From Promethearchaeota archaeon (GTDB lineage Archaea; Asgardarchaeota; Lokiarchaeia; Sigyniarchaeales; SOKP01): 64,000 nt of DNA. The notes beneath the pieces are model-generated. The model saw only the letters and a program-made list of their open reading frames with translations, did not search any database and had not been told where the DNA came from. The translations under genes were made by a program, and so were the position numbers. The DNA is taken from positions 384,001 to 448,000 of the forward strand of contig JAEOUA010000003.1 of the NCBI GenBank assembly GCA_016839555.1, in the 5' to 3' direction. Shown piece after piece: positions 1 through 64,000 of the stretch (its first letter is position 1; every line of letters starts with the position of its first letter).

Positions 1-879
1 ATAATATTTCATGTCTAATTCTTTCTCAAGATTTTCAGCATTTTTTAAAAATTTATTAATTTCTGCTTCATATCGAGTTCTTAATAAATTTAAATGATCT
101 TTTTCTAATTCATATTGGACCCACCTAGTTATAAGAGAATTTCTAATATTGTAGAATATTTGTCTTCTATCATTAAGAAGAAATTGAGTTGTTATACTCC
201 AAAGAGCATATAAAAATGCAATTAATGAATATTGGGCACCAACTGAATCGTATCTATAGGGCCTATTAAAACTTTCTATATCTCGATAATATTCAATAAA
301 AACTAGGCTTTTAATCCATGGCTCTAGCTGATTAAATAGTTCTTGAAATGCTATTAGAAAGAAAGCAAAAAATAAACTTCTCTTTTTCGGAATTTTTTTG
401 GTTTTCCATATATCTGAGAGTAAGTATTTATTAAGATGTTCAAGCGCAAAAAGATGCTGATGAAATAAACCAATAATATATTTTACAAAATCCTTTTCAT
501 AATAAATATACTCTTCTTCTTGTTTTTCTAAATTAATAACTGTTAATGGATGTCTGATGGTAAATATTTGATAATCATGAAAAAGGTTATACTTAAAAAT
601 ATCATTAATGATTTTTGTACATATAGATATTATTTCATTATTTGGCAATGGAAGAGGTTTATAAAATTCAAAATCTTGATTGAATTCTTGGCTAAAGTAA
701 TAATTAAAATAAAATAAATCTCTATCTTCCAATAAATATTCAATTTTCCATTTTTTTATTAAATTTTGAAAATAATTTCCTAATTCTTCAATATCATTAT
801 GTCTAGTATTTACTATTTTTCTTATTTTTTTCTTTCTTTCTTCAATCTCCTTATTCCATACTGCAATCCAATCTGTCAT
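1..879 (-). CDS. hypothetical protein, partial (runs off window start)
   Basis: ATG at 879 (MTDWIAVWNKEIEERKKK...), open frame to position 1; absent from the ORF track because no stop lies in the window. Confidence 0.7.
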   Translation of the reverse strand, partial: MTDWIAVWNKEIEERKKKIRKIVNTRHNDIEELGNYFQNLIKKWKIEYLLEDRDLFYFNYYFSQEFNQDFEFYKPLPLPNNEIISICTKIINDIFKYNLFHDYQIFTIRHPLTVINLEKQEEEYIYYEKDFVKYIIGLFHQHLFALEHLNKYLLSDIWKTKKIPKKRSLFFAFFLIAFQELFNQLEPWIKSLVFIEYYRDIESFNRPYRYDSVGAQYSLIAFLYALWSITTQFLLNDRRQIFYNIRNSLITRWVQYELEKDHLNLLRTRYEAEINKFLKNAENLEKELDMKYY

Positions 880-925
880 AAATATTTTTTATGAAAATAA
901 TTACTATTGTACTAAAAAAAATCCC

Positions 926-1168
926 TTAACCAAAATCTTTCTTTAAGATCCTTATCGCTTCTGGGAGTGTCAAGTGAGTTAAGTTTTGAGCTTTTTCTAA
1001 ATGTTTCGGGCAAAACCAAGCGGCATAAGGAGGATGACCTGTAAAGCCAAGTTTTGATGCTTTTTTATCCCACTTCAAATCATTTGGTCCTTTTTTAAAA
1101 TACAAAAGCTTGCATTCATCATTCTCTCCCATTCTTTTAGAACATACTTCACATATAGGTGGTTTCAA
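926..1168 (-). CDS. small putative zinc-binding protein
   Basis: CEVC ... GHPP..AWFCPKH motif, TTG start, 80 aa. Confidence 0.7.
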   Translation of the reverse strand: MKPPICEVCSKRMGENDECKLLYFKKGPNDLKWDKKASKLGFTGHPPYAAWFCPKHLEKAQNLTHLTLPEAIRILKKDFG

Positions 1169-1449
1169 TATTAATCAACTTATATTTTTAAAAATAAATA
1201 TTTAATGTTTTAGATATAATTATAAAATTGGTTTAAACCTTTAATGAATTTCTCAATTTTCTAAAAAATATAATCTTATAATTTAGCCTTTAATATTAAA
1301 AGATTTAGAATGTGTGCCCATTTGGAGATTCCTACTCATTGAAATTTTGAATTCTCATAGAAACACTATAAATGGGCACAAATAATAATATTGCAACTCA
1401 AAATAATTAAATTTATTATTATAAAAAAAAGAAATAAGAAAAAAAATAC

Positions 1450-2088
1450 CTAAGTAGGTTGTGAATGTTGTTTTAATAAATCTTCATTAGTTTTGCCCAT
1501 TTTTATTGCCAATTCTGCTACAATCGCATCAAGGTAAGTAAATGCAATCTGTTCGAATTGCGTACCTTCAGGCGTGAGAACCGCATGATTTTCCTCATCT
1601 CGATCCTTTTTAGTTCTACCAAGGATTTTAATAGTGATATCACCGATACGCCCAACTACGGTCTCTGGGTGGCTGGTTATACATACTATTGCATGAGGTT
1701 TTATTGTATTTACATAAGTTTTTAATAAACTGACAACAATAGATGTGGTACCCGAACCAGAAAGCACAATTAAAATATCTTTTTTTCTAAGAGCGGGGAT
1801 ATGTCCTAAATTCGTAATCATATGAACTTCTGCCCCTAAATGCACTAATCGCGTTGCAAAACATTGTAAAATAAAGGCACTTCTTCCTGAGGCGAGGAGA
1901 AAGAATCTGCGATTATTAATTATCCCATCATGAATAATATTTATAAATTTTTGCGTGTATTTGAAATTTTGATCAATATGCTCCATATTTTTTTGAAGGT
2001 TGTTCATGATCAATTCCATAGCTTGGAATAGGATTCTTTTTGTCTTACCATTGGTAGGTTGAGACTCAATCTCAATATCATCAGCCAT
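1450..2088 (-). CDS. hxlB: SIS-domain protein, 6-phospho-3-hexuloisomerase-like
   Basis: SGRS, RLVHLG, SGSGTT and PEGTQFEQ motifs typical of PHI/HxlB. Confidence 0.75.
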   Translation of the reverse strand: MADDIEIESQPTNGKTKRILFQAMELIMNNLQKNMEHIDQNFKYTQKFINIIHDGIINNRRFFLLASGRSAFILQCFATRLVHLGAEVHMITNLGHIPALRKKDILIVLSGSGTTSIVVSLLKTYVNTIKPHAIVCITSHPETVVGRIGDITIKILGRTKKDRDEENHAVLTPEGTQFEQIAFTYLDAIVAELAIKMGKTNEDLLKQHSQPT

Positions 2089-2346
2089 GATAATACACTA
2101 TAAAAACATTTATTCTATAGTATAATTTAGTTTTCGAGATAAAATATATATTGTTATTAATATACTATTTGGATTAATTGTTTTAAAATACAATAATAAA
2201 AATTTATTGGAAACACTAAGGTTTAATTAATATTGCTTTAGCATTAATAAATATGATTATATTTTTCTTTTTTAAGCAATCTTTATTGATTAGAAAAGAT
2301 TTATGTTTCTAAAATTAGTTTTTAATGATTTTTTTTTTAAACTTAA

Positions 2347-3225
2347 TTATAGCGGCCATTTAAGGAGAGATTTTATCAAGTTCATTGTGCTTAAATCTCC
2401 TTTTGTTAACTTTCCTATAACAGTTTCTCTTTTAAAAGCTCTTTTTAGAACTTTTTTTAAAACTCGCTGCCTATTATTATAATTTTTTACTTCCTCCTTA
2501 TATAAACGATGGATTTTTTGATGTAACTCATTAATCTCCCTTAGTCTTTTTTTTAAAAATTCTCTCCCTTTATAGAGACCATGTCCACTGATAAAAATTT
2601 TAAGGTTTTTCATATGTTCAGTAAAGTTATATAAATTTTTTATTGAATCATAAATAACTGAGATATCCTCTTGGATGTCGCTTGATGCTCCGAAGAGCAT
2701 TTTATATTTGGGTTGTATTCCATCTGCAACAAATGCCCATTCTTGTGTTTTTTCTATTAATGCGATTTGATCTGGCGCATGGCCCGGCATTGGAAATATC
2801 TCAAATCCATAGTCCAGAGAACCAGATTTAATCGTGGAAGGTAAAATTTTAGTCTTTACTGGTAATCTTTTTTCCCCCCACGTAATTTGTCGATATTCTG
2901 GATAAGTAGATTCTTTTTTTAGAATTTCTATTGCTTTTTCATGAGCATATATTGGAATATTGAATTCTCTTTGGAGCATTTGGGCACCACCACAATGATC
3001 TTCGTGAGTGTGTGTCAAAATACACAAATTTATCTCTTTTTCATTCAATTCATCGGTGATAAATTCTCTTAAATCATTTATACATGCTGGTGCTCCCGCA
3101 TCGATAAGTAGTCCATCAACAAGAAAACAGGAGGTATAAAAGGGTTTTGGAATAAGCTTATTATTGGAGGCCCATTTCCATTCTAAGATCTCTTTGTTTT
3201 CATAATAAACTTTTTCAATAACCAT
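2347..3225 (-). CDS. MBL-fold metallo-hydrolase
   Basis: THTHEDH motif, PGHAPD, FVAD, SGHG. Confidence 0.9.
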   Translation of the reverse strand: MVIEKVYYENKEILEWKWASNNKLIPKPFYTSCFLVDGLLIDAGAPACINDLREFITDELNEKEINLCILTHTHEDHCGGAQMLQREFNIPIYAHEKAIEILKKESTYPEYRQITWGEKRLPVKTKILPSTIKSGSLDYGFEIFPMPGHAPDQIALIEKTQEWAFVADGIQPKYKMLFGASSDIQEDISVIYDSIKNLYNFTEHMKNLKIFISGHGLYKGREFLKKRLREINELHQKIHRLYKEEVKNYNNRQRVLKKVLKRAFKRETVIGKLTKGDLSTMNLIKSLLKWPL

Positions 3226-3426
3226 TGTTTCACTAATCAGGTTTAATTTTATTAGCCAATTTAATGATATTAGTTAAATAAGTGTTCTAAAACTAAAAAA
3301 TATATAGAAAACAATAGAATTTTTATAAACTAAAAAATAAGTCTGAATCCTAGAAGGAGAACAAAATAATTAAGGTTTTGAAGATATACTTTTTAAAATT
3401 TTATATCTTTTTATTATTTTATATTA

Positions 3427-5277
3427 TTATTTATTAATCTTACATTTTTTTAAAAAGACAATAAAATTACTTCCTTTTTTATAATTTCCTGGGATTCTAT
3501 TCTCTATATCTATTTGCCCCCCATATTCCTTCAAAATTTTTTTTACAAGAGATAATCCTATTCCCATTCCACTGGTTTTTTTATGTTTATACTCACGGCT
3601 GAAGATTTGCTCCTTCTGTTTATCTGGAATGCCAATTCCATTATCTTTAAATTCTATTTTTACATAAGTATTCTCTTCTTTTTGAAGCTCGAAGACATTT
3701 ATCCATAACCTTTTTACTTCGCTTTTATTATGAACTATTCCATTAATTAAGATATTTTCAAATGCATCAATTAGGAATTCTCCCCCATAGATCTCTACAT
3801 CTTGATCTAAGGGAGTAAAGTCCATAGAGATATTGCCACTTATATAATGATTTTTTACGCTTTTAATTGATTTTTTTAATACTTCATTAATTTTAACAGG
3901 TTTTATTATTAATTCTTCTTTTTCTATGGCAGAAAGTCTTCTAATATTTGAGATCAAAGATGAGGCGCGATCTATTTGTCTTTCAATAATTTCAATTAAT
4001 TCTTCTATATCTCCAACATCCTTATTCTGTGTAGTTCCCATCTCTATAAGTTCGAAAGAGAATTTTATACTATTGAGGATGTTACTCATATCATGAGCAA
4101 GAATGTCCCGATAAAATTCTGCACGATTAAAGGCCTCTTTATATTTTTGTTCTGATGTTTTCAGTCTTTTTTCCGCTTCAACTTTATCAGTGACATTTCT
4201 TACAAATCCGGAAAATCCTACTTTATTTCCCTTCTCATCATAGCGTAGAGATATAGAGGATTCACCGTATAATGTTCTTCCCTTTTTACTAATAACTCGA
4301 TATTGGAAATTTTTTTGAGACTTTTCCGTTCTAAACACTACGTTAAAAATTTCAAAGGTTTCTTTTGCTTTTTCATGGGTCATATACTCTCGATAATTCA
4401 TTCCCATCATTTCCTCAGATGAATATCCCAACATATCACATAAAGCGGGGTTAAAATAAGTAAAATCTCCTTTTAAATCAACCTCAAAATATCCTTCTAG
4501 TGAAGTTTGAATAATTTTTTTGAATTTTTCTTCTGATTTCTTTAATTGTTGTTTTGTCTCTATTTGAGAAGTCACATCTCGAACGAATCCAGCAAAACCA
4601 ATTTTATTTCCCTCTTCATTATATCTCAAATATACAGAGGATTCACAATATAATGTCTCGCCTTGTTTATTAATAAGTTTATACTGGAAGTTAGTATGAG
4701 ATTTTTCTGTTCTATAAAGTTCATTATATTTTTTAAAAGTCTTTTTTGCTCCCTTTTCAGTCATATAATTTCTATAATTCATCCCCTTCAGTTCTTCAGG
4801 AGTATATTCTAACAAATCACATACAGCAGGATTAAAATAAGTGAAATTTCCCTTTAAATCTACTTCGAAATACCCCTCTTTTGAGTTTTTTAAGATTTTA
4901 TCTGCTTTTTTTAATTTCTGTTCCATCTTGACTCTCTGCGTATAATCCCTAAGGAAGCCAGCAAAACCAATTTTATTTCCCTCTTCATCATATCGTAAAT
5001 AAATAGAAGAATCACAATATATCTCATTTCCATCCTTAGTAATAAATCTATATTGAAAATAAATTCGAGATTTTTCTGTTCTAAACACTTCATTAAATAT
5101 TTGATATGTTTCTTCTGCATTTTCCTCAGTCATATAGTCTTCGTATGAAGTTCCAATGATTTCTTCAGGAGTGTATCCTAATAGTTGAGCGCCTGCGGGA
5201 TTACAATAAGTAAAAATTCCATCTACATTACTCTCAAAATACGCCTCTTTCGTATTTTCCAAAAAATTCTCAATCAC
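3427..5277 (-). CDS. cytoplasmic sensor histidine kinase with three tandem PAS domains
   Basis: three near-identical PAS repeats (EGYFEVDLKG.FTYFNPA...GNKIGFAGF.R), H-box AHDMSN, N-box ENILINGIVH, DNGIGI, GMGIGL. Confidence 0.92.
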   Translation of the reverse strand: MIENFLENTKEAYFESNVDGIFTYCNPAGAQLLGYTPEEIIGTSYEDYMTEENAEETYQIFNEVFRTEKSRIYFQYRFITKDGNEIYCDSSIYLRYDEEGNKIGFAGFLRDYTQRVKMEQKLKKADKILKNSKEGYFEVDLKGNFTYFNPAVCDLLEYTPEELKGMNYRNYMTEKGAKKTFKKYNELYRTEKSHTNFQYKLINKQGETLYCESSVYLRYNEEGNKIGFAGFVRDVTSQIETKQQLKKSEEKFKKIIQTSLEGYFEVDLKGDFTYFNPALCDMLGYSSEEMMGMNYREYMTHEKAKETFEIFNVVFRTEKSQKNFQYRVISKKGRTLYGESSISLRYDEKGNKVGFSGFVRNVTDKVEAEKRLKTSEQKYKEAFNRAEFYRDILAHDMSNILNSIKFSFELIEMGTTQNKDVGDIEELIEIIERQIDRASSLISNIRRLSAIEKEELIIKPVKINEVLKKSIKSVKNHYISGNISMDFTPLDQDVEIYGGEFLIDAFENILINGIVHNKSEVKRLWINVFELQKEENTYVKIEFKDNGIGIPDKQKEQIFSREYKHKKTSGMGIGLSLVKKILKEYGGQIDIENRIPGNYKKGSNFIVFLKKCKINK

Positions 5278-5628
5278 TGATTTCCTTATTTCTTTTGATT
5301 TCTTGATTTTCTATCCCCTTTCCCTATATCTTTTTTTTCGAATTCTTATTTAACAGATAAAGATCCTACTTTAAAAATCTATATATATAATTTTCTGAAT
5401 GTTTTTCAATAAATACTTTTAATCTAATAAAATAATTATAATACAACTTTAAAAATGCTCTTACCTTTTAGAATACCTCTCTTAATAAGATTTTAATTAG
5501 TAAGAAAAATAAAATTTTCGAAATTTAGAAATAAATTAAGAATGAAATTATATGGAAAAAAAACCACTCTATTATTATTTTAATTTATTAAAATAGGAAA
5601 AAAAAGATTGTAAATATTTTAAAAATTT

Positions 5629-5847
5629 TTACTCGTATTTTAATGCTAAGAGTAGGTCGTTCTTGGTAATTTTTTTGCGGTTTGCGTGCATTGTGAATTT
5701 CTTTGCAGATGATGTGAGACTTTCTGCTTTTTTCTCTAAATGATCAATTAACAGATCAACCGCATCTCGAGCCACAATGCTTGCACCCTCTTGTTTCATT
5801 AATCTACGAATCGGACTCCAAGCAAATGTATGTTTTTTCTTTGCCAT
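5629..5847 (-). CDS. archaeal histone (HMf-like fold, Lokiarchaeia type)
   Basis: FAWSPIRRLMK...HANRKKITKND histone-fold motif; GGAGG RBS upstream. Confidence 0.92.
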   Translation of the reverse strand: MAKKKHTFAWSPIRRLMKQEGASIVARDAVDLLIDHLEKKAESLTSSAKKFTMHANRKKITKNDLLLALKYE

Positions 5848-6661
5848 ATTTTTATTCCTCCATTTTATTATTAAATTTTAATTAAAATTTAAGTTTTTAA
5901 TTTTTTTTTTAATTTTTTTTTTATGTTCTTAGATAGTATTATATCTGAAGAGATATTTAAACTTTATGGCATTTTGATAAGATAGTGTTGAGTTAGATTA
6001 AAAAAAATTTCGACAAAAATTTTATGAAATTATTCAATTAAGTAAATTTTCAAATGTAAGTAAATAAGATCATACCTAATTTTTTATCACAATTTATTAT
6101 ATAATAATTATTGAAATGGTAAGTATGAAAAGATCTATTCATAGGTTAGCAAGTTGATGGTATAATTGGTATTAAATAAAAATTTGATAAAATTATTAAA
6201 TCGGTATTATATATCCAGATAACAGAATACTTAATATTTTTCCAAATTTCCATAATTAATTTTGAATAAAAAAGGAGAGAAAAAGTTTAAAAAGATCCTT
6301 ATAGTGTACTATAAAAAATTTAAGTTTCAAATTAAAGTTAGCTAAATAGATTAAAATTGAATTTTTTATGTATTGACGATTTTTTATTAAAAATAACGTT
6401 TTAATAATGACATAAAATTATACTTAGCTTCAAGTATTTAGATTTCATTAATAATGAATCACAAAAGAAAAAAATAAATTCCAACTGTTATTAAGTTCTT
6501 ATATTTCTTATCGAGTAGGGTGAATATTTTTCCAATTACAAGTTTCTACCTTTAGAAAATATATTAATAACCTTATAATTTAATTTTAACTCTAAAATAT
6601 TTTTTTTCCTTGAAAAAAATTTTCTAAAAAATGAGTAATTCTAAAGTATTATAAAAAGAAC

Positions 6662-7279
6662 TTATTCCCCTATCTCTTTAATTTCTAAAAATTTCCCTGT
6701 TGTTCCATCAGCGGTTATTACCAATATATCGATACCATTTCCTGACATTGCATCTCTTTTCATTGCGTTTCTAATCACTTTTTCTATAAGCTTTTCTCCT
6801 TCTGCAACAGTTAAATCTTTTTTATATTCTGCTTCTAAGATTCCCATAGATAAAAGCATACTGGTGCCTGCAGCCCCATAATCTTCTGGAATTAAACTCC
6901 CAATAGCATCAAGTGTATATAATTTGGGACCATCCGTGTCCATCCCAGCAATTAATAAGTTTGTATAAAACGGAGCCATTTTCCTAGAATATAAATAGTT
7001 TGATAATAGTTTTGCCATACTTTTCGTCGAAATTCGTTCATGAGCTTCAAATTTATAAAGCTTCGCTTGTGCCCTAAGGATTTTTGTAATCATTTGAAAA
7101 TCACCTATAAGACCATAGCAGGCAATCCCTATATAATTAGTCACTGAAAAGACTTTTCTGGTTGATTTATTAGTTACAGTATAATTCCATATAGCCCTTC
7201 TATCACTTCCTAATACTACTCCATCCTTACATTTAATTGCAACTGATGCGGCGCCGGGAACGATAATTTCTTGAGACAT
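6662..7279 (-). CDS. psmB: proteasome subunit beta, probably catalytically inactive
   Basis: KDGVVLGSDRR, RKVF, GLIGD, YTLDAIGS, RDAMSGNG; Thr1 position is Ala (PG/AASV). Confidence 0.92.
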   Translation of the reverse strand: MSQEIIVPGAASVAIKCKDGVVLGSDRRAIWNYTVTNKSTRKVFSVTNYIGIACYGLIGDFQMITKILRAQAKLYKFEAHERISTKSMAKLLSNYLYSRKMAPFYTNLLIAGMDTDGPKLYTLDAIGSLIPEDYGAAGTSMLLSMGILEAEYKKDLTVAEGEKLIEKVIRNAMKRDAMSGNGIDILVITADGTTGKFLEIKEIGE

Positions 7280-7594
7280 TTTTAAATTTAATCTTGAAAA
7301 TATTAATGTGTATTTTTAATTAATAAAATAAATCTACTTTATATTTTTAATTTTATCATAATAATTTAATAGATCCCTAAAGAATTATCTTATGATTATA
7401 TTATTATAGTATTTGAAAGTTTTAGACGCCATAAAAATAGATTTTCAACTAAATCAGAGAATACCCAATATAAAATTTATTAAAAGTATATTATTTTTCA
7501 AAAAAGAACACTTAAATAAGAAAAAACAATAAAAATTTTATTTTGTGAACTATTTTTATATATAATCAGCTTAACATCCCAAAATGAAATAAAA

Positions 7595-9661
7595 TTGAAG
7601 CTTATAGATAATGAATTTGCAGGATTTCGAGAGATACACGGATTTTCAAAGCAAGAACTTTTAGATATTAAAAAACAAATCTCGAGATATAAAGACGATT
7701 ATTTAGATGATAATAAAGTAAAAGAATTACTTGAAAATACATTTCCGACAAAAATTTTAACTATATATTATGATTATATTTCAAATCTTGATAAATTTAT
7801 AGAATTTTATCTAATTAACAATAAGGAACCAAGTTTTAAAGAGTGTGAGGATTTTTTTTATTTAAAATCTGATTTAATAAAAGAGATTAACCACATTGCT
7901 ACAAATCTTTCAAATTTAAATTTAAATATTCAAAATACGAAACGTTTTTTTAAAAAAAATGAATATTTACAGAATTATTCTTCAGAAATTTTTGATTTAC
8001 AAGAAAAATTAAATCAATCCCAGCAAGAACTTAAGAATTCGTTAGGCACCAAACCACAGAGTTATCATTATTCTTCCTATTTATTCTATCAAACAAATAA
8101 AATTAAAAATTCTCGCTTCAAATTAAAAGATTTACCAGAGAATTGCTTACAATGGGAAGAGATTTCAGATCTTTTCAATTATTTAAAGAATTATGGCACT
8201 TTGCTAAAATCTAAAGGAATTTTATCCAAAAAGGAAGTGGAAATACAATTTGAATTTAAAATGTTAATTGATTATTTTAATTCATCAGAACAAGTAAACA
8301 AAATTATTGGCAAAGAATTAGTATATCTTTTGTCTCTTAATAATTTTTTAGAAGAATTAGAATATGATGAAAATATAAGCAAGCCGGAAAGAAAAAATAT
8401 AATAGAAAACTTAAAAATATTCATGCAATCAATTATTAAAGACTTTATCATGGATGAATTAACGGATTATATTGAAAAATTAAGAGAAATAGAAAAAAAA
8501 TATAATTTAATCGATAAAGAGGAGAAAGAATATAATTTAAAAGCTTTGGTTGATAAAAAAGTAAGCAATTTCTTACCTAATTTTGTAGATTATTATATAA
8601 AAGAGTTGGAAGAGAATTATAAAATTAAAAGTACTGAGAAAGAACCTGTAAATGAGCTTAATAACCTCATTTTAGAGTATAAAAATAAAATAGAATTATT
8701 TTATAAAAAAATACAAAATTTAAAGGAGTTAATCTCTGAATATAAACTTTTTCTAAGACCTTTTGGCCATATAATAAATAATTATGAAAAAATATTTGCA
8801 TCTCTTTTAGAGGATATAGAAAGAAGAAAGGAAGATTTTGTTTTTTATCTGAAGACTGTTAAAAACGAATGGTTAAAGGATGATTTAAGAACCTTCACTG
8901 AAGGAAAAAGGGATGAAATCAATCAACTACTAGCAAATTATCGAGATAAATTCGCCAAAATATTAAAAGATGATTTTCCGCAGTTTAAAGAAATAGAGGA
9001 TATACTTAATACTTATCAGACGCAAATTATACAAATGAAGGATGAAGTCTATCAGAAATTTGAAGAATATAATAAAAAAAATTTAAATCAAATTCAGATC
9101 ATTAAGCAATGGGAAACAAACTTTAATAGAACAAAACAGCAAGCAAGCTTCCTTTTAAATCAGTATCTTATGAAAATTTTTAAAAATTTTGATAATATTA
9201 TTGAAAAAGAAAATGCTCTTTTTAGAGGACTCTCTGAAATTTCAAAAAAAAATCGGAGAGATCAAGAATTAGCTCTTAATTATGCCCTATCTGGTTATCT
9301 TTTTGGTAAGTTGAGCCAAAAAGAAATAAAAGAACGCATTATTACTCTAAAAGAAAAAATATTGCAATTACAAACTCAACAAAATCTCTATGAATCAGAA
9401 ATCTCTAAATTAGAAGAAGTTCTAGGCGAAAAAATTAAAATACAAGAAGGAATTTCTTCTACAAGAGTACAATGTGCCATTTGCCATAAGAATATTGACC
9501 TTAAAAAGGATAGATTTATTAAATGCCCTTATTGTGGAACATACTTTCATTATTTATGTATTTATTTCTGGCTCTCGGAATATAACAGCTGCCCTGCGTG
9601 CCAGAACGAATTCCTCGATCCTAATACTGACATGTATTATTTCTCAGAACCACTTAGTTAA
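7595..9661 (+). CDS. long helical/coiled-coil protein with C-terminal C4HC3 RING-variant finger (putative E3 ubiquitin ligase)
   Basis: CAIC-x13-CPYC-x4-HYLC-xxx-W-x6-CPAC at the C-terminus. Confidence 0.75.
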   Translation: MKLIDNEFAGFREIHGFSKQELLDIKKQISRYKDDYLDDNKVKELLENTFPTKILTIYYDYISNLDKFIEFYLINNKEPSFKECEDFFYLKSDLIKEINHIATNLSNLNLNIQNTKRFFKKNEYLQNYSSEIFDLQEKLNQSQQELKNSLGTKPQSYHYSSYLFYQTNKIKNSRFKLKDLPENCLQWEEISDLFNYLKNYGTLLKSKGILSKKEVEIQFEFKMLIDYFNSSEQVNKIIGKELVYLLSLNNFLEELEYDENISKPERKNIIENLKIFMQSIIKDFIMDELTDYIEKLREIEKKYNLIDKEEKEYNLKALVDKKVSNFLPNFVDYYIKELEENYKIKSTEKEPVNELNNLILEYKNKIELFYKKIQNLKELISEYKLFLRPFGHIINNYEKIFASLLEDIERRKEDFVFYLKTVKNEWLKDDLRTFTEGKRDEINQLLANYRDKFAKILKDDFPQFKEIEDILNTYQTQIIQMKDEVYQKFEEYNKKNLNQIQIIKQWETNFNRTKQQASFLLNQYLMKIFKNFDNIIEKENALFRGLSEISKKNRRDQELALNYALSGYLFGKLSQKEIKERIITLKEKILQLQTQQNLYESEISKLEEVLGEKIKIQEGISSTRVQCAICHKNIDLKKDRFIKCPYCGTYFHYLCIYFWLSEYNSCPACQNEFLDPNTDMYYFSEPLS

Positions 9662-9834
9662 TTTTTTCTTTATTAAATATTCTCGAATATTTGACACTTA
9701 TATTATCTTAAAAGATTATTTTGCCTATATTTAAAAGAGAATGCTTCATTTAATTATTAATAATATTTGATTATTATTTCTTAGGAGCAAGTTTTTTATT
9801 AATTATAATTTAATTTCTATAGTAGGGTATTTTT

Positions 9835-10665
9835 ATGATAGGGGAGTTAGAATCGTTTAGTGAGCCAACCAGATTTTTTCAATATGATTATGTATTATTT
9901 GACGCTATATTTCTTGGTGTTTGGCTCTTTTTTTTAATAAAAAATAAAAAATGGGCGGCACTCTCCTTTGGATTTATATGTGGAGTTATCGTATATTTTA
10001 TTGATGCTGTATGGTGGTGGAATACACCTTTGAATGCTAATTATCCCCCAGGAACCTTTATTCGTGAATATTGGATCAGAGATATTCAAATGCCGCACCC
10101 ATTGGGAGAATTCTTTTGGAAAAAACTTAGCTGTGACTTTATGATGTGTATTTCATATAGTTTATTTGCCTTTCCATGGATGTGGATTATTTATGAAAAG
10201 ATTTCCAAGAAATCTTCAGAAGAAGATCTTACCAAGGAAGATCGAAAGGAAATTGCTTTTTATACGCTATTTTATTTTGGTGCATGGATGGCAATCCCAC
10301 TTCTTACTTTATTGATTCCTTTTGATGATACTATAATTCATACAGTAAGGCATATGCAAACTCAATTATTAGTGTGGATTATTAATTTTTTTGTTGGATA
10401 CTCAATCTTAGCGATACTTTATGGTACTAATATAGTAAAAAGAAAAAATCCAAAAACGATAGGCTATGTATTTGTTGTGGGATGTGCTGAATCATTTTTT
10501 ATGGAATTTCCATTATTTGTTTCGAGAATTCGCCCAACAGGACCGATATTTTTATTATTTGAAGTAATCTTTTTAGTAAACCAAGGAGCTCCTTACTTAT
10601 ATATTGCATATGATATTATATTTCCCGAATTAGGTAAACAAATAAAGCGGTTGAGGAATAAATAG
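9835..10665 (+). CDS. multi-pass membrane protein, unknown function
   Basis: about 7 hydrophobic segments. Confidence 0.75.
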   Translation: MIGELESFSEPTRFFQYDYVLFDAIFLGVWLFFLIKNKKWAALSFGFICGVIVYFIDAVWWWNTPLNANYPPGTFIREYWIRDIQMPHPLGEFFWKKLSCDFMMCISYSLFAFPWMWIIYEKISKKSSEEDLTKEDRKEIAFYTLFYFGAWMAIPLLTLLIPFDDTIIHTVRHMQTQLLVWIINFFVGYSILAILYGTNIVKRKNPKTIGYVFVVGCAESFFMEFPLFVSRIRPTGPIFLLFEVIFLVNQGAPYLYIAYDIIFPELGKQIKRLRNK

Positions 10666-10762
10666 ATAAATTTTTCATTTTTTATATTTGAACTCAGGGA
10701 TTTAAAAAAGTATTTTTATAGTGAAAGAAAAGAATAAAGAACAAGGCTTTCGAAAGAAAGTA

Positions 10763-11440
10763 TTAAAAAATTATGAACAAATTATAGTTCGGAAAGAATA
10801 ATACCTTTAACGCCATATAGCTTCCGAAGAAAATCATAAAAATCCCACAAATAATTAATACCCATCGATAAACCTTGGGATTCAGCGTTCTACCTCCTAA
10901 ATAACCAAATACTGAAATTGGCCAAAACCAGATGAGGTCTCCCAATTCATGACCAAGAAAGAAAAATAATATACCCAGAGGTTTTTGAAAGCTGACATCT
11001 AATTGAACCATTAAACTAAGCCCAATTCCCGCCCACCACAGTGTCCAGAAGGGGTTCGAAAGGCTTACAATAATACCGCCTAAAAAGCTATTACCCTTAA
11101 AGCCTTTCATATCTTCTTCCTTCATATCACTAAAACTTACTTCAATTGGATTATTATAAGTATTTTTTATAACCACAATACCATATACAATTAATAATAT
11201 TCCGCCGACAATTCCAATTGTGGTATATACATAAGCATTTTGCAAAAAAAAGGAAGCCCCTAATAATAACGCAATAATTAATACTAATTCCAAGGTAGCA
11301 TGCCCTAATGTAATAAATAATCCTGCTAAATAACCCTTCTCACTTTTTAAAGACTTGTAAATAGTAAAAGTAAGAACGGGACCAGGACTTAAAGCTCCTG
11401 TCAGCGCTACCACGAATGATATAAAGAAAATATCAATCAT
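10763..11440 (-). CDS. LysE/RhtB family translocator
   Basis: GALSPGP, GH..LE and SNPFW..WW motifs, 6 TM. Confidence 0.88.
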   Translation of the reverse strand: MIDIFFISFVVALTGALSPGPVLTFTIYKSLKSEKGYLAGLFITLGHATLELVLIIALLLGASFFLQNAYVYTTIGIVGGILLIVYGIVVIKNTYNNPIEVSFSDMKEEDMKGFKGNSFLGGIIVSLSNPFWTLWWAGIGLSLMVQLDVSFQKPLGILFFFLGHELGDLIWFWPISVFGYLGGRTLNPKVYRWVLIICGIFMIFFGSYMALKVLFFPNYNLFIIF

Positions 11441-11602
11441 GTATGTGGTAATTTTTTTCTAATTATGAAATTATTGTTTTTACTTTATAATTTCCATCAA
11501 AATTTTAATGAGAAAAGAACGAAGATTATACAAAAATTTAATAATTACTATTTTAAAAATATAATTATAATATAATTATTTAATCCACTAATGAGTTAAA
11601 TT

Positions 11603-12460
11603 ATGGTTGATTATAAAAACGTATTAAAGACTCTTCAGAAAAGCTATTCTTACGTGGATAAGATTCTTGTGCTTAAGAATAATGGAAAAATAGAATATTC
11701 AACAGATAATTGGAAAGTTAAGGAAGATATTAAGGGCTTTTTAGCGAGTTGGGCTAGCGGAAATGCACAGTTTGTTGTTATGGATGGAGTCAAATATTCA
11801 ATCTTACAAATGGAGCCAGAAAGATTTGTGGGCACAAACAGACAGAAAAAAGGACATTTAATTGGAGCAGCGACTGCGGAAAGAGATAAATATTTAATTG
11901 CTCATATTGACAATAAGGCAAAAGGTTGGATGCATAATGCGTATCCAATGGTAGCTAGAGCAGCAGTTGCGTTGAATGATACGTCTAAATTAAAATACTT
12001 GGATTCAAGCCAAAAACAAGTCAAACCTGGCAAAGACGCTCAAACGGAAAAGATTTCGAAAAAAATAAAAAAATTAGAAGATAAATTCAAGAAAAACCTT
12101 GATAAGGGGAAGAAAGAAAAAGCAATAGAATATGCTAAAGAACTTATTGAAATGGCGAATTCAATTGGAAAAAGTGATGTAGCGGAAAAATATCAGGATA
12201 TAATAGATGAGCTTCTGGGGAAGAAAAAAGAAAAAACTGAAGAACCAATTGAGCAAATGACTCAAATTAGAGCAGACGCTATATCTACACCTAAAGTCAA
12301 TCCAATTATAACCCAAGAAGTTATAAATTTTCTTCAATGGATTAATGATAGGGAAGGATTAGTGAAGTTTGTCGAATATTATCTTCAACAAAATGATCAA
12401 CAAAAAATTTCTGATTTATCAGATATTTATAAAGAACTCTATCGAATAACAACTGAATAA
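11603..12460 (+). CDS. Asgard profilin-domain protein with C-terminal helical extension
   Basis: aa 1-125 match the Loki profilin pattern (GKIEYSTDNW, GVKYSILQ..PERFVGTN...KGHLI); about 160 extra C-terminal residues. Confidence 0.75.
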   Translation: MVDYKNVLKTLQKSYSYVDKILVLKNNGKIEYSTDNWKVKEDIKGFLASWASGNAQFVVMDGVKYSILQMEPERFVGTNRQKKGHLIGAATAERDKYLIAHIDNKAKGWMHNAYPMVARAAVALNDTSKLKYLDSSQKQVKPGKDAQTEKISKKIKKLEDKFKKNLDKGKKEKAIEYAKELIEMANSIGKSDVAEKYQDIIDELLGKKKEKTEEPIEQMTQIRADAISTPKVNPIITQEVINFLQWINDREGLVKFVEYYLQQNDQQKISDLSDIYKELYRITTE

Positions 12461-12609
12461 AAGAGATAAGATTAGAAGAAGTAAATTTTTGAAATAAAAT
12501 TCTGTTTATATATCTCTTGTTTTTAGTTAAATTTTTATTAATTTGAATGAATTAATAAAAGAAATTATAGTTTTAATTTATATAAAAGAGTATTTCAAAT
12601 CATAATATA

Positions 12610-13866
12610 TTATTCCCGTATTTGCCCGCTTCCATAAATGATATATTTAGTGGTGGTGAGCTGTTCTACACCCATAGGTCCACGTGAATGAAGTTTTTGA
12701 GTAGATATCCCAATTTCAGCTCCTAAACCGAACACACCCCCATCAGTTAAACGAGTGGCAGCGTTAACATACACGGCAGCAGCATCGACTTCATAGAGAA
12801 ATTTTCTTGCATCACTATAATTTTCTGTTATAATCGATTCAGTATGCTTTGAATCATATTTGGTGATAATATTGATGGCTTCTTCAATATTTTTGACCAC
12901 TTTTATACATATTTTTAAGGAGAGATATTCTGCCCGCCAATCTTCTTCTGTGGCAGGAATTATATCAGGAACAAGATCTTGTGTTTGTTGATCTCCTCTT
13001 ACTTCAACACCATTTTCTCGCAGCAACTTAACGATTCTTGGAATATACTCATCTTTAATATCCTCGTGAATTAATAGCTTATCTAAAGCATTGCATACTG
13101 CAGGATATGAACATTTGGAGTTAATGATTATTTTATCTGCCATATCTAAATCAGCATCATAATTAACGAATAAGCTGACAATTCCTATTCCTGTTTCGAT
13201 GGTCGGTACCAAAGAGTTTTGAATTACTTTTTGTATTAAACTTTCTCCTCCACGCGGGATAATTACATCAATATAATCCTTTAGCTTGAGCATCGCATCA
13301 ACATATGCTCTATCAGTATCTTTAATGATTTGTATACAATTTTCTGGTAATCCCTCTTGAATTGCAGCTTCATGTAATATATCTGCTATCGCGATATTCG
13401 AGTAGATTGCCTCACTTCCGCCTCTTAGAATAATACTATTTCCCGCTTTAATGCACAACGTCGATGCATCAGCAGTAACATTAGGACGTGATTCATAGAT
13501 AATTCCGATTACACCAAGTGGGACTCTGACTAATCCTATATCCATTCCATTTGGTCTGCGCCACATTTTTATAATTTCATTGATAGGATCGGGAAAATCA
13601 GCTATTTCTTTAATACTTTCTGCTATTTTATTAATTTTATTATCAGTTAAAATGAGGCGATCAATTTTAGCTTGTTCGAAATGTTTTTTTTCAGCATTTT
13701 CAAGGTCAATTTTATTCGCGTTAATAATTTTCGATATATTATTCTCTAATTCATCAGCCATCCGAAGTAATGCATTATTTTTTATAGCTGTTGGAATATT
13801 TTTTAAAATAAATGCAGAATCCTTCGCTTGCTGACCGATCTTTTCCATTTTCTCTTGAATTGACAT
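12610..13866 (-). CDS. proA: gamma-glutamyl phosphate reductase
   Basis: VPLGVIGIIYESRPNVT, PAVCNA, GAEIGISTQKLHSRGPMG. Confidence 0.97.
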   Translation of the reverse strand: MSIQEKMEKIGQQAKDSAFILKNIPTAIKNNALLRMADELENNISKIINANKIDLENAEKKHFEQAKIDRLILTDNKINKIAESIKEIADFPDPINEIIKMWRRPNGMDIGLVRVPLGVIGIIYESRPNVTADASTLCIKAGNSIILRGGSEAIYSNIAIADILHEAAIQEGLPENCIQIIKDTDRAYVDAMLKLKDYIDVIIPRGGESLIQKVIQNSLVPTIETGIGIVSLFVNYDADLDMADKIIINSKCSYPAVCNALDKLLIHEDIKDEYIPRIVKLLRENGVEVRGDQQTQDLVPDIIPATEEDWRAEYLSLKICIKVVKNIEEAINIITKYDSKHTESIITENYSDARKFLYEVDAAAVYVNAATRLTDGGVFGLGAEIGISTQKLHSRGPMGVEQLTTTKYIIYGSGQIRE

Positions 13867-13938
13867 AAGAAAATCCTTTTCACTAAAATAATTACTAAAT
13901 CCTAATATTGATATAAAAGAAGCTAATTTAAAAAAAAT

Positions 13939-14727
13939 TTACTTTTGAGCTACGAAGTAGGTACCGATCTCCTGTCCTTCTAATATTTTTTTTACGTTTT
14001 TACTTTTAAATGAGGTGATTACAGTGGGAATCCCAATATTTGTTAATTTTTTGGCAGCATCAAGTTTTGATTTCATTCCTCCAAAACTTACCCCACTATC
14101 TATATCTTCTACTAATTGATCCAGTTTCTTATCGATTTCTTCAACTTGCGTAATTACTTTCGCATCCTCATGAATATTAGGATTCTTATCACATAGCCCT
14201 TCTACATCAGTTAAAATTATTAAAAGATCAACAAAAAGTAAAATAGATACCAATGCAGAGAGATTGTCATTATCACCATAACTTAGTTCTTCAATGGCAA
14301 CCGAATCGTTTTCATTTATGATCGGTATAATTCCTTTATCTAAAAGGACTTGCAGCGTATTTCTTGTATTTGCTCGGCGTGTAGAATCTTTCATATCATC
14401 TGCTGAAAGTAAAACCTGTCCTATATGCAAATCATACTTGCTAAATTCTTCTTGATAAATTTTCATCAGGTATATTTGACCAACGGCCGCCAAAGCTTGT
14501 AGCTGTTTATAATCAGAAGGTCTTTCTTTTAATCCCAATTTGGCCAGACCCGAGCCTATAGCACCACTACTTACTATAATGATCTCATAACCTTCTTTTA
14601 TTAACGAGGCTATTTCCTTTACAAATGATTCAATTTTATCGCAATAAATTTGTGCAACGCCATCAGTGATCATTTGCGTACCGACTTTAATCACGATCCG
14701 CTTAATATTTGAAGGAAAGGTTCTCAT
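13939..14727 (-). CDS. proB: glutamate 5-kinase (no PUA domain)
   Basis: VIKVGT, SSGA, AAVGQ, NENDSV, GDNDNLSA, GGMKSK. Confidence 0.96.
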   Translation of the reverse strand: MRTFPSNIKRIVIKVGTQMITDGVAQIYCDKIESFVKEIASLIKEGYEIIIVSSGAIGSGLAKLGLKERPSDYKQLQALAAVGQIYLMKIYQEEFSKYDLHIGQVLLSADDMKDSTRRANTRNTLQVLLDKGIIPIINENDSVAIEELSYGDNDNLSALVSILLFVDLLIILTDVEGLCDKNPNIHEDAKVITQVEEIDKKLDQLVEDIDSGVSFGGMKSKLDAAKKLTNIGIPTVITSFKSKNVKKILEGQEIGTYFVAQK

Positions 14728-14818
14728 AACTTTTTAATTTAGAAAGAAAACAATATAAATTTGGTTTAAATAATTAATTGCTTAATTTAGGTTTTTTCAT
14801 TCAACTCAGAACAAAGAA

Positions 14819-15307
14819 TTAAAAGCTTATCTGAAATACATTAGTTAAAATCCATCCTAAAACAATAATTATAAGCAAGATTGGGATTATGAAAAGAAGG
14901 AATGCATAAGAGCTTCTAATCCAAAATCTGTTCCACAATTTTACGCCTTCTTTAAAATCTTCTCTTCTCTGTTTTTTCCATAGTTCCATGTCTCTTTGGA
15001 TTTTTTGAGTAGTGGTTTCCCATTGTTGTTTTGTCTCTAAATTACGTCTTTCAATATCACTTTTCCATTGTTCTACCTTATTTTCCCAATCTTTTCTTAC
15101 ATCTTGGAAAAATTTATCTACCTTCTCTTTACTCTTTTCAAAATCTTCTAAATTCTTTTTGGATTCATCCTCAAGCGATTTTTTAAAATCTACCCATCCT
15201 TTATTTAAATTATTGACAAACTCATCCCATTTTTGTTTAAAAGGATCTTCTTTAAGTTTATTTGGTTCTGAATTATTTGAATTATTCATATTCTTACTCA
15301 TATCCAT
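14819..15307 (-). CDS. tail-anchored amphipathic helical protein
   Basis: Trp/Phe-periodic charged helix followed by a single C-terminal TM. Confidence 0.7.
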   Translation of the reverse strand: MDMSKNMNNSNNSEPNKLKEDPFKQKWDEFVNNLNKGWVDFKKSLEDESKKNLEDFEKSKEKVDKFFQDVRKDWENKVEQWKSDIERRNLETKQQWETTTQKIQRDMELWKKQRREDFKEGVKLWNRFWIRSSYAFLLFIIPILLIIIVLGWILTNVFQISF

Positions 15308-15335
15308 TGCTTTATATTGAATAGTTTTTCTAATA

Positions 15336-15390
15336 TAAATAAATTATAGTATTTCAGAATTATGATTAAATAAATTATAGTAATTCAGAA
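15336..15390. repeat. 24-bp direct repeat pair in a divergent intergenic region
   Basis: taaataaattatagta(t/a)ttcagaa at 15336 and 15367, 1 mismatch, 31-bp period. Confidence 0.7.
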
Positions 15391-15555
15391 ATATAATAAT
15401 TGTTTATTTTAAATAACTAAACAATCATCATTTCTTTATATGAAATCATAAGGATTTTTGAACGATATTCAGATTTTTTAAAATATTTTATAGAAATTTC
15501 AGTATTTATTAGTAGAATTAATATTTTTATTAAGAGAGACAAAATTTATTATAAA

Positions 15556-16974
15556 TTGTTCAATAATCAAAATAAAAGTGAAATATTTATGGACTTTAAA
15601 TTACTTGAAAATACTCCCCTATATAAAGCCTTCTCTGAGGTAGGTAAGAGAATCTTCTTACCAGAGGGTATTTTTTATTGGTCTGGGCGAGCAAAAAATG
15701 AGGCGGAATTAATTGGGACGATTGGGTCTGCTTTTGGATATGAAAAAGATTTCATTGAGGATGGGGAGGATAAATGGGTTCCTTGCTATTTAAAAGAGAT
15801 TAAAAAATATTCTAATCTAAATGTTGAACAAATTGTTCCTTATGCGTCTATTGGCGGATTGCCCGAGCTCAGAAAAATATGGAAAGATTGGATAATAGAA
15901 AAAGCGCGTTTTAATTCTGGAGAGGATAAAAAGAACATAGATTATCTTACAAAATACATAACAGACCCCCTTGTGACTGCTGGAGTGACTAATGGTATAT
16001 ATCTGGTATGCTCTCTTTTTTTAAATAAAGGAGAGAAGATCATTTGCCCTAATAAACGATGGGGAAACTATGATAATATCATTGTAAAAAATATCGGAGC
16101 TCAAATTGAATCATTTGAATTCTTCCGCAATAAAAAAATTAATCTGGATGGTTTAAGAAAGGCAATCCAGGAACTTGATAGAGTACAAGATAAAATAGTA
16201 ATAATTTTAAATTTTCCTAATAATCCTACAGGATATGTACCAACCAAGCAAGAGGCACTAGATTTAATAAATCTGCTCCAGCAACTTCAATTAGAAATCA
16301 AAAAACCCTTTATTATTTTAGTTGATGATGCTTATGAGCCTTATATCTATAATTTTCGAGAGGATATCTTAGATGTTTCCATCTTTTATCAACTTCAGCA
16401 ATTGGAAGAAGAAATAATACCCATCAAGCTAGATGGTATTACTAAAGAATTACTTTTCTATGGAGGTAGAATCGGTTTTGTAACTATTGGGCTAAAACCT
16501 ATTTGGGTTCAAGATAAATATAGTCTTTCCACATTAAAGGATGAAATAAATAATAAATTGGAAGGATTCAATAGAAGCTCAATATCTAATTCAAATCATT
16601 TTTATCAAACAGTTGCAATCAAATTATTTCAAGATTCTGGCAAAGAGAAGATTATAGAATCAAGAAATAAAGTTAAACTGCTATTAGAAAAAAGATGCAA
16701 AAAAATAAACCAAGAATTAATGAAAATTAAATCAACTGATATCTCTGTAGATCCGAATTCGGGTGGCTTTTTTATATTTGTGAATTTAAACCCTGAAAAA
16801 ATTAAAGCATCCGAGTTTGCGGATTATTTGTTAACACAGCATAAAGTAGGAGTCATCCCTATAGAAAATCCTCGGGAAAATATAAATGGAATACGAATCG
16901 CTTATTCTTCGATTAACTTAGATCAAATACCCGAATTTATAGAGAGAATTAAGAAGGCATTATCTAATTATTAA
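15556..16974 (+). CDS. PLP-dependent aminotransferase class I/II (true start possibly ATG 15589)
   Basis: NFPNNPTG, DDAY, DGITKE...GGRIG. Confidence 0.9.
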   Translation: MFNNQNKSEIFMDFKLLENTPLYKAFSEVGKRIFLPEGIFYWSGRAKNEAELIGTIGSAFGYEKDFIEDGEDKWVPCYLKEIKKYSNLNVEQIVPYASIGGLPELRKIWKDWIIEKARFNSGEDKKNIDYLTKYITDPLVTAGVTNGIYLVCSLFLNKGEKIICPNKRWGNYDNIIVKNIGAQIESFEFFRNKKINLDGLRKAIQELDRVQDKIVIILNFPNNPTGYVPTKQEALDLINLLQQLQLEIKKPFIILVDDAYEPYIYNFREDILDVSIFYQLQQLEEEIIPIKLDGITKELLFYGGRIGFVTIGLKPIWVQDKYSLSTLKDEINNKLEGFNRSSISNSNHFYQTVAIKLFQDSGKEKIIESRNKVKLLLEKRCKKINQELMKIKSTDISVDPNSGGFFIFVNLNPEKIKASEFADYLLTQHKVGVIPIENPRENINGIRIAYSSINLDQIPEFIERIKKALSNY

Positions 16975-17150
16975 AACAAAAATTTATGCCAATTTTAATG
17001 ATGACACTGTATTCAAATTCTGAGTAAAGAAAGCTATTATATTAGAGAGTTTTTATAATTGCAATATAAAAAAATTAAAAAAATAACCTCTATTAATATT
17101 AATAGCATATTTTTAATATTATTTAAATTAAAAAAGTTGGATTATATAAT

Positions 17151-18041
17151 ATGGAAACTTCCTTTTACATTTTAGGTGTTTTTTTAGCCATTATAAGTGG
17201 ATCAGTAAATAATATTGGTTCAGTTTTACAGAAAAAAGTAGTGAATGAACTTCCTACGGAAGCTAAATTTTTCAGGAGTTTAATCAAAAAACCGCTTTGG
17301 TTAATGGGTTTAATAATGCAAATGGGAATTGGGTCAATTTTCTTCATGGTTGCCCAATTATATATTGGTCCTGCTCTCATTCCCGGCCTCATGGCATTCG
17401 GATTAGTTTTCTTAGCTATTGGTTCAGCAAAAATTGTTAAAGAATCTCTAAAAAAAGTAGAAATAACGGGAATCATCCTCATGATCAGTGCAATATTTTT
17501 TTTGGGATTATCGGAATTAATAATTGATATCACCCAGATAGATATACTCCAACCAATGGTTATCCTTAATATGACAGTCTTTACTATTAGTTTATATATG
17601 GGTTCGTTAATATGTGAAATCCTTCAAAGAAGGAGTCAAAAATATAAAGGAATCTTACTGGCAATTGCTTCGGGATTTCAAGTTTCATTAACTAATTTCT
17701 GGATTGCACCAATGATGGCCTTTTTTGTTGCAGTATTTACAGGTACGGCGAGTTTGGGGGAGATAATTCTATTCGTTATTACTTCAATAATATTAGTCAT
17801 TTCCAGCATGACTGGGATTGCAAAGATTCAGCAATCATTTCAAGTGGCAAATGCAAGCCGAATGATACCAATTCAACAAGTTCCCATCCAAATAATGCCT
17901 ATTTTTGTGTATTTCTTGGTATTTTCGTTGATTGCACCTAGTATCATGTCAATTTTTTTTATGGTAATAGGAGTATTTTTTATAATTATTAGTTCCTTTT
18001 TGTTGGCTAAACGTCAAGCACAATTAGAAGCAATGAAATAG
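17151..18041 (+). CDS. DMT-superfamily (EamA/NIPA-like) membrane transporter
   Basis: 9 TM, GSVLQKK and PLWLMG motifs typical of NIPA/DMT. Confidence 0.7.
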   Translation: METSFYILGVFLAIISGSVNNIGSVLQKKVVNELPTEAKFFRSLIKKPLWLMGLIMQMGIGSIFFMVAQLYIGPALIPGLMAFGLVFLAIGSAKIVKESLKKVEITGIILMISAIFFLGLSELIIDITQIDILQPMVILNMTVFTISLYMGSLICEILQRRSQKYKGILLAIASGFQVSLTNFWIAPMMAFFVAVFTGTASLGEIILFVITSIILVISSMTGIAKIQQSFQVANASRMIPIQQVPIQIMPIFVYFLVFSLIAPSIMSIFFMVIGVFFIIISSFLLAKRQAQLEAMK

Positions 18042-18055
18042 AGGTGAAATAGAAA

Positions 18056-18844
18056 ATGGTAAAAATAATCTTTGTTCAACCACATCCAGATGATTTAGAA
18101 TTAAATTGTGGGCATTTAATGCATTATCTATCAACTAAAAGTAATAAAAATTATGTAATCAAAGTTGCTTCCACCACCTTGGGAGAATATGGCCTTCCTG
18201 GAGCACAATATGATAAATTTAAAGGAGATTTCTTGGCTAAAGTGCGTTTACGTGAATTACAAAATGCATTGAGTATTCATAAAATTCCCGCTGAGAATAT
18301 TACCTATTTAGGATACATAGATGGCTTAGTTCCCTTTAATAGAGAAATGATTTCTAAGTTTGCGAATTATTTAAAAAAAGAGCAACCTGATATTATTTTT
18401 GGTCCCGAGGCAATTTATACTTCTTACTATCACATGGATCATGTTAATACAGGGAAAGTTCTTTTTTATTGTATTTATCATAATTTAATTGGATGTCGAC
18501 CAATCCTCTATTATTATCAAACGCTTAGCCCAAATTTTTATTTTGGTTTTAAAGAAGAAGATTTTCATTTAATAGATCAATTGCTTGCTTGTCATAAAAC
18601 GCAGTTCTGGTTAATTAACAGAGTTAAGATGATGTATAAACCTAAATCCCGCTTAGCTGGCTTTAATTTAGCGGGGTGGAAGTATGCTGAAAAATATAGA
18701 AGGGTTTATTTCAATAGTAAGAATCAGAATAAAAATAAACCCTCATTGCGAGTAAAGATAAGGAGTCATTGGTATTCTAGCATGCCATGGTTCCAAGCAA
18801 AATATCCCCAAGATATATTAAAGGAGCTAAACAAAAAAAGCTAA
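18056..18844 (+). CDS. PIG-L/LmbE family N-acetyl deacetylase
   Basis: PHPDD, RLRE, H-x-DH (HMDH), HKTQ motifs. Confidence 0.9.
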   Translation: MVKIIFVQPHPDDLELNCGHLMHYLSTKSNKNYVIKVASTTLGEYGLPGAQYDKFKGDFLAKVRLRELQNALSIHKIPAENITYLGYIDGLVPFNREMISKFANYLKKEQPDIIFGPEAIYTSYYHMDHVNTGKVLFYCIYHNLIGCRPILYYYQTLSPNFYFGFKEEDFHLIDQLLACHKTQFWLINRVKMMYKPKSRLAGFNLAGWKYAEKYRRVYFNSKNQNKNKPSLRVKIRSHWYSSMPWFQAKYPQDILKELNKKS

Positions 18845-19203
18845 ACAAAATAAAACAGCGAATTATTAACAATTTTATCAATGCAAAACAAATAAAATTC
18901 TTTTTTATTTTTTAATTACCATCTTTTTTAATTTTCAAGTTAAGATTTATGGTTTTTCTATTTTTTACTTAACATTGATAAGTAGAGGAAAAAAGAGGAG
19001 AATTTCCTAAAAAAAAATTAAAGTAAAAGATTAAAATTTATATACTCTCCATGCTAAAAAATACAAATTTTTTAGGAATAAGAAATGGAGCAATAATACT
19101 GAAAAAAAAATAGAAATTATAGTAATATTTTCATTTCTAATAATTATATAAACTATCACGAAGAATAAATAATTGATATCTTTATTATTAATGTGATTAA
19201 AAA

Positions 19204-20328
19204 ATGCAACCGATTGGATTCAATAAAGAAAAAGCATCAGCTGTTTTAAAGAAATATGACATAGATGTTTTAATTGCTTCTTCTCCTGTTAATGTATTCT
19301 ATTTAACAGGCTTGCCCACTCTACATGTTGCGCCTAATCCCATTTTGTACGTATTATCGAACCAATATCCCAGCCTGGCCTTAGTTAAAAATGATGGAGA
19401 AGAAAGCCTAATAACTTGGATAACTTATAGAAGTATCGATAATTTTTCCTGGGTTAAAGATGTTCACGGAATAGGGTCTCCAAAAGCGGCAATGGTAACA
19501 ATTTCTGATAAAATAAAAGAATGGGAGTTTTCAAATAAAAAAATTGGATATGAATCGCACATGCCCACGTATCAATATCAATATTTAAAGAATGAATTTC
19601 CAAATGCCACGTTTATTAATGGAGATCAAGCTTTTTTAGACATGAGATTAGTTAAATCAGAAGAGGAAGTAAAACGGATTAGAAAATCAACTGAAATTTC
19701 TGAAAAGGCAATTAAAACAATGATTGAAGAGGCGCATGAAGGAATTACAGATAACGAATTACTTCAGATCGCTCGCCGCACAATCATTAATGAGGGAGCG
19801 GAAGGATGGGATCACCTAACTATGGGCATAGGTTCATCAGACCCAGAAGCTCCTGGCACAGGTATTCAAATGAAGCCAGGAGATATAACTCGATTTGATA
19901 TTGGTACTATCTGGAAGGGATACGTATCAGATGTAAGCAGAGAGGTAGTGATTGGTAAAATTCCAGAAGGAGCTCAAGAAATAATAGAAAGACTAATTCA
20001 AGTACAAGAATTTTGCGTGGAAAACATCAAACCAGGAGGATATCCAAAAGAGCTATATAAAAATACTATGGATTTCAATAAATCTTTAACAAAATTCGGA
20101 AGGTGTTTTATTACTGGACATAGCATTGGTTTGGAATGTGAGGAAACGCATATATTTAGTCCAATTAAGAAGCTTGATATCTCTTTCGAAGAAAATATGG
20201 TACTTGATGTTGAAATATGGCAAAATTTTAAAAATCAAGGACTTATAGGGGTAGAAGATTGTTATCGAATTACTAAGTCAGGCTGCGAAAGGCTTTCAAG
20301 TTTGGATAAAAATATATTTGTAAAATAG
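19204..20328 (+). CDS. M24 Xaa-Pro peptidase family protein
   Basis: creatinase N-domain; metal ligands D, D (GYVSD), H (GHSIG), E, E (GVED). Confidence 0.88.
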   Translation: MQPIGFNKEKASAVLKKYDIDVLIASSPVNVFYLTGLPTLHVAPNPILYVLSNQYPSLALVKNDGEESLITWITYRSIDNFSWVKDVHGIGSPKAAMVTISDKIKEWEFSNKKIGYESHMPTYQYQYLKNEFPNATFINGDQAFLDMRLVKSEEEVKRIRKSTEISEKAIKTMIEEAHEGITDNELLQIARRTIINEGAEGWDHLTMGIGSSDPEAPGTGIQMKPGDITRFDIGTIWKGYVSDVSREVVIGKIPEGAQEIIERLIQVQEFCVENIKPGGYPKELYKNTMDFNKSLTKFGRCFITGHSIGLECEETHIFSPIKKLDISFEENMVLDVEIWQNFKNQGLIGVEDCYRITKSGCERLSSLDKNIFVK

Positions 20329-20401
20329 AAATAGAAAAAATAAGATTATTTTTAGTTAATGATTTTTAAAATAATATTAAAAATATGGAGGCTAAATTTT
20401 T

Positions 20402-21538
20402 ATGACTGAAAACGTTAAGTTTGGAATAATTGGGACTGGGGGGGTATGGAGATTTCATAAATTAGGCGCTAAGAACCATTCCATTGTTAATTTTGTTTCT
20501 GCTTACGATGTGGATGAAAAAAATTTACAGAAAACGGCCAAATATTCAAAATTAACAACTTACTCTAATTTAAATGAATTCTTAAAAAGCGATATAGATG
20601 CGGTTCTAATTATGGTTCCCCATTATCTTCATAAAGAGCTTGTGATAGCTGCTGCTGAGGTAGGTAAAAATGTAATCTGTGAAAAACCTATGGCGACTAC
20701 ACTTGAGGATTGCGATGAGATGATATCTGCAACAAGGAAAGCAGGGATAAAATTTATGATCGCAGAAAATCATCGCTTTCTTCCCGCTCATCAATATATA
20801 AAAGATATATTGGAACAAGGATATATTGGGGAAGTATTTTTGGGAAGAACCTATGAAGGAGCATATGCTACTCCTCAATTCTTTGATGAAAATTATTGGC
20901 ATTTTACTTTTGATAAAGGTGGGGGTGGCGTGGTAATGGATCAAGGTGTTCATAAGTTTACCATGTTGAATTGGTTTCTTGGGGAAGTTGATTCAGCACA
21001 GTGTTGGCTAAGTAAATCTTTAAACTCACCTCCGAGTAAAGCAGAAGATACAGCAATTGTATTATTACGATATAAAGGAGGAGCGATAATTACCGTTGAT
21101 ATCTCCTCGAGTACCATTCATCCTCTAACAAATAGAACAGAATTACACGGAACAAAAGGAAGTGTACTTGAGGATCATTCTTGGAACGATCCAGTTCAAA
21201 TATTTTCCTCTCATCCTGAAGCAGAAGTAAAAGGTGAATTTTTTAGTCCAAAAATAGAACATGGGCCATTTCCTGAGTACTATAAAATATCCATGGGACA
21301 TGAAGATGCTTATTTTGCTAGGTGTATTTTAGAAGACAAAAAACCTGAATTTACCCCCGAAGAAGCCAGAACAGGAATTGCAGTTGTTCTTTTAGCATAT
21401 CTTTCGGCAAAAAATGGAAGAATTACTTCCATGGACGAATTGATGAAAATTTATAAGACTGAAGGAACAAAAAATATTATTAAAGGAGTTAAGGAAGTAA
21501 TCCAGCAAAATTATGGTGAAATGAATTGGGAAATATAA
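20402..21538 (+). CDS. Gfo/Idh/MocA family oxidoreductase
   Basis: GIIGTG, CEKP, GGGVVMDQGVH. Confidence 0.92.
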   Translation: MTENVKFGIIGTGGVWRFHKLGAKNHSIVNFVSAYDVDEKNLQKTAKYSKLTTYSNLNEFLKSDIDAVLIMVPHYLHKELVIAAAEVGKNVICEKPMATTLEDCDEMISATRKAGIKFMIAENHRFLPAHQYIKDILEQGYIGEVFLGRTYEGAYATPQFFDENYWHFTFDKGGGGVVMDQGVHKFTMLNWFLGEVDSAQCWLSKSLNSPPSKAEDTAIVLLRYKGGAIITVDISSSTIHPLTNRTELHGTKGSVLEDHSWNDPVQIFSSHPEAEVKGEFFSPKIEHGPFPEYYKISMGHEDAYFARCILEDKKPEFTPEEARTGIAVVLLAYLSAKNGRITSMDELMKIYKTEGTKNIIKGVKEVIQQNYGEMNWEI

Positions 21539-21615
21539 TTTCCATTTATATTCTTTTTTTTATACTTTTACTCTTAATGTAACACGAATTTAATAAAATA
21601 AAAAAAAAAAAAACC

Positions 21616-23538
21616 TTAAATTCTCGTAATTTTTACGGAATGAAATCCATTTTCTTTTATTTTTATAAAAAGGAGTTGTTCTTCTTCTTTCTTTGTGATC
21701 TCTCCTTCTGAGATTTCAACATTGAATCCATTTGGATATTGAATTTTAGGTACAAATATAACAGTATAATCGGAAATTGAAGAATTTCCTTCAAAATTAA
21801 AAATAAAAATTCCTTCTTTAAATTTAAACTCCATTTTAAGAGGCTTTCCAGTACAATAAATATATCTGGGTCTACAAAAACCATGAATTGCCCTTCCTCC
21901 ACTGTTGAGATCCCCTGGATCGGTTTGTTGATCTCTGCTAAAAATGGAGAGGTCTTCGAGATTCCACATATCACCCCATTCATTAGTATTATCAAAAGTA
22001 TAATTCCACTGTGTAGAATTTAATAAATTGGCATCCAATGCATTATAATACATGCTTAAAGCTTGAACATGGGTGTTCCATGCTTCTTCAGGATTGTTTT
22101 TAAAAATTTTGTATGCTTCTTTATTGTTAATGTCATAAGCTAGTCCAAATTCTCCTATAATCGTAGGAATACCCCCAAAGTAAATATTGGAGTAATTTTT
22201 TACGGCTTCTAATTGAGATATGAACATTTTTTTTACATTCCCTTTACCAACAACGGGTTTTCCAGTAATAAGGTTATAATTCGCCTTTAGCATTGCTTTT
22301 TTAGTACCCACCGTAGCAACATCAAACCAATGTGCTCCATGTACACTATTGTCCGGACTTTCTATATCCAAGCTTTCTCCCTTTAAAACATTTTCTGAAG
22401 GACCTGTAAAGAAAATCATTGTATCGGGAAAAACATCTCGAATTGCTTCAGAATAATTTTTTATAAAAGGCGATAGATAATCCCTATAAAAATTTACTTT
22501 TTTTCCGTTTTTCATCATGAAATATTCATTTTTTAAGATAATAGGATTATTTTCTTTATCTAATCCCCATATTCCTTCTTTTTTCCAAATATCTTCAACA
22601 CCCTCTAACCAACAGGAGATATTATATTTATTTAGTTCATCTTTACGGGTTTCTTTTATGCCAAATCTCTTAATTTCTTGATATCCTACAGTTCTAGTAT
22701 AGCCTGCTCCCGTTAACATGGCATCAAAGGGGGTAAAAACGTGTCCAAGTACTTCTGATTTTCCTTCCCATTGACTTCCATCCACAAATTTTCCTATCCA
22801 TCCTTCTGAAGGTTCATCTAAAATATCAAATCCAAGCACTTCAGGATAATCTTTAACTCTCAAGGCAACTTGCTTAATCGCTTCAAAAAAATGTTCTTGC
22901 AAATAACTCTGAGCAGAACTTCCATTCACTTTACATGAAGAGGCGAAATCATTACTCGCAAAAAACAATGTCCACATGGTTCCATTTGCAAACCTATAAT
23001 TATTATTCGTCCAATAAAGCGGGGGAAATTTACTGGGGTCTTGAGGATCATATCGATTTTGCATTATAAAAGTAGCTTCTGAAGCCTCAAATTTAGTAAA
23101 ATCCAATCCTACTTTCTCAAATGTCCATCCTGGAGCTCCATCTCCCCCAGTCATTCTGCTCCAAACATCTTGATGGGGATCAATGAAAATATAGAAACCA
23201 TATTCTATAGCTAACTTTATAAATTCTTCGATATAATCTAAATATTCGTTATCATACTTTTTAGGACCCTCATGTTCTATTGCTTCCCAAGTAGTTAATA
23301 TTCTCAAACAATTAAATCCCCAATGCTTTAACCGACTTAAATGATCAGGGGCCTCATTGAGGGGTATGGGACGACCTACAAAAGAAACCTCCTGGTGATC
23401 TCTAAAGTCAGTTTTTATGTGAGTTGCACCATTTGGTTTGAATGGAACTTTAGAACTCCCACTTAAGTTCACGCCTCTTAAGAGAACAGTCCTTCCTTTT
23501 TCATCAATAAACCATTCTTTATCAATTTTTAATTTCAT
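21616..23538 (-). CDS. glycoside hydrolase family 5, endoglycoceramidase-related / steryl-glucosidase-like (GH5_12-like)
   Basis: LRGVNL..SSK.P, TWEAIEH.GP, DPHQDVWSR..GGDGAP.W, acid/base DEP, nucleophile GEFG, WNY, EDLSIFS. Confidence 0.88.
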   Translation of the reverse strand: MKLKIDKEWFIDEKGRTVLLRGVNLSGSSKVPFKPNGATHIKTDFRDHQEVSFVGRPIPLNEAPDHLSRLKHWGFNCLRILTTWEAIEHEGPKKYDNEYLDYIEEFIKLAIEYGFYIFIDPHQDVWSRMTGGDGAPGWTFEKVGLDFTKFEASEATFIMQNRYDPQDPSKFPPLYWTNNNYRFANGTMWTLFFASNDFASSCKVNGSSAQSYLQEHFFEAIKQVALRVKDYPEVLGFDILDEPSEGWIGKFVDGSQWEGKSEVLGHVFTPFDAMLTGAGYTRTVGYQEIKRFGIKETRKDELNKYNISCWLEGVEDIWKKEGIWGLDKENNPIILKNEYFMMKNGKKVNFYRDYLSPFIKNYSEAIRDVFPDTMIFFTGPSENVLKGESLDIESPDNSVHGAHWFDVATVGTKKAMLKANYNLITGKPVVGKGNVKKMFISQLEAVKNYSNIYFGGIPTIIGEFGLAYDINNKEAYKIFKNNPEEAWNTHVQALSMYYNALDANLLNSTQWNYTFDNTNEWGDMWNLEDLSIFSRDQQTDPGDLNSGGRAIHGFCRPRYIYCTGKPLKMEFKFKEGIFIFNFEGNSSISDYTVIFVPKIQYPNGFNVEISEGEITKKEEEQLLFIKIKENGFHSVKITRI

Positions 23539-24008
23539 TTTTGTTATAAGAATTTCCTTAAATCTAAAATTAGAATATGGGTATTTAATATTTTTATCTT
23601 TTTTAAATTTTCAGTATTTAATCAATGATCTATGAAAGTACAATATCTGAAGATCTTTCCGATGAGGCCATTTTAAAAGCCTTAAAGGAGGAAGATTATG
23701 GTCGTTACGTATATGTTTGTGATAATGATCAAGTTTCTTCTCAAGTAACTATTATTTCTTTTTTAATTCGTTCGGGAATTTATCTCGGCTCGGGAACGAA
23801 CTCGTCTTTTATAAAGTCTATCAAATCGGTAATAGTTTCCATGTAACACGTGTATATTACAAGGCTCTATGGAACAGTGTGATATGTAGAAAATATGAAA
23901 AAAGTAAGGTTTTATTACTATTCTAGTATAACCTTATAATATTGATTAAAAAGTTATATAACTATCTTCTAATTATTTTATATACGTAAAATTATTAATT
24001 ATTCGAGT

Positions 24009-24359
24009 GTGAGTCATATGGCTACTCCTGAAGAATTAAAAAAGGAATTAGAAAAATGGGTTAAAATGTTAGATAATCCCGAAATAGCAGCAGAATTTGA
24101 AGGTTATAATAAGACTATGCAGTTCACTTTTCCCGATATCGATTATAAATTAAAATTTATCTTTGAAAATCAAACTGCGCGACTCGAAGAAGGTCTTGAT
24201 ACTAATGCAGCTATGGGCTTAGAAGTAAACTCTGATCTTTTTTTAGGAATTTTAACGGGTGAGGTTGACCCGATGGAAGCTTTTATGGAAGGAGAACTGA
24301 AAACTAAAGGAGACATGAATGCCCTTCAAAAATTAGAAATCTTTATGGAAATTGATTAA
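24009..24359 (+). CDS. SCP2 sterol/lipid-binding domain protein (start possibly ATG 24018)
   Basis: LTGEVDPMEAFMEGELKTKGDM signature. Confidence 0.9.
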   Translation: MSHMATPEELKKELEKWVKMLDNPEIAAEFEGYNKTMQFTFPDIDYKLKFIFENQTARLEEGLDTNAAMGLEVNSDLFLGILTGEVDPMEAFMEGELKTKGDMNALQKLEIFMEID

Positions 24360-24955
24360 GGACTAATTATTTAAATTTCCTATTCTTATTTTTTTTTCTC
24401 TTATTTTATATCGAAACCTTATGATCGTTAAAAATAAGCTAAAATTTTAAAAAAAATGAATGTAATCTTTTCTTATTTTCATATATTTCTAGAAATAAGA
24501 TAATAAAATAAAGAAATATTCTTTAAATTTAAAAAGAGGTTTTAAAAGAAATTTTTGTATAAATTCTTTCCAATAAGCATAAATTTTAATTATCTAACCT
24601 TAAAAGCTCTAAGAGAAACAAAGGAGAAAATAATCGGAAAAAAAAAATTCCAATTTTAAAGTTTTTCGATGATTTTTGTAGAATTAAAATATTATGTTTT
24701 TTATTCATTTAACATGTTTTAGATAAGTTGATATTTTAAAGATATTTTAATCAAATTGTCTTTCTTTTAACTATAAAAAAGGAAATATATCATAAATCTT
24801 AATCAATAATAAGTATGATTCCATTTTTCTGTATTAATATGAGATGAAAAGTGAGAGTTAAATTAAAAATCTTATAGAAAACCACAATTTAGGATGTAAA
24901 CATTTTTTATATAGGAATTTCATATTTAATATAAAAAAGTTTTGTGATTTAAAAA

Positions 24956-25948
24956 ATGACACAACCAAAGCTATATTTAATTAAACAAGGAGAATTGAAG
25001 CATATCAAAAAGCCGGTGTTTTCGACTGGAGATGCATACCTTCTCGACGATGAACATACTATATACGTGTGGATTGGAAGTAAATGTTCCGTGGATGAAA
25101 AAACAAGCGCAGCAGCATTAGCACGTTCATTAGATCAAGAACGAGGCGGTTCTGCGAAAATAATCACTGTGGATCAAGGTCAAGAAACCAAAGAATTTGT
25201 AAAATTAATCGCTACTATGGGCGCAATGAAAATTGTTGAGAAGAATATTGCAAAAACAATGCTTAAAGATGTATATACTGGTGATTTTGCGGGATTCACC
25301 GAGCATAAAAATGTGTTATATAGAGTAAGTTCTGAAGAATTTGAAGATATTAATGCTATGAAAATGATACAAGTCCCTTATTCAGTTGATTCGTTAGATT
25401 CAGAAGATAGTTATGTATTGGATTTAGGAACAAAAGTATATATTTGGCAAGGAAATGCCTCTAATGTGAAAGAAAAAGTTAAGGCAGGACAATGGGCAAG
25501 AGGAATTGATGTTGAACGAGCAGGTGCTCAAAACGAGGTAATTTTTGAAGAAGGTAATGATGCGAAATTTATCGAAGCATTAAAAAAGGGACCAGATTAT
25601 AAAGAATCTGAAGCTGCTCAATTACAAGCAGAATCAGAATTAGAAGAAGAGGAGGAGGAAAAACCAAAAATGGAACCTGAACCTGAAGCAGAAAAAGAAG
25701 AAGTAGAAGAACCAAAGGTTGAAGAAGAAGTAGCGGCAGCAAAAGAAAAAGCTCCCGTAAAAAATGAAGAAGGAGTATTAATCATTGAAAAAAAGGAAGG
25801 GAGGAGAGTATGCCCCAATTGCGGAGAAGAAAATCCTCATATGATCCATGAAAGTACGGATAAAACTAATATAGTCATGGATTATCCGAGAGTGTACGGA
25901 AAAAAGTACAAATGTGGAAGATGTGGCACTGAGTGGAAGGAAAAATAA
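24956..25948 (+). CDS. two-domain gelsolin-like protein with acidic linker and C-terminal Zn ribbon
   Basis: gelsolin repeats FSTGDAYLLD..IYVWIG..CSVDEK and LDSEDSYVLD...VYIWQG..SNVKEK; CPNC...CGRC tail. Confidence 0.9.
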   Translation: MTQPKLYLIKQGELKHIKKPVFSTGDAYLLDDEHTIYVWIGSKCSVDEKTSAAALARSLDQERGGSAKIITVDQGQETKEFVKLIATMGAMKIVEKNIAKTMLKDVYTGDFAGFTEHKNVLYRVSSEEFEDINAMKMIQVPYSVDSLDSEDSYVLDLGTKVYIWQGNASNVKEKVKAGQWARGIDVERAGAQNEVIFEEGNDAKFIEALKKGPDYKESEAAQLQAESELEEEEEEKPKMEPEPEAEKEEVEEPKVEEEVAAAKEKAPVKNEEGVLIIEKKEGRRVCPNCGEENPHMIHESTDKTNIVMDYPRVYGKKYKCGRCGTEWKEK

Positions 25949-26093
25949 AGTTTAATTAAGATTCTTTTTTTTATTTCTTTTTTATTTTGTATTATTTTTC
26001 AAGTGAAGAAATATTCTTCAAAATCATTAATTTTGATTAGATTTTTTAACTTTTTAATAAATTCTTATATAGAAATAAAAACAAAGTGATACT

Positions 26094-27248
26094 ATGAATA
26101 GTTTTGAAAGAATGTGGACAGCTTTAAATTTAGAAGAACCAGACATGATGCCCATTCATACTATAAACATCGATGGAAATGTTGCCGATAAAATTTTAGG
26201 TACTACGGATCGGAGTGCATTTAATGTGATTGATGATTTGGAAGAGAAGTTTCCAGATACATGGGTAGATAAGGTCAATGCTATCCTTGATGATATAGAA
26301 ATTGGCGTATTTGCGAAATGTGTGAGAGCTGGATATGAATTGGGATTTGACGGGGTTGGTGTGCAATATATTCCTTTTATATTTGAGAGCAGAGAAGAAA
26401 TGACTGATATATTTGGAAAAAGACATAAGATTAGAGATATTGATGGTAATCCGTATCCTGATTATTATGGGGGATATATTAAAAATCGTGAAGATTGGGA
26501 GGATTATCCAAAACCCGATTTAGATGAAGAATATAAAAAGGCGAAGAGATTTTATAAAGGAGTATTACGTAAATGCCGAGATATTAAAGATGATATCTGC
26601 ATTGTTGCTCAAAATGCATTAACTTCTGTTTTCCCCCCGGTATGGCAGGGGATGGGGATGGCTAATTTTGCCCGCGCTCTAAAAAACGATCCGAAGCTGA
26701 TCGAGGAACGCTTTCGATTTACGACCGACTACACTCTCAAAACATTTGAAGCCTATAAAGATTGTGGGGCAAAGATTTTTTTGGAAGGTGGTGATATTAG
26801 CCATAGTCACGGTCCAATGATAAATCCAAAATATTTTGATAAATATCTATTACCGCGATATCAAGAGGTGGCCGATCAATTGCATGAATGGGATTGCAAA
26901 TATATCCTTCACACCGATGGCGATATAACTTCCTTATTAGACTTCATCGTGGAATCGAGATTTGATGGGCTCCAATGCTTAGAACCCCCATTTGTTGATC
27001 CATATTTAGTAAAAAAGAAAGTGGGAGATAAAATATGCTTATCTGGCAATATTGATACTCGACACATATTATATGATGCGGAAAAGCAGGAAGTGGAAGA
27101 AGCGGTAAAAGATGCAGTAAAAGCTTTGGGACCGGGTGGGGGTGGCATGCTCTCTCCAGCTAATTTCCATCCGGAGATTGCTGTGAAGAATTTAAAATGG
27201 ATGATAGAAGCCGCTAAGAAATATGGAAAATACCCATTGGAGTTATAA
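26094..27248 (+). CDS. uroporphyrinogen decarboxylase-family (MtaA/CmuA-like) protein
   Basis: PDMMP, GM..F, LHTDG, GNID, GPGGG motifs. Confidence 0.85.
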   Translation: MNSFERMWTALNLEEPDMMPIHTINIDGNVADKILGTTDRSAFNVIDDLEEKFPDTWVDKVNAILDDIEIGVFAKCVRAGYELGFDGVGVQYIPFIFESREEMTDIFGKRHKIRDIDGNPYPDYYGGYIKNREDWEDYPKPDLDEEYKKAKRFYKGVLRKCRDIKDDICIVAQNALTSVFPPVWQGMGMANFARALKNDPKLIEERFRFTTDYTLKTFEAYKDCGAKIFLEGGDISHSHGPMINPKYFDKYLLPRYQEVADQLHEWDCKYILHTDGDITSLLDFIVESRFDGLQCLEPPFVDPYLVKKKVGDKICLSGNIDTRHILYDAEKQEVEEAVKDAVKALGPGGGGMLSPANFHPEIAVKNLKWMIEAAKKYGKYPLEL

Positions 27249-27346
27249 GCTTAAAATTAAAAAATTATTAAATTTTAGCCAAAGACATCAATTATTCAAG
27301 CATAATTTATAATTTTAACGAAAGAATTCAAAAAAGAGGAAAATGT

Positions 27347-28069
27347 ATGACAGAATCTAAAAATAATGTGGAAAAGGAAAAAATGGGTCCTACTTGTTAT
27401 AAATGCAATTCTATTAATTATTGTTCTGTGGGGCGGGCAAGTAAGATTTTAGATAATTGTCCCATGAAAATATTCCCTGAAATAGAGAAGCAAGCTAAAG
27501 AATTATATCAAAAAGATGAGAAAATCAAAAAAACAACAAAAGAAGCTTCTATAGTCGAAGCAGAAGGTTATATAAAATGGCCTCGATTGAAAGACACGGT
27601 GGAGTTTGCCAAAAAAATGAAATTTAAGAAACTCGGGCTTGCTTTTTGTGTTGGACTTATTAAAGAAGCTGAAAGAGTAGCAGAAATTCTGGAAAAATAT
27701 GGATTTAATGTAGTGGGGGTTTGTTGTAAAACAGGGTCTTTGAAAAAAACTGAAATTGGGATTCCCGAAGAATATACAATGATATCCAAAACAGGATATA
27801 CCATAGGATGGATCACCTGCAATCCCGTTGCTCAAGCTTTAATTTTAAATAAAGTGAAAACAGACATGAATATTATATGTGGTCTTTGCGTGGGACATGA
27901 TATTACATTCACCCAGCTTTCTGAAGCACCCGTCACCACTCTAATCGCTAAAGATAGATCGACGATACATAATCCCGCTTCAATATTATTCTCACATTAC
28001 GGGCAAGAATTCTTTAGCAAAGAATTCAAAGAAATGAGAAAAAAAGAATTAGAGTCAAATAAAAAGTAA
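27347..28069 (+). CDS. DUF1847 domain-containing protein
   Basis: GLAFCVGL, VCCK, CNP, GLCVGHD, TTLIAKDR. Confidence 0.85.
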   Translation: MTESKNNVEKEKMGPTCYKCNSINYCSVGRASKILDNCPMKIFPEIEKQAKELYQKDEKIKKTTKEASIVEAEGYIKWPRLKDTVEFAKKMKFKKLGLAFCVGLIKEAERVAEILEKYGFNVVGVCCKTGSLKKTEIGIPEEYTMISKTGYTIGWITCNPVAQALILNKVKTDMNIICGLCVGHDITFTQLSEAPVTTLIAKDRSTIHNPASILFSHYGQEFFSKEFKEMRKKELESNKK

Positions 28070-28121
28070 AGAAAGAAAAAAATATAAGAGGATTATTTTT
28101 TTTTGAAATTTTTTATTAGAT

Positions 28122-29744
28122 CTAAATTACTCTTATAGTTCTTTTAATAATTCCAACGTTTCCAAAATTATCTGTTACTTTAAATTTCACATCGTATATA
28201 CCTGGTTTATTATATGCATGTTTTGTAAGGATAATGTTGCTCGTGTCTCCATCACCAAAATCCCACTCAAAATCTATTGCAATACTTTCTGGACAATAAA
28301 AGACTGTAGGAAAAAAAATAGCAGAATAGCCTACTGGAACTGGATAAGGTAATACTTCAAAAAATCCAGAAGGAGTTTCGATTCCTTCTTTCTTTTCTAT
28401 AAATTGTTGAAGATTTTTTAAATTTCCATCGCTTTCTTTTATTTTTTTTGTTGGAATATTTAAAATTCTCTCTATTATTTCGATATGTGCTTTTGTAGCT
28501 CTTTCAAGTCTATCTGGTGGACATTTTTCAATCGTATCCTCTTTCGTATGATAAAAAATAGATTTACCAATGATCATTATTGATGGAACGTTGGAAAAAA
28601 CTAATGGTCCTAAATCACTAACCGGTAAAGTTTTTGCAGAAACATAAGCAGCGGGTAACATTTTATATTTAAGAATAGCATCCATAACTATAGGAGTTAA
28701 TATAGGATTATCTGTAATAAATAAACCCCGTTTTTCATCCCTACCTGTCTTAACAACTCCTCCATCAGCTTGATTATAATAACCATTAGAAGCTAAGCCA
28801 TCCAGCATAATAAAGGTTGCTATTTTTTCAAGCATATCTTGATGCATTTTAACAAATTTATTTACTCCAATCAGACCTGCTTCATGTCCAGTCCATCCGA
28901 CAAACTTGATAGTCTTATTTATTTTATCTTGTGGAAGGTCCGCAAAATATTTCGCCATAGCAATCATGCCCGCATTGGCAGCAGCATTATCCATCGCTCC
29001 CGTAAATGTTGAATCAGTATGAGTACCCACCAAAATAATATCATCGGTTTCACCCGGAATAGTACCTATAATCATATTACTTGTAGCTTTTTCTGTTTTA
29101 ACGTACTGAATGAGATTTACTTTCAATTTATTATTATTTCTTAAACAAAAGGATTTTAAATACTGTCCATCCTTATTGTTGACAGAAAGAGCAGGTAATC
29201 TTCGCTTCCAACCATACATTGACATATAAAAGATATAAGTTAGTAGATCCAGAGGAGATCCATTAATAAAAATGGCCCCTAATGCTCCATTCTCTTTTGC
29301 TATTTCTAAAGAATTAAATATTCGATCCGTATAAGAAGGATAAAAATTAAGAACCATTTTTCCTTCTACTAAAACGATTTTATTTTCAACCGAAATATTT
29401 TGAAAATCAACCGCCGTCCCATTACCTAAATAAACTAATTCTGCGGTGATCCCCTCAGGTTCAGTGGATCCACTTAACCAAACAGGAAATGATTCAATAA
29501 TCTGATCATTTGAAATAGAGGGGATGTTTTCACTTAAAATCTTAAGCTTATAATCCTCGGCCCACCATCTTCGGAATTTAAATTCTTCCTTTTGAACATC
29601 AGATAAGCCAATATTTTTTAGCTCTTGAAAAATATACTCTTCTGCTTGGAGAGCTGGTTTAGTTCCTGCTCTACGATAACCAAAATCGCATAAATTTTTC
29701 ATATGATTATATATTTCTCGCCCATTTATATCATTAATATTCAT
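28122..29744 (-). CDS. M28 family peptidase with PA domain and C-terminal PKD domain
   Basis: HTDS, GAMDNA, GHE.GL, SD, YHT.ED; WDFGDG PKD motif. Confidence 0.88.
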   Translation of the reverse strand: MNINDINGREIYNHMKNLCDFGYRRAGTKPALQAEEYIFQELKNIGLSDVQKEEFKFRRWWAEDYKLKILSENIPSISNDQIIESFPVWLSGSTEPEGITAELVYLGNGTAVDFQNISVENKIVLVEGKMVLNFYPSYTDRIFNSLEIAKENGALGAIFINGSPLDLLTYIFYMSMYGWKRRLPALSVNNKDGQYLKSFCLRNNNKLKVNLIQYVKTEKATSNMIIGTIPGETDDIILVGTHTDSTFTGAMDNAAANAGMIAMAKYFADLPQDKINKTIKFVGWTGHEAGLIGVNKFVKMHQDMLEKIATFIMLDGLASNGYYNQADGGVVKTGRDEKRGLFITDNPILTPIVMDAILKYKMLPAAYVSAKTLPVSDLGPLVFSNVPSIMIIGKSIFYHTKEDTIEKCPPDRLERATKAHIEIIERILNIPTKKIKESDGNLKNLQQFIEKKEGIETPSGFFEVLPYPVPVGYSAIFFPTVFYCPESIAIDFEWDFGDGDTSNIILTKHAYNKPGIYDVKFKVTDNFGNVGIIKRTIRVI

Positions 29745-29999
29745 AATTAATTCGCCATATAATTTGAATTAAGATTTGATATAAAATGTTACTTTTTCAA
29801 TTTTAGAAAAATTCTCTAGAAAATAGCATCTTTTTCAAATTTAAAGGATACTCTATAGAGGAAAGCATAATAAGAAATTAATAAGAAAGTAGAAAATAAA
29901 AAAAAGTGGAGGATTATTATTTTTTGAAAAATGATAAATTGCAATGATAAATATTGATGGATTTAATCCATTTTCTATTAATCATTTACATTCTATAAC

Positions 30000-30230
30000 C
30001 TACATTTTGGAACCGCATCCAATTATTGTCTGACATTTACTACAGACATATACCTCGAGCTGCTTTTCTTTAATAAGTCCAGCACTTATATAAATGGGTG
30101 TTGTTATACGCATTGAAAAGATATCTTCTGATTTTGCTCTGCCTTTATTATCAAGGAAAACCTTAATCTCATTTTTACAAAAGGGACAGATTACTGTGGG
30201 GGGTAATTTACTTGAAGCCATATTTATCAC
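30000..30230 (-). CDS. small zinc-ribbon protein
   Basis: CPFC ... YVCSKCQTIIG; GGAGTG RBS. Confidence 0.7.
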   Translation of the reverse strand: MINMASSKLPPTVICPFCKNEIKVFLDNKGRAKSEDIFSMRITTPIYISAGLIKEKQLEVYVCSKCQTIIGCGSKM

Positions 30231-30451
30231 TCCTTTTTTTAATTTAAAATAATAATATAAATAACAAAGAAATATTGATAATTTAATAAATTATCTAATG
30301 AAAATTTTGGTATGCAAAGGGAGGTTCTTTAAAATATTTCGTTATTTAGAAAATGCTTCTAGTAAAATTTTTAAAAGAAAATTTAAAAATATTAGAAATT
30401 TATAGTTTTAAAATGATTAATAAGAGAGAATAGAATATATTTCCTTTACGA

Positions 30452-31783
30452 TTAGGATTTTGATAAATCTCTTCTTAAAATCTTTATTTTCTTTTTAAGT
30501 TCAACGATTTCCTTATCTTTTTTTTCAATTGAAGTTTCCAATTTCAAGTTCTTATCTTTAGTTTCTTGCAAATCAGTCAGTATTTTGTCTTCAATTTTCT
30601 CTCCCTCCATTAACTTCATTTTTAATTGTTCATTTTCATTTTTCATTGTTTTTAGTGATTCATCTCTTTCTTCCACCATGTTTCTCAAATTCGAGATTTC
30701 CACCTCAAATTTACCAAATTCCTTGCCGGTTTGTTGATCCTTTTGTTCAAGTTTTGTTTCCAAACGATTTATATATTCTTGCTTTGAAATAATATCTTGC
30801 TTTAATTTTTCATTATTTAAAACTAATGTGTTTAGTTTTTCTTTTTTAGTTTTAAGATCTTTTTCAAGTAAATTCATATTTTCTAATTGCTGCATTAGCT
30901 CCCCTTTATTATCGTTCAATTGAGCTAAGGAGTTTTGGAGTTCAAAAATCTCCTTTTCCTTTTTTGTAAGAAGCTCATCTTTTTTTTCCACTAAAATTTC
31001 TAATTTTTCATATTTAGCTTTTTGAACAGAATCACGTTTTATATATTGGATTTGCTCTTTTAAATCATCAATTTCTTGCTTTTTTTCCTCTATCTGGTTC
31101 ATTAGAACTACACTTTCTTTTTGCGTTGTTTTTAATGATTCTAATTTATTCCTTGTTTGCTTAAGCTCTTGATTTTTTTCTTTTAATGAATTATTAATTT
31201 GTTCAATTTGGTTTTGAAGAATTTTAATTTGAGAATTAAGATTTTGAATAGATTTTTCCTTATCTTCAAGTTGAGTGTTTAATTCATCAACTTCTTGCTC
31301 CTTATTAGTTAATTCCTGTTTTAGATCTTTGATTTCAATTGCTTGGGCTTCTTTAACTTCAATCTCTTGATTTAATTCTTCTGTTGTTGTTTCTAATTTT
31401 GTGATTTGCGTCTCCTTTTCTTGAATAGAATTCTCTTTATTTTCAAATTGGGAAAGTAATTCTTCAATTTCCTGATCCTTATTTTTTAGATCTTCTTTTA
31501 AATTTCGTATCTCATCCGATTGAGTTTCTTTTTGAACAATATCCTCAGTTATATCTTTAATTTTTTGTTCTAATTCATTTTTCTCTTCTGAAAGCGTATT
31601 AATTTGTTCTTTTAATTTTTTATTTTGCTCTTGTAATAAATTCAGCTGCTCTGAAACAGTTTTCTCATCTTTGAGGTCTGACTTTTTTGTTTCCTCTTCC
31701 ACCCACCCTAAAGAAGAGAGTGCATCTGAGATGGGATTATCTTCTTTCTTTTCTTCGGAATTATTATTATTATTTTCTCCCAT
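30452..31783 (-). CDS. long coiled-coil protein
   Basis: about 400 aa of continuous E/K/L/Q heptads with an internal 59-aa duplication. Confidence 0.8.
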   Translation of the reverse strand: MGENNNNNSEEKKEDNPISDALSSLGWVEEETKKSDLKDEKTVSEQLNLLQEQNKKLKEQINTLSEEKNELEQKIKDITEDIVQKETQSDEIRNLKEDLKNKDQEIEELLSQFENKENSIQEKETQITKLETTTEELNQEIEVKEAQAIEIKDLKQELTNKEQEVDELNTQLEDKEKSIQNLNSQIKILQNQIEQINNSLKEKNQELKQTRNKLESLKTTQKESVVLMNQIEEKKQEIDDLKEQIQYIKRDSVQKAKYEKLEILVEKKDELLTKKEKEIFELQNSLAQLNDNKGELMQQLENMNLLEKDLKTKKEKLNTLVLNNEKLKQDIISKQEYINRLETKLEQKDQQTGKEFGKFEVEISNLRNMVEERDESLKTMKNENEQLKMKLMEGEKIEDKILTDLQETKDKNLKLETSIEKKDKEIVELKKKIKILRRDLSKS

Positions 31784-31832
31784 ATATCAAGTTCACATTT
31801 TAAGTTTGATAGAATATATATAGAAATTTTTC

Positions 31833-32348
31833 CTAAAATTCTTTATCTTTCTCATCTGAAATTTTAAAGACAAATTTTCGATCAAGAAAAAATTTCGTAA
31901 TATAACCTACTGATAATGCTACTACAATACTTACCTCTAATGGGGTTTGAATAAAATTCGTAAGAAGGAATTGAATTCCGATATTTTCCAAGGTTGTCAA
32001 GATAGCAAATAGAAAATATTTCAGGAATTCAAAAGATGTTTCTTTCAATTTTATTTCCTTTTTTTGAAACACAATGAATTTGTCAAGAATATATTTCACG
32101 AGGTAGGTTATCCCTACAGCTATAACTGAGCCAATTAATTCGGGCATATTATAGGGATAAATAGAGCAATAAAAATTATAAACAAAATTGATATGATCTA
32201 GACTTTCACAAATTAATGGTGCAAAAAATAATTGATTAGATTTTTGTATTAGATAATTTAGTAAAATCATGCAAATAGCGAATAAAAAATACAGAAAAAT
32301 TTGTTTTCTAATATCATTATCTTTCTGGATATCATTGTTTTTTTCCAT
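31833..32348 (-). CDS. GtrA family membrane protein
   Basis: duplicated K(Y/F).LD(K/R).FVF motif, 4 TM. Confidence 0.8.
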   Translation of the reverse strand: MEKNNDIQKDNDIRKQIFLYFLFAICMILLNYLIQKSNQLFFAPLICESLDHINFVYNFYCSIYPYNMPELIGSVIAVGITYLVKYILDKFIVFQKKEIKLKETSFEFLKYFLFAILTTLENIGIQFLLTNFIQTPLEVSIVVALSVGYITKFFLDRKFVFKISDEKDKEF

Positions 32349-32357
32349 AATAATTAC

Positions 32358-32669
32358 CTATTTCTCGAATTTATACCCGCAAATAGGGCAAAAATTATAA
32401 TTTTCATCAATTATTTCTGCTCTACAGTTAGGACAATACAGTATTTTTTTTTCTTGCTGATTTTGATAGTTTTTAATTTTTGATCTGAGATTACTTTCAT
32501 TAGATTCCTCAGATTGATCCCTTCGTTCTGAGGTATCTCTTAGACTATAAGTCATTGGAAGAATACAAAATAGGGGAAATAAAAAGAATCCATTAATGAA
32601 TATAGTTAAAAGAAGAGAGATAATTGTAATGATAATTGCAATAATAAGACAGAGTATATTTAATCTCAT
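32358..32669 (-). CDS. membrane-anchored zinc-ribbon protein
   Basis: N-terminal hydrophobic hairpin and YCPNC...FCPICG. Confidence 0.75.
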   Translation of the reverse strand: MRLNILCLIIAIIITIISLLLTIFINGFFLFPLFCILPMTYSLRDTSERRDQSEESNESNLRSKIKNYQNQQEKKILYCPNCRAEIIDENYNFCPICGYKFEK

Positions 32670-32740
32670 AATAAAAAGTAATTAATATTGTTAAGTAAAA
32701 TAGATATTAGTTAATATATAAAGATTAGTTTTGAGAGTAT

Positions 32741-33373
32741 TTAATCTAATCTCTCTTTCCATGCATCGGTTTTATTATTTTCTAATTCTTGACTACTTCT
32801 TGTTTCTGATTCAGCTTTTTCCATTTCTGAATTTTTAGACTTTATTATATCATCATATTGTATTATTCCCTCTCCAGAAGTTTCTTGTGAGGCAGGAGAA
32901 AGCATTTCCATCATTTCTTTCGTCATACTTGCTTTTTGTTTTCCTGTGATTTTTTTGTAAATAAATGTAATAAGATAAAAAATTAGAGAAAATGCAAGCG
33001 AAAAAAGAAAATAAAGAACAAACCAACCGCTTCCAAAAAGAGGTATCTCAAAAGGCAATAATCCCGAACTATAATCAGAGTATACAAAACTTAATCCTAT
33101 AAATATACCAATAAATATAAAACAACGAATACACATTGGAATAAATTGTCGTTTCATCATATCTTTTGTAAGCGCCATTGCTTCCATCTGAACTTCCTGC
33201 ATCATCCGAGGGTCTCCAATCATCTGAGCATTCTTTAATCTCTCTTGTAAATTTTTAGCTTTCATTCTCCTTTCCTTCATTTTGCTTCCTGTTAAACCAA
33301 AGATATAATTAAAAGCTAAACCAAGGGCTACCATACCCAAGCTTATTAGCATAATTTGAATCCATACTTCCAT
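32741..33373 (-). CDS. EMC3/TMCO1 (DUF106, Oxa1-superfamily) membrane insertase-like protein
   Basis: TM1, Met-rich coiled-coil hairpin, QFIPM-TM2, LPF..P..GW..LYFL.S TM3. Confidence 0.82.
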   Translation of the reverse strand: MEVWIQIMLISLGMVALGLAFNYIFGLTGSKMKERRMKAKNLQERLKNAQMIGDPRMMQEVQMEAMALTKDMMKRQFIPMCIRCFIFIGIFIGLSFVYSDYSSGLLPFEIPLFGSGWFVLYFLFSLAFSLIFYLITFIYKKITGKQKASMTKEMMEMLSPASQETSGEGIIQYDDIIKSKNSEMEKAESETRSSQELENNKTDAWKERLD

Positions 33374-33452
33374 TTTTATACACCTTTACATAGATATATG
33401 TACTAAATAATTTAAACATCTTTGTTTAATTTTAAATGAATTATAATTATAG

Positions 33453-34541
33453 CTATAAATTTCCACGAATAATATTTCTAATATACTTTTCAAAAAGAGT
33501 GGGCCATTTAGCACTAAGGCTTGAACTAATTGCACATCCAAGGCGACAACCGTCACAAAAAGTGAAATTATCATGCCTTTTCATAATTGTTTTCACTTTC
33601 TTTGAATTAAATACTGATTGTAAGGATTTAGTTAGAGCATTGAAATTAATAATTGGATGAATTTTGCAAGGAAAACTAATAGTACCATCATGTCGTATAA
33701 AAAGGTATGTTTCTGCCACATGACAGCGCATGATTTCTTGGTTTTTAGGAACGCCTCCAAATCCACCGCCTTCAATAACTTGAATGCTATATCTATCTGT
33801 GAGTATATTTTTATACTTTTTTTGTAAAAAGCTAACAAATTTTGCCCAAAGATGTAAATCAGGAATAAGATTATTCAGATTTTCTGCCTGAAATTTATTT
33901 CCATTGTAAGTTCTAATAATATTTTCACAAGGATACATCTCAATCGAACAATTAAAATTTTTAGCTAGATCGCATATTTTTGGAAGAAATTTTATATTTG
34001 ATCTCATCACATTTGTACTGATGATTATCTTAATATTTTTTTTATTTGCTAACTTAATTGATTCGAGAACTTTATTGAAAACAGATATTCCACGAATTTT
34101 ATCATGTTGCTCAGCAAAAGGGAAATCTAGTGAAATAAGGATATAATTTAATCCTTTTAAAAGATTATTCTTAAATAAGTAAGGTAAATGATAACCATTT
34201 GTAGCTAAACCTGTTATTAAATTTTTATGTATTCCCGCATATCTAATTAATTCTGGTAAATCTTCTCTAAGAGTTGGCTCTCCACCCGTAAAAGAAAGAG
34301 AAATAATTCCTAATTCAGCAATTTGATTAATAATATATTTAATTTGATCTGTTGTCATTTCATGTTGCTTTAGCCCTTCAGGAATGGTGGGAATATAGCA
34401 AAATTGACAATTCGCATTACAGCGCAGAGTTATTTCGATTTGTGCAGAATAAGGAATTTTTCTCTCTGTAAAAGTATTAAGTAGAAAATTTCTAAAATAA
34501 ATAAGAAATTTCTTTTTTATATTTATCAAGGGAAATACCAC
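33453..34541 (-). CDS. radical SAM protein with C-terminal SPASM/Twitch-like Cys cluster
   Basis: CNANCQFC, FTGGEP, TNG; C...C...CDGCRLGC. Confidence 0.92.
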   Translation of the reverse strand: MVFPLINIKKKFLIYFRNFLLNTFTERKIPYSAQIEITLRCNANCQFCYIPTIPEGLKQHEMTTDQIKYIINQIAELGIISLSFTGGEPTLREDLPELIRYAGIHKNLITGLATNGYHLPYLFKNNLLKGLNYILISLDFPFAEQHDKIRGISVFNKVLESIKLANKKNIKIIISTNVMRSNIKFLPKICDLAKNFNCSIEMYPCENIIRTYNGNKFQAENLNNLIPDLHLWAKFVSFLQKKYKNILTDRYSIQVIEGGGFGGVPKNQEIMRCHVAETYLFIRHDGTISFPCKIHPIINFNALTKSLQSVFNSKKVKTIMKRHDNFTFCDGCRLGCAISSSLSAKWPTLFEKYIRNIIRGNL

Positions 34542-34764
34542 CAGAAAAACTTATATACATAATAAAATCATCCTTAAAAATTATTAAATTTAACTTTTCA
34601 ATTTATAAAAATAAAGAAAAAAAGAAAAGAAAATGGATTTTTAAATAAATTATTATTTAAAATTTAGCTCAGGAACCATAATTAAGCCATTAAATAATTC
34701 AGAAACAATTTATTCAATACTTTTTATGGTTTAAAATTTTATGAAAAGAATCATTAAAATCAAT

Positions 34765-35118
34765 TTAACGAACTTCTGTGCCGCATCTTTTGCAAACATA
34801 TTTTTTCGCATAAATTTTCAATCCGCCTTGTTGATGAAGCACCCGAGATTTATCTGATTCTTCCTTAAAATCTGTTCCGCCACAATTTGGACAAACTCGC
34901 CTTCCTTCTATTTTTATTAGCCCACTCTCTACTTCTTCCTTCTCCTTTTCTTTTTTAGCAACTTCAGAAGGTTTTTTTGTTGAAATTGATTCGATTTTTA
35001 TCGAAGATTCTTCAGATTTAATTGAGGCCGAAGATTGACCAGATCCAAGCAAAGAATCTAATTTCTCATTCATTGTTTCAAGAAGATTTATAACTTTTTT
35101 TTCAAATTCCTCAGACAT
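34765..35118 (-). CDS. small protein: N-terminal short coiled coil, linker and Zn ribbon homologous to the gelsolin tail
   Basis: EGRRVCPNCG...DK...YAKKYVCKRCGTE; AGGAG RBS. Confidence 0.82.
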   Translation of the reverse strand: MSEEFEKKVINLLETMNEKLDSLLGSGQSSASIKSEESSIKIESISTKKPSEVAKKEKEKEEVESGLIKIEGRRVCPNCGGTDFKEESDKSRVLHQQGGLKIYAKKYVCKRCGTEVR

Positions 35119-35196
35119 TTTAATATCTCCTTAATTTCAATTTACATATAATATCTAAGAAATGTCTTTTATATTTATGTTATTTTTAAAATTTTA

Positions 35197-35529
35197 TTAA
35201 AAGCTAACTTTAGAGAAAAATTTTTTTCCTTGAGCTTCTATTAAACACTTTTTTCCTTTTGGACTTATTTTAAGAATAGCCTTATCGATAACTTTAATGG
35301 GGATTCCTTCTTTCAAGAGAACTTCATGAAACCATTTTATAATTGATTTATAATATCTCTCTACATCATCACCTCTCAAATCTGGGGTAAAAATACCAGA
35401 TATTAAATCAATTGTAATCTTATTTTCCGGAGTATAATGATAGAAAGGATCTACCATATATCCCTTGTCATCTCCTGAGGATTCCCTCATTATTTGATTT
35501 ACCACCGAATTTAAACGATTTAACTTCAT
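35197..35529 (-). CDS. hypothetical protein
   Basis: 110-aa ORF with normal composition, co-oriented with its neighbours. Confidence 0.65.
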   Translation of the reverse strand: MKLNRLNSVVNQIMRESSGDDKGYMVDPFYHYTPENKITIDLISGIFTPDLRGDDVERYYKSIIKWFHEVLLKEGIPIKVIDKAILKISPKGKKCLIEAQGKKFFSKVSF

Positions 35530-35667
35530 CTAACTCATTTTATAAAAGAAATAAATAATATATGGAATCAATAAAAGATATAAATATAATTTTTTTTTAT
35601 TAAATCCAAAAAATTTGCTTGTTTTTCTAAATTAAATATTTAAATTATTTTTTTTAATTGAATATTA

Positions 35668-36114
35668 TTATCTTCTTTTACCTTCTACTTTTTCTAAGTA
35701 ATCCAAAATAGCTTCTTTAATTTCCTTAGCGGGATAAATTTTACGATATTGATAGACATAATTTAGGGCATCTTCCCATGTCCATTCAGGATGCTCTTTT
35801 AATAACCAGGCAATTATAATAGCGCCACTCCTAGATATACCCATCGAACAATGAACTAGTACTTTTCCATTTTTTATATGTACATCAATGAAATCTAAAA
35901 TTTCAGCTAAAAATTCATGAGGCGGATAAGTATCATCTGGGAATCCCTTAAATAGGTAAGCAAAATTATTTGGGGGTTCATAAAGCTCATCTTCCATTAA
36001 ATTAACTATAGCAGTAATCTTTTTTTTATTCAACTTCTCAAAATTAATTTGAGGCCAATATGCACCAATATACAGTCTTTCGGTAATTTGATAGATATCA
36101 TCCAGATCCGGCAT
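35668..36114 (-). CDS. dual-specificity protein phosphatase
   Basis: VHCSMGISRS (CX5R) motif, ITERLYIG. Confidence 0.93.
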   Translation of the reverse strand: MPDLDDIYQITERLYIGAYWPQINFEKLNKKKITAIVNLMEDELYEPPNNFAYLFKGFPDDTYPPHEFLAEILDFIDVHIKNGKVLVHCSMGISRSGAIIIAWLLKEHPEWTWEDALNYVYQYRKIYPAKEIKEAILDYLEKVEGKRR

Positions 36115-36194
36115 GGCTTATAATGTAAATTTAATCTATGATAAATAGTTTATATAATCTCTCTAAAAAAAGTTAAGTTGAATAAAATATTGAA

Positions 36195-36590
36195 TTAATC
36201 TTCTACCTTTGGTAAATCGCGACTGGCAATAATATTACAATTTTCTCCAGCAACATGCTCGATCAAAATGTCTCCCATTTTAATAGGGGCATCTACCTCT
36301 GTTAATGCTATTTCTTGAAAAGCTTCATCCAGTTTTTCCTTTAGTATTGGTTTATCAACGCGAACAGGTATTAATGGCAACAAGCCATTTCTTACCCTTA
36401 TTGTGGTTGTGAGCACTCTTTTTGGAGCAAAGAATTCTTGTTTAGCATATTCTAAACCTCGGTTACACGTATATCCCTCAAAAGTGACTTCTCCATCGGG
36501 CATTTCTTTGACTTCTATTTCGCAACCTGTAGGGCACACAATACACCTTATTGTTTCTATTACTCCCCTATCTTCGCATTGTTCTTCCAT
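36195..36590 (-). CDS. DUF1667 protein (small Cys subunit of GlpA-like complex)
   Basis: CIVCPTGC...CNRG..YA..E...PKRVLTTT; ATG 36590 avoids a 23-bp overlap with the upstream gene. Confidence 0.88.
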   Translation of the reverse strand: MEEQCEDRGVIETIRCIVCPTGCEIEVKEMPDGEVTFEGYTCNRGLEYAKQEFFAPKRVLTTTIRVRNGLLPLIPVRVDKPILKEKLDEAFQEIALTEVDAPIKMGDILIEHVAGENCNIIASRDLPKVED

Positions 36591-36594
36591 TTGG

Positions 36595-37902
36595 TTATTC
36601 ACCATCCTCCTCATCAATTAAAGGTTCAGGTTGAGGTACCACGTCAATAATTAAATCACTACATGTGGGATTAATTTCTAAACTTTGGAGATTAAGTTTT
36701 AATTCCACCATTTCACTAGGGATTACATAACGTTTTCTACGCTTATAAAGAACCCGATTAGTTTCATCCTTGATTTGTATTTGAACTCTTCTATCTGGTT
36801 GTTTAACTCTAAAAGTGAATATGATTTCTTTATTTAAATCTGAGCTATTTATATAATCTGGTTTGACATAATTTACGTTTTCTCCCGAGTTACAATGGAT
36901 TTTTGTAACTTTTCCCAATTCTTTCTTAAAACGTATTTTTATATATTCTACTGCATTATTTCCTGCCCGTTTAGATTCTGCACTTACTAGATCAACAAGA
37001 TCATGGACTTGCAGTACATTACCACAAGCAAATACCCCCTCGATCGAAGTCTCCAAGTTATTATCGACGGCAGGACCGCCCATGCGAGTCATTTCTGCCC
37101 CCATTTGTCGTGTTAATTCATTCTCAGGGATTAACCCAACAGATAACAATAATGCGTCGCATTCGAAAAACTTATCTGATCCTACTATGCGGTCAAAATT
37201 CCTATCGACTTTACTTACCGTAACTCCTTTGAGCCTATCCTTTCCGTGGATTTTAGTTACGGTAAATCCGGTGATTAGAGGTATATTATAGTCCTCGAGG
37301 CATTGAACTTGATTTCTTATTAGTCCGCTCACATAGGGTAATATTTCCACCACAGCATTCACTTTACATCCTTCCCATGTTAATCTCCTTGCCATTATCA
37401 TTCCAATATCACCACTGCCAAGAATTACTATACTTTTTCCAGGTAAATAACCCTCTATATTTACAAATCTTTGAGCCTGCCCGGCAGTAAAGACACCTGC
37501 AGGTCGAAATCCAGGAATATTTATATTACCTCGTGTACGTTCTCGACATCCCATTGCTAAAATAATTGCTTTAGCTGAGATTTGAATGACCCCTTCTTTT
37601 TTATTTACAGCATAGATTATCTTATTGGGTGTGATTTCAAGCACCATAGTATCGGTTTTGTAAGAAATACCTAACTCTTTCACTTCATTAATAAATCTTT
37701 GAGCATATTCGGGTCCTGCTAATTCTTCTTTAAATTCTGTAAGCCCAAATCCTGCATGTATACACTGTAATAAAATACCTCCTAATTCACGAGCTCTCTC
37801 AATAATCAATGGTTCATAATTTGCTTTTTTTACTTCAATAGCAGCAGCTAATCCTGCAGCACCACCTCCAATTATTGCCACATCAGTATCATATTTTTTC
37901 AA
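36595..37902 (-). CDS. NAD(P)/FAD-dependent oxidoreductase (second subunit of GlpA-like complex)
   Basis: GGGAAG, GGIL.QCIH.GFG, GCRERTRG, GSGDIG, GNVLQVHDLVD. Confidence 0.9.
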   Translation of the reverse strand: MKKYDTDVAIIGGGAAGLAAAIEVKKANYEPLIIERARELGGILLQCIHAGFGLTEFKEELAGPEYAQRFINEVKELGISYKTDTMVLEITPNKIIYAVNKKEGVIQISAKAIILAMGCRERTRGNINIPGFRPAGVFTAGQAQRFVNIEGYLPGKSIVILGSGDIGMIMARRLTWEGCKVNAVVEILPYVSGLIRNQVQCLEDYNIPLITGFTVTKIHGKDRLKGVTVSKVDRNFDRIVGSDKFFECDALLLSVGLIPENELTRQMGAEMTRMGGPAVDNNLETSIEGVFACGNVLQVHDLVDLVSAESKRAGNNAVEYIKIRFKKELGKVTKIHCNSGENVNYVKPDYINSSDLNKEIIFTFRVKQPDRRVQIQIKDETNRVLYKRRKRYVIPSEMVELKLNLQSLEINPTCSDLIIDVVPQPEPLIDEEDGE

Positions 37903-39407
37903 CCTTCTTCTACACCCTCCGCTATTTCTTTATGTTCCATTTTTTTAATTTTTTTCAATCTAATATCTTTTGTTTTGGCAATGAGATAATTCGAATCTTC
38001 TCCTTTTTTAGTTATTGCTTGAAATGGGCGATTTAGTTCACGTGCGAGGATTTCCATAACTTTTGGGCGACAAAATCCTCCTTGACAGCGTCCCATACCC
38101 GGTCTACAGCGAAATTTGATTCCATCAACCGTAGTTGCACCCACAGGGGCATGTATTGCATTGAGTATCTCTGCCTCTGGCACTGTTTCACATCGGCATA
38201 TAATTCTTCCCCACGCGGGATTTTCATATATTTTTTTGTCAAGCTCTTCCTTTGTAAAATCTGATAGTTGCTCTGGTTTAGGTCTAATGGGGTTGTAATT
38301 CTCTTTTTCTTTTAATTGAACTCCTAATAATTTAAGAAACTCCTCCACTCTTTCTGCTATAGCATAACAAGAGGTAAGTCCAGGTGATAAAATACCCCCA
38401 ACATTAATAAAACCATAAATATCGGTATTATCAATAATAAAATCTTCTTTTTGAGAAACCGCCCGAAGTCCCGCAAAATTTCGAATAGAGGCTCTTACTG
38501 GTAAATTCTTCACTAATTTTTGAGCCCCCTCTAATATCTCTTTTAATCCTGCTGTGGTTGTCGATATATCCTCCAAATCAAATATATTTTGAGCATTCGG
38601 TCCCGCAAATGAGTTGCCATGCATCGTAGGGCATACCAAAATTCCTTTCGATACTTTAGTAGGTATAGGAAATAAAACTTTCTGTAATTGGAGTTCATTA
38701 CGATCAAATAGAATATATTCCCCTTTTCTTGGTTCTATATTGAAATAATCTAATCCAAGCATTTTGGAGATATTTGCTGAATATACTCCTGCACAATTAA
38801 TTAGATTTTTGCTTTTGATTTCTTTTCTTTTTGTTGTAATAAAGAAGGTATACTCACTATGATTAATTTTAATAACTTCATGATTTCTAAAAAACTTCAC
38901 ACCATTCATCGCGGCATTTTCTGCCAAAGCGAAGGTCATTTCATAAGGGCTTACAATACCAGCAGAGGGAGCGTGTAATACTGCTTCTACATCATCAGTA
39001 AGATTTGGTTCCATCTCTAAAATTTTCTTTTTATCAAAAATAAGCTCGAGACCAAGCACACCATCTTCTATCCCTTTTTTTCGTTCTTCTTCTAACTTTT
39101 TTATTTGCTCTGGTTCAACAGCTATTACAAAAGAGCCAATCCGCTTAAAAGGAAAATTTAATTCTTTTGCTGCTTGGGTATATAATTTATTTCCACGGAT
39201 ACATAAATCTCTTTTTAAATATTTTCTTTCTGCAGCATATCCTGCATGAATCACTCCTGAATTTCCTTTAGTTGTCCCCATCGCGATATCTGCTTCCTTT
39301 TCTAAGAGGCAGATTTTTAAATCATATTTACTTAACGTACGGGCTATGCAGCATCCAATTACTCCTCCGCCAATTATGGCGATATCATATATATCTGAGG
39401 ATGACAC
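37899..39407 (-). CDS. FAD-dependent oxidoreductase, glycerol-3-phosphate dehydrogenase (GlpA)/LhgO-like, with BFD-like [2Fe-2S] domain
   Basis: GGGVIG, TKGNSGVIHAG, SPGLT, ICRCE...GMGRCQGGFC. Confidence 0.88.
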   Translation of the reverse strand: MSSSDIYDIAIIGGGVIGCCIARTLSKYDLKICLLEKEADIAMGTTKGNSGVIHAGYAAERKYLKRDLCIRGNKLYTQAAKELNFPFKRIGSFVIAVEPEQIKKLEEERKKGIEDGVLGLELIFDKKKILEMEPNLTDDVEAVLHAPSAGIVSPYEMTFALAENAAMNGVKFFRNHEVIKINHSEYTFFITTKRKEIKSKNLINCAGVYSANISKMLGLDYFNIEPRKGEYILFDRNELQLQKVLFPIPTKVSKGILVCPTMHGNSFAGPNAQNIFDLEDISTTTAGLKEILEGAQKLVKNLPVRASIRNFAGLRAVSQKEDFIIDNTDIYGFINVGGILSPGLTSCYAIAERVEEFLKLLGVQLKEKENYNPIRPKPEQLSDFTKEELDKKIYENPAWGRIICRCETVPEAEILNAIHAPVGATTVDGIKFRCRPGMGRCQGGFCRPKVMEILARELNRPFQAITKKGEDSNYLIAKTKDIRLKKIKKMEHKEIAEGVEEG

Positions 39408-39480
39408 TTAAATCAATTCCTAACTATTGATAAATTTATTAAATGAACTAATTAAGATCCATTTAAAGTTTAATGTATAG

Positions 39481-39542
39481 AATATTCAGAACTCTTTAAA
39501 TATTTATAATTTAATGTAAAAAATATTTAGGACTCTTTAAAT
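39481..39542. promoter_or_regulatory. 21-bp direct repeat pair upstream of the GlpA-like operon (candidate operator)
   Basis: aatattcagaactctttaaat (39481) / aatatttaggactctttaaat (39522), 2 mismatches. Confidence 0.45.
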
Positions 39543-39611
39543 CCTTTTAGTAAAATAAGAAATCTTAACGTATCGTTTAGAAAAAGCTTATTATAATTTA
39601 GAATATATCAA

Positions 39612-39920
39612 TTATAGTATGTACACAAGTAATAACCAAAAAATATTGAATAAAACCGCTGCAATAATTAAAATTTTTGTAATAGGATTAAATATTGTAT
39701 TTTTTAATGATTTATTCGTCTCTAACTGAAGCTGATCTTTAAGGATATTATTAAATGAAGAATTTTTCGGATATAAGCTTCTATCTAAATGGTAGGAGCC
39801 TAAAAAACTAGGTTTCGATAAGGCTTCAATAGATCTCTCTAAATTATTAGAAGCAAGAATCTTTTTTCGATTTTCCTCTTTTTTTAATTCGAAATCTTTT
39901 TCCAATTCCTTCTTATCCAT
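39612..39920 (-). CDS. small tail-anchored membrane protein
   Basis: soluble N-terminus, single C-terminal TM ending at the stop. Confidence 0.7.
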   Translation of the reverse strand: MDKKELEKDFELKKEENRKKILASNNLERSIEALSKPSFLGSYHLDRSLYPKNSSFNNILKDQLQLETNKSLKNTIFNPITKILIIAAVLFNIFWLLLVYIL

Positions 39921-40080
39921 AATGAAATGCTTGTTTATTTTAAAGTATCTTATTATTAAATAAGCAGCCTCTTCTTAAAATTTTTATCCTTTTATTAGAT
40001 AAAAATAAGAATTCTATAAAAATAACGAGTGAAAGTTAAGGTATTTGGAAATTTTTATTGAATATAGAATTTTTTTAATA

Positions 40081-40233
40081 TTAATGATAAGAAACGAGTT
40101 CTTTCATTTTTCCGTTTTCTTTAAGCTCTAAATCAACCTCTACTCTATAAGGATCGATATACCATATATAATCGTCTAATTCTACGATTTGTATTGGTTC
40201 ATCATCAACATATACAATGAAAGAATCTATCAT
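40081..40233 (-). CDS. unannotated 50-aa acidic small protein
   Basis: MIDSFIVYVDDEPIQIVELDDYIWYIDPYRVEVDLELKENGKMKELVSYH*; AGGTG RBS-like site upstream; below the ORF-track cut-off. Confidence 0.6.
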   Translation of the reverse strand: MIDSFIVYVDDEPIQIVELDDYIWYIDPYRVEVDLELKENGKMKELVSYH

Positions 40234-40564
40234 CTAAAATCAGCACCTTTATTTTTTTTAAAAAAAAGAAGGAGATGCTTTATTAATACCCCTTCTTTTC
40301 GAACTCCGCCGATACTTTGGTGACTAATTGCCTCCTTATATCTTTTTTGAGCTCAATTAATCAATATTTATTTTTTTATTTAATCTTTTATTAAATAAAT
40401 TATAAATTTTTCAAAGGATTAGTTTAAATTTGTAAACCTTAACAAGAAAAAATCCTAAAATTTAAAGATATTTAAAAATCAATCATATAACAACTTTTTT
40501 ATAGATTTAAAATAATATTAATAATATTAAAAAGACTTAAAATAAAAAAATAAAAGGGAATAAA

Positions 40565-40930
40565 TTGGCAACAAATTGTAGATGCTATATGATTTTCTTT
40601 GTTTGGATAATTGCATTAGTTGCATTAGCTAATATTATTAATACGAAATATTCTACTACCACAGAATATATTATTGCTGGTGTAATAACTCTTCCAATAC
40701 TTTTCATTGAACCAATAATACGTTTTATAATAAAAAAAGGAGCTAATTTTCAGCAATCAAATGTTCGAAAAGAAGAAGAGGAGGCATATGAAGAAATTTT
40801 AAAAAGAAGTCTGAATGGATCCAATATAAAAGGTGAATCTGATTTTATTCTTTGCCCCAATTGTGGAGAAAAAAATATTAAAGCAGCAGATTTTTGTAAA
40901 GCTTGTGGAAAAGATTTAAGAAAACTCTAA
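40565..40930 (+). CDS. 2-TM protein with C-terminal zinc ribbon
   Basis: CPNCG...FCKACGKDLR. Confidence 0.78.
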   Translation: MATNCRCYMIFFVWIIALVALANIINTKYSTTTEYIIAGVITLPILFIEPIIRFIIKKGANFQQSNVRKEEEEAYEEILKRSLNGSNIKGESDFILCPNCGEKNIKAADFCKACGKDLRKL

Positions 40931-41018
40931 AATTTATTTTAAATACTAAAATATTTTTATTTTTTTCATTCAAAAATAAAAAAATGAAGAGGGAGTAAAT
41001 ATTAACCCAAATTTTTTT

Positions 41019-41519
41019 GTGTCTATAAACGCTTCAGACTTGAAAAAAATAATTCCTTTAGGACAAGATATTATTTATAGTACTTTAATGAAAGGAAAAA
41101 AAGTCAATCCTTATGATAAAAAAAATTATTATAGCTTTTATACTCATATATTATGTACACCAAAAGGTATTGCTTGGAAATTTACTGATTGGAAAAATGA
41201 TGAGATAAATTTTTTTACCAACTGGATAGATATTCCCGCACTTAAACGCAAGTTTATTAAGCTTAACAGATACATAAATTTAAAATTATTTCAACTCGAA
41301 AAAGAAATTAGTCATATTTTTCATAGGCGTACTTATCATTTCCTATTATCAATCTTACCCCATGCAATTAATTATGCTAATTTTGAACTTGAGAATCTTC
41401 CTAAGGATCAAGATCGCAAGAGGAGGAAAAAACTAAAAAAATTAAAAAACTTTATTTATAAATCTTCAAAATTATTTGAGAAAATAGAAAAGATAGCACT
41501 AAATAAAGGTTATATTTAA
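41019..41519 (+). CDS. hypothetical basic protein, putative PH-like fold; paralog of 42351-42800
   Basis: IIP.G.DIIYST...THIL.T..GI pattern shared with 42351-42800. Confidence 0.7.
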   Translation: MSINASDLKKIIPLGQDIIYSTLMKGKKVNPYDKKNYYSFYTHILCTPKGIAWKFTDWKNDEINFFTNWIDIPALKRKFIKLNRYINLKLFQLEKEISHIFHRRTYHFLLSILPHAINYANFELENLPKDQDRKRRKKLKKLKNFIYKSSKLFEKIEKIALNKGYI

Positions 41520-41578
41520 ATTTTATAAGATTATATTTTATAATATTAATATAAATTAGACAAAAAAAAGTATTTAAA

Positions 41579-42268
41579 ATGAGTATTGATAATTTACAAC
41601 CAAAAGATGTTTTCAAATTTGAATGTTTAAAATGTGGAGCTCCAGCAACAACATATTTCAAACATGTTGAACAAAAATCGAGAATGTTCTTTACATCTAA
41701 ATATGTCTCAGAAAAAAAATTTTTAAGATCATTAAGAGTTCCCGTTTGTTCCAATTGCGATTCAGATCTTAAAACTTGGACTAATAAATATTCAACAACA
41801 AGATCTTCCTATGTAGATGTTATTTGCGAGTTTGTTCTTGGAGTTGGTATTGGGGTTGTTTTGCTATTAATCAGAGATTTTTTTCCCCAAGATCTGAGAT
41901 GGATATCTATCTTGGTGCCAACGCTTTTATTTTTTTTAGTGGGAATCGGTATTATCTATAAGATTTATAAATCAGGAGTAATAAGGAAGAAACCAAATAG
42001 TCCTTTTAGGTATATTGATTTTAGATTAAATAAGCCTTATGTTAGACCAGGTGGTAAAGGCTCATGGATTAAATACACAGATTGGCTTAAAAAAACAGGA
42101 GAAATAGATATTAGCATAGTGGAACAAGCACAATTAGAAAGAGAAAAAAAAGAATTTGAATTGGAACACGATATTAATGTTTTCTATTGTCCAAATTGCG
42201 GAGCAAAATATAATATGGGAACTGATTTTTGTCCAAATTGTGGAAAAGATTTAAGACCATTATATTAA
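41579..42268 (+). CDS. 2-TM protein with N- and C-terminal zinc ribbons
   Basis: CLKC...CSNC, two TMs, YCPNCG...FCPNCGKDLR. Confidence 0.8.
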   Translation: MSIDNLQPKDVFKFECLKCGAPATTYFKHVEQKSRMFFTSKYVSEKKFLRSLRVPVCSNCDSDLKTWTNKYSTTRSSYVDVICEFVLGVGIGVVLLLIRDFFPQDLRWISILVPTLLFFLVGIGIIYKIYKSGVIRKKPNSPFRYIDFRLNKPYVRPGGKGSWIKYTDWLKKTGEIDISIVEQAQLEREKKEFELEHDINVFYCPNCGAKYNMGTDFCPNCGKDLRPLY

Positions 42269-42350
42269 AATTAGTAAAAATAAAAAAAATTTTTTATTTT
42301 TTCTTGAGTTATTAATTTATTGATTTATTTCATTTTTTTAGTTCTAGGAA

Positions 42351-42800
42351 TTATGGTTGTTTATCTAAAGTGGATTTAAATTCATTTATTTTTTTATTTA
42401 TTTTTTTTACTTTTCTCTTTTTTAAATCAGGATTATTTTCAAGTTTTTGTTCCAAACTAGTTATTAAAATAGGTAATATTGTTTTTGGAAATTGACTTGC
42501 TCGTTTTTGAAAATCCTCCTCTGATTCATATTCTCTTGCTCTTTTTAGTTTAAATTTATATGCTGGACCTATCACTCGAAATTCATCTTTTTTTACCTTA
42601 CTGATTGTGTTATAACCAAAAAACATAGGTTTACTGCGCCCGAAGGATTTTCTCTCTTCAAATACTATATAATTATCGGTAAAAAGAACATGAGAATTAT
42701 ATTCTATACGTCCAACACGTTTACCCTTAGAATAAAATTGTGAAATTCTACATAATGTGCTATATTTAATATTTTCTCCTTCTGGAACGGTTTTAGTCAA
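42351..42800 (-). CDS. hypothetical basic protein, putative PH-like fold; paralog of 41019-41519
   Basis: VPEGENIKYSTL...SHVLFTD; homology extends upstream to 42821. Confidence 0.7.
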   Translation of the reverse strand: MTKTVPEGENIKYSTLCRISQFYSKGKRVGRIEYNSHVLFTDNYIVFEERKSFGRSKPMFFGYNTISKVKKDEFRVIGPAYKFKLKRAREYESEEDFQKRASQFPKTILPILITSLEQKLENNPDLKKRKVKKINKKINEFKSTLDKQP

Positions 42801-43018
42801 TTCACTAAAATTTATCGGTACATAAAAATTTGAAATAAAAAATTCACTTCTGGTAATGTTTAATTAAATATGTTCTTCTTTTTTATTTAAATGTTTGCTT
42901 TGATATTCCTTATCTATTTTGTTCTTATTATGATAAATATAGATATAAAAAAAGAAATTATAGTTTTCCATCAATCTAAAACAAAATTTTTAAAATTAAG
43001 GCTATTTGCAATTAAATG

Positions 43019-45409
43019 TTATTCATTAGTTGAATGATTATTTTTATAACTAAATCTACTAATTTTATAAATTTCCTGCGCTATTTTTCTTCCAATATTT
43101 TCTACTTTCATTAAATCTCCAATATCTGAATTAAAAATTTTTTGAAGAGTTTTCATTTCTTTCAGTAAGTTTTTTGCTCGTAAAGTATTAACTCCCGGCA
43201 CACCTGAAATAATGTATTCTAATAAATATGATAATTCAATTGGGGCTTTTTTAAACCTAGATTTTACGGGTTTTTTATATTCAGATTGTTCCCTTTTAGC
43301 CAATTGATATAAAAATTTGGCGGATTCATTTACATCGGAAGTTCTATAAACATTTACTCCTAAATCCAATATTATAGAAGTGATCGCTCCATATAGAGCA
43401 TTTTCACTTATGTTTGTATTTAAAAAAGGATTTTCCTCTAAAATTAGTATTGGTCTTTCAAAATTTTTAGTTAAGTCAATTAATTCTTTAAATAAACGTC
43501 CATCTTTAATGGAATTAGTAAAATCTTGGGAACTTTTTCTTTCTATTCCCACTCGTTCTGAGACTATATAATCTGCTACTTCAAGTTGCTCTAATTGGAT
43601 ATTAACTCCCATTAATGATAATTTTCTCACTACGGGAGATGCTGTCTCTCTATTATCACATAATATAGAGATTTTCTGTGCACCATTAATATCTTTACTT
43701 TCTTCATGATTATGTGAGGATTCTTCAATAGAAACTTTGCTGATTTTCTTATTATCCGATTGCTTAGAATTTTGGGGTTGATCACCTTTTTGTTTATTTA
43801 TGAAACTCAAGAGATCCTTTTGCTCCTTTGACTCCATTTTATTTTCTGATTTTTTCATTCTTTTTAAGGTTTGACGCATATTCGATTCTTTATTTTTTTC
43901 AGCCCAATAATATCCCTCATCTCTGGTTCCTTTTGCCATTAATATGTAAATTTTTCCCTCGTTTTTTCTTCCTGTTCTGCCTCTTCTCTGGATTGATCGG
44001 ATCGCACTTGGAACAACATCATAAAATATTACTAAATTACATTCTGCTATGTCTAAACCCTCCTCCGCTACGCTCGTACCCACTAGCGTATTAAATGTAC
44101 CATTTTTGAATTCCTCTAAAATCTCAATCTGTTTTTTTTGAGTTAACCCTTTGTCGGAACCTTTATTTGCTTGTCCAATGAATTTATGAGCTCTTATTTT
44201 AGAATTATTTTTTATAATATTTACAATATTGTTCACAGAATCCCTATAATGAGCAAACACTAAGACTCTGGAGTCTTGATTTTCTTGAAATTGATTCGTT
44301 AAAATTGCTTCTAATTTGTCAATTTTTGGATGTATAATTCCTTGTGATTGAATTTTTTGGATTAAATTTATAAGTTTTCTGATATCTGAATCTTTAAATA
44401 ATTCCTTCAATGACTTGTTTGCTTTATTTTTTTTTATTTTGTCTATATTTTTGTCAATATAATCCTTCAGCGCGTTTATACCTTGAGTTTCTATTAATTC
44501 CATCATATGAGAAAGTCTAATCGAATTAGCTTGCAATTTCTTAGCATAGAAAAGATTATATTTTTCATCATCAGAAGGAGCAGAGGCAATTTTTCGATTA
44601 ATGATTTGATTTAGTTTTAACAAATCCCTTCTCGTTACATTATTAATATCATAAGAATTAAGGAGATCCATCTTTTTTAGATGCATGTAATGCTGTTTAA
44701 GTTTTTCTTGCAAGATTTTCAATATTTCCGAAAACTCATTTGGTAATTCTATTTTAATCCAATTCTGATCTACATTATGGATGTATGGTTTAACATCAAG
44801 ATCCTTTTCGGTTCTTATCTCAATATGATTAATATATAAATTCTGCTTGATTTCGTTAATCTTTTCCTCGGTGGACCCTGGACTGGCTGTTAATCCTAGA
44901 ATTTGAGGATGTTTAGAATTTCTTATATATTTTTTCGCGATAAAGCAATATGCATAATCACCTATAGCTCGATGACATTCATCAAAAATAATTAGCGATA
45001 CATCGCTTAATGAATATTGATTTGATATAATATCGTTTTGGAGCACTTGGGGAGTCATAAACGCAATTTTTAGATCCTTCCAAATTTCTTTTCTTACATC
45101 TGGTGATATAGTTCCCGTTATTGATTGCAATGCCCTCGATTCTAATAAAATTGATTCCTTGAAGGAGTTATAATGTTGATTTACTAATGGTTTCGTGGGA
45201 GCAAGAAAAATTACTCGTGAATCAGGATATTCCGTAAGTCTATGAACCGCCATCATTAGACCGATAATTGTTTTCCCTAAACCTGTTGGAATAACTACTA
45301 AAGAATTATGATTTAAACAATTAATAAAAATTGTTTCTTGATAAGAGCGTCTCACTATTAAATTCTCTTGAATTAAAGGATGGGAAAGAAATTCATCTTC
45401 AGATGCCAT
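43019..45409 (-). CDS. hef: Hef (FANCM/Mph1-like) SF2 helicase with ERCC4 nuclease and HhH domain
   Basis: PTGLGKT, DECH, TASPG, QRRGRTGR; D.RE...ADY...ERK...D nuclease; HhH PGV...GRK. Confidence 0.95.
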   Translation of the reverse strand: MASEDEFLSHPLIQENLIVRRSYQETIFINCLNHNSLVVIPTGLGKTIIGLMMAVHRLTEYPDSRVIFLAPTKPLVNQHYNSFKESILLESRALQSITGTISPDVRKEIWKDLKIAFMTPQVLQNDIISNQYSLSDVSLIIFDECHRAIGDYAYCFIAKKYIRNSKHPQILGLTASPGSTEEKINEIKQNLYINHIEIRTEKDLDVKPYIHNVDQNWIKIELPNEFSEILKILQEKLKQHYMHLKKMDLLNSYDINNVTRRDLLKLNQIINRKIASAPSDDEKYNLFYAKKLQANSIRLSHMMELIETQGINALKDYIDKNIDKIKKNKANKSLKELFKDSDIRKLINLIQKIQSQGIIHPKIDKLEAILTNQFQENQDSRVLVFAHYRDSVNNIVNIIKNNSKIRAHKFIGQANKGSDKGLTQKKQIEILEEFKNGTFNTLVGTSVAEEGLDIAECNLVIFYDVVPSAIRSIQRRGRTGRKNEGKIYILMAKGTRDEGYYWAEKNKESNMRQTLKRMKKSENKMESKEQKDLLSFINKQKGDQPQNSKQSDNKKISKVSIEESSHNHEESKDINGAQKISILCDNRETASPVVRKLSLMGVNIQLEQLEVADYIVSERVGIERKSSQDFTNSIKDGRLFKELIDLTKNFERPILILEENPFLNTNISENALYGAITSIILDLGVNVYRTSDVNESAKFLYQLAKREQSEYKKPVKSRFKKAPIELSYLLEYIISGVPGVNTLRAKNLLKEMKTLQKIFNSDIGDLMKVENIGRKIAQEIYKISRFSYKNNHSTNE

Positions 45410-45604
45410 ATTAATCGAGGCTATTATTTGTTTTATTACTCTTCTATAAAATATTTATTTATCAATATATTTAAAATAAGAGAGACCAAGATTAATTATT
45501 AAATTAATAATATTTTAATAAAATTATAAACAAGTTAATTTACACTCTTTTCATCAATAAAAAGAAAATTTTAATTCGTATACTTGATTTTTATTCATAT
45601 CATT

Positions 45605-45679
45605 GCGCGGATAGTTTAGCCCGGCTATAACGACACGTTCACACCGTGTAGATCGGGGGTTCGAATCCCTCTCCGCGCA
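45605..45679 (+). tRNA. tRNA-Val(CAC), no intron, CCA not encoded
   Basis: acceptor GCGCGGA/TCCGCGC+A, anticodon stem ACACG-TTCACAC-CGTGT, T-arm GGGGG-TTCGAAT-CCCTC. Confidence 0.95.
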
Positions 45680-45739
45680 TTTTATCACGACTTTAATTTA
45701 ATTAAAATAAAATTGTTAATATTAACGAATATAAATTAA

Positions 45740-46927
45740 ATGGAGTGTTATATTATGGGACATAATTATGCTCTAATTGGAGCTGGACGGCAAGGGACAG
45801 CAGCTGCATATGATATGGCGAAAAATGGGGATGCGGATAAAGTTTTAATAGGAGATCTTAAAATTAAAAATGCCAAACAATCAGCCCAAAGAATTAATAA
45901 GCTTCTGAATAGAGAAATTGTTGAAGCTGCAGAAGTTAATGTAGAAAATAGGAGAACTATTATTAATTTTTTAACTGATGTAGATGCTTTTCTCAGTGCA
46001 GTGCCATATTACTTTAACTTAGATATTTCAAAAGCGGCAATAGAAGCTGGGGCAAGTATGTGTGATCTGGGAGGGAACACAGAGCTTGTAAAACAACAAT
46101 TAAAGCTTGATAAAGAAGCAAAAAAAGCGGGAATCACGATAGTACCTGATTGTGGGCAAGTTCCAGGTATGGGCACTATTTTATGCGCCTATGCAATGGA
46201 ATTACTTGATAATCCACTTGAAATTTATATGTGGGATGGTGGATTACCACAAAATCCTCGCCCTCCATTTAATTATTTACTTACTTTTAATATAGAAGGG
46301 CTTACGAATGAATATGCTGAACCTACATATTTTTTGAGGGATTATAAATTGATGGAAATTAATCCTTTAGAAGAGTTAGAATCCATATCCTTTCCAGACC
46401 CGATTGGTACCTTAGAAGCATTTACTACAGGGGGAGGTACATCTACTGCACCATGGACTTTTGAGGGTAAATTAAAGGTATATCAGAACAAAACTGTACG
46501 TTATCCTGGACATTTTGATCAACTCAGAGCTTTTTTTGACCTAGGATTATTTGATTTAAAACCACTAGAACTTAATGGAAAAAAAATAATCCCACGAGAA
46601 GTATTTCATACTCTCTTTGAACCAAAAGTTACATTCAAAAAAGATAAAGATCTTGTAGTCATCAGGGTGAAATGTGTTGGAGAAAAGAATGGAAAAAATG
46701 CTGAAGCAATTGTCGAATTAATTGATTATTATGATGAAAAAACTGGATTTACAGCGATGGAGCGAACTACGGGATGGGATGCTTCTATTACAGCTATCAT
46801 GATGACGCATGAGATAATATCTAAAGGTGCAATACCAGTAGAATTAGCAGTACCAAGTGAATTATTTATATCCGAATTATCAAAACGAGGAATAATGGTC
46901 TCTAATGAAATAAATTATCTTAAATAA
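45740..46927 (+). CDS. saccharopine dehydrogenase / lysine 6-dehydrogenase family protein
   Basis: GAGRQG, DLGG, DCG..PG, GGLPQ.P.PP..Y, NKT.RYPGH, AMERTTG. Confidence 0.88.
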   Translation: MECYIMGHNYALIGAGRQGTAAAYDMAKNGDADKVLIGDLKIKNAKQSAQRINKLLNREIVEAAEVNVENRRTIINFLTDVDAFLSAVPYYFNLDISKAAIEAGASMCDLGGNTELVKQQLKLDKEAKKAGITIVPDCGQVPGMGTILCAYAMELLDNPLEIYMWDGGLPQNPRPPFNYLLTFNIEGLTNEYAEPTYFLRDYKLMEINPLEELESISFPDPIGTLEAFTTGGGTSTAPWTFEGKLKVYQNKTVRYPGHFDQLRAFFDLGLFDLKPLELNGKKIIPREVFHTLFEPKVTFKKDKDLVVIRVKCVGEKNGKNAEAIVELIDYYDEKTGFTAMERTTGWDASITAIMMTHEIISKGAIPVELAVPSELFISELSKRGIMVSNEINYLK

Positions 46928-47069
46928 TCCTTTAAATATATTTCTACCTCATTCTTTTGTAAAATAAAGAGAGCCCTAATTAAGTAATATCAAATATATA
47001 ATAAAAAACCATAAAAATTAAATGAAAAGCTATATTTACCACAATAATTACTTTTTCTGATTTGATAAA

Positions 47070-47378
47070 ATGAGCTCATTTTTAGAATCTCAAGAATTGA
47101 GAAAAAAATATAAGGAAGTAAGAGAATATGTTAAGGTTGGCCCTATTTTCTTAACGAGGTATGAGAAAGCAAGAATCGTCGGCGCTCGAGCTTTGCAAAT
47201 TAGCTTTGGAGCTCCAATTTTAGTTGAAAAACCCAAGGATATGATAGATCCTATTAAGATCGCTCAATTAGAATTAAAATCGCAAATACTTCCTTTAACA
47301 ATTAGACGGGAGCATCCCACTGATCCTGAAAAATTTCAAGATATTCCTATCAATAAATTAATCTTAAAAAAAGAATAG
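47070..47378 (+). CDS. rpoK: DNA-directed RNA polymerase subunit Rpo6 (K/omega)
   Basis: LTRYEKARIVGARALQISFGAP...LPLTIRR. Confidence 0.96.
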   Translation: MSSFLESQELRKKYKEVREYVKVGPIFLTRYEKARIVGARALQISFGAPILVEKPKDMIDPIKIAQLELKSQILPLTIRREHPTDPEKFQDIPINKLILKKE

Positions 47379-47407
47379 ATTTTCTTATTTCTTAACCATA
47401 TTTATTT

Positions 47408-47600
47408 TTATCTTAGTTTATTTTTATAATGCCAAATCGGATAAGTCTTGCCTTCTGGATTCCCCAAAATAATGCATCTCACTATAGAGCGACCAAAATT
47501 ACCTTTAATATCAAACCAACCCTCCTTAGCTTGACTAAGAACAAACTCATAATTACATGAGAAGCATCTAAAGAAAAAAACATAATATATTTTTACTCAA
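47408..47600 (-). pseudogene. possible frameshifted small zinc-ribbon ORF
   Basis: frame FFFRCFSCNYEF...RCIILGNPEGKTYPIWHY..LR* has no in-frame start; a 1-nt change in the T7 run would join it to ATG or TTG. Confidence 0.3.
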
Positions 47601-47663
47601 AACTCGTAAGAAGATTATAATAATATCTTAAAAATAGTTTAATAGCCGACTTTTATAAAAACT

Positions 47664-48068
47664 TTATAAAATTTTATCTTTTCCACGTTCACTTAAAAAA
47701 TAGACTCTTTTATCACCAACTATTTGCGTTTCTACATATCCTTTTGAAATAAGTTTATCCAAGATATCTTCTAATTCTGCTTTTTTATAGGGCTCTTTTC
47801 CTAAAGGTATTCTACTCTGATTAGCGATTATCGCAATTCTGGTCAAAAACATTCGTTTATTTTGTATAGATTCTATAATGGTTTTTTCATCACTAGATAA
47901 TTTTTCGTAGCTATCGTGAGGTACTATTCTTTCTTTTATATTTTTTGCTATATTAATTGATTCAGGATCAAGAGTTCGCTTTTTAGTTTCTACATGGGTT
48001 AATTTGACTTTATCCTTTGCTACCTCTTTTTTTTTATCGTTTTGAGCTTCTTGTTCCTTATCATTCAT
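47664..48068 (-). CDS. winged-helix domain protein
   Basis: LDKLISKGYV....GDKRVYFLSERG wing motif. Confidence 0.7.
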   Translation of the reverse strand: MNDKEQEAQNDKKKEVAKDKVKLTHVETKKRTLDPESINIAKNIKERIVPHDSYEKLSSDEKTIIESIQNKRMFLTRIAIIANQSRIPLGKEPYKKAELEDILDKLISKGYVETQIVGDKRVYFLSERGKDKIL

Positions 48069-48123
48069 AATATTTTTAAAGCAATTTAATTATAAAAATT
48101 TATAGAAAAATCGCTTTAAAAAA

Positions 48124-48684
48124 ATGAAAGAAGTCTTTAAAATCTCAACGGGAGAAGAAATATATCTTCGATATATCAAAAGATCAGATTTAAATGCTGT
48201 GTGGAGAAATTTTAATGAAGTTGTTGAGGAAGATATCTATCCCGTGTTTTTTCCCGTCGAAACTCAATTTGAAAAAGAGTCATGGTATGATAGTCTTAAA
48301 AGGGAAAAAAATATTTGCATTATTGCTGATAATCTTGACTTAAAAGTACCATTTAATGTAGTGGGCCAATGTGAAATTTCTAATATCGAATGGGACGCTA
48401 GTAAACACGTGGGAAGCTTAGGTGTTATCGTACAAAAGAATTATCGTGATATGGGCATTGGCAAACGACTGATAGATATGGCCATTCGGGAATCCCAAAA
48501 GTTAAACAATAAAGAAAAAATTATATTAAGTTGCTTTACTAATAATGAAAGAGCAATTCATTTATATAAAGAATTAGGCTTTAAAGAGGTTGGGATCCGA
48601 AAAGCGCAATTTAAAATCGAAGGAAGATATTACGACGAATTATTAATGGAATTATTAATTGAAGATTATCTTAAAGGTCAGTAA
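48124..48684 (+). CDS. GNAT family N-acetyltransferase
   Basis: YRDMGIGK, NERAIHLYKELGF. Confidence 0.92.
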   Translation: MKEVFKISTGEEIYLRYIKRSDLNAVWRNFNEVVEEDIYPVFFPVETQFEKESWYDSLKREKNICIIADNLDLKVPFNVVGQCEISNIEWDASKHVGSLGVIVQKNYRDMGIGKRLIDMAIRESQKLNNKEKIILSCFTNNERAIHLYKELGFKEVGIRKAQFKIEGRYYDELLMELLIEDYLKGQ

Positions 48685-48716
48685 TTTTTTCAGATTAGTT
48701 TTTTAAAATCAGTTTA

Positions 48717-49952
48717 TTAAGACATTCTTGTTTTTTTATAATAAGACAATCTAGATTCCGAAGTGAGGGGATTATTATTTAATGAAAGGAAGTTTAAGCT
48801 GCTTAAGGAATCAAGATCATTAAAATAGAAATTTTTGATATTATTATTATCTAAGAATAAAATAATTAAATTTTTTAAGAATTTAATTCCTTGAATTTCA
48901 TTGATTGAATTATTATTTAAATATAATTCCTTTAATTCTGATAAATTTTGTAATCCTTCGATTTTTTTAATTTTATTATTATTAAGAAGAAGAATATTTA
49001 GCTTTGGTAAATTTTTTAATCCTGTAATTTTTTCTATTTTGTTAAATGAAAGATTTAATTTCTTCAATTGAGTTAATTTCTCTAAGTGAGTTATAATATT
49101 TATATTATTTGATGCAAGAGAAAGTGTTTCTAAATGAGTCACGTAATCTAAATTCTCAATATTTTCTATTTTATTATTTGATAAATTTAATACTTCTAAA
49201 TTTTTTAGTTCATATAAATTTTCTATCTTCATAATCTCATTACTAGATAAATCTAAGCATTTTAACCTTTTTAAATGGCTAATGTCTGATATACTCGAGA
49301 TTTGATTATTGTTTAGTATTAAAGTTTCTAAGTAAATGAGCTTATCAAATCCAGCTATTTCATTTATTCGAGTTAAATTTGAGCCTTCGCAATTTAAGGA
49401 TATTATCAATTTATTTTGAAGGTTCACTTTATATCCACATTTATTAGTATAATAATCATAGAGAAGAAGATTTATCCCAATCTCAATATAATCTGAAAAT
49501 AGAGGTGAATTATTATTAATATGAAAAGATGATTCAATTATTTTTTTCTCAATTTTGAATATTCTAAAGATGGAACTAAAGTAATTGAATAAAATCCCTC
49601 GTGCTTCATTAGTTTCTAAATTTTTTAATATATCAATTGCGAACAATTTTTTCTCAATTGATTCAACATTTTTTATTGTATATTGTAAAAGGGATAAAAA
49701 AGAATCATGTAAACGATAGTTGTTATTTAAAATTCTCCCTGAACTTAAGGATAATTGAATATTTTCATCAGATAAGAACAAAGCTTCAAAAAATTCATAT
49801 TGAGTTCCATTATCGATTTCTCCTAAAAATTCTAAGGCTTTTTGCCTCAAATGTTGATTATTTGAATAATTAATCCATTCTTTTAACAACTGAACACTTT
49901 CGTTGTAACCAAGTTCATTAAAATGTTTCTTAATATATTCGGGTTTTTTCAT
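48717..49952 (-). CDS. leucine-rich repeat protein (SDS22-like LRRs, helical N-terminus)
   Basis: about nine 22-aa L..L.L..N.I..I.(N/G)L repeats. Confidence 0.92.
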   Translation of the reverse strand: MKKPEYIKKHFNELGYNESVQLLKEWINYSNNQHLRQKALEFLGEIDNGTQYEFFEALFLSDENIQLSLSSGRILNNNYRLHDSFLSLLQYTIKNVESIEKKLFAIDILKNLETNEARGILFNYFSSIFRIFKIEKKIIESSFHINNNSPLFSDYIEIGINLLLYDYYTNKCGYKVNLQNKLIISLNCEGSNLTRINEIAGFDKLIYLETLILNNNQISSISDISHLKRLKCLDLSSNEIMKIENLYELKNLEVLNLSNNKIENIENLDYVTHLETLSLASNNINIITHLEKLTQLKKLNLSFNKIEKITGLKNLPKLNILLLNNNKIKKIEGLQNLSELKELYLNNNSINEIQGIKFLKNLIILFLDNNNIKNFYFNDLDSLSSLNFLSLNNNPLTSESRLSYYKKTRMS

Positions 49953-50105
49953 TATTTAAGAAAAATTTGTTAAATTTACATCTTTCAATAAAAAATATAT
50001 CCTAATAAAGTTTGCATAATGCAATACTAAATTCCATTAGATTAAACGGAGAATATGGAAATACTATATTACACTGAATGAATTTAAAAATACGATTATA
50101 AAACT

Positions 50106-51227
50106 CTATGAATATATATAGTCTTTCACTGCGTGTTCTTTATCTAACATTTCTGTAAGTGCACTATTGAAATGTCTTTGAGTAATTTCTTTTGCCTTTT
50201 CTCTTAAAGCCTTTATTCCTGCTTCTGTCACTAAAGCTTTTATCTGAGCGCCACTAAACTCTTCAGTTTTTCTTGCAAGTTCCTTAAAATTAACATTGTT
50301 TAAAGTCATTTTTCTTGAATGAATTTTTAGAATCATTTCACGAGCTTCTTCTTCCGGTAAGGAAAATCGAATAATACGGTCGAACCTTCCGGGGCGAAGT
50401 ATAGCAGGATCGAGCACATCTTCTCTATTTGTAGCAGCCATAAATATTATATCGTCATATTTTGCAAAACCATCTAATTCTGAAAGTAATTGCATAAAAG
50501 TTCTTTGGACTTCGCGATCACCTTTATAGACTTCACTTGTTCTTTTTATTGCGATAGCATCGATTTCATCAATAAAAATAATAGCGGGAGTGTTCTCTTG
50601 TGCTAATGTAAATACTTCTCTCACCATTCTTGAACCCTCTCCAATAAATTTTTGGACTAAATCAGAACCTACTAAATGAATGAAGCGTGCTTTGGTAGAA
50701 TTTGCAATGGCTTTGGCTAATAATGTTTTTCCAGTGCCGGGAGGGCCAGAAAGTAGCGCTCCACTTGGGGGCTCGATTCCGAGATCCCTAAATAATTGTG
50801 GATGAAGCAAAGGTAATTCTACAACCTCCCGTATTGCTTGAATTTGCGCATCTAACCCGCCAATATCTTGAAAAGTGACATCTGGGGTTTCTATAAGTTC
50901 CATCCCCGCAACATGACCTCGAATCTTTCGATGTAAAATTTCCAGTATCTGTAAATTATTTGGATGAAGAGTTACTTGATCTCCTGCTTGAGGATTTAAT
51001 GCTTTATTTGGAGGAAGAACAATTCTATTACCCGGAGCATGTGAGACTATAACTCTTCCATCCTCCAAGACTCTTTCTACTGAGCCGATTCTTAAAGGCT
51101 TCTCCTTCATATTATTAATAATTTCCTTAAAGGAACTTAACTCTCTGCGAAGTTGCTGATTTTCTTTGATTAAATTGCTCATTTTTTTTTTTAAATCTTT
51201 TACGTCCGACTCAGTCATCCTATTCAT
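50106..51227 (-). CDS. pan: proteasome-activating nucleotidase (AAA+)
   Basis: N coiled coil and OB domain, DIGGL, GPPGTGKT, KFIGEG, IDEID, RPGRFD, C-terminal HbYX (IYS). Confidence 0.9.
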   Translation of the reverse strand: MNRMTESDVKDLKKKMSNLIKENQQLRRELSSFKEIINNMKEKPLRIGSVERVLEDGRVIVSHAPGNRIVLPPNKALNPQAGDQVTLHPNNLQILEILHRKIRGHVAGMELIETPDVTFQDIGGLDAQIQAIREVVELPLLHPQLFRDLGIEPPSGALLSGPPGTGKTLLAKAIANSTKARFIHLVGSDLVQKFIGEGSRMVREVFTLAQENTPAIIFIDEIDAIAIKRTSEVYKGDREVQRTFMQLLSELDGFAKYDDIIFMAATNREDVLDPAILRPGRFDRIIRFSLPEEEAREMILKIHSRKMTLNNVNFKELARKTEEFSGAQIKALVTEAGIKALREKAKEITQRHFNSALTEMLDKEHAVKDYIYS

Positions 51228-51577
51228 AAAAGTAATATAAATTATGCCAAAAATATTTAATTGTTTTTATTTTTCATTTAGAATTTTCCCCTTATATGAA
51301 AATTCCTATAAGATGCCCTTTAAAATAAGTTTGGAATTACATAATATCTACTATTTTCAACAAACCAAATATATCCTAATTTTTTTTCCCCTTTTTTCTC
51401 ACAGCATTCGAAAATAACTCAATTTTTTAATAAATTAAAATTATTGATTAAGAATATTTAATGGAATTGTTTAAATAAAACCATATATTTAAATTTTAAA
51501 AATGTTATTAATAAAACATAATTATTATTAATAATATAACTAGCAATTAATAAACAAAAATATAAAGGCTGAAAAAT

Positions 51578-52723
51578 ATGGCAGAAGATGAATCTTTTCT
51601 TAATGCTAAAGCGTTAGTGGTTGATAATGGTACTGGTATTACGAAGAATGGGTTTGCCGGAGAAGATCAACCCCGATCGGTATTTCCCACTCTCATAGGT
51701 TATCCTAAATACGAGTCCATCATGACTGATGTGGAGCATTATACACGAGAATATTACATCGGCGAAGAAGCAATGCAATTAAAAGGTGTTCTTAAATTAA
51801 TGTTTCCAGTAGAGCATGGTATTATTGAAGACTGGACAGCAATGGAGAAAATCTGGCATTATACCTTTTATACGGACTTAAGAGTGGATCCTTCGGAGCA
51901 TCCATGTCTCCTCACGGAAGCACCCTTAAATCCAAGACCAAACCGCGAGAAGATGGCCGAAATTATGTTTGAGACGTTCAATGTGCCGGCTATGTACGTT
52001 GCGATGCAGGCAGTATTATCATTATATGCATCTGGTCGTACAACTGGCTGTGTTATTGATATTGGCGATGGTGTATCCCACGTAGTCCCAATATTCGAAG
52101 GTTTCGCATTAAGCCATGCAATCCAGCGGGTTGATCTGGCAGGAAGAGACATTACTACCTATTTACAACGATTATTACGACAAAAGGGTTATTCCTTTAC
52201 AACCTCCGCAGAGAAGGAGATTGTACGGGACATCAAGGAAAAACTCTGTTATGTAGCTATCGATCCCGAAAAGGAGATGATGCTTTCCAAGAAAGTAGCT
52301 GGAATGGAAAAGAGCTACATGCTTCCTGATGGTGAGACCATTAATGTAGGTGTTGAGAGATTCTTAGCACCCGAATGTTTCTTTAATCCATCAGTGATTG
52401 GAAAAGAATTAGAACCCTTAGATGATATCATTGTAAATGCAATTTCTGCTTGTGATGTGGATCTAAGACGAGATCTCTACAGTAATATCGTGTTATCTGG
52501 AGGCTCTACCATGTTCCCTGGTATTAAAGAGAGATTAACCAAGGAAATTAAGGAACAAATTCCAGAATCCGTTGACGTAAAAATTATCGCCCCTCCAGAA
52601 AGAATGTATTCTGTCTGGATCGGAGGCTCTATTTTGAGCTCATTAAAGACTTTCCACCGAATGTGGATTACCAGGCGTGAATATAAAGAAATGGGACCAC
52701 AAGTTATTCACAGATGCTTCTAA
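51578..52723 (+). CDS. Asgard actin (Lokiactin)
   Basis: [67 protein letters not shown]-terminal HRCF. Confidence 0.97.
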
Positions 52724-52727
52724 GCGA

Positions 52728-52790
52728 CGAATTGACATAAATTAATATTTTCATTCGATTTTTTTATTTTTCTTTTTATTCTATTTTTTC
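52728..52790 (+). terminator. putative actin terminator (weak hairpin plus T-tracts)
   Basis: cgaattga...tcattcg followed by multiple T-runs just after the stop. Confidence 0.45.
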
Positions 52791-52827
52791 TGAATTTTAA
52801 ATCAGATAGATATTTTTTGAGTTTTGG

Positions 52828-53628
52828 TTAATTATTCTTATCCTTTCTACTTAAACTTTTTATTCCGAAATAGTATAAAATAGGGACGATGACAAGAATA
52901 TTTAATGCAAAAAATGTCCATCTTCCTAATCCACTTACCCAATATGGAAAAACAGCTCCAGCCATATTCCCAGAAAGATGAAATAACATAGCAATTAAAA
53001 CGCTCCCTCCGGTATTATTATGTAGCCATGTATAGAATATTGATGAAAGCGTTATTATTACAATATGTTGGTATATTGGAATAACTTCTTGAGTAGTGCC
53101 GCTTATAAAATGCAAAGGTAAATGCCAGAGGGCCCAAATTAGGCCAAGTATTATACTAGAAATTAGAGCATTCCATTTATTTTGTAATCTATCTAAAGCG
53201 TACCCTCGCCAGCCATATTCTTCTGCTAATGGGCCGCCAGTTACAAAAATAATTGCCATAACAGGAAAAAACATTTGCCAGTTAAGTCCGTATTCTAAAA
53301 TCCAATTTCCTTCAAATAATAGTACTATTACAAGAGCAATGAAAGATAAAAAGGGACTTAAAAGCAAGGTGGGAATTAACCATTTCTTCTGAAAATTAAT
53401 ATCTATTCCTCTCTTTAAGAGTTTTATAAATCCTTCCTTTCCATAATTTTTTAACGTTAAAGAAAAAGCTGAAATAAAAGGACCAAATATGGCAAAATTT
53501 CCAAAAAATAATAAAAAACCAGGAATATTAAATCCAAAATAATTTAAAACTTGAGGAAGCCATAGAAGCCAAGACCATAAAAATGCAATTACAAAAAACT
53601 GAATTAAATAGTTCTTTTTATTTTCCAT
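52828..53628 (-). CDS. CPBP family (CAAX/Abi, Rce1-like) intramembrane protease
   Basis: EEYGWRG, WALWH, AMLFH...N. Confidence 0.93.
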   Translation of the reverse strand: MENKKNYLIQFFVIAFLWSWLLWLPQVLNYFGFNIPGFLLFFGNFAIFGPFISAFSLTLKNYGKEGFIKLLKRGIDINFQKKWLIPTLLLSPFLSFIALVIVLLFEGNWILEYGLNWQMFFPVMAIIFVTGGPLAEEYGWRGYALDRLQNKWNALISSIILGLIWALWHLPLHFISGTTQEVIPIYQHIVIITLSSIFYTWLHNNTGGSVLIAMLFHLSGNMAGAVFPYWVSGLGRWTFFALNILVIVPILYYFGIKSLSRKDKNN

Positions 53629-53738
53629 TTTAATCGAATAAAAGTTGTGTTTAAATTTAATTAATTATAGTGAATTTTTAATTTAAGATTTGTTTAATAA
53701 GTACAAACTTGCATTAGATATATTTATTTTTATCAATA

Positions 53739-54998
53739 TTATATTAGTAATTGAATACTAGTTGGAAATAACGCAACTCTTGGAGTTTCAGGGAGCTTTT
53801 GCCTAATCTCACTATTAGCAATTAATTCGGAAAATGATTTACTAAATAGCATATCTTCAGACCAATAATGAGTCACATCAGAGCGAGTCAGATTAGGAGA
53901 ATATAGGGCAAATGTCTTATCTTCACAAAATTCCATGAAAATTTCTTCGGTCTCCTTCCATTGTTCATATAATTGTGCCCCAGATTCACCGAGTAAGGAA
54001 TGGTACCCTCTACCTTCTGGAGAGGCGGTTGAAAAGATAACGACCGCTTCTTCCTTCAGAGTACTTTCAGCTTGCATAAAGATATTAGTTCCTTTACTGC
54101 TTTGAGAAAGTTCAGTATCTTCTGGAAATAAATTAAAAATCCCCATATCAAACTTATTTGCTTCGTCTTTTAATTTTGGGATTTCCGTTTGATATACTTT
54201 TTTACCTAATTCAATTGCTTTTCGATGAGCATCAATAAAATGTCCGGTAAAAATTCCCGCAATTTCACGATTCTCTTTTGCAATAATATTAATGCTAAAA
54301 TCTAATCCTACTCTCTGACATACTTCTTCAATATCCTTTCGTAAATCTGTTATAAATCCCACACCAACGCCCTTCCCTTCAAGAGCAGCTTTATGATTAG
54401 CAGCAAGCGTTTCAATTCCACAAATGCCGGGTAATATAATTTTGGCACCGCCTCCAAATCCTGCCAATGGATGAGGGATTACAGTACTGATTGCTATCTT
54501 AATATCTGCTTCATAGTATGTTTTATTAAGGGATATAGGGGTCCCTCGATTAGATTCCCCTAATTCTACCAAATTTTCATATGGATGATGATTTTCAATA
54601 TTAAATTTATCAACCATGCTCTTTCCTATTTTTTTAATAAAATCTAACCTATTCATTGGTCTATGGGAACCAATTGCGGCGATCAGAGTAATATTTTCAT
54701 CCTTAATTCCTGCAGAATTTAATTCTTTAACTAGTATCTCACAAATCGGCTCACATTTAGTAGGACGAGAAATATCTTCAAATACGATCACAGCGTTTTT
54801 TTTACCTTCTGCGATTTCTTGGATTGTTGGAGAGCCGATGGGATTTTTTATTGCATTTATAATATTTTCTCTAGTTATAATTTTATCTGATCCATTCATA
54901 TTAAATATTTCAATGTCCCATGAATCTGGAAACTCTAATTTATGAATTTCTTCTTCCTGATACCACGCAGCCCAAGGAATTTGTACAGATTTAACCAT
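53739..54998 (-). CDS. LarA (lactate racemase) superfamily nickel-pincer enzyme
   Basis: D.SRPT, GSHRP, PHP.AGFGGGAK.ILPG, NH. Confidence 0.85.
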   Translation of the reverse strand: MVKSVQIPWAAWYQEEEIHKLEFPDSWDIEIFNMNGSDKIITRENIINAIKNPIGSPTIQEIAEGKKNAVIVFEDISRPTKCEPICEILVKELNSAGIKDENITLIAAIGSHRPMNRLDFIKKIGKSMVDKFNIENHHPYENLVELGESNRGTPISLNKTYYEADIKIAISTVIPHPLAGFGGGAKIILPGICGIETLAANHKAALEGKGVGVGFITDLRKDIEEVCQRVGLDFSINIIAKENREIAGIFTGHFIDAHRKAIELGKKVYQTEIPKLKDEANKFDMGIFNLFPEDTELSQSSKGTNIFMQAESTLKEEAVVIFSTASPEGRGYHSLLGESGAQLYEQWKETEEIFMEFCEDKTFALYSPNLTRSDVTHYWSEDMLFSKSFSELIANSEIRQKLPETPRVALFPTSIQLLI

Positions 54999-55198
54999 TT
55001 AGAATCAATTTTAAATTTCAAATTTAAATTTATTATAAAGTGAAGAATTTATTAATATTTTGTTTTTTCTTCGTTAAATACCTTTATATGGAATTAATAC
55101 AATCTAACGAAGGAAATTTATGAATTTATAGAAAATAATTTTGATTTTTTAATTTTTAGATAAAGTAATAAATATGTGATTATATAATTATATTCTAT

Positions 55199-56704
55199 AT
55201 GTCTGAAAGACCTAATATAATTTTTTTATTAAATGACCATCAAACATATTATGGACATGAAGGAAGAGAGTCTGGTCCCAAAATTCAGCGTCCTAATTTT
55301 CATAAATTAGCTAAAAAAGGAGTGAATTTCACACAAGCTTATACTGCTTGTCCTTTATGTGGTCCAACAAGAAGAACTTTTCTTAGCGGGCTGTATCCCC
55401 ATAATCATCTTGAATTATTAAATGAAGTAAACCATCCTTTTGATAAGCCAACCTATTTAGAACAGCTAAACGAAGCGGGATACCGATGTTATTATTTTGG
55501 AAAATGGCATGCAGGTCCGGGAACTCCAATTACTAAATTTAATTGCGAAGGATTTTCATTACCAGAATATGGCAATCCCTATACCACTATAGAATATAAA
55601 AACTATGTGAAAGAATTGGGTCTCTCAGCTTTTCAAGTCAGAATAGTTCATAGTTTTTTAGATCCACAATGGCCCAAAACTAAAGAATTGGGAATAATAG
55701 AAGGAGAAGTTCATCAACCACCCGATCCTAAGTTATTAAGCGAGCATGCCACGGGAATAATGACCAGTCCAAAAGAAACTCATGAAGCCTTTTTTTTAGC
55801 AACTCTTGCATGTAAAAAGTTGGAAGAATTGGCAGAAAAGGAACAATATGAGCCGTTTCATTTAAGAGTTGATTTTTGGGGACCTCATCAGCCATATTAT
55901 GTTCCTCAAGAATATCGGGATTTATATAATACTGAAGAGATTTCAGAATATCCTAATTTTAATGATGATTTAGAAGACAAACCAGAAATATATAGATTTG
56001 ATTTAAATTATCCGATCAGCAAAAATGGAAAATTAATATATCCTAATCCTTTACCATGGTCCACATGGAGAGAGGTTTTGGCATTTCATTATGCACATAT
56101 CAGTTTAGTTGATGATGCTGGAGGATTGATATTAAATAAAGTAAAAGAACTTGGTCTGGAAAACAATACCATGATTATCTGGACAACCGATCATGGAGAT
56201 GCTGTTGCTTGTCCCGGCGGTCATTTCGATAAGGATTGCTATATGCCGCAAGAAATGATTCGAGTGCCATTAACGATTTCTTTTCCCGAAATAATTGCTG
56301 CTAATCAAAAAAATGACTGCCTTGTGAGTAGTATTGATATAGCACCAACCATTTTGGATGCTGCGGGACTTTCTTTTGATAATCCTATTGATGGAACCAG
56401 TTTGCTCCCGTTATTGAAAAAAGAAGAGACTGAATGGCGAGAGGATTTAATGATTGAAACGCATGGACACTTCCATCTTCATTTAGGTCGTTCGATCGTA
56501 ACATATAAATACAAATATACGTATAATGAAGGATATAAGGATGAATTTTATGATATAATCAAGGATCCATATGAATTGAATAATCTTATAGATGATGAGA
56601 AATATTTTAAAGAAATAGTGAATATGAAGAACCGTCTTGAAAATTGGAGAGAAAAGACTGGAGATACTATGACTAAGAGAATGATACGGAAAAAGACAAG
56701 ATAA
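55199..56704 (+). CDS. formylglycine-dependent sulfatase (cytoplasmic)
   Basis: RPNI, CGPTR (CxPxR), GKWH, PH.P, TDHG, DPYEL.NL. Confidence 0.93.
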   Translation: MSERPNIIFLLNDHQTYYGHEGRESGPKIQRPNFHKLAKKGVNFTQAYTACPLCGPTRRTFLSGLYPHNHLELLNEVNHPFDKPTYLEQLNEAGYRCYYFGKWHAGPGTPITKFNCEGFSLPEYGNPYTTIEYKNYVKELGLSAFQVRIVHSFLDPQWPKTKELGIIEGEVHQPPDPKLLSEHATGIMTSPKETHEAFFLATLACKKLEELAEKEQYEPFHLRVDFWGPHQPYYVPQEYRDLYNTEEISEYPNFNDDLEDKPEIYRFDLNYPISKNGKLIYPNPLPWSTWREVLAFHYAHISLVDDAGGLILNKVKELGLENNTMIIWTTDHGDAVACPGGHFDKDCYMPQEMIRVPLTISFPEIIAANQKNDCLVSSIDIAPTILDAAGLSFDNPIDGTSLLPLLKKEETEWREDLMIETHGHFHLHLGRSIVTYKYKYTYNEGYKDEFYDIIKDPYELNNLIDDEKYFKEIVNMKNRLENWREKTGDTMTKRMIRKKTR

Positions 56705-56802
56705 AGATTGTTTGAAATATTATTTTCTAACTTTTTATTTTCTAATGAAAAATAGATTTAGAAAAATCAAAGAAGGAAAAGATAATTTTATTCTATCTTT
56801 AA

Positions 56803-57267
56803 TTAATCAACATCAACTGCAATCCCACATTTATTACATCTTTTAGCGCCGCGAAATAAAGAATTTCCACACTCGGGACAATGATAACGCTTCTCTTCTT
56901 CTTCAACAAATTTTTGATCTCCAAATTTTCTCCATGTGGGGATCGTTCTATATATCACTTTTTTAGCAACTTGAATGGGAAAATTCTCAATAAATTTGCA
57001 TGGCCACTCATCGCATTGATGGCACCCCTCAATACCTTTTTGATTGACACATTCTTTAATGGGACATTTTCTACAAACGGGGAATACAACACCATCTGAT
57101 AAGCAGCCAGTACATGCAATATCGTCCACAGTTTTAGCAAATGCTTTATATACAGGTAATAAGGCCTTTTTAAATTTCAAATTATTATCTCTATGCGCGA
57201 TATAGATGGCACATACTCCACAATAGAGTCCACATGGAGCCATTAATTCTTTTTTCACTTTATTCAT
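56803..57267 (-). CDS. DUF3795 Cys-rich protein
   Basis: APCGLYCGVC, CTGC, C..CD..PC, CPECG...C..C. Confidence 0.85.
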   Translation of the reverse strand: MNKVKKELMAPCGLYCGVCAIYIAHRDNNLKFKKALLPVYKAFAKTVDDIACTGCLSDGVVFPVCRKCPIKECVNQKGIEGCHQCDEWPCKFIENFPIQVAKKVIYRTIPTWRKFGDQKFVEEEEKRYHCPECGNSLFRGAKRCNKCGIAVDVD

Positions 57268-57345
57268 TCTTAAATATCACATTTTTTGGTAATTTTTATA
57301 AAGAATTTTAAGTATATAAAAGTATAATAAGAATTTTTTCAATTT

Positions 57346-58329
57346 TTAATACTTAAATCTGAATTGATTATTTTTAAAAACTATATTAGGTATTTCTTCT
57401 ATAATTTCCATATCTAAATCTTTTCCTGATAGTTTTAAAGGATTTTCATAGCCAACTTTCATTAATCCCTCTAACTCAAGTTCTCCAATAGAAGCTAAAT
57501 GATTCATGCAATCCATAAATGTTGAAGTCGAGCCAGCTAATTGAGTAGCTCCCTTTCTATGTAAGTATCCAGAAGATTCTAAAACCACTTTAGTATCTTT
57601 AAAAACATAATTTCCGGGACGCATTCCCGCTAAGTGTACCACATCACTCGTCACGATAAACCTTGAAACTCCCTTTGCTCGAATACATATTTTTATCATA
57701 TCATCGGGAAAATGGAACCCATCGGTTATAAAAAAGCCAAATAGGCGATCTTCTGCTAAAATAGGCCATAAGGGATTATTAAATCTGTGAATTGTTTTAC
57801 TTAATCCATTTCCAACATGAGTAGCCGCTTTAGCCCCTAGATCTACAGCTTTTTTAATTGTTTCTCTATTAGCATTGTGATGCCCTAATGAAATAACGGT
57901 ATTTGCGTGGCTAACGACGTAATCAATTAACTTCAGTGCTCCTGGTCGATCAGGAGCAAGAGTTAAAATAGAAATATTATCATTAGACCATTTTTGAAAC
58001 CTTTTAAAAATTTTTATAGAAGGCGGGATAATATTTTTTTTTGGGTGGATACCCCGAAATCCATTCTCTGGATTTAAAAAAGGTCCTTCTATATGAATGC
58101 CTAAAATCTTCGCTCCTTTTTCTGAACTCATCGCCTTAGAAATAATGGGCAAATTATGTTTATAAATATCTAAGGAGGAGGAAATAATAGTTGGACAATA
58201 CCCTACCGTGCCTTGTTTAAGTAATTCAATACTAACTTGAATGATATCATCAACGGTTAAATTTTTTCCAGAGAAGTCAATTCCCTTAAAACCATTTATT
58301 TGGAGATCTATAAATCCGGGGATACTCAT
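57346..58329 (-). CDS. nagA: N-acetylglucosamine-6-phosphate deacetylase-like amidohydrolase
   Basis: PGFIDLQING, HIEGPF, TLAP, GH, TH.GNG, DGFH, SD, LAGS. Confidence 0.85.
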   Translation of the reverse strand: MSIPGFIDLQINGFKGIDFSGKNLTVDDIIQVSIELLKQGTVGYCPTIISSSLDIYKHNLPIISKAMSSEKGAKILGIHIEGPFLNPENGFRGIHPKKNIIPPSIKIFKRFQKWSNDNISILTLAPDRPGALKLIDYVVSHANTVISLGHHNANRETIKKAVDLGAKAATHVGNGLSKTIHRFNNPLWPILAEDRLFGFFITDGFHFPDDMIKICIRAKGVSRFIVTSDVVHLAGMRPGNYVFKDTKVVLESSGYLHRKGATQLAGSTSTFMDCMNHLASIGELELEGLMKVGYENPLKLSGKDLDMEIIEEIPNIVFKNNQFRFKY

Positions 58330-58421
58330 AATTTTAAGTAAATTTATAACTATAGAATTAAATTATTTATAATTATTTTAATTTGTATTACATCGAATAT
58401 AAGGAAAACAGTGAAGAAATT

Positions 58422-59219
58422 ATGAATGAATATAAATATTGGAAAGTAAAACTAGAAAACCAGATCTTTTGGGTTTTATTAGATAGATCCGAAAAGAAAA
58501 ATGCCTTTAGTGATAAGGTGGGTAATGAATTATATCAGATCTTAGAAGAAGAGGTGGAAGGAAATTTAGATAAGATATGAGTGGTCGTATATGGAACAAC
58601 CCAAGATAATACGTTCTGTTCAGGTGCGGATTTTGCTTGGTTTAATAAATTGAATGAAGCAAAAGGGAGACAAGCATCAATAAATTCTCAATTAGTATTT
58701 GAGAAGTTTGAAAATTTTCCCGTACCTGTTATTGTGGCAGTAAAGGGTTTAAATTTAACTGCGGGATTTGAATTAATGATGTGTGCAGATATTATTATTG
58801 CTGCAGATAATGCAAAGTTTGGGCAAATCGAAACAAAGTATGGACTAACACCTTGTGGTGGAGGTGCTCATAGATTGATCAGGATTGTAGGTCCTCTAAA
58901 GGCAAAAGAATTAATATACACTTCACGAATATTTGACGCTCAAGAAGCAAAAGAAATGGGGCTGGTAAATTATATTGTACCCCTTAATAAATTAGAGGAG
59001 AAAGTAAAAGAAATTTCAAATATGATTATCAAAAATTCAGGAAGAGCTATTAAATTAGCCAAAAGATTGATTCAGATGGGTATTTATGTAAATCAGAATG
59101 GCTTTCGAGCTGAAGGAGATGCTTTTGCTGATTATTTTGCTTCTGGTGAACCTTTCAAAATCTTCCTGGAGTTCTTTAAAAGAATTAGAGATAAAAAAAA
59201 AATAATAATTGTAATTTAA
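58422..59219 (+). pseudogene. enoyl-CoA hydratase/isomerase interrupted by in-frame TGA at 58578-58580
   Basis: the two ORF-track pieces share a frame (...NLDKI*VVVYG...FCSGAD); KKNA motif lies upstream of the TGA, and catalytic AGFE and E..YG lie downstream. Confidence 0.8.
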
Positions 59220-59398
59220 AAGAATTTATTTTTTAATATATATTCAATTGATTTATAAACCAGTAAATTCTGAGAAAATCAAAATTTATTCGAAAAATAT
59301 ATAATAGTTTATTATAATATATGCTATAGAATGAATTTGTATAATCTTAATAAAATTTCAAAATGGCAAAAAGAAATACTTAAAAGATAAAAAAAACA

Positions 59399-60910
59399 AT
59401 GAATAATGTGGAATATAATAGTGAAAAAATAAGAGAGAAGTATAAGAATTTATTTAAATATTCATTAGATTATATTTTTGTTCATGATATGCAAGGAAAT
59501 TTTGTTGATGCCAATAAGATTGCGTTAGATGGTTTTGGCTATACTAGAGACGAATTAAGCAACTTAAATTTTAATAATATCTTGGCGAATAGAAAAGAAT
59601 TAGCAAAAGCCATAAAAAATATGATAGAAATCAAAGAAAAAGGAAGACATTTTCATAGAACAGAATATAAGTGTAAAACAAAAGAGGGGAAAATAGTATA
59701 TATAGAAACCTATAGTATTCCTTTAAAACAAAATGGTGAGACATATGCGGTTTTAGGCTTTGGAATTCCTATAACTGAGAGGAAATTAGCTCAAAAGAGG
59801 TTGAAAGAGTCAGAAATGCGGTATCGTAATTTATTCGAAGAAAGCCCCTTTAGCATCGTTATCTTAAATTCTAAAGGAATTATTATTGATGCTAATCCGA
59901 CATTAGAGGAATTAATAGGATACAAAAGAGAATTCATTATTGGAAAGCCTTTTTATACCCTTCCTATGATTCATTCAGAGGATCTTTCAATGGTTCAAGA
60001 ACGTTTTAAGGATTTATTAAATGGACGGGAAGTACATAGGACTGAGTTAGAATTAAAGAGGAAAGATGGAAGTTTAATATGGACACAGCTCCAAGGTTCA
60101 TTATTAAAATTTAAAAATGAAACCCATGTTCAAATTTTAATGAATGATATATCTCAACGAAAGGCGGCTGAATCCCTTATTAACAAACAATTAAAAAAGC
60201 TAAGGGAGCTTGATCAAATTAGAAAAGATTTAATGATTCGTGTCTCACATGAATTAAAAACTCCTTTAACATTAATTCATACAGGGGTTGAATATCTTAT
60301 AGAATCAGACAGAGTAAAAATGAATGAAAATGATAAAGAAATCATTAGCATGATCGAAAGAGCTAGTAGTAGGTTAGAAAAATTGATTGAAAATCTGATC
60401 GATGCTACTAAAATTGATTATAAAAAGCTTAGATTGAATAAACAAAAAGTGGATCTCGTAAGCTTAATAGAAGAAGCTATTGAAGATCTGAATTATTTAA
60501 TTAAGAAACAAAATTTAGATTTAATTACTCGCTTTCCAAATGAATTAATTACACATCTTGACGAATTAAGAATTATACAAGTAATTACAAATTTATTATT
60601 AAATGCTATAAAAAACACTCTTCCTAACGGAACCATTGAACTTTCCTTGGAAAAAAAAGAGGATTATATCGATTTTTCAGTAAGAGATACAGGGATTGGG
60701 TTTACAACAGAAGAAATAAAACAATTATTTATCCCATTTGGAAAAATTGAAAGGAAAGGGGCTGAATTAGAAGGAATCGATATACAAGGGTCTGGTTTAG
60801 GGTTATATATTTCCAAATCAATCGTTCAGTTACATGGAGGAGATATAAAAGTCCTATCAGAAGGACGAAATAAAGGGAGTAAATTTACAGTACGACTTCC
60901 TAACAATTAA
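59399..60910 (+). CDS. PAS-PAS-HisKA-HATPase sensor histidine kinase
   Basis: two PAS domains, SHELKTPL, NLLLNAIK, DTGIG, GSGLGL. Confidence 0.93.
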   Translation: MNNVEYNSEKIREKYKNLFKYSLDYIFVHDMQGNFVDANKIALDGFGYTRDELSNLNFNNILANRKELAKAIKNMIEIKEKGRHFHRTEYKCKTKEGKIVYIETYSIPLKQNGETYAVLGFGIPITERKLAQKRLKESEMRYRNLFEESPFSIVILNSKGIIIDANPTLEELIGYKREFIIGKPFYTLPMIHSEDLSMVQERFKDLLNGREVHRTELELKRKDGSLIWTQLQGSLLKFKNETHVQILMNDISQRKAAESLINKQLKKLRELDQIRKDLMIRVSHELKTPLTLIHTGVEYLIESDRVKMNENDKEIISMIERASSRLEKLIENLIDATKIDYKKLRLNKQKVDLVSLIEEAIEDLNYLIKKQNLDLITRFPNELITHLDELRIIQVITNLLLNAIKNTLPNGTIELSLEKKEDYIDFSVRDTGIGFTTEEIKQLFIPFGKIERKGAELEGIDIQGSGLGLYISKSIVQLHGGDIKVLSEGRNKGSKFTVRLPNN

Positions 60911-61071
60911 TACCTAATTCTTTTTCAAAAATATAATAAAAAAAAAAAATTCAGAATAGAATTAAATTTTATCAAAAAATATAAATAATAAGCTAAAACT
61001 CTCTATATATAAAATCTTTTTAAGTTCCTAATAAAATCCATAACTAGTCATAATTATTTTCAATCTTGGAT

Positions 61072-61686
61072 TTATTTTTTCTTCTTTTGGCGTTGATTCA
61101 TAACAAGATTGACACAAGATATTATTATTATTATAATTTGAGTTATTAAAATCAAATAAAAGCCAAACCCATAAGAAACTTCTCTTTTTCTTGGAACAAT
61201 TATAATTAAATCTTCCAGATATGCTATAAATATTGATTTATTAAAAGAGATATAGTAATTGGGATGATTTATTTCTTTACTTATTCCTACTCTCCTAAAT
61301 ATAGAATAGTTTAAAGTAAGTAAAATTAATAATATCACTACTATAAAGATGGTAGCTATGGGTAAAATAATAGATTCACTTCTTTTAATTTCTATAATTC
61401 CGAATAAAATGATTAAAACACTCAATAAAAGCATTATAAATCCCATCATAGTGAGAATAACATTTGGGGGTGGAATAAGATCAAAGATATCACTAATAAT
61501 ATTTACAATAGGAGTCAGTAATCCGAGCGATTCTCTATGAATTCCAAATAAGGGAATAAAAACTAGTTTCCACCCTGCTAAGCCCATCATATCTATTATG
61601 CCAATATAAAGAGGTAAAAATAGACCAATTATTGTCAATATTTCAAGAATTATTGAGAATATTCCTGTATATTTATTAAAAGCCAA
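61072..61686 (-). CDS. 4-TM membrane protein, tandem paralog
   Basis: MAFNKY.GIF.IIL...GFYLI paralogy with 62035-62655; TTG start with GGTGA RBS. Confidence 0.75.
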   Translation of the reverse strand: MAFNKYTGIFSIILEILTIIGLFLPLYIGIIDMMGLAGWKLVFIPLFGIHRESLGLLTPIVNIISDIFDLIPPPNVILTMMGFIMLLLSVLIILFGIIEIKRSESIILPIATIFIVVILLILLTLNYSIFRRVGISKEINHPNYYISFNKSIFIAYLEDLIIIVPRKREVSYGFGFYLILITQIIIIIISCVNLVMNQRQKKKK

Positions 61687-62034
61687 TAGTTTATCACCTA
61701 CACCTTTGAATTTCTAATAAGAAGAATTACAAAATAGAATTTAAATATTATGGTTAAAAAATTATTTGCAATTCATATATTTACATTTGAATCTTTAATG
61801 AAAAAATATGAAAATATTGTTTGAAAAATATAAAAATCTAATTCAATAGTATAAGTAATTAGTTGGTACTATGCAGCATTAATCTATATGAAATCTAAAA
61901 AGATAATGAATTTGTTTTAAAAAAAAATTTGAATTTCATTATAAAATAAAAAAAAAAATGAAGATAAAAGTTTTAGATTTAAGATATATGAATTGTTGTA
62001 TACATTCTAAAGCTTATTATGTATTTTTATACCC

Positions 62035-62655
62035 TTATTTTCTTTTTTTCTTATTAATCGCATTTATTATTAGAGCAGCAATTGATATATTGGTCACGAC
62101 TATTTGAGAAATAAAGATCAAATAGAATCCAATTGCGGGAAATTCTTCAGGTAGAGCTAGAAGTAAAGGAAGAGAGGGGAATGCTATTTTTAACAAACTC
62201 TGCGTCGTGTTAATTGATGTAAGATATTTTAGAACTAAATTATTGTCAAATGTGATGTGAGCATATATAGGTAAAAGGAACAATATACTTGAGAAAATAA
62301 TGTTAATTATGGGAAAAGCAAGAGACTCACTCTTTATTAGTTCTAAAATTCCAAAAATAATGATTAAGAAACTAAGTAGTACCATTGCATATGTCATCAC
62401 TGTTAAAAGGATATTAGAAGTTAAAGAGGGATACAAAATATTTAGAAAAGTATCATAAATAGGTGCAGCAATAGGAGCAAGAATGCCTATTGAATCACGC
62501 TCAATTATTCCTAAGGGAGAGCAATTTAATTTTATTTCCCAGCCAAATACACCCATTAAATCAATTCTAAATATAGCAATTGGTAAAAATATTCCAATTA
62601 CCGCCAAAATTCCAAGAATTATCGTAAATATACCTGCATATTTATTAAAAGCCAT
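62035..62655 (-). CDS. 4-TM membrane protein, tandem paralog
   Basis: paralog of 61072-61686. Confidence 0.75.
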   Translation of the reverse strand: MAFNKYAGIFTIILGILAVIGIFLPIAIFRIDLMGVFGWEIKLNCSPLGIIERDSIGILAPIAAPIYDTFLNILYPSLTSNILLTVMTYAMVLLSFLIIIFGILELIKSESLAFPIINIIFSSILFLLPIYAHITFDNNLVLKYLTSINTTQSLLKIAFPSLPLLLALPEEFPAIGFYLIFISQIVVTNISIAALIINAINKKKRK

Positions 62656-62963
62656 AATTTTATCACTAATTAAATTAAACTTATATTAAGAAAATAGTGA
62701 ATTAAGATTTAAATATTGGGATTAAGGAATAAATAATTAGGTAAAATATTTTTCTTTAAAGATTCAATAAAAAATAAATAAATCTTATTTATAAAAGAAG
62801 AGAAATACATAGTTATCAACTTTTCTCTCTCATTAATTAATAACAATTGTTATAAAAGCTAGAATTTCATCTTTATTTTAAGAGAAATTCATAAGGATCA
62901 AATTTTTTTAGTATTGGAATTTTAAAAAATAAAGATCATATTCATAAAATTAAATGATTTAAA

Positions 62964-64000
62964 TTGCCGAATAAAGATAATCGTTTTATAAATCAGGAAG
63001 GAAAAGTATTAATGCTTGGAAATGAAGCCGTAGTGAGGGGATGCTTAGAAGCTGGCATAGGATATGTAGCGCAATATCCAGGCACGCCGACTAGTGATAT
63101 TGGTGAGACTTTTCAAAAAATTTTGAGAGAACAACCGGATTTAAGAGAATATTTGGTACACCATTGGGCAATTAACGAGGCAGTAGCCTCATCTGAGTGC
63201 GCAGGAGCTGCTTGGACGGGTTGTAGGGCCTTAAATCCTATGAAACATGTCGGTCTTAATGTGGCAAGCGATGCACTTAGCGTAATTGCTCTTAATGGTC
63301 CAAATCCTGGTGCTATGGTTATCGTGGTAGGTGCTGACCCCGGAAGCTTGGGATCTCATCAAGAACAGAATGAGCGATTTTATACTTGGATGCTTCATTT
63401 TCCCTGTTTTGAACCGCATACTCCGCAAGAATGTAAGGATTTTACCAAATTAGCTTTTGAATTATCTGAAAAGTATGATACAGTCTTTGAAATTCGTACA
63501 TCCACAAGAAGTGCTCATTCTAGAGGTTTTGTAGAATTAGAACCAATTAAAAAGGGAAAGGTAAAAGGACAATTTGAGAGAAATATTCCTAAATATAATT
63601 CATTGCCCCCTTATGCGATTAATAATCATATCAGATTGTATGAGAGGATTGAAAAAATCCGAGAAAATATTCCAGAATTAGGAATTAATAGAATTATTTC
63701 AGGGTCAAATAAAATTGGAATAATTACCAGCGGAATGCCTTTTGGCTATACAATGGAAGCGCTTAATCAACTAAATTTAAATGATGTACCTGTTTTAAAG
63801 CTTGGTATGATTTATCCACTAAACTACGGAGAAATTACTAATTTTATTAAGAATTTAGATACTGTTGTTATCATTGAAGAATTAGAACCTTTTTTAGAGG
63901 TTAAGATCGGAGAGATAGCTCAAAAAGAAGGAATTCAAACAAAAATTATTGGCAAGAAGTATTTTCCAAAACATAATGAATTTTCAACCGGTTTAATAGC
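62964..64000 (+). CDS. iorA: indolepyruvate:ferredoxin oxidoreductase alpha subunit, partial
   Basis: TTG 62964; MLGNEAVVRG.LEAG...YPGTPTS, NE.VA, MKHVGLNVASD, IEELEPFLE; runs off the window end. Confidence 0.9.
   Translation, partial: MPNKDNRFINQEGKVLMLGNEAVVRGCLEAGIGYVAQYPGTPTSDIGETFQKILREQPDLREYLVHHWAINEAVASSECAGAAWTGCRALNPMKHVGLNVASDALSVIALNGPNPGAMVIVVGADPGSLGSHQEQNERFYTWMLHFPCFEPHTPQECKDFTKLAFELSEKYDTVFEIRTSTRSAHSRGFVELEPIKKGKVKGQFERNIPKYNSLPPYAINNHIRLYERIEKIRENIPELGINRIISGSNKIGIITSGMPFGYTMEALNQLNLNDVPVLKLGMIYPLNYGEITNFIKNLDTVVIIEELEPFLEVKIGEIAQKEGIQTKIIGKKYFPKHNEFSTGLI

Follow-up and report, generated by a model that had tools for sequence, protein, structure and literature searches.

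The gene at positions 11603 to 12460 of the window (the whole 64,000-nucleotide stretch of Promethearchaeota archaeon DNA analysed here) encodes a long profilin of 285 residues. In this protein a profilin-fold head is followed by a variable linker and by a conserved C-terminal module (the tail), which is also found as a stand-alone microprotein and, rarely, behind GTPases. We lean towards the reading that the head is basic and likely actin-binding and that the tail is a new homotypic pairing or docking domain, shared with the microprotein and the GTPases. The features concerned are the following.

11603..12460, plus strand: long profilin gene, 285 aa plus stop (ORF list, translation and more than 140 homologues)
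11603..11977, plus strand: profilin-fold head, aa 1-125 (PDB sequence matches, fold matches and conservation)
11978..12037, plus strand: first linker, aa 126-145 (poorly conserved; low confidence from residue 138)
12038..12217, plus strand: Lys/Glu-rich three-helix insert, aa 146-205 (AlphaFold2 helices; few relatives)
12218..12289, plus strand: second linker, aa 206-229 (predicted to be disordered)
12290..12457, plus strand: conserved C-terminal three-helix module, aa 230-285 (predicted pairing domain; 49-sequence alignment and model)
51578..52723, plus strand: Lokiactin gene (Pfam Actin PF00022, 449 bits; context only, unlinked to the profilin gene)
Outside the window, G000 contig 4, 209739-209897, minus strand: gene for the 53-aa microprotein

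The open reading frame begins with an ATG codon, and the N-termini of the aligned homologues coincide with this start. The gene is flanked by a divergent gene for a LysE-type transporter and by convergent proA/proB-like genes (Pfam assignments), and it is solitary between them. By eye, its upstream DNA is AT-rich with TATA-like runs, and T-tracts lie downstream. No shared gene order that might support the pairing reading was found around the long profilin; the neighbours vary from lineage to lineage, differing among the window and the loci L008, L044 and L046. Two families of the order (f2 and f3) alone have a conserved cluster of a zinc-finger protein, the long profilin, a membrane protein and TFB, which the window locus lacks. 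The zinc-finger neighbour from this cluster has no significant match in the window's genome, and its relatedness to the zinc fingers of GTPase fusions could not be demonstrated. A misassembly or gene-fusion artefact was rejected because hundreds of independent contigs, as well as closed genomes, show the same architecture.

The profilin-fold head

The head belongs to the profilin family by its fold, which is present in the model, and its sequence is significantly similar to established profilins. The first-pass annotation had recognized the Lokiarchaeal profilin pattern in residues 1-125, and both sequence and structure searches bear this out. By phmmer against the PDB, the segment is most similar to Odin profilin (5zza_P; E-value: 7.2e-7) and Thor profilin (7pbh_A; E-value: 9.8e-7), followed by Loki profilin-2 (5zzb_A; E-value: 4.7e-5) and Loki profilin-1 (5yed_A; E-value: 1.2e-4). 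The best matches are the Odin and Loki profilins that were co-crystallised with actin. In the AlphaFold2 model (pLDDT of ~90 across residues 1-125), the head consists of an N-terminal helix, seven strands, which include a three-strand motif at residues 63-90, and a C-terminal helix at residues 109-122. The profilin fold expected of this domain is confirmed in the model, for which Foldseek returns 5zza_P (E-value: 1.2e-9, TM 0.85). VIA-align superposes 118 of 119 residues on the same chain (Z 18.4, rmsd 1.7 Å), with a Z of 18.0 for 5yed_A and of 13-15 for eukaryotic profilins.

The Pfam Profilin domain PF00235 (gathering threshold 25 bits) does not match the head even at an E-value of 10, and Pfam and NCBIfam scans of both the whole protein and the head gave chance-level matches only. 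With PF00235, the genome's two canonical profilin paralogues reach 24.1 and 16.5 bits. Because these scores are also below the threshold, PF00235 is a poor judge of Asgard profilins. As the paralogues score and the head does not, the head is the most diverged profilin of the genome and could have changed partner. The long profilin resembles the characterised Asgard profilins in its fold, detectable homology, host lineage and strand motif KYS...ER...TN..GH, but its head is only ~22-25% identical to theirs, is basic and not acidic (net charge +7, pI 9.6), belongs to a separate clade and lacks a Pfam Profilin match. None of the characterised proteins has the linker and conserved C-terminal module of the long profilin, which is known here from sequence and model. 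Across the long profilin family the heads have a median charge of +10 and a median pI of 10.0, while the canonical paralogues are acidic. The tail-bearing heads fall mostly into one clade apart from the canonical profilins (24 of 26 rows, SH-aLRT 85), and a single origin of the head-tail fusion is supported by the tree.

An unlikely alternative is that the head was recruited to another task and has lost its role in actin handling. It might be a basic platform that binds membranes, lipids or GTPases in the manner of its roadblock and longin fold relatives, with the tail supplying the dimerisation that roadblocks get from their central helix. The strongly basic heads would suit such a role, as would the complete failure of Pfam Profilin on a head whose canonical paralogues fall just below the threshold. 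The window's genome also keeps two canonical acidic profilins beside the long profilin for an actin role. Fusions of profilin-like heads to TrmB-type regulators and GTPases imply functional plasticity, the tail is itself joined to Ras-like GTPases, and, after the profilins, the folds structurally closest to the head are those of roadblock, MglB and Ragulator (Z 9-11). Profilins are, however, far ahead of roadblocks, both in VIA-align (Z of 18.4 versus at most 11.2) and in Foldseek (E-value of 1e-9 versus 1.7e-3). A basic charge is also compatible with the usual function, as eukaryotes have basic profilin isoforms that still bind actin. A TN..(K/G)GH motif is common to the head and the Odin profilin co-crystallised with actin. 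The three-strand motif, which takes the place of the roadblock dimerisation helix and is the actin-contact element of Loki profilin in structure 5yee (PMC10933270), is retained, and no other part of the long profilin family is as well conserved (mean column identity of 0.73-0.80, compared to 0.33 for the linker). Within the head, conservation is maximal in strands 4-6 and the C-terminal helix. Continued binding of monomeric Lokiactin through the conserved three-strand motif is most likely, the presumed ligand being the product of the Lokiactin gene at 51578..52723.

The C-terminal module and its microprotein

The helical C-domain described in the first-pass annotation is strongly conserved in homologues; more than 140 long profilins end in it. 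Residues 230-285 of the window protein (P0001) align throughout with 48 other members, giving the consensus DPxLKxEIExFLxWIxxPxGLxxYIxYYLQQNDxxxISxLAxIYxELxxIF. The motif can be written as FLxW(I/V)x3-6GLxx(Y/W)I...(Q/E)xN(D/N)...Lxx(I/L)Y...(I/L)F; it covers ~55 aa and is usually at the extreme C-terminus. Among the 49 sequences, W246 and G252 are invariant and L253, L272 and Y276 are conserved in at least 90%. A profile HMM of the tail has a match with an E-value of 1e-25 in the window's own genome. The full-length AlphaFold2 model (pTM 0.48) places three tail helices at residues 234-284 with a pLDDT of ~70, and the pLDDT is 91 when the tail is modelled alone with 49 homologues.

Pfam and NCBIfam scans of the 49 tail sequences gave chance-level matches only, a PDB profile search with the tail alignment gave nothing meaningful and Foldseek found no match to the tail model in the PDB. 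Compared by VIA-align with 48,161 chains, this model reached a Z of at most 4.6, always to generic helical arrangements; such weak matches assign no known fold and exclude none. No description of the long profilin, its accessions or a profilin C-terminal extension was found in the literature covered, to which neither Ponlachantra et al. 2023 (BioEssays) nor the supplementary files of the 2026 motility paper in Nature belong. The tail can be classified as a new small module that is mobile, conserved and without a Pfam, NCBIfam or PDB relative; its role in interaction is supported in silico only.

The survey of architectures across Asgard genomes proposed at first pass places the tail in 153 of 400 genomes, all of them within the window's order of Lokiarchaeia and including the window's own genome. 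Outside this order it was found in none of 246 Asgard genomes. Among the other genomes of the order (152 of 153), the module is present in 133 of 134 members of family f1, in the single member of f2 and in all 14 and all four members of f3 and f4, respectively. Nearly every genome of the order, which includes L. ossiferum and P. syntrophicum MK-D1, encodes one or two long profilins and a stand-alone microprotein of 50-54 aa. This microprotein is built of the tail module and is very constant in both length and sequence. All 49 family genomes with a completeness of at least 90% have the long form, and 47 of these have a microprotein-sized copy as well. The pair is found in three closed genomes, two of which are those of L. 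ossiferum B-35 (long profilin NEF87_002646 and microprotein NEF87_000990, both annotated as hypothetical) and P. syntrophicum MK-D1 (DSAG12_00584 and DSAG12_03310, annotated only as hypothetical proteins). The earlier statement that profilins are mostly single-domain proteins holds for the characterised ones, but not for the window's order, where the long form is universal.

In rare genomes the tail module is found behind Ras-family GTPases (PF00071, 93-119 bits). A large tail-fusion frame occurs in two of 49 genomes, in just one of them with a GTPase. One GTPase-tail fusion from the protein database has an added gelsolin repeat, which is borderline (20.7 bits against a cut-off of 21). Because GTPase fusions are rare, GTPase coupling cannot be the general function of the tail. 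Profilin-like heads are present in several other fusions in Lokiarchaeia, including those with TrmB-type regulators and GTPases. The window's genome also encodes, on contig 7, a profilin-TrmB fusion regulator that likewise reuses a profilin-like head as an N-terminal module, but this head is in another clade and the C-terminal part looks by eye like a winged-helix DNA-binding domain and not like the pairing tail. The gene for the profilin-TrmB fusion adjoins an actin paralogue, whereas the long profilin gene stands alone.

Pairing of the tail with the microprotein is supported at the in silico level. Complex prediction gave an ipSAE of 0.78 (runs 0.76-0.80), compared to 0.01 for the best of three controls; contacts agreed between runs by at least 91% and the partner pLDDT was at least 87. 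In a benchmark, 58 of 80 solved complexes and two of 110 mismatched pairs passed at the same mark, these counts being approximate since own alignments were used. The predicted interface is reciprocal, such that helix 1 of each chain lies on helix 3 of the other through conserved hydrophobic positions. As no like complex has been solved, the pass is unlikely to come from model memory. Because the tail and the microprotein are homologues, the pass may reflect a general self-pairing in which homodimer and heterodimer are indistinguishable; in such predictions, close cousins of a true partner pass as well.

It is quite improbable that the tail is instead a second actin-binding element, that is, a headpiece-like binder of F- or G-actin, with the microprotein a small free actin-binding peptide and the module marking actin binders as opposed to pairing. 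In eukaryotes the villin headpiece is a small C-terminal three-helix actin binder, and the tail is joined to profilin heads everywhere and once to the borderline gelsolin repeat. No villin headpiece appears among the VIA-align matches of the tail (all with a Z of at most 4.6), where a weak or missing match leaves the fold possible. According to a proposal by Akil et al. 2020 (PMC7444086), Asgard gelsolins gain additional sites for actin binding through C-terminal additions; the term 'ProGel' in that paper denotes a 'prototypical gelsolin' and not a profilin-gelsolin fusion. However, the module is also carried by Ras-like GTPases without an actin-binding domain, and the homotypic interface predicted for the tail and the microprotein is both confident and specific. 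Furthermore, the conserved tail positions are the hydrophobic heptad positions of this interface, and no conserved charged patch is evident.

Linkers and the middle helical insert

The first linker has a column conservation of ~0.3 and a pLDDT below 50 at residues 138-144. The second linker, which had been described from the sequence as leading into the C-domain, is borne out by predicted disorder at residues 209-229 (pLDDT below 50); its length and sequence vary across the family. Between the two linkers, three insert helices are predicted with a pLDDT above 90 (residues 146-167, 171-187 and 191-205). Besides the window protein, the insert is present only in P0002-P0006, P0062 and the fragment P0146. 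It is missing from nearly the whole family, other species of the genus included, and most members are 202-256 aa in length. Judging from this distribution, the insert is a lineage-specific expansion and not part of the conserved family design, and the middle helical unit cannot be retained as a family feature.

This unit had also been called MIT/TPR-like. The three confident helices and a generic resemblance stand, while MIT or TPR homology has neither sequence nor profile support. In a fold comparison made separately from that of the tail, the insert model (residues 146-207) superposes on the MIT domain of an ESCRT-III-bound archaeal Vps4-like ATPase (2w2u_B; Z 8.8, rmsd 1.6 Å, 19% identity over 62 residues) as well as on Vta1 (2rkk_A; Z 8.4), but a de novo three-helix bundle scores as well or better (8upa_C; Z 9.1) and a Z under ~13 may mean only a common arrangement for helical bundles. 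Like an MIT domain (PF04212), the insert is predicted to be an up-down-up three-helix bundle of suitable size (~60-75 residues). No match to Pfam MIT was found in the seven insert sequences, for which Pfam and NCBIfam scans gave chance-level matches only, and a PDB profile search with the insert alignment retrieved no MIT chain and nothing meaningful. MIT homology was rejected at the sequence level, the resemblance being structural only and shared with designed bundles. Although the window's genome encodes a Vps4 with an MIT domain, it is very improbable that the insert is a true MIT domain that recruits profilin to ESCRT-III filaments and so couples actin to the membrane-scission machinery, given a probability of 1% in hhalign against the MIT domain of that Vps4 and the absence of the unit from nearly all family members.

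A model for the long profilin

In the model that we envisage for pairing through the tail, the long profilin of one order of Lokiarchaeia is an ancient paralogue of the short, canonical profilins. Its basic profilin-fold head would bind monomeric Lokiactin through the three-strand motif. A flexible, variable linker, with a charged three-helix spacer in the window species and a few close relatives, would connect the head to the three-helix module of ~55 aa, which would act as a homotypic pairing or docking domain. Pairing of two modules may dimerise the profilin, placing two actin-loading heads on one hub, or it may couple the profilin to the microprotein, which would then cap or regulate it, or to a GTPase. 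The predicted pairing suggests that an actin regulator could be docked or dimerised in this lineage-specific way. The first-pass proposal of a multi-domain profilin that anchors G-actin handling at a partner or at some site in the cell has gained a candidate partner, the 53-aa microprotein, from a controlled prediction; the middle unit has dropped out of it as lying outside the conserved design.

In microProtein regulation, a small protein consisting of a single domain pairs with larger proteins that contain this domain (examples are Id/HLH and CARD-only proteins). The system described here is similar in that a tiny stand-alone copy of a module exists beside larger module-bearing proteins genome-wide and heterotypic pairing is predicted. 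It differs in that there is no homology to Id/HLH or CARD domains, and the microprotein might just as well be a homodimer in its own right. In eukaryotes, formin FH1, Ena/VASP and WASP recruit profilin-actin through polyproline. The long profilin is comparable by analogy only, in that its tail may bring profilin-actin to a defined partner or raise local valency, but it has a covalent helical docking module instead of a polyproline-binding groove. We know of no reported formin or WASP homologue from the window's lineage. Loki and Odin profilins have been reported as non-binders of polyproline (PMC8410842), and a built-in docking module could therefore replace polyproline-based recruitment in Lokiarchaeia.

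An improbable extension of the model is that the tail is a Lokiarchaeales-specific docking code joining Ras-like GTPases, a membrane-proximal, actin-loaded basic profilin and gelsolin-type proteins, with the microprotein as a competitive on/off cap. If true, this code would amount to an independent prokaryotic invention that parallels the eukaryotic pathways in which a GTPase reaches profilin-actin by way of an adaptor.

Discussion of actin regulation in Asgard archaea now centres on single-domain profilins and gelsolins. To this can be added an order-specific, universally conserved profilin paralogue, a small module with a predicted role in interaction and an equally conserved microprotein that shares the module. 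These proteins offer named targets to cell biologists with the cultured strains L. ossiferum B-35 and P. syntrophicum MK-D1. Lokiarchaeia use the profilin fold as a modular block, which bears on the pre-eukaryotic origin of multi-domain cytoskeletal regulators.

Profilin head of the long profilin

The long profilin consists of a head with the profilin fold, a flexible linker and a C-terminal module; the module is conserved and recurs in a microprotein that is itself co-conserved. A word-indexed search gave 143 homologues of 156-499 aa, and an exhaustive HMMER search gave 109 among 50%-identity representatives. Read from the long-profilin alignment and a 124-sequence alignment cut to 36 representatives, the family design joins a conserved head, through a poorly conserved linker that varies in length (mean column identity 0.33), to a likewise conserved C-terminal block of ~55 aa (0.65). 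Because the architecture recurs in closed genomes, a misassembly artefact was ruled out.

Head residues 13-124 match the sequences of four profilins in the PDB: Odin profilin 5zza_P (E-value: 7.2e-7), Thor profilin 7pbh_A (9.8e-7), Loki profilin-2 5zzb_A (4.7e-5) and Loki profilin-1 5yed_A (1.2e-4). The AlphaFold2 model, based on an input alignment of 23 family members, has a pLDDT of ~90 over residues 1-125 and the topology expected for profilin (N-helix, strands, short helix, strands, C-helix). Foldseek ranks 5zza_P first (E-value: 1.2e-9, target TM 0.85), followed by the remaining Asgard profilins and then eukaryotic profilins. In an independent all-against-all structural search, the head superposes over 118 residues on 5zza_P (Z 18.4, rmsd 1.7 A) and also on 5yed_A (Z 18.0), with eukaryotic profilins at Z 13-15 and the roadblock, MglB and Ragulator folds at Z 9-11. 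The first-pass annotation of residues 1-125 as profilin is thus upheld: by sequence and predicted fold, the head is a profilin. It has no match to the Pfam Profilin model (cut-off: 25 bits), below which both canonical paralogues of the same genome also fall (133 and 126 aa; contigs 4 and 12; 24.1 and 16.5 bits). As these lie near the cut-off and the head is missed, the head is the most diverged profilin of its genome.

In a rapidly built maximum-likelihood tree with 65 profilin-like heads, 24 of the 28 that bear a tail fall in a single 26-row clade (SH-aLRT 85), whose other two rows are short, apparently truncated forms; four lie outside it. This clade is apart from the canonical short profilins and from a clade of ~400-aa TrmB-type fusions. 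The window's long profilin sits within a 13-row clade with 98% support. Other proteins with profilin-like domains, and an adjoining gene, were seen at two loci:

L004:487-1749 (contig 7 of the window's genome), reverse strand: 420-aa protein with a profilin-like head and, by eye, a TrmB-like winged-helix region; the tree places its head in another clade than the long profilins
L004:2352-3233, reverse strand: actin paralogue gene, adjoining the preceding gene
L050:91-2277 (contig 47 of genome G203), reverse strand: 728-aa protein with a zinc ribbon at its N-terminus, a profilin-like domain, a tail module in degenerate form and a C-terminal part that is large and helical

Conservation of the head peaks in strands 4-6 (0.73-0.80) and in the loop and C-helix at 103-122 (0.77). 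A three-strand motif is the profilin-specific element touching actin in the Loki profilin-actin crystal 5yee (Robinson and colleagues, PMC10933270), and the conserved strands and C-helix fit an actin-type interface that the head probably retains. A head repurposed for a non-actin function is an unlikely reading. The head is basic (net +7, pI 9.6; family median +10, pI 10.0), unlike the acidic canonical paralogues (pI 4.6 and 5.6); the Lokiactin encoded at 51578-52723 (forward strand) has a net charge of -13. Together with the polybasic linkers seen in some members, the basic head hints that there may be a further acidic target in addition to actin, for instance membrane lipids.

The long-profilin gene is a single gene that is not grouped with its neighbours:

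11603-12460, forward strand: long profilin, 285 codons with an ATG start
Upstream, divergent: LysE-type transporter gene (Pfam)
Downstream, convergent: aldehyde-dehydrogenase-family gene, proA-like (Pfam)
Downstream, convergent: amino-acid-kinase gene, proB-like (Pfam)
7595-9661, forward strand: 688-aa, largely coiled-coil protein with a C-terminal RING-type zinc finger (PF13639; 26 bits, cut-off: 27.3)

The last of these lies 2 kb upstream of the long-profilin gene and is a candidate for an E3-ligase-like eukaryotic signature protein. By eye, the spacer 5' of the long-profilin gene is AT-rich with TATA-like runs, and T-tracts lie 3' of the stop codon; the window has ~30% G+C. The window (contig 1, 384001-448000) belongs to a 3.74-Mb assembly of 12 contigs that is 92% complete, and close relatives of its proteins are labelled Promethearchaeota or Lokiarchaeota archaea. 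At loci L009-L012, from families f2 and f3 (L. ossiferum and MK-D1 among them), the long profilin is part of a conserved cluster with a C2H2-like zinc-finger protein (~166 aa), a membrane protein (233-253 aa) and TFB. This cluster is not present at the window's locus, and no clear homologue of the zinc-finger protein was found in the window's genome. In one metagenomic relative, the long-profilin gene adjoins, divergently, a 169-aa Arf/Ras-family GTPase gene (L046:3147-3656, reverse strand), with a second, 314-aa Arf/RagA-like GTPase gene nearby (L046:948-1892, reverse strand); given the abundance of small GTPases in such genomes, this may be chance.

C-terminal module and its microprotein counterpart

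The tail (residues 230-285) aligns with 48 other sequences; W246 and G252 are invariant, and conservation is at least 90% at L253, L272 and Y276. A model of the tail by itself is a three-helix unit (pLDDT 91), which bears out the earlier description of a helical C-domain. The tail has no relative in Pfam, NCBIfam or the PDB by sequence or profile; Foldseek with its model gave no match, and the best structural match reached Z <=4.6.

The tail is a new mobile module. It follows profilin-like heads, stands alone as a microprotein and also follows Ras-family GTPases, where the linkers are of Pro-rich and zinc-finger type (e.g. P0177, P0200 and P0214; located in genomes at L048 (352 aa) and L049 (474 aa)). 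In a single case, P0222, it lies between a GTPase and a gelsolin repeat of borderline score (20.7 bits; cut-off: 21). Two proteins from the representative search, P0148 (390 aa) and P0165 (323 aa), have a small-GTPase-like N-terminus (by eye) and a profilin-like domain without the tail, and look like a second type of GTPase-profilin coupling in Lokiarchaeia.

The architecture survey across Asgard genomes proposed at first pass confines the tail to the window's order: a tail HMM matches 153 of 400 genomes (f1, 133/134; f2, 1/1; f3, 14/14; f4, 4/4) and none of the 246 from other orders and classes. A census took in 49 genomes from the window's family with a completeness of at least 90%. Every one encodes one or two long forms, and 47 also have a copy of the tail module in a 54-87-codon frame. 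The small gene from 20 genomes encodes 53-55 aa, near-fixed in length and sequence (consensus MSxEExQxVEYFLxWIxNGGLxQWIEHFLNQGDExKLRxIKEVYDKIKxVFGF). The copy in the window's genome lies outside the window:

Contig 4, 209739-209897 (L006:1492-1650), reverse strand: 53-aa microprotein with the tail module only, recognised by homology to the tail (39% identity)

In four other genomes examined in detail, the pair consists of a single long profilin (207-216 aa) and a single microprotein (50-54 aa).

Long profilins and microproteins of named organisms, annotated as hypothetical proteins throughout
Candidatus Lokiarchaeum ossiferum B-35: long profilin NEF87_002646, microprotein NEF87_000990
Promethearchaeum syntrophicum MK-D1: long profilin DSAG12_00584, microprotein DSAG12_03310
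Candidatus Harpocratesius repetitus: long profilin MCF2139023.1, microprotein MCF2140074.1

Complex prediction with the tail alignment (49 sequences) and the microprotein alignment, in three runs and with three controls, supports binding of the tail to the microprotein. The ipSAE is 0.78 (runs: 0.76, 0.78 and 0.80; best of three controls: 0.01), the runs share at least 91% of contacts and the partner pLDDT is at least 87. Of 80 solved complexes, 58 reached the pass mark, as did 2 of 110 mismatched pairs; these counts are only a rough guide, because custom alignments were used. In the model, the interface is reciprocal, with 97-99 contacts: tail helix 3 (I269, L272, Y276, L279) packs on microprotein helix 1 (V9, F12, W15), and tail helix 1 (V240, F243, L244) on microprotein helices 2 and 3 (I25, L37, I40, Y44). 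No solved complex resembles this pair, so the pass is unlikely to come from a structure that the predictor had already been trained on. Because the chains are homologous, the prediction reads as the module pairing with its own kind, with homodimer and heterodimer not separated; such homotypic pairing is supported in silico. With the microprotein as the tail's predicted partner, it is quite improbable that the tail serves as a second actin-binding element.

Middle helical insert

The insert (residues 146-205) is modelled by AlphaFold2 as three helices (pLDDT >90), with a conserved hydrophobic pattern in helices 2 and 3. It is present only in P0002-P0006 (57-86% identical, 299-321 aa), P0062 and the fragment P0146. 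Of the two extra helical domains first proposed, the tail is therefore conserved across the family and the insert is limited to these few sequences. In the census, the frames measure 205-246 aa in the four other species of the window's genus, as against 286 in the window's genome. As we read it, the linker has grown in this lineage into a helical, charged spacer.

The middle bundle had also been called MIT-like. Its three helices do superpose over 62 residues on the MIT domain of an archaeal Vps4-like ATPase (2w2u_B; Z 8.8, rmsd 1.6 A) and likewise on Vta1 (Z 8.4), but de novo designed three-helix bundles score as high or higher (Z 9.1), values at this level being common among helical bundles. 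When profiles are compared, the MIT domain of the Vps4 encoded in this genome gives a probability of 1%, and Pfam and PDB profile searches return no MIT either; MIT homology is unproven, and a true MIT domain is highly improbable.

Proposed role of the predicted pairing module

Characterised Asgard profilins are single-domain proteins, whereas the long profilin combines head, linker and tail. L. ossiferum reportedly has three profilins, and co-precipitation with Lokiactin is reported for one of them (PMC13716822; bioRxiv 10.1101/2025.11.30.690169). The tailed profilin, the tail domain, the microprotein and their accessions are nowhere described in the full-text literature that was searched. 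Profilins themselves are already known; what is new here is a profilin paralogue with an undescribed, predicted pairing module and a putative partner microprotein.

In the proposed mechanism, the head would still bind Lokiactin, and pairing of the module would produce a two-headed profilin. Alternatively, pairing would join the long profilin to the microprotein, which would then serve as its cap or regulator, or, in a few genomes, to a Ras-like GTPase. The idea that the extra domains tether the profilin to a partner thus gains a candidate for the tail, the microprotein, and fares less well for the lineage-specific insert. Loki and Odin profilins have been reported to lack polyproline binding (PMC8410842). 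By analogy, the long profilin's own docking module could take the place of polyproline-based recruitment.

Follow-up and report, generated by a model that had tools for sequence, protein, structure and literature searches.

A C-terminal zinc ribbon shared by a two-domain gelsolin, a small helix-ribbon protein and coiled-coil proteins in Asgard archaea as a candidate docking domain

Few proteins that regulate the actin cytoskeleton of archaea have been studied biochemically, and the Asgard gelsolins belong to them. The two-domain gelsolin Loki2DGel (KKK44901.1, PDB 7WHG) carries a so-called 'Zn' domain, which exhibits a (CxxC)2 motif and a conserved loop tyrosine (Akil et al. 2022, Commun Biol 5:890; PMC9433394). 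This domain was described on the C-termini of 2DGels and of unrelated multi-domain proteins, exclusively in the C-terminal position, and also as small stand-alone proteins in Loki, and it was not consistently found beyond Loki (PMC9433394). It was proposed to bind a cellular feature or complex, and the idea of a portable docking tail is already published in that study. Co-sedimentation of this domain with rabbit F-actin was not observed, nor was bundling, which leaves the obvious cytoskeletal partner unsupported; the last 109 residues were not resolved in the Loki2DGel crystal (PMC9433394). The function of the Loki gelsolin tail is an acknowledged gap. The present analysis adds to this description the P0002 family, the division into subfamilies, the synteny around the gelsolin, an adjacent free twin of the gelsolin ribbon, and free homologues outside Loki. 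Three ribbon subtypes can now be named (gelsolin-type, P0002-type and coiled-coil-type), which narrows the gap, but does not close it.

The gelsolin encoded in the window (the whole stretch of 64,000 nucleotides that was analysed) matches PF00626 in two stretches (E = 2.9e-29; 101.2 bits, against a curated cutoff of 21) and aligns over its full length with chain G of 7WHG (E = 4.6e-132). By its sequence, it is a full-length orthologue of Loki2DGel. Its core (Table 1) aligns with the ordered part of 7WHG_G and with G1-G2 of eukaryotic gelsolin and villin, and also matches Thor 2DGel3. The Ca2+-regulated severing or sequestering of actin is known only from the orthologues Loki2DGel and MKD1-2DGel (PMC9433394). 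The linker varies in length and sequence among orthologues, and residues 216-280 have a net charge of -15. The CPxCG...CxxCG ribbon begins at E281 (nucleotide 25796) and comprises the cysteines C286, C289, C320 and C323. In the AF2 model of the gelsolin-type ribbon, the hairpin strands span positions 26-37 and 42-49, with D-Y-P at the modelled tip. R, CPxC, E, D, DYP and CGxCG are invariant in an alignment (A5) of 40 gelsolin-type ribbons from 17 genera, stand-alone as well as fused, with a mean column identity of 67%. The window also harbours a Lokiactin gene (51578-52723).

Table 1. Coordinates of the gelsolin, of P0002 and of the neighbouring genes (nucleotide positions in the window).
Feature	Position	Strand	Basis
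Two-domain gelsolin with linker and C-terminal zinc ribbon, 330 aa	24956-25948	+	ORF
Gelsolin core, two gelsolin repeats, residues ~1-215	24956-25600	+	Pfam, alignments
Acidic Glu/Pro/Lys-rich gelsolin linker, residues ~216-271	25601-25768	+	
Gelsolin-type zinc ribbon with preceding strand, residues 272-330, D-Y-P tip	25769-25945	+	
P0002, 117-aa helix-linker-ribbon protein, conserved small-protein family	34765-35118	-	ORF and homologues
P0002 N-terminal amphipathic helix, residues 3-25	35044-35112	-	AF2 pLDDT about 90
P0002 low-complexity linker, residues 26-66, K-P-S at 49-51	34921-35043	-	pLDDT 51-63
P0002-type zinc ribbon, residues 67-117, Q-G-G hairpin tip	34768-34920	-	
Co-oriented gene run conserved alongside P0002 in the family	30452-34541	-	synteny, 16 genomes; Pfam
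Radical SAM/SPASM	33453-34541	-	Pfam
EMC3/DUF106-like	32741-33373	-	Pfam
TM and other Zn ribbon	32358-32669	-	
GtrA-like	31833-32348	-	Pfam
443-aa coiled-coil protein	30452-31783	-	

The first-pass annotation had claimed that the gelsolin and the 117-aa protein share a C-terminal Zn ribbon, and this is confirmed: both ORFs are present, and their tails exhibit 24 identities over 52 positions (BLASTP E = 2e-12), a resemblance far above chance. A profile of the ribbon detects exactly eight copies in the 3.74-Mb genome (E values from 1e-21 to 1e-26), the next match having an E value of 0.05. The four cysteines of the (Cys-X-X-Cys)2 motif are invariant in all eight paralogues, the conserved positions other than cysteine are R, D and Y-x-K, and the ribbons are net positive (+2 to +9). 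Searched against the PDB sequences, the eight-paralogue profile retrieves residues 284-333 of 7WHG_G (E = 4.9e-15), which identifies the ribbon of the window, at the level of sequence, as the Zn domain of Loki2DGel. With regard to the other copies, P0007 is a free ribbon 83% identical to the gelsolin tail, P0003-P0006 comprise a short conserved N-terminal head, a long coiled-coil rod and a small C-terminal ribbon, and P0008 is a TM-anchored copy.

The P0002 family is defined by an N-terminal amphipathic helix, a K-P-S linker motif and an E-G-R-R-x-C ribbon with a Q-x-G-G tip. P0002 exhibits all of these features and has orthologues in seven genera. The N-terminal helix, the KPS motif and the ribbon are common to P0002 and to seven homologous representative clusters, whose alignment (A3, eight clusters) contains 17 invariant columns; P50 and S51 of the linker are invariant, and the helix follows the conserved pattern SEFExKVLxLLxxINxKLDxLL. 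In the AF2 model, the ribbon is confident, with a long beta-hairpin (84-97/100-109), and the linker has low confidence, in agreement with a layout of short helix, disordered linker and ribbon. The ribbon cysteines are C76, C79, C109 and C112. Q-G-G lies at the hairpin tip, and the only tyrosine that is kept is the family-wide strand Y of Y-A-K-K. The nearest clusters to P0002 in the ESM Atlas comprise 82 and 58 members and are unnamed, their commonest phylum being Promethearchaeota.

The ribbons of the gelsolin and of P0002 fall in separate subfamilies (tree split 100/100) with different hairpin tips, DYP and QGG, respectively, and Y-x-G tips also occur among the subfamilies. Given such divergence at the tip, it does not follow that all of them bind one and the same partner. 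The split and the different tips also weaken the suggestion that P0002 is a competitor of the gelsolin, for which a P0007-type free ribbon would be a better candidate. The sequence closest to the gelsolin tail is that of a free ribbon about 65 aa long. Nearly every genome of the window's family encodes gelsolin-type ribbons in both states, free and fused. In the sister family (f3), the free ribbon lies beside the gelsolin in four of the five sampled genomes, 84-4314 bp away, and in genus g2 the distance is 156 bp. The free and fused ribbons of f3 form a clade with 100/100 support in a tree of 60 columns, which is mostly unresolved inside the window's family; these columns are too few to decide, within the family, whether the two forms evolve in concert. 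The 82-aa 'free' sequence of G133 runs past the end of its contig and could be a gelsolin fragment. The free twin is conserved and often encoded beside the gelsolin, as it is in G143. The gelsolin of G143 carries PEPVQV repeats, matching the published description of MKD1-2DGel, and G143 is probably a genome of the MKD1-2DGel type (cultured strain MK-D1). G135 was rejected as an MK-D1-like genome with an adjacent free ribbon, as its gelsolin is devoid of PEPVQV repeats.

In 141 of 148 representative carriers, the ribbon lies at most 12 residues from the C-terminus, the exceptions being proteins with several ribbons or short-tailed carriers. The N-terminal parts comprise 56 long and 16 short coiled coils (approximate classes, assigned with a home-made heptad heuristic), at least 12 P0002-like parts, 17 bare ribbons and 2 parts with TM. 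The gelsolin is a further N-terminal partner, beside coiled coils, short helices, TM and bare forms. This extreme C-terminal placement, usually behind a linker and with varied N-terminal parts, is in line with the portable module proposed in the first-pass annotation. An enrichment in recognised cytoskeletal domains was not observed beyond the gelsolin, the carriers being mostly anonymous coiled-coil proteins. Lokiarchaeales possess 3-16 ribbon copies per genome, and a single-copy free ribbon is present in many other Asgard families, with named records from Heimdall-, Hod-, Frey-, Atabey-, Sif-, Borr- and Sigynarchaeia among them, which corrects the impression of a domain confined to Loki. At 15 non-Loki loci, the neighbours of this free ribbon are conserved only among close kin. 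As a free protein in single copy, the ribbon is older than Lokiarchaeia, so that the component it binds is probably likewise ancient in Asgard archaea.

The two tails are copies of one Asgard-specific C4 zinc ribbon, which we infer to be most plausibly a portable C-terminal docking handle, a reading to which we assign a probability of about 0.55. The flexible linker would keep the small, basic and rigid ribbon away from its cargo, which may be the core of a gelsolin, the long rod of a coiled-coil protein or a short helix. A cellular partner would be bound by the long beta-hairpin of the ribbon. The ancestral form would be a ribbon of some 50 aa, free and in single copy, spread across Asgard archaea, which in Lokiarchaeales would have multiplied, split into subfamilies and become fused onto C-termini, including that of the two-domain gelsolin. 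The short N-terminal helix of P0002 is likely its cargo or oligomerisation end, in which case P0002 would be a small adaptor. The free twin could compete with the gelsolin's ribbon for docking, or regulate this docking. A similar layout is observed in villin, in which gelsolin repeats are followed by a flexible linker and by a small, independently folding C-terminal headpiece with a second binding function. Nevertheless, the gelsolin tail is alike in layout only and is not a headpiece, as the latter is helical and binds F-actin, whereas the Zn domain is a zinc beta-ribbon that does not bind rabbit F-actin. Eukaryotic coiled-coil tethers such as the GRIP-domain golgins comprise a short conserved N-terminal head, a long coiled-coil rod and a small C-terminal localising domain; P0003-P0006 are analogous in layout, but unrelated in sequence and fold. 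A more far-reaching reading, which we regard as doubtful, is that the ribbon serves as an address label for a putative Asgard-wide hub, at which Lokiarchaeales would station the Ca2+-regulated gelsolin, families of coiled-coil tethers or rods and P0002 adaptors, with the adjacent free twin as a competitive regulator of gelsolin placement. If so, the single-copy free ribbon would bind a conserved structure or complex in most Asgard classes, and modular targeting in the cytoskeleton would have a prokaryotic forerunner in this system.

The fold of the ribbon raises the question of nucleic acid binding, with chromatin- or RNA-associated carriers and a gelsolin tethered to nucleic acid. TFIIS domain III, the C-ribbon of Rpb9, NrdR and TFIIB likewise exhibit two CxxC knuckles, a three-stranded sheet and a long beta-hairpin with conserved tip residues, and the nearest folds are the ribbons of NrdR, TFIIS domain III, Rpb9/A12.2/C11 and Rpp21. 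The positive charge of the ribbons would also fit such a role. However, fold searches with the whole P0002 model and with the ribbon alone gave nothing significant (no Foldseek E<=0.001), the matches (Z 3.0-4.2, Foldseek E>=0.11) being in line with the generic zinc-ribbon fold only. The best neighbour is the NrdR ribbon (Z 4.2, rmsd 2.5 over 41 residues), and 1TFI has a Z of 3.2 and a Foldseek probability of 0.98. When all ribbon types were scanned with Pfam and NCBIfam, no model reached its cutoff, nucleic-acid-binding families included, and the only matches were to assorted zinc-ribbon models below threshold, such as PF08271 (TFIIB; best 25.0 bits, cutoff 29) and PF01096 (TFIIS; 19.3 bits, cutoff 21); the weak matches to TFIIB and TFS models would fit a nucleic acid ligand. 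Rather than a generic zinc ribbon, the tails form a discrete Asgard family outside every curated model, with motifs that set it apart from the classical ribbons (R-x-x-CPxCG, E/D-D-K, Y-x-K-K and the DYP tip). The classical long-hairpin ribbons are found on transcription factors, whereas the Zn domain forms the end of cytoskeletal and coiled-coil proteins, and the genes around it have no role in transcription or translation. To our knowledge, there is no precedent for a nucleic-acid tether on an actin-severing protein, and we consider this explanation unlikely. The ribbon could also have no shared ligand, and be a stable C-terminal cap or folding nucleus by which the ends of disordered or coiled-coil proteins are protected, or bind acidic membrane lipids non-specifically via a Lys-rich face, as may be suggested by its basic character, by the TM-anchored copy and by the predominance of coiled coils and low-complexity proteins among the carriers. 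Yet the single-copy free form is conserved over many Asgard classes, and surface-type residues, e.g., D-Y-P at the hairpin tip, are strictly conserved, both of which speak for a specific role of the ribbon in its own right. We consider the absence of a shared ligand improbable.

Association of the ribbons with each other, homotypic or heterotypic, would allow the free ribbons, the gelsolin, P0002 and the coiled-coil proteins to co-assemble, with the free ones capping or competing. The coexistence of free and fused gelsolin-type ribbons, often encoded side by side, agrees with this, as does the finding that the two are more alike within a family than ribbons of the same class are between families (100/100 in f3), which would be expected if they co-evolve. 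Nevertheless, duplications that occurred independently, or a common partner that evolves, would yield the same tree pattern, the limited resolution of the tree weakens the argument, and the single free copy found outside Lokiarchaeia has nothing to pair with except itself; we regard such association as just as unlikely as nucleic acid binding, if not slightly more so. The remaining explanation is a second actin site specific for Lokiactin, analogous to the villin headpiece, through which the gelsolin and dimeric coiled-coil carriers would cross-link or side-bind filaments. The villin-like succession of core, linker and small terminal domain and the Lokiactin gene in the same window are compatible with it, and the published negative result was obtained with rabbit actin, not Lokiactin (PMC9433394). 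Against it stand the negative co-sedimentation and bundling results themselves, the high conservation between Loki and rabbit actins of the residues binding 2DGel (PMC9433394), and the occurrence of the free ribbon in lineages and contexts without a link to actin genes. We judge a Lokiactin site as improbable as the absence of a shared ligand. Complex prediction of the gelsolin-type ribbon with Lokiactin and the gelsolin core, using alignments, gave a score of 0.02 against a mark of 0.32, with the verdict 'no answer', which speaks in neither direction on binding.

The P0002-type gene is found 2.8-11.4 kb from the gelsolin in seven genera. Across the window's family, the P0002 block is convergent with the gelsolin (16 genomes). 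This linkage may reflect the passive inheritance of a block of about 15 syntenic genes. In most other genera, a coiled-coil gene of the 443-aa type adjoins the gelsolin tail-to-tail. With regard to the g12 inserts, their predicted RNA exhibits hairpins flanked by internal loops, which are not canonical bulge-helix-bulge motifs. Removal of these inserts as 25-nt GT...AG segments was rejected, as it does not restore the frame; the canonical ending is restored only by removals of 32, 30 and 30 nt.

With regard to the gelsolin P0001, two gelsolin repeats (PF00626, E=2.9e-29) are followed by an acidic linker (net charge of -15 over residues 216-280) and by a CPxCG...CxxCG tail. This tail matches that of the small protein P0002 with 24/52 identities (BLASTP, E=2e-12), and the similarity is, at the level of sequence, beyond chance, which confirms the proposal of the first-pass annotation that the two proteins carry a homologous C-terminal zinc ribbon. 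In the AlphaFold2 model of P0002, residues 3-25 are confidently predicted as a helix, residues 26-66 form a linker of low confidence, and the zinc ribbon is confident, with a long hairpin made of strands 84-97 and 100-109. A ribbon profile run against the 3.74-Mb genome retrieved eight copies (E 1e-21 to 1e-26), the next match being at 0.05, and none of the Pfam and NCBIfam zinc-ribbon models attained its curated cutoff on any of the eight. The ribbon is therefore a discrete family, which contradicts the possibility, raised by the annotation against itself, that the motif is a generic zinc ribbon.

Features of the window and inserts in P0002-type genes of the sister genus g12
Feature	Position	Strand	Description
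Gelsolin P0001	24956-25948	+	330 aa; gelsolin core, linker, ribbon
Extra genes	26094-30230		four additional genes that separate the gelsolin from the coiled-coil gene in the window
CxxC...CxxC protein	30000-30230	-	76 aa; no Pfam match; unrelated to the ribbon family
Coiled-coil protein	30452-31783	-	443 aa; no ribbon
TM protein	32358-32669	-	103 aa; PF13240 zinc ribbon, unrelated to the ribbon family; part of the conserved block
P0002	34765-35118	-	117 aa; short helix, linker, ribbon
Dual-specificity phosphatase	35668-36114	-	PF00782, E=2.1e-19; two genes upstream of P0002; syntenic in several genera
Lokiactin	51578-52723	+	381 aa; best actin of the genome; 97% identical across the family
Insert, locus L014 (G188)	about 5300-5331		32 nt
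Insert, locus L027 (G185)	about 5145-5174		30 nt
Insert, locus L095 (G189)	about 264-293	-	30 nt

The six other carriers of this genome differ in their N-terminal parts. P0007 (69 aa, contig 9) is a nearly bare ribbon, to which the gelsolin tail is 83% identical. P0003, P0004 and P0005 (274, 296 and 263 aa), encoded in tandem on contig 5, exhibit a conserved head starting from MSI(D/N)WQ, a long coiled coil and the ribbon, a layout also found in P0006 (242 aa, contig 12). P0008 (76 aa, contig 5) has an N-terminal hydrophobic segment before the ribbon. In the alignment of all eight carriers, R-x-x-C-P-x-C-G, D, Y-x-K and C-x-x-C-G are invariant.

Both the gelsolin and its tail have been described before. 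P0001 aligns end to end, linker and tail included, with PDB 7WHG chain G, 'Lokiarchaeota gelsolin (2DGel)' (E=4.6e-132), in which the ribbon profile matches residues 284-333 (E=4.9e-15). Loki2DGel was described as a pair of gelsolin domains followed by a 69-aa link and a 'Zn' domain, potentially zinc-binding, with a conserved loop tyrosine; small Zn-domain-only proteins were reported, and outside Loki the domain could not be detected consistently (Akil et al. 2022, Commun Biol 5:890, PMC9433394). Because that study described the domain, the central idea of the annotation is a rediscovery of a published hypothesis, and its interpretation, which is partly supported here, was largely anticipated. 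What is new is the P0002 family, the split of the ribbon into subtypes, the conserved linkage of the gelsolin with free ribbon or P0002 genes, a census of carriers dominated by coiled coils, and a single-copy ancestor across Asgard archaea.

In an exhaustive profile search over 1.84 billion representative proteins, 536 ribbon clusters passed E<=1e-3, of which 188 also passed E<=1e-10. The last cysteine lies at most 12 residues from the C-terminus in 141 of the 148 best matches. According to a rough heptad heuristic, the N-terminal part of these 148 is a long coiled coil in 56, a short coiled coil in 16, P0002-like in at least 12, a TM segment in two, and other or low-complexity in 45, which include two-ribbon Ala/Pro-rich proteins; it is absent in 17 bare ribbons. 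The Pfam matches of the N-terminal parts are nearly all to generic coiled-coil families, and none of the longest carriers has an assigned domain. An enrichment of cytoskeletal proteins among the fusion partners would have supported the annotation; no recognised cytoskeletal domain other than gelsolin is enriched among the 148 best matches, the partners being mostly generic coiled coils. Proteins of the Ala/Pro-rich family (480-600 aa, no Pfam domain) have two ribbons each and share a conserved segment, 'GKGKI(K/T)E(I/V)(I/T)W', in their interior; the family comprises P0011, P0013, P0017, P0021, P0027 and a 601-aa ORF of Ca. Sigynarchaeum springense (L060).

P0002 is a member of a conserved family of its own. 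A search with its N-terminal part alone gave seven further clusters of 108-141 aa, and in the family alignment the amphipathic helix is conserved, the linker varies around an invariant K-P-S, and the ribbon has E-G-R-R-x-C as well as Q-x-G-G at the hairpin tip. In a maximum-likelihood tree of 49 ribbons, the P0002-type ribbons form a separate clade (support 100/100) on a long branch, and the gelsolin tails cluster with free ribbons of ~65 aa. In a ribbon-only model, the hairpin tip is formed by D-Y-P, which is invariant in the gelsolin type; P0002 has Q-G-G there. Given the clade split and the differing tips, the two tails are homologous yet belong to different subtypes. A P0002-type protein very like the Lokiarchaeal ones is also present in a MAG labelled Hodarchaeota (L061, Candidatus Hodarchaeota DZ1B.338; L062), which may reflect a labelling error, a mixed bin or a transfer.

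All 13 genera sampled from the window's family keep the gelsolin-linker-ribbon layout, as do five genera of its sister family; the gelsolin ORFs of family f4 reach only 208-282 aa. In 14 of the 16 neighbourhoods compared, the gelsolin has a small ribbon gene within 11.4 kb, almost always in convergent orientation. At some eight copies per 4-Mb genome, chance would put another copy within 10 kb in only a few percent of genomes, related genomes being non-independent. In the window's family, the linked gene is of the P0002 type, at gaps of 2.8-11.4 kb (genera g1, g4, g5, g7, g11, g12 and g13), and genus g2 has a free gelsolin-type ribbon 156 bp downstream of the gelsolin. In the window's family, P0002 belongs to a one-strand block placed tail-to-tail with the gelsolin, which also comprises radical SAM/SPASM, EMC3/DUF106-like, TM plus Zn-ribbon and GtrA-like genes and the 443-aa coiled-coil protein. 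As it is part of this larger conserved block, the gelsolin-P0002 linkage may be passive synteny. The sister family does not have the block, and its free gelsolin-type ribbon, located 84, 149, 2390 or 4314 bp from the gelsolin, for this reason hints more strongly at a tie, whether functional or historical; the adjacency could result from fusion with, or duplication from, the neighbouring gene. In one genome of the sister family (G143; single contig, 4.3 Mb), the gelsolin linker exhibits PEPVQV-type pseudo-repeats, as described for MKD1-2DGel (Akil et al. 2022, PMC9433394).

Other genes of this region deserve mention. Across the window's family, most genera have the coiled-coil gene as the direct tail-to-tail neighbour of the gelsolin, and so does genus g2, which lacks the remainder of the P0002 block; the product of the coiled-coil gene may be a conserved gelsolin-associated protein. 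From the Lokiactin gene, P0002 is ~16 kb and the gelsolin ~26 kb away.

Among 400 genomes of the phylum, the ribbon is present in 134/134 genomes of the window's family (3-16 copies per genome), in all genomes of the rest of the order (4-9 copies) and of the rest of the class (1-3 copies). Many other Asgard families exhibit exactly one copy in most genomes (e.g. f13, 30/31; f18, 12/12), with E 1e-13 to 1e-19, and the profile survey gave 0/22 in family f16. In each of five complete genomes from other classes, a free ORF of 48-103 aa accounts for the single copy and retains the signature; the conservation of free-ribbon gene neighbours is confined to close relatives. Named records with the ribbon include Freyarchaeia, Heimdallarchaeum aukensis, Hodarchaeota, Atabeyarchaeia, Sifarchaeum, Borrarchaeum and Sigynarchaeum, so the range of the domain is wider than published (Akil et al. 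2022). The sole non-Asgard match is a weak one in an Ignavibacteria MAG (L063; 34% identity, E=5e-5 among candidates), which is likely due to chance or contamination. This distribution suggests that the ancestral state was a free single-copy ribbon, with expansion and fusion to other proteins in Lokiarchaeales.

The best-supported reading of the ribbon is that of a portable C-terminal docking handle, which a flexible linker would hold at the end of its carrier. This reading is favoured by the strict position at the extreme C-terminus, the widely varied N-terminal parts, the disordered linkers, the strong conservation of non-cysteine residues, including those of the hairpin tip, and the free copies found beside fused ones. 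The portability proposed in the annotation thus stands; as the tails of P0001 and P0002 are of different subtypes, neither a common partner nor competition between them is implied. The free P0007-type ribbon is a better candidate competitor of the gelsolin.

As to what such a handle might bind, the ribbons have a basic net charge of +2 to +9, and the nearest folds are those of NrdR, TFIIS domain III and Rpb9-type ribbons (best Z 4.2), although the fold searches returned no significant match (no Foldseek E<=0.001). A nucleic acid, an acidic lipid and an acidic protein surface are all possible ligands, as is self-association of the ribbon. Actin is a less probable ligand, since no association of the Zn domain with rabbit F-actin was seen (Akil et al. 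2022, PMC9433394).

Three genomes of the sister genus g12 have a P0002-type gene whose coding region for the second zinc knuckle is interrupted, at two different positions, by inserts that contain stop codons and internal hairpins. Excising exactly the inserted nucleotides restores a canonical ...GGVKIYAKKY(I/V)C-x-x-CG... ending, with intact downstream codons, in all three; the P0002-type genes of other g12 genomes are uninterrupted. The predicted RNA structures of the inserts are not canonical bulge-helix-bulge motifs, and none of the papers searched reports inserts of this kind in protein-coding genes of Asgard archaea; Asgard tRNA genes have been described as heavily interrupted. The inserts are candidates for small RNA-level intervening sequences (mini-introns), for elements bypassed in translation, or for recent insertions that inactivate the gene and give rise to pseudogenes.
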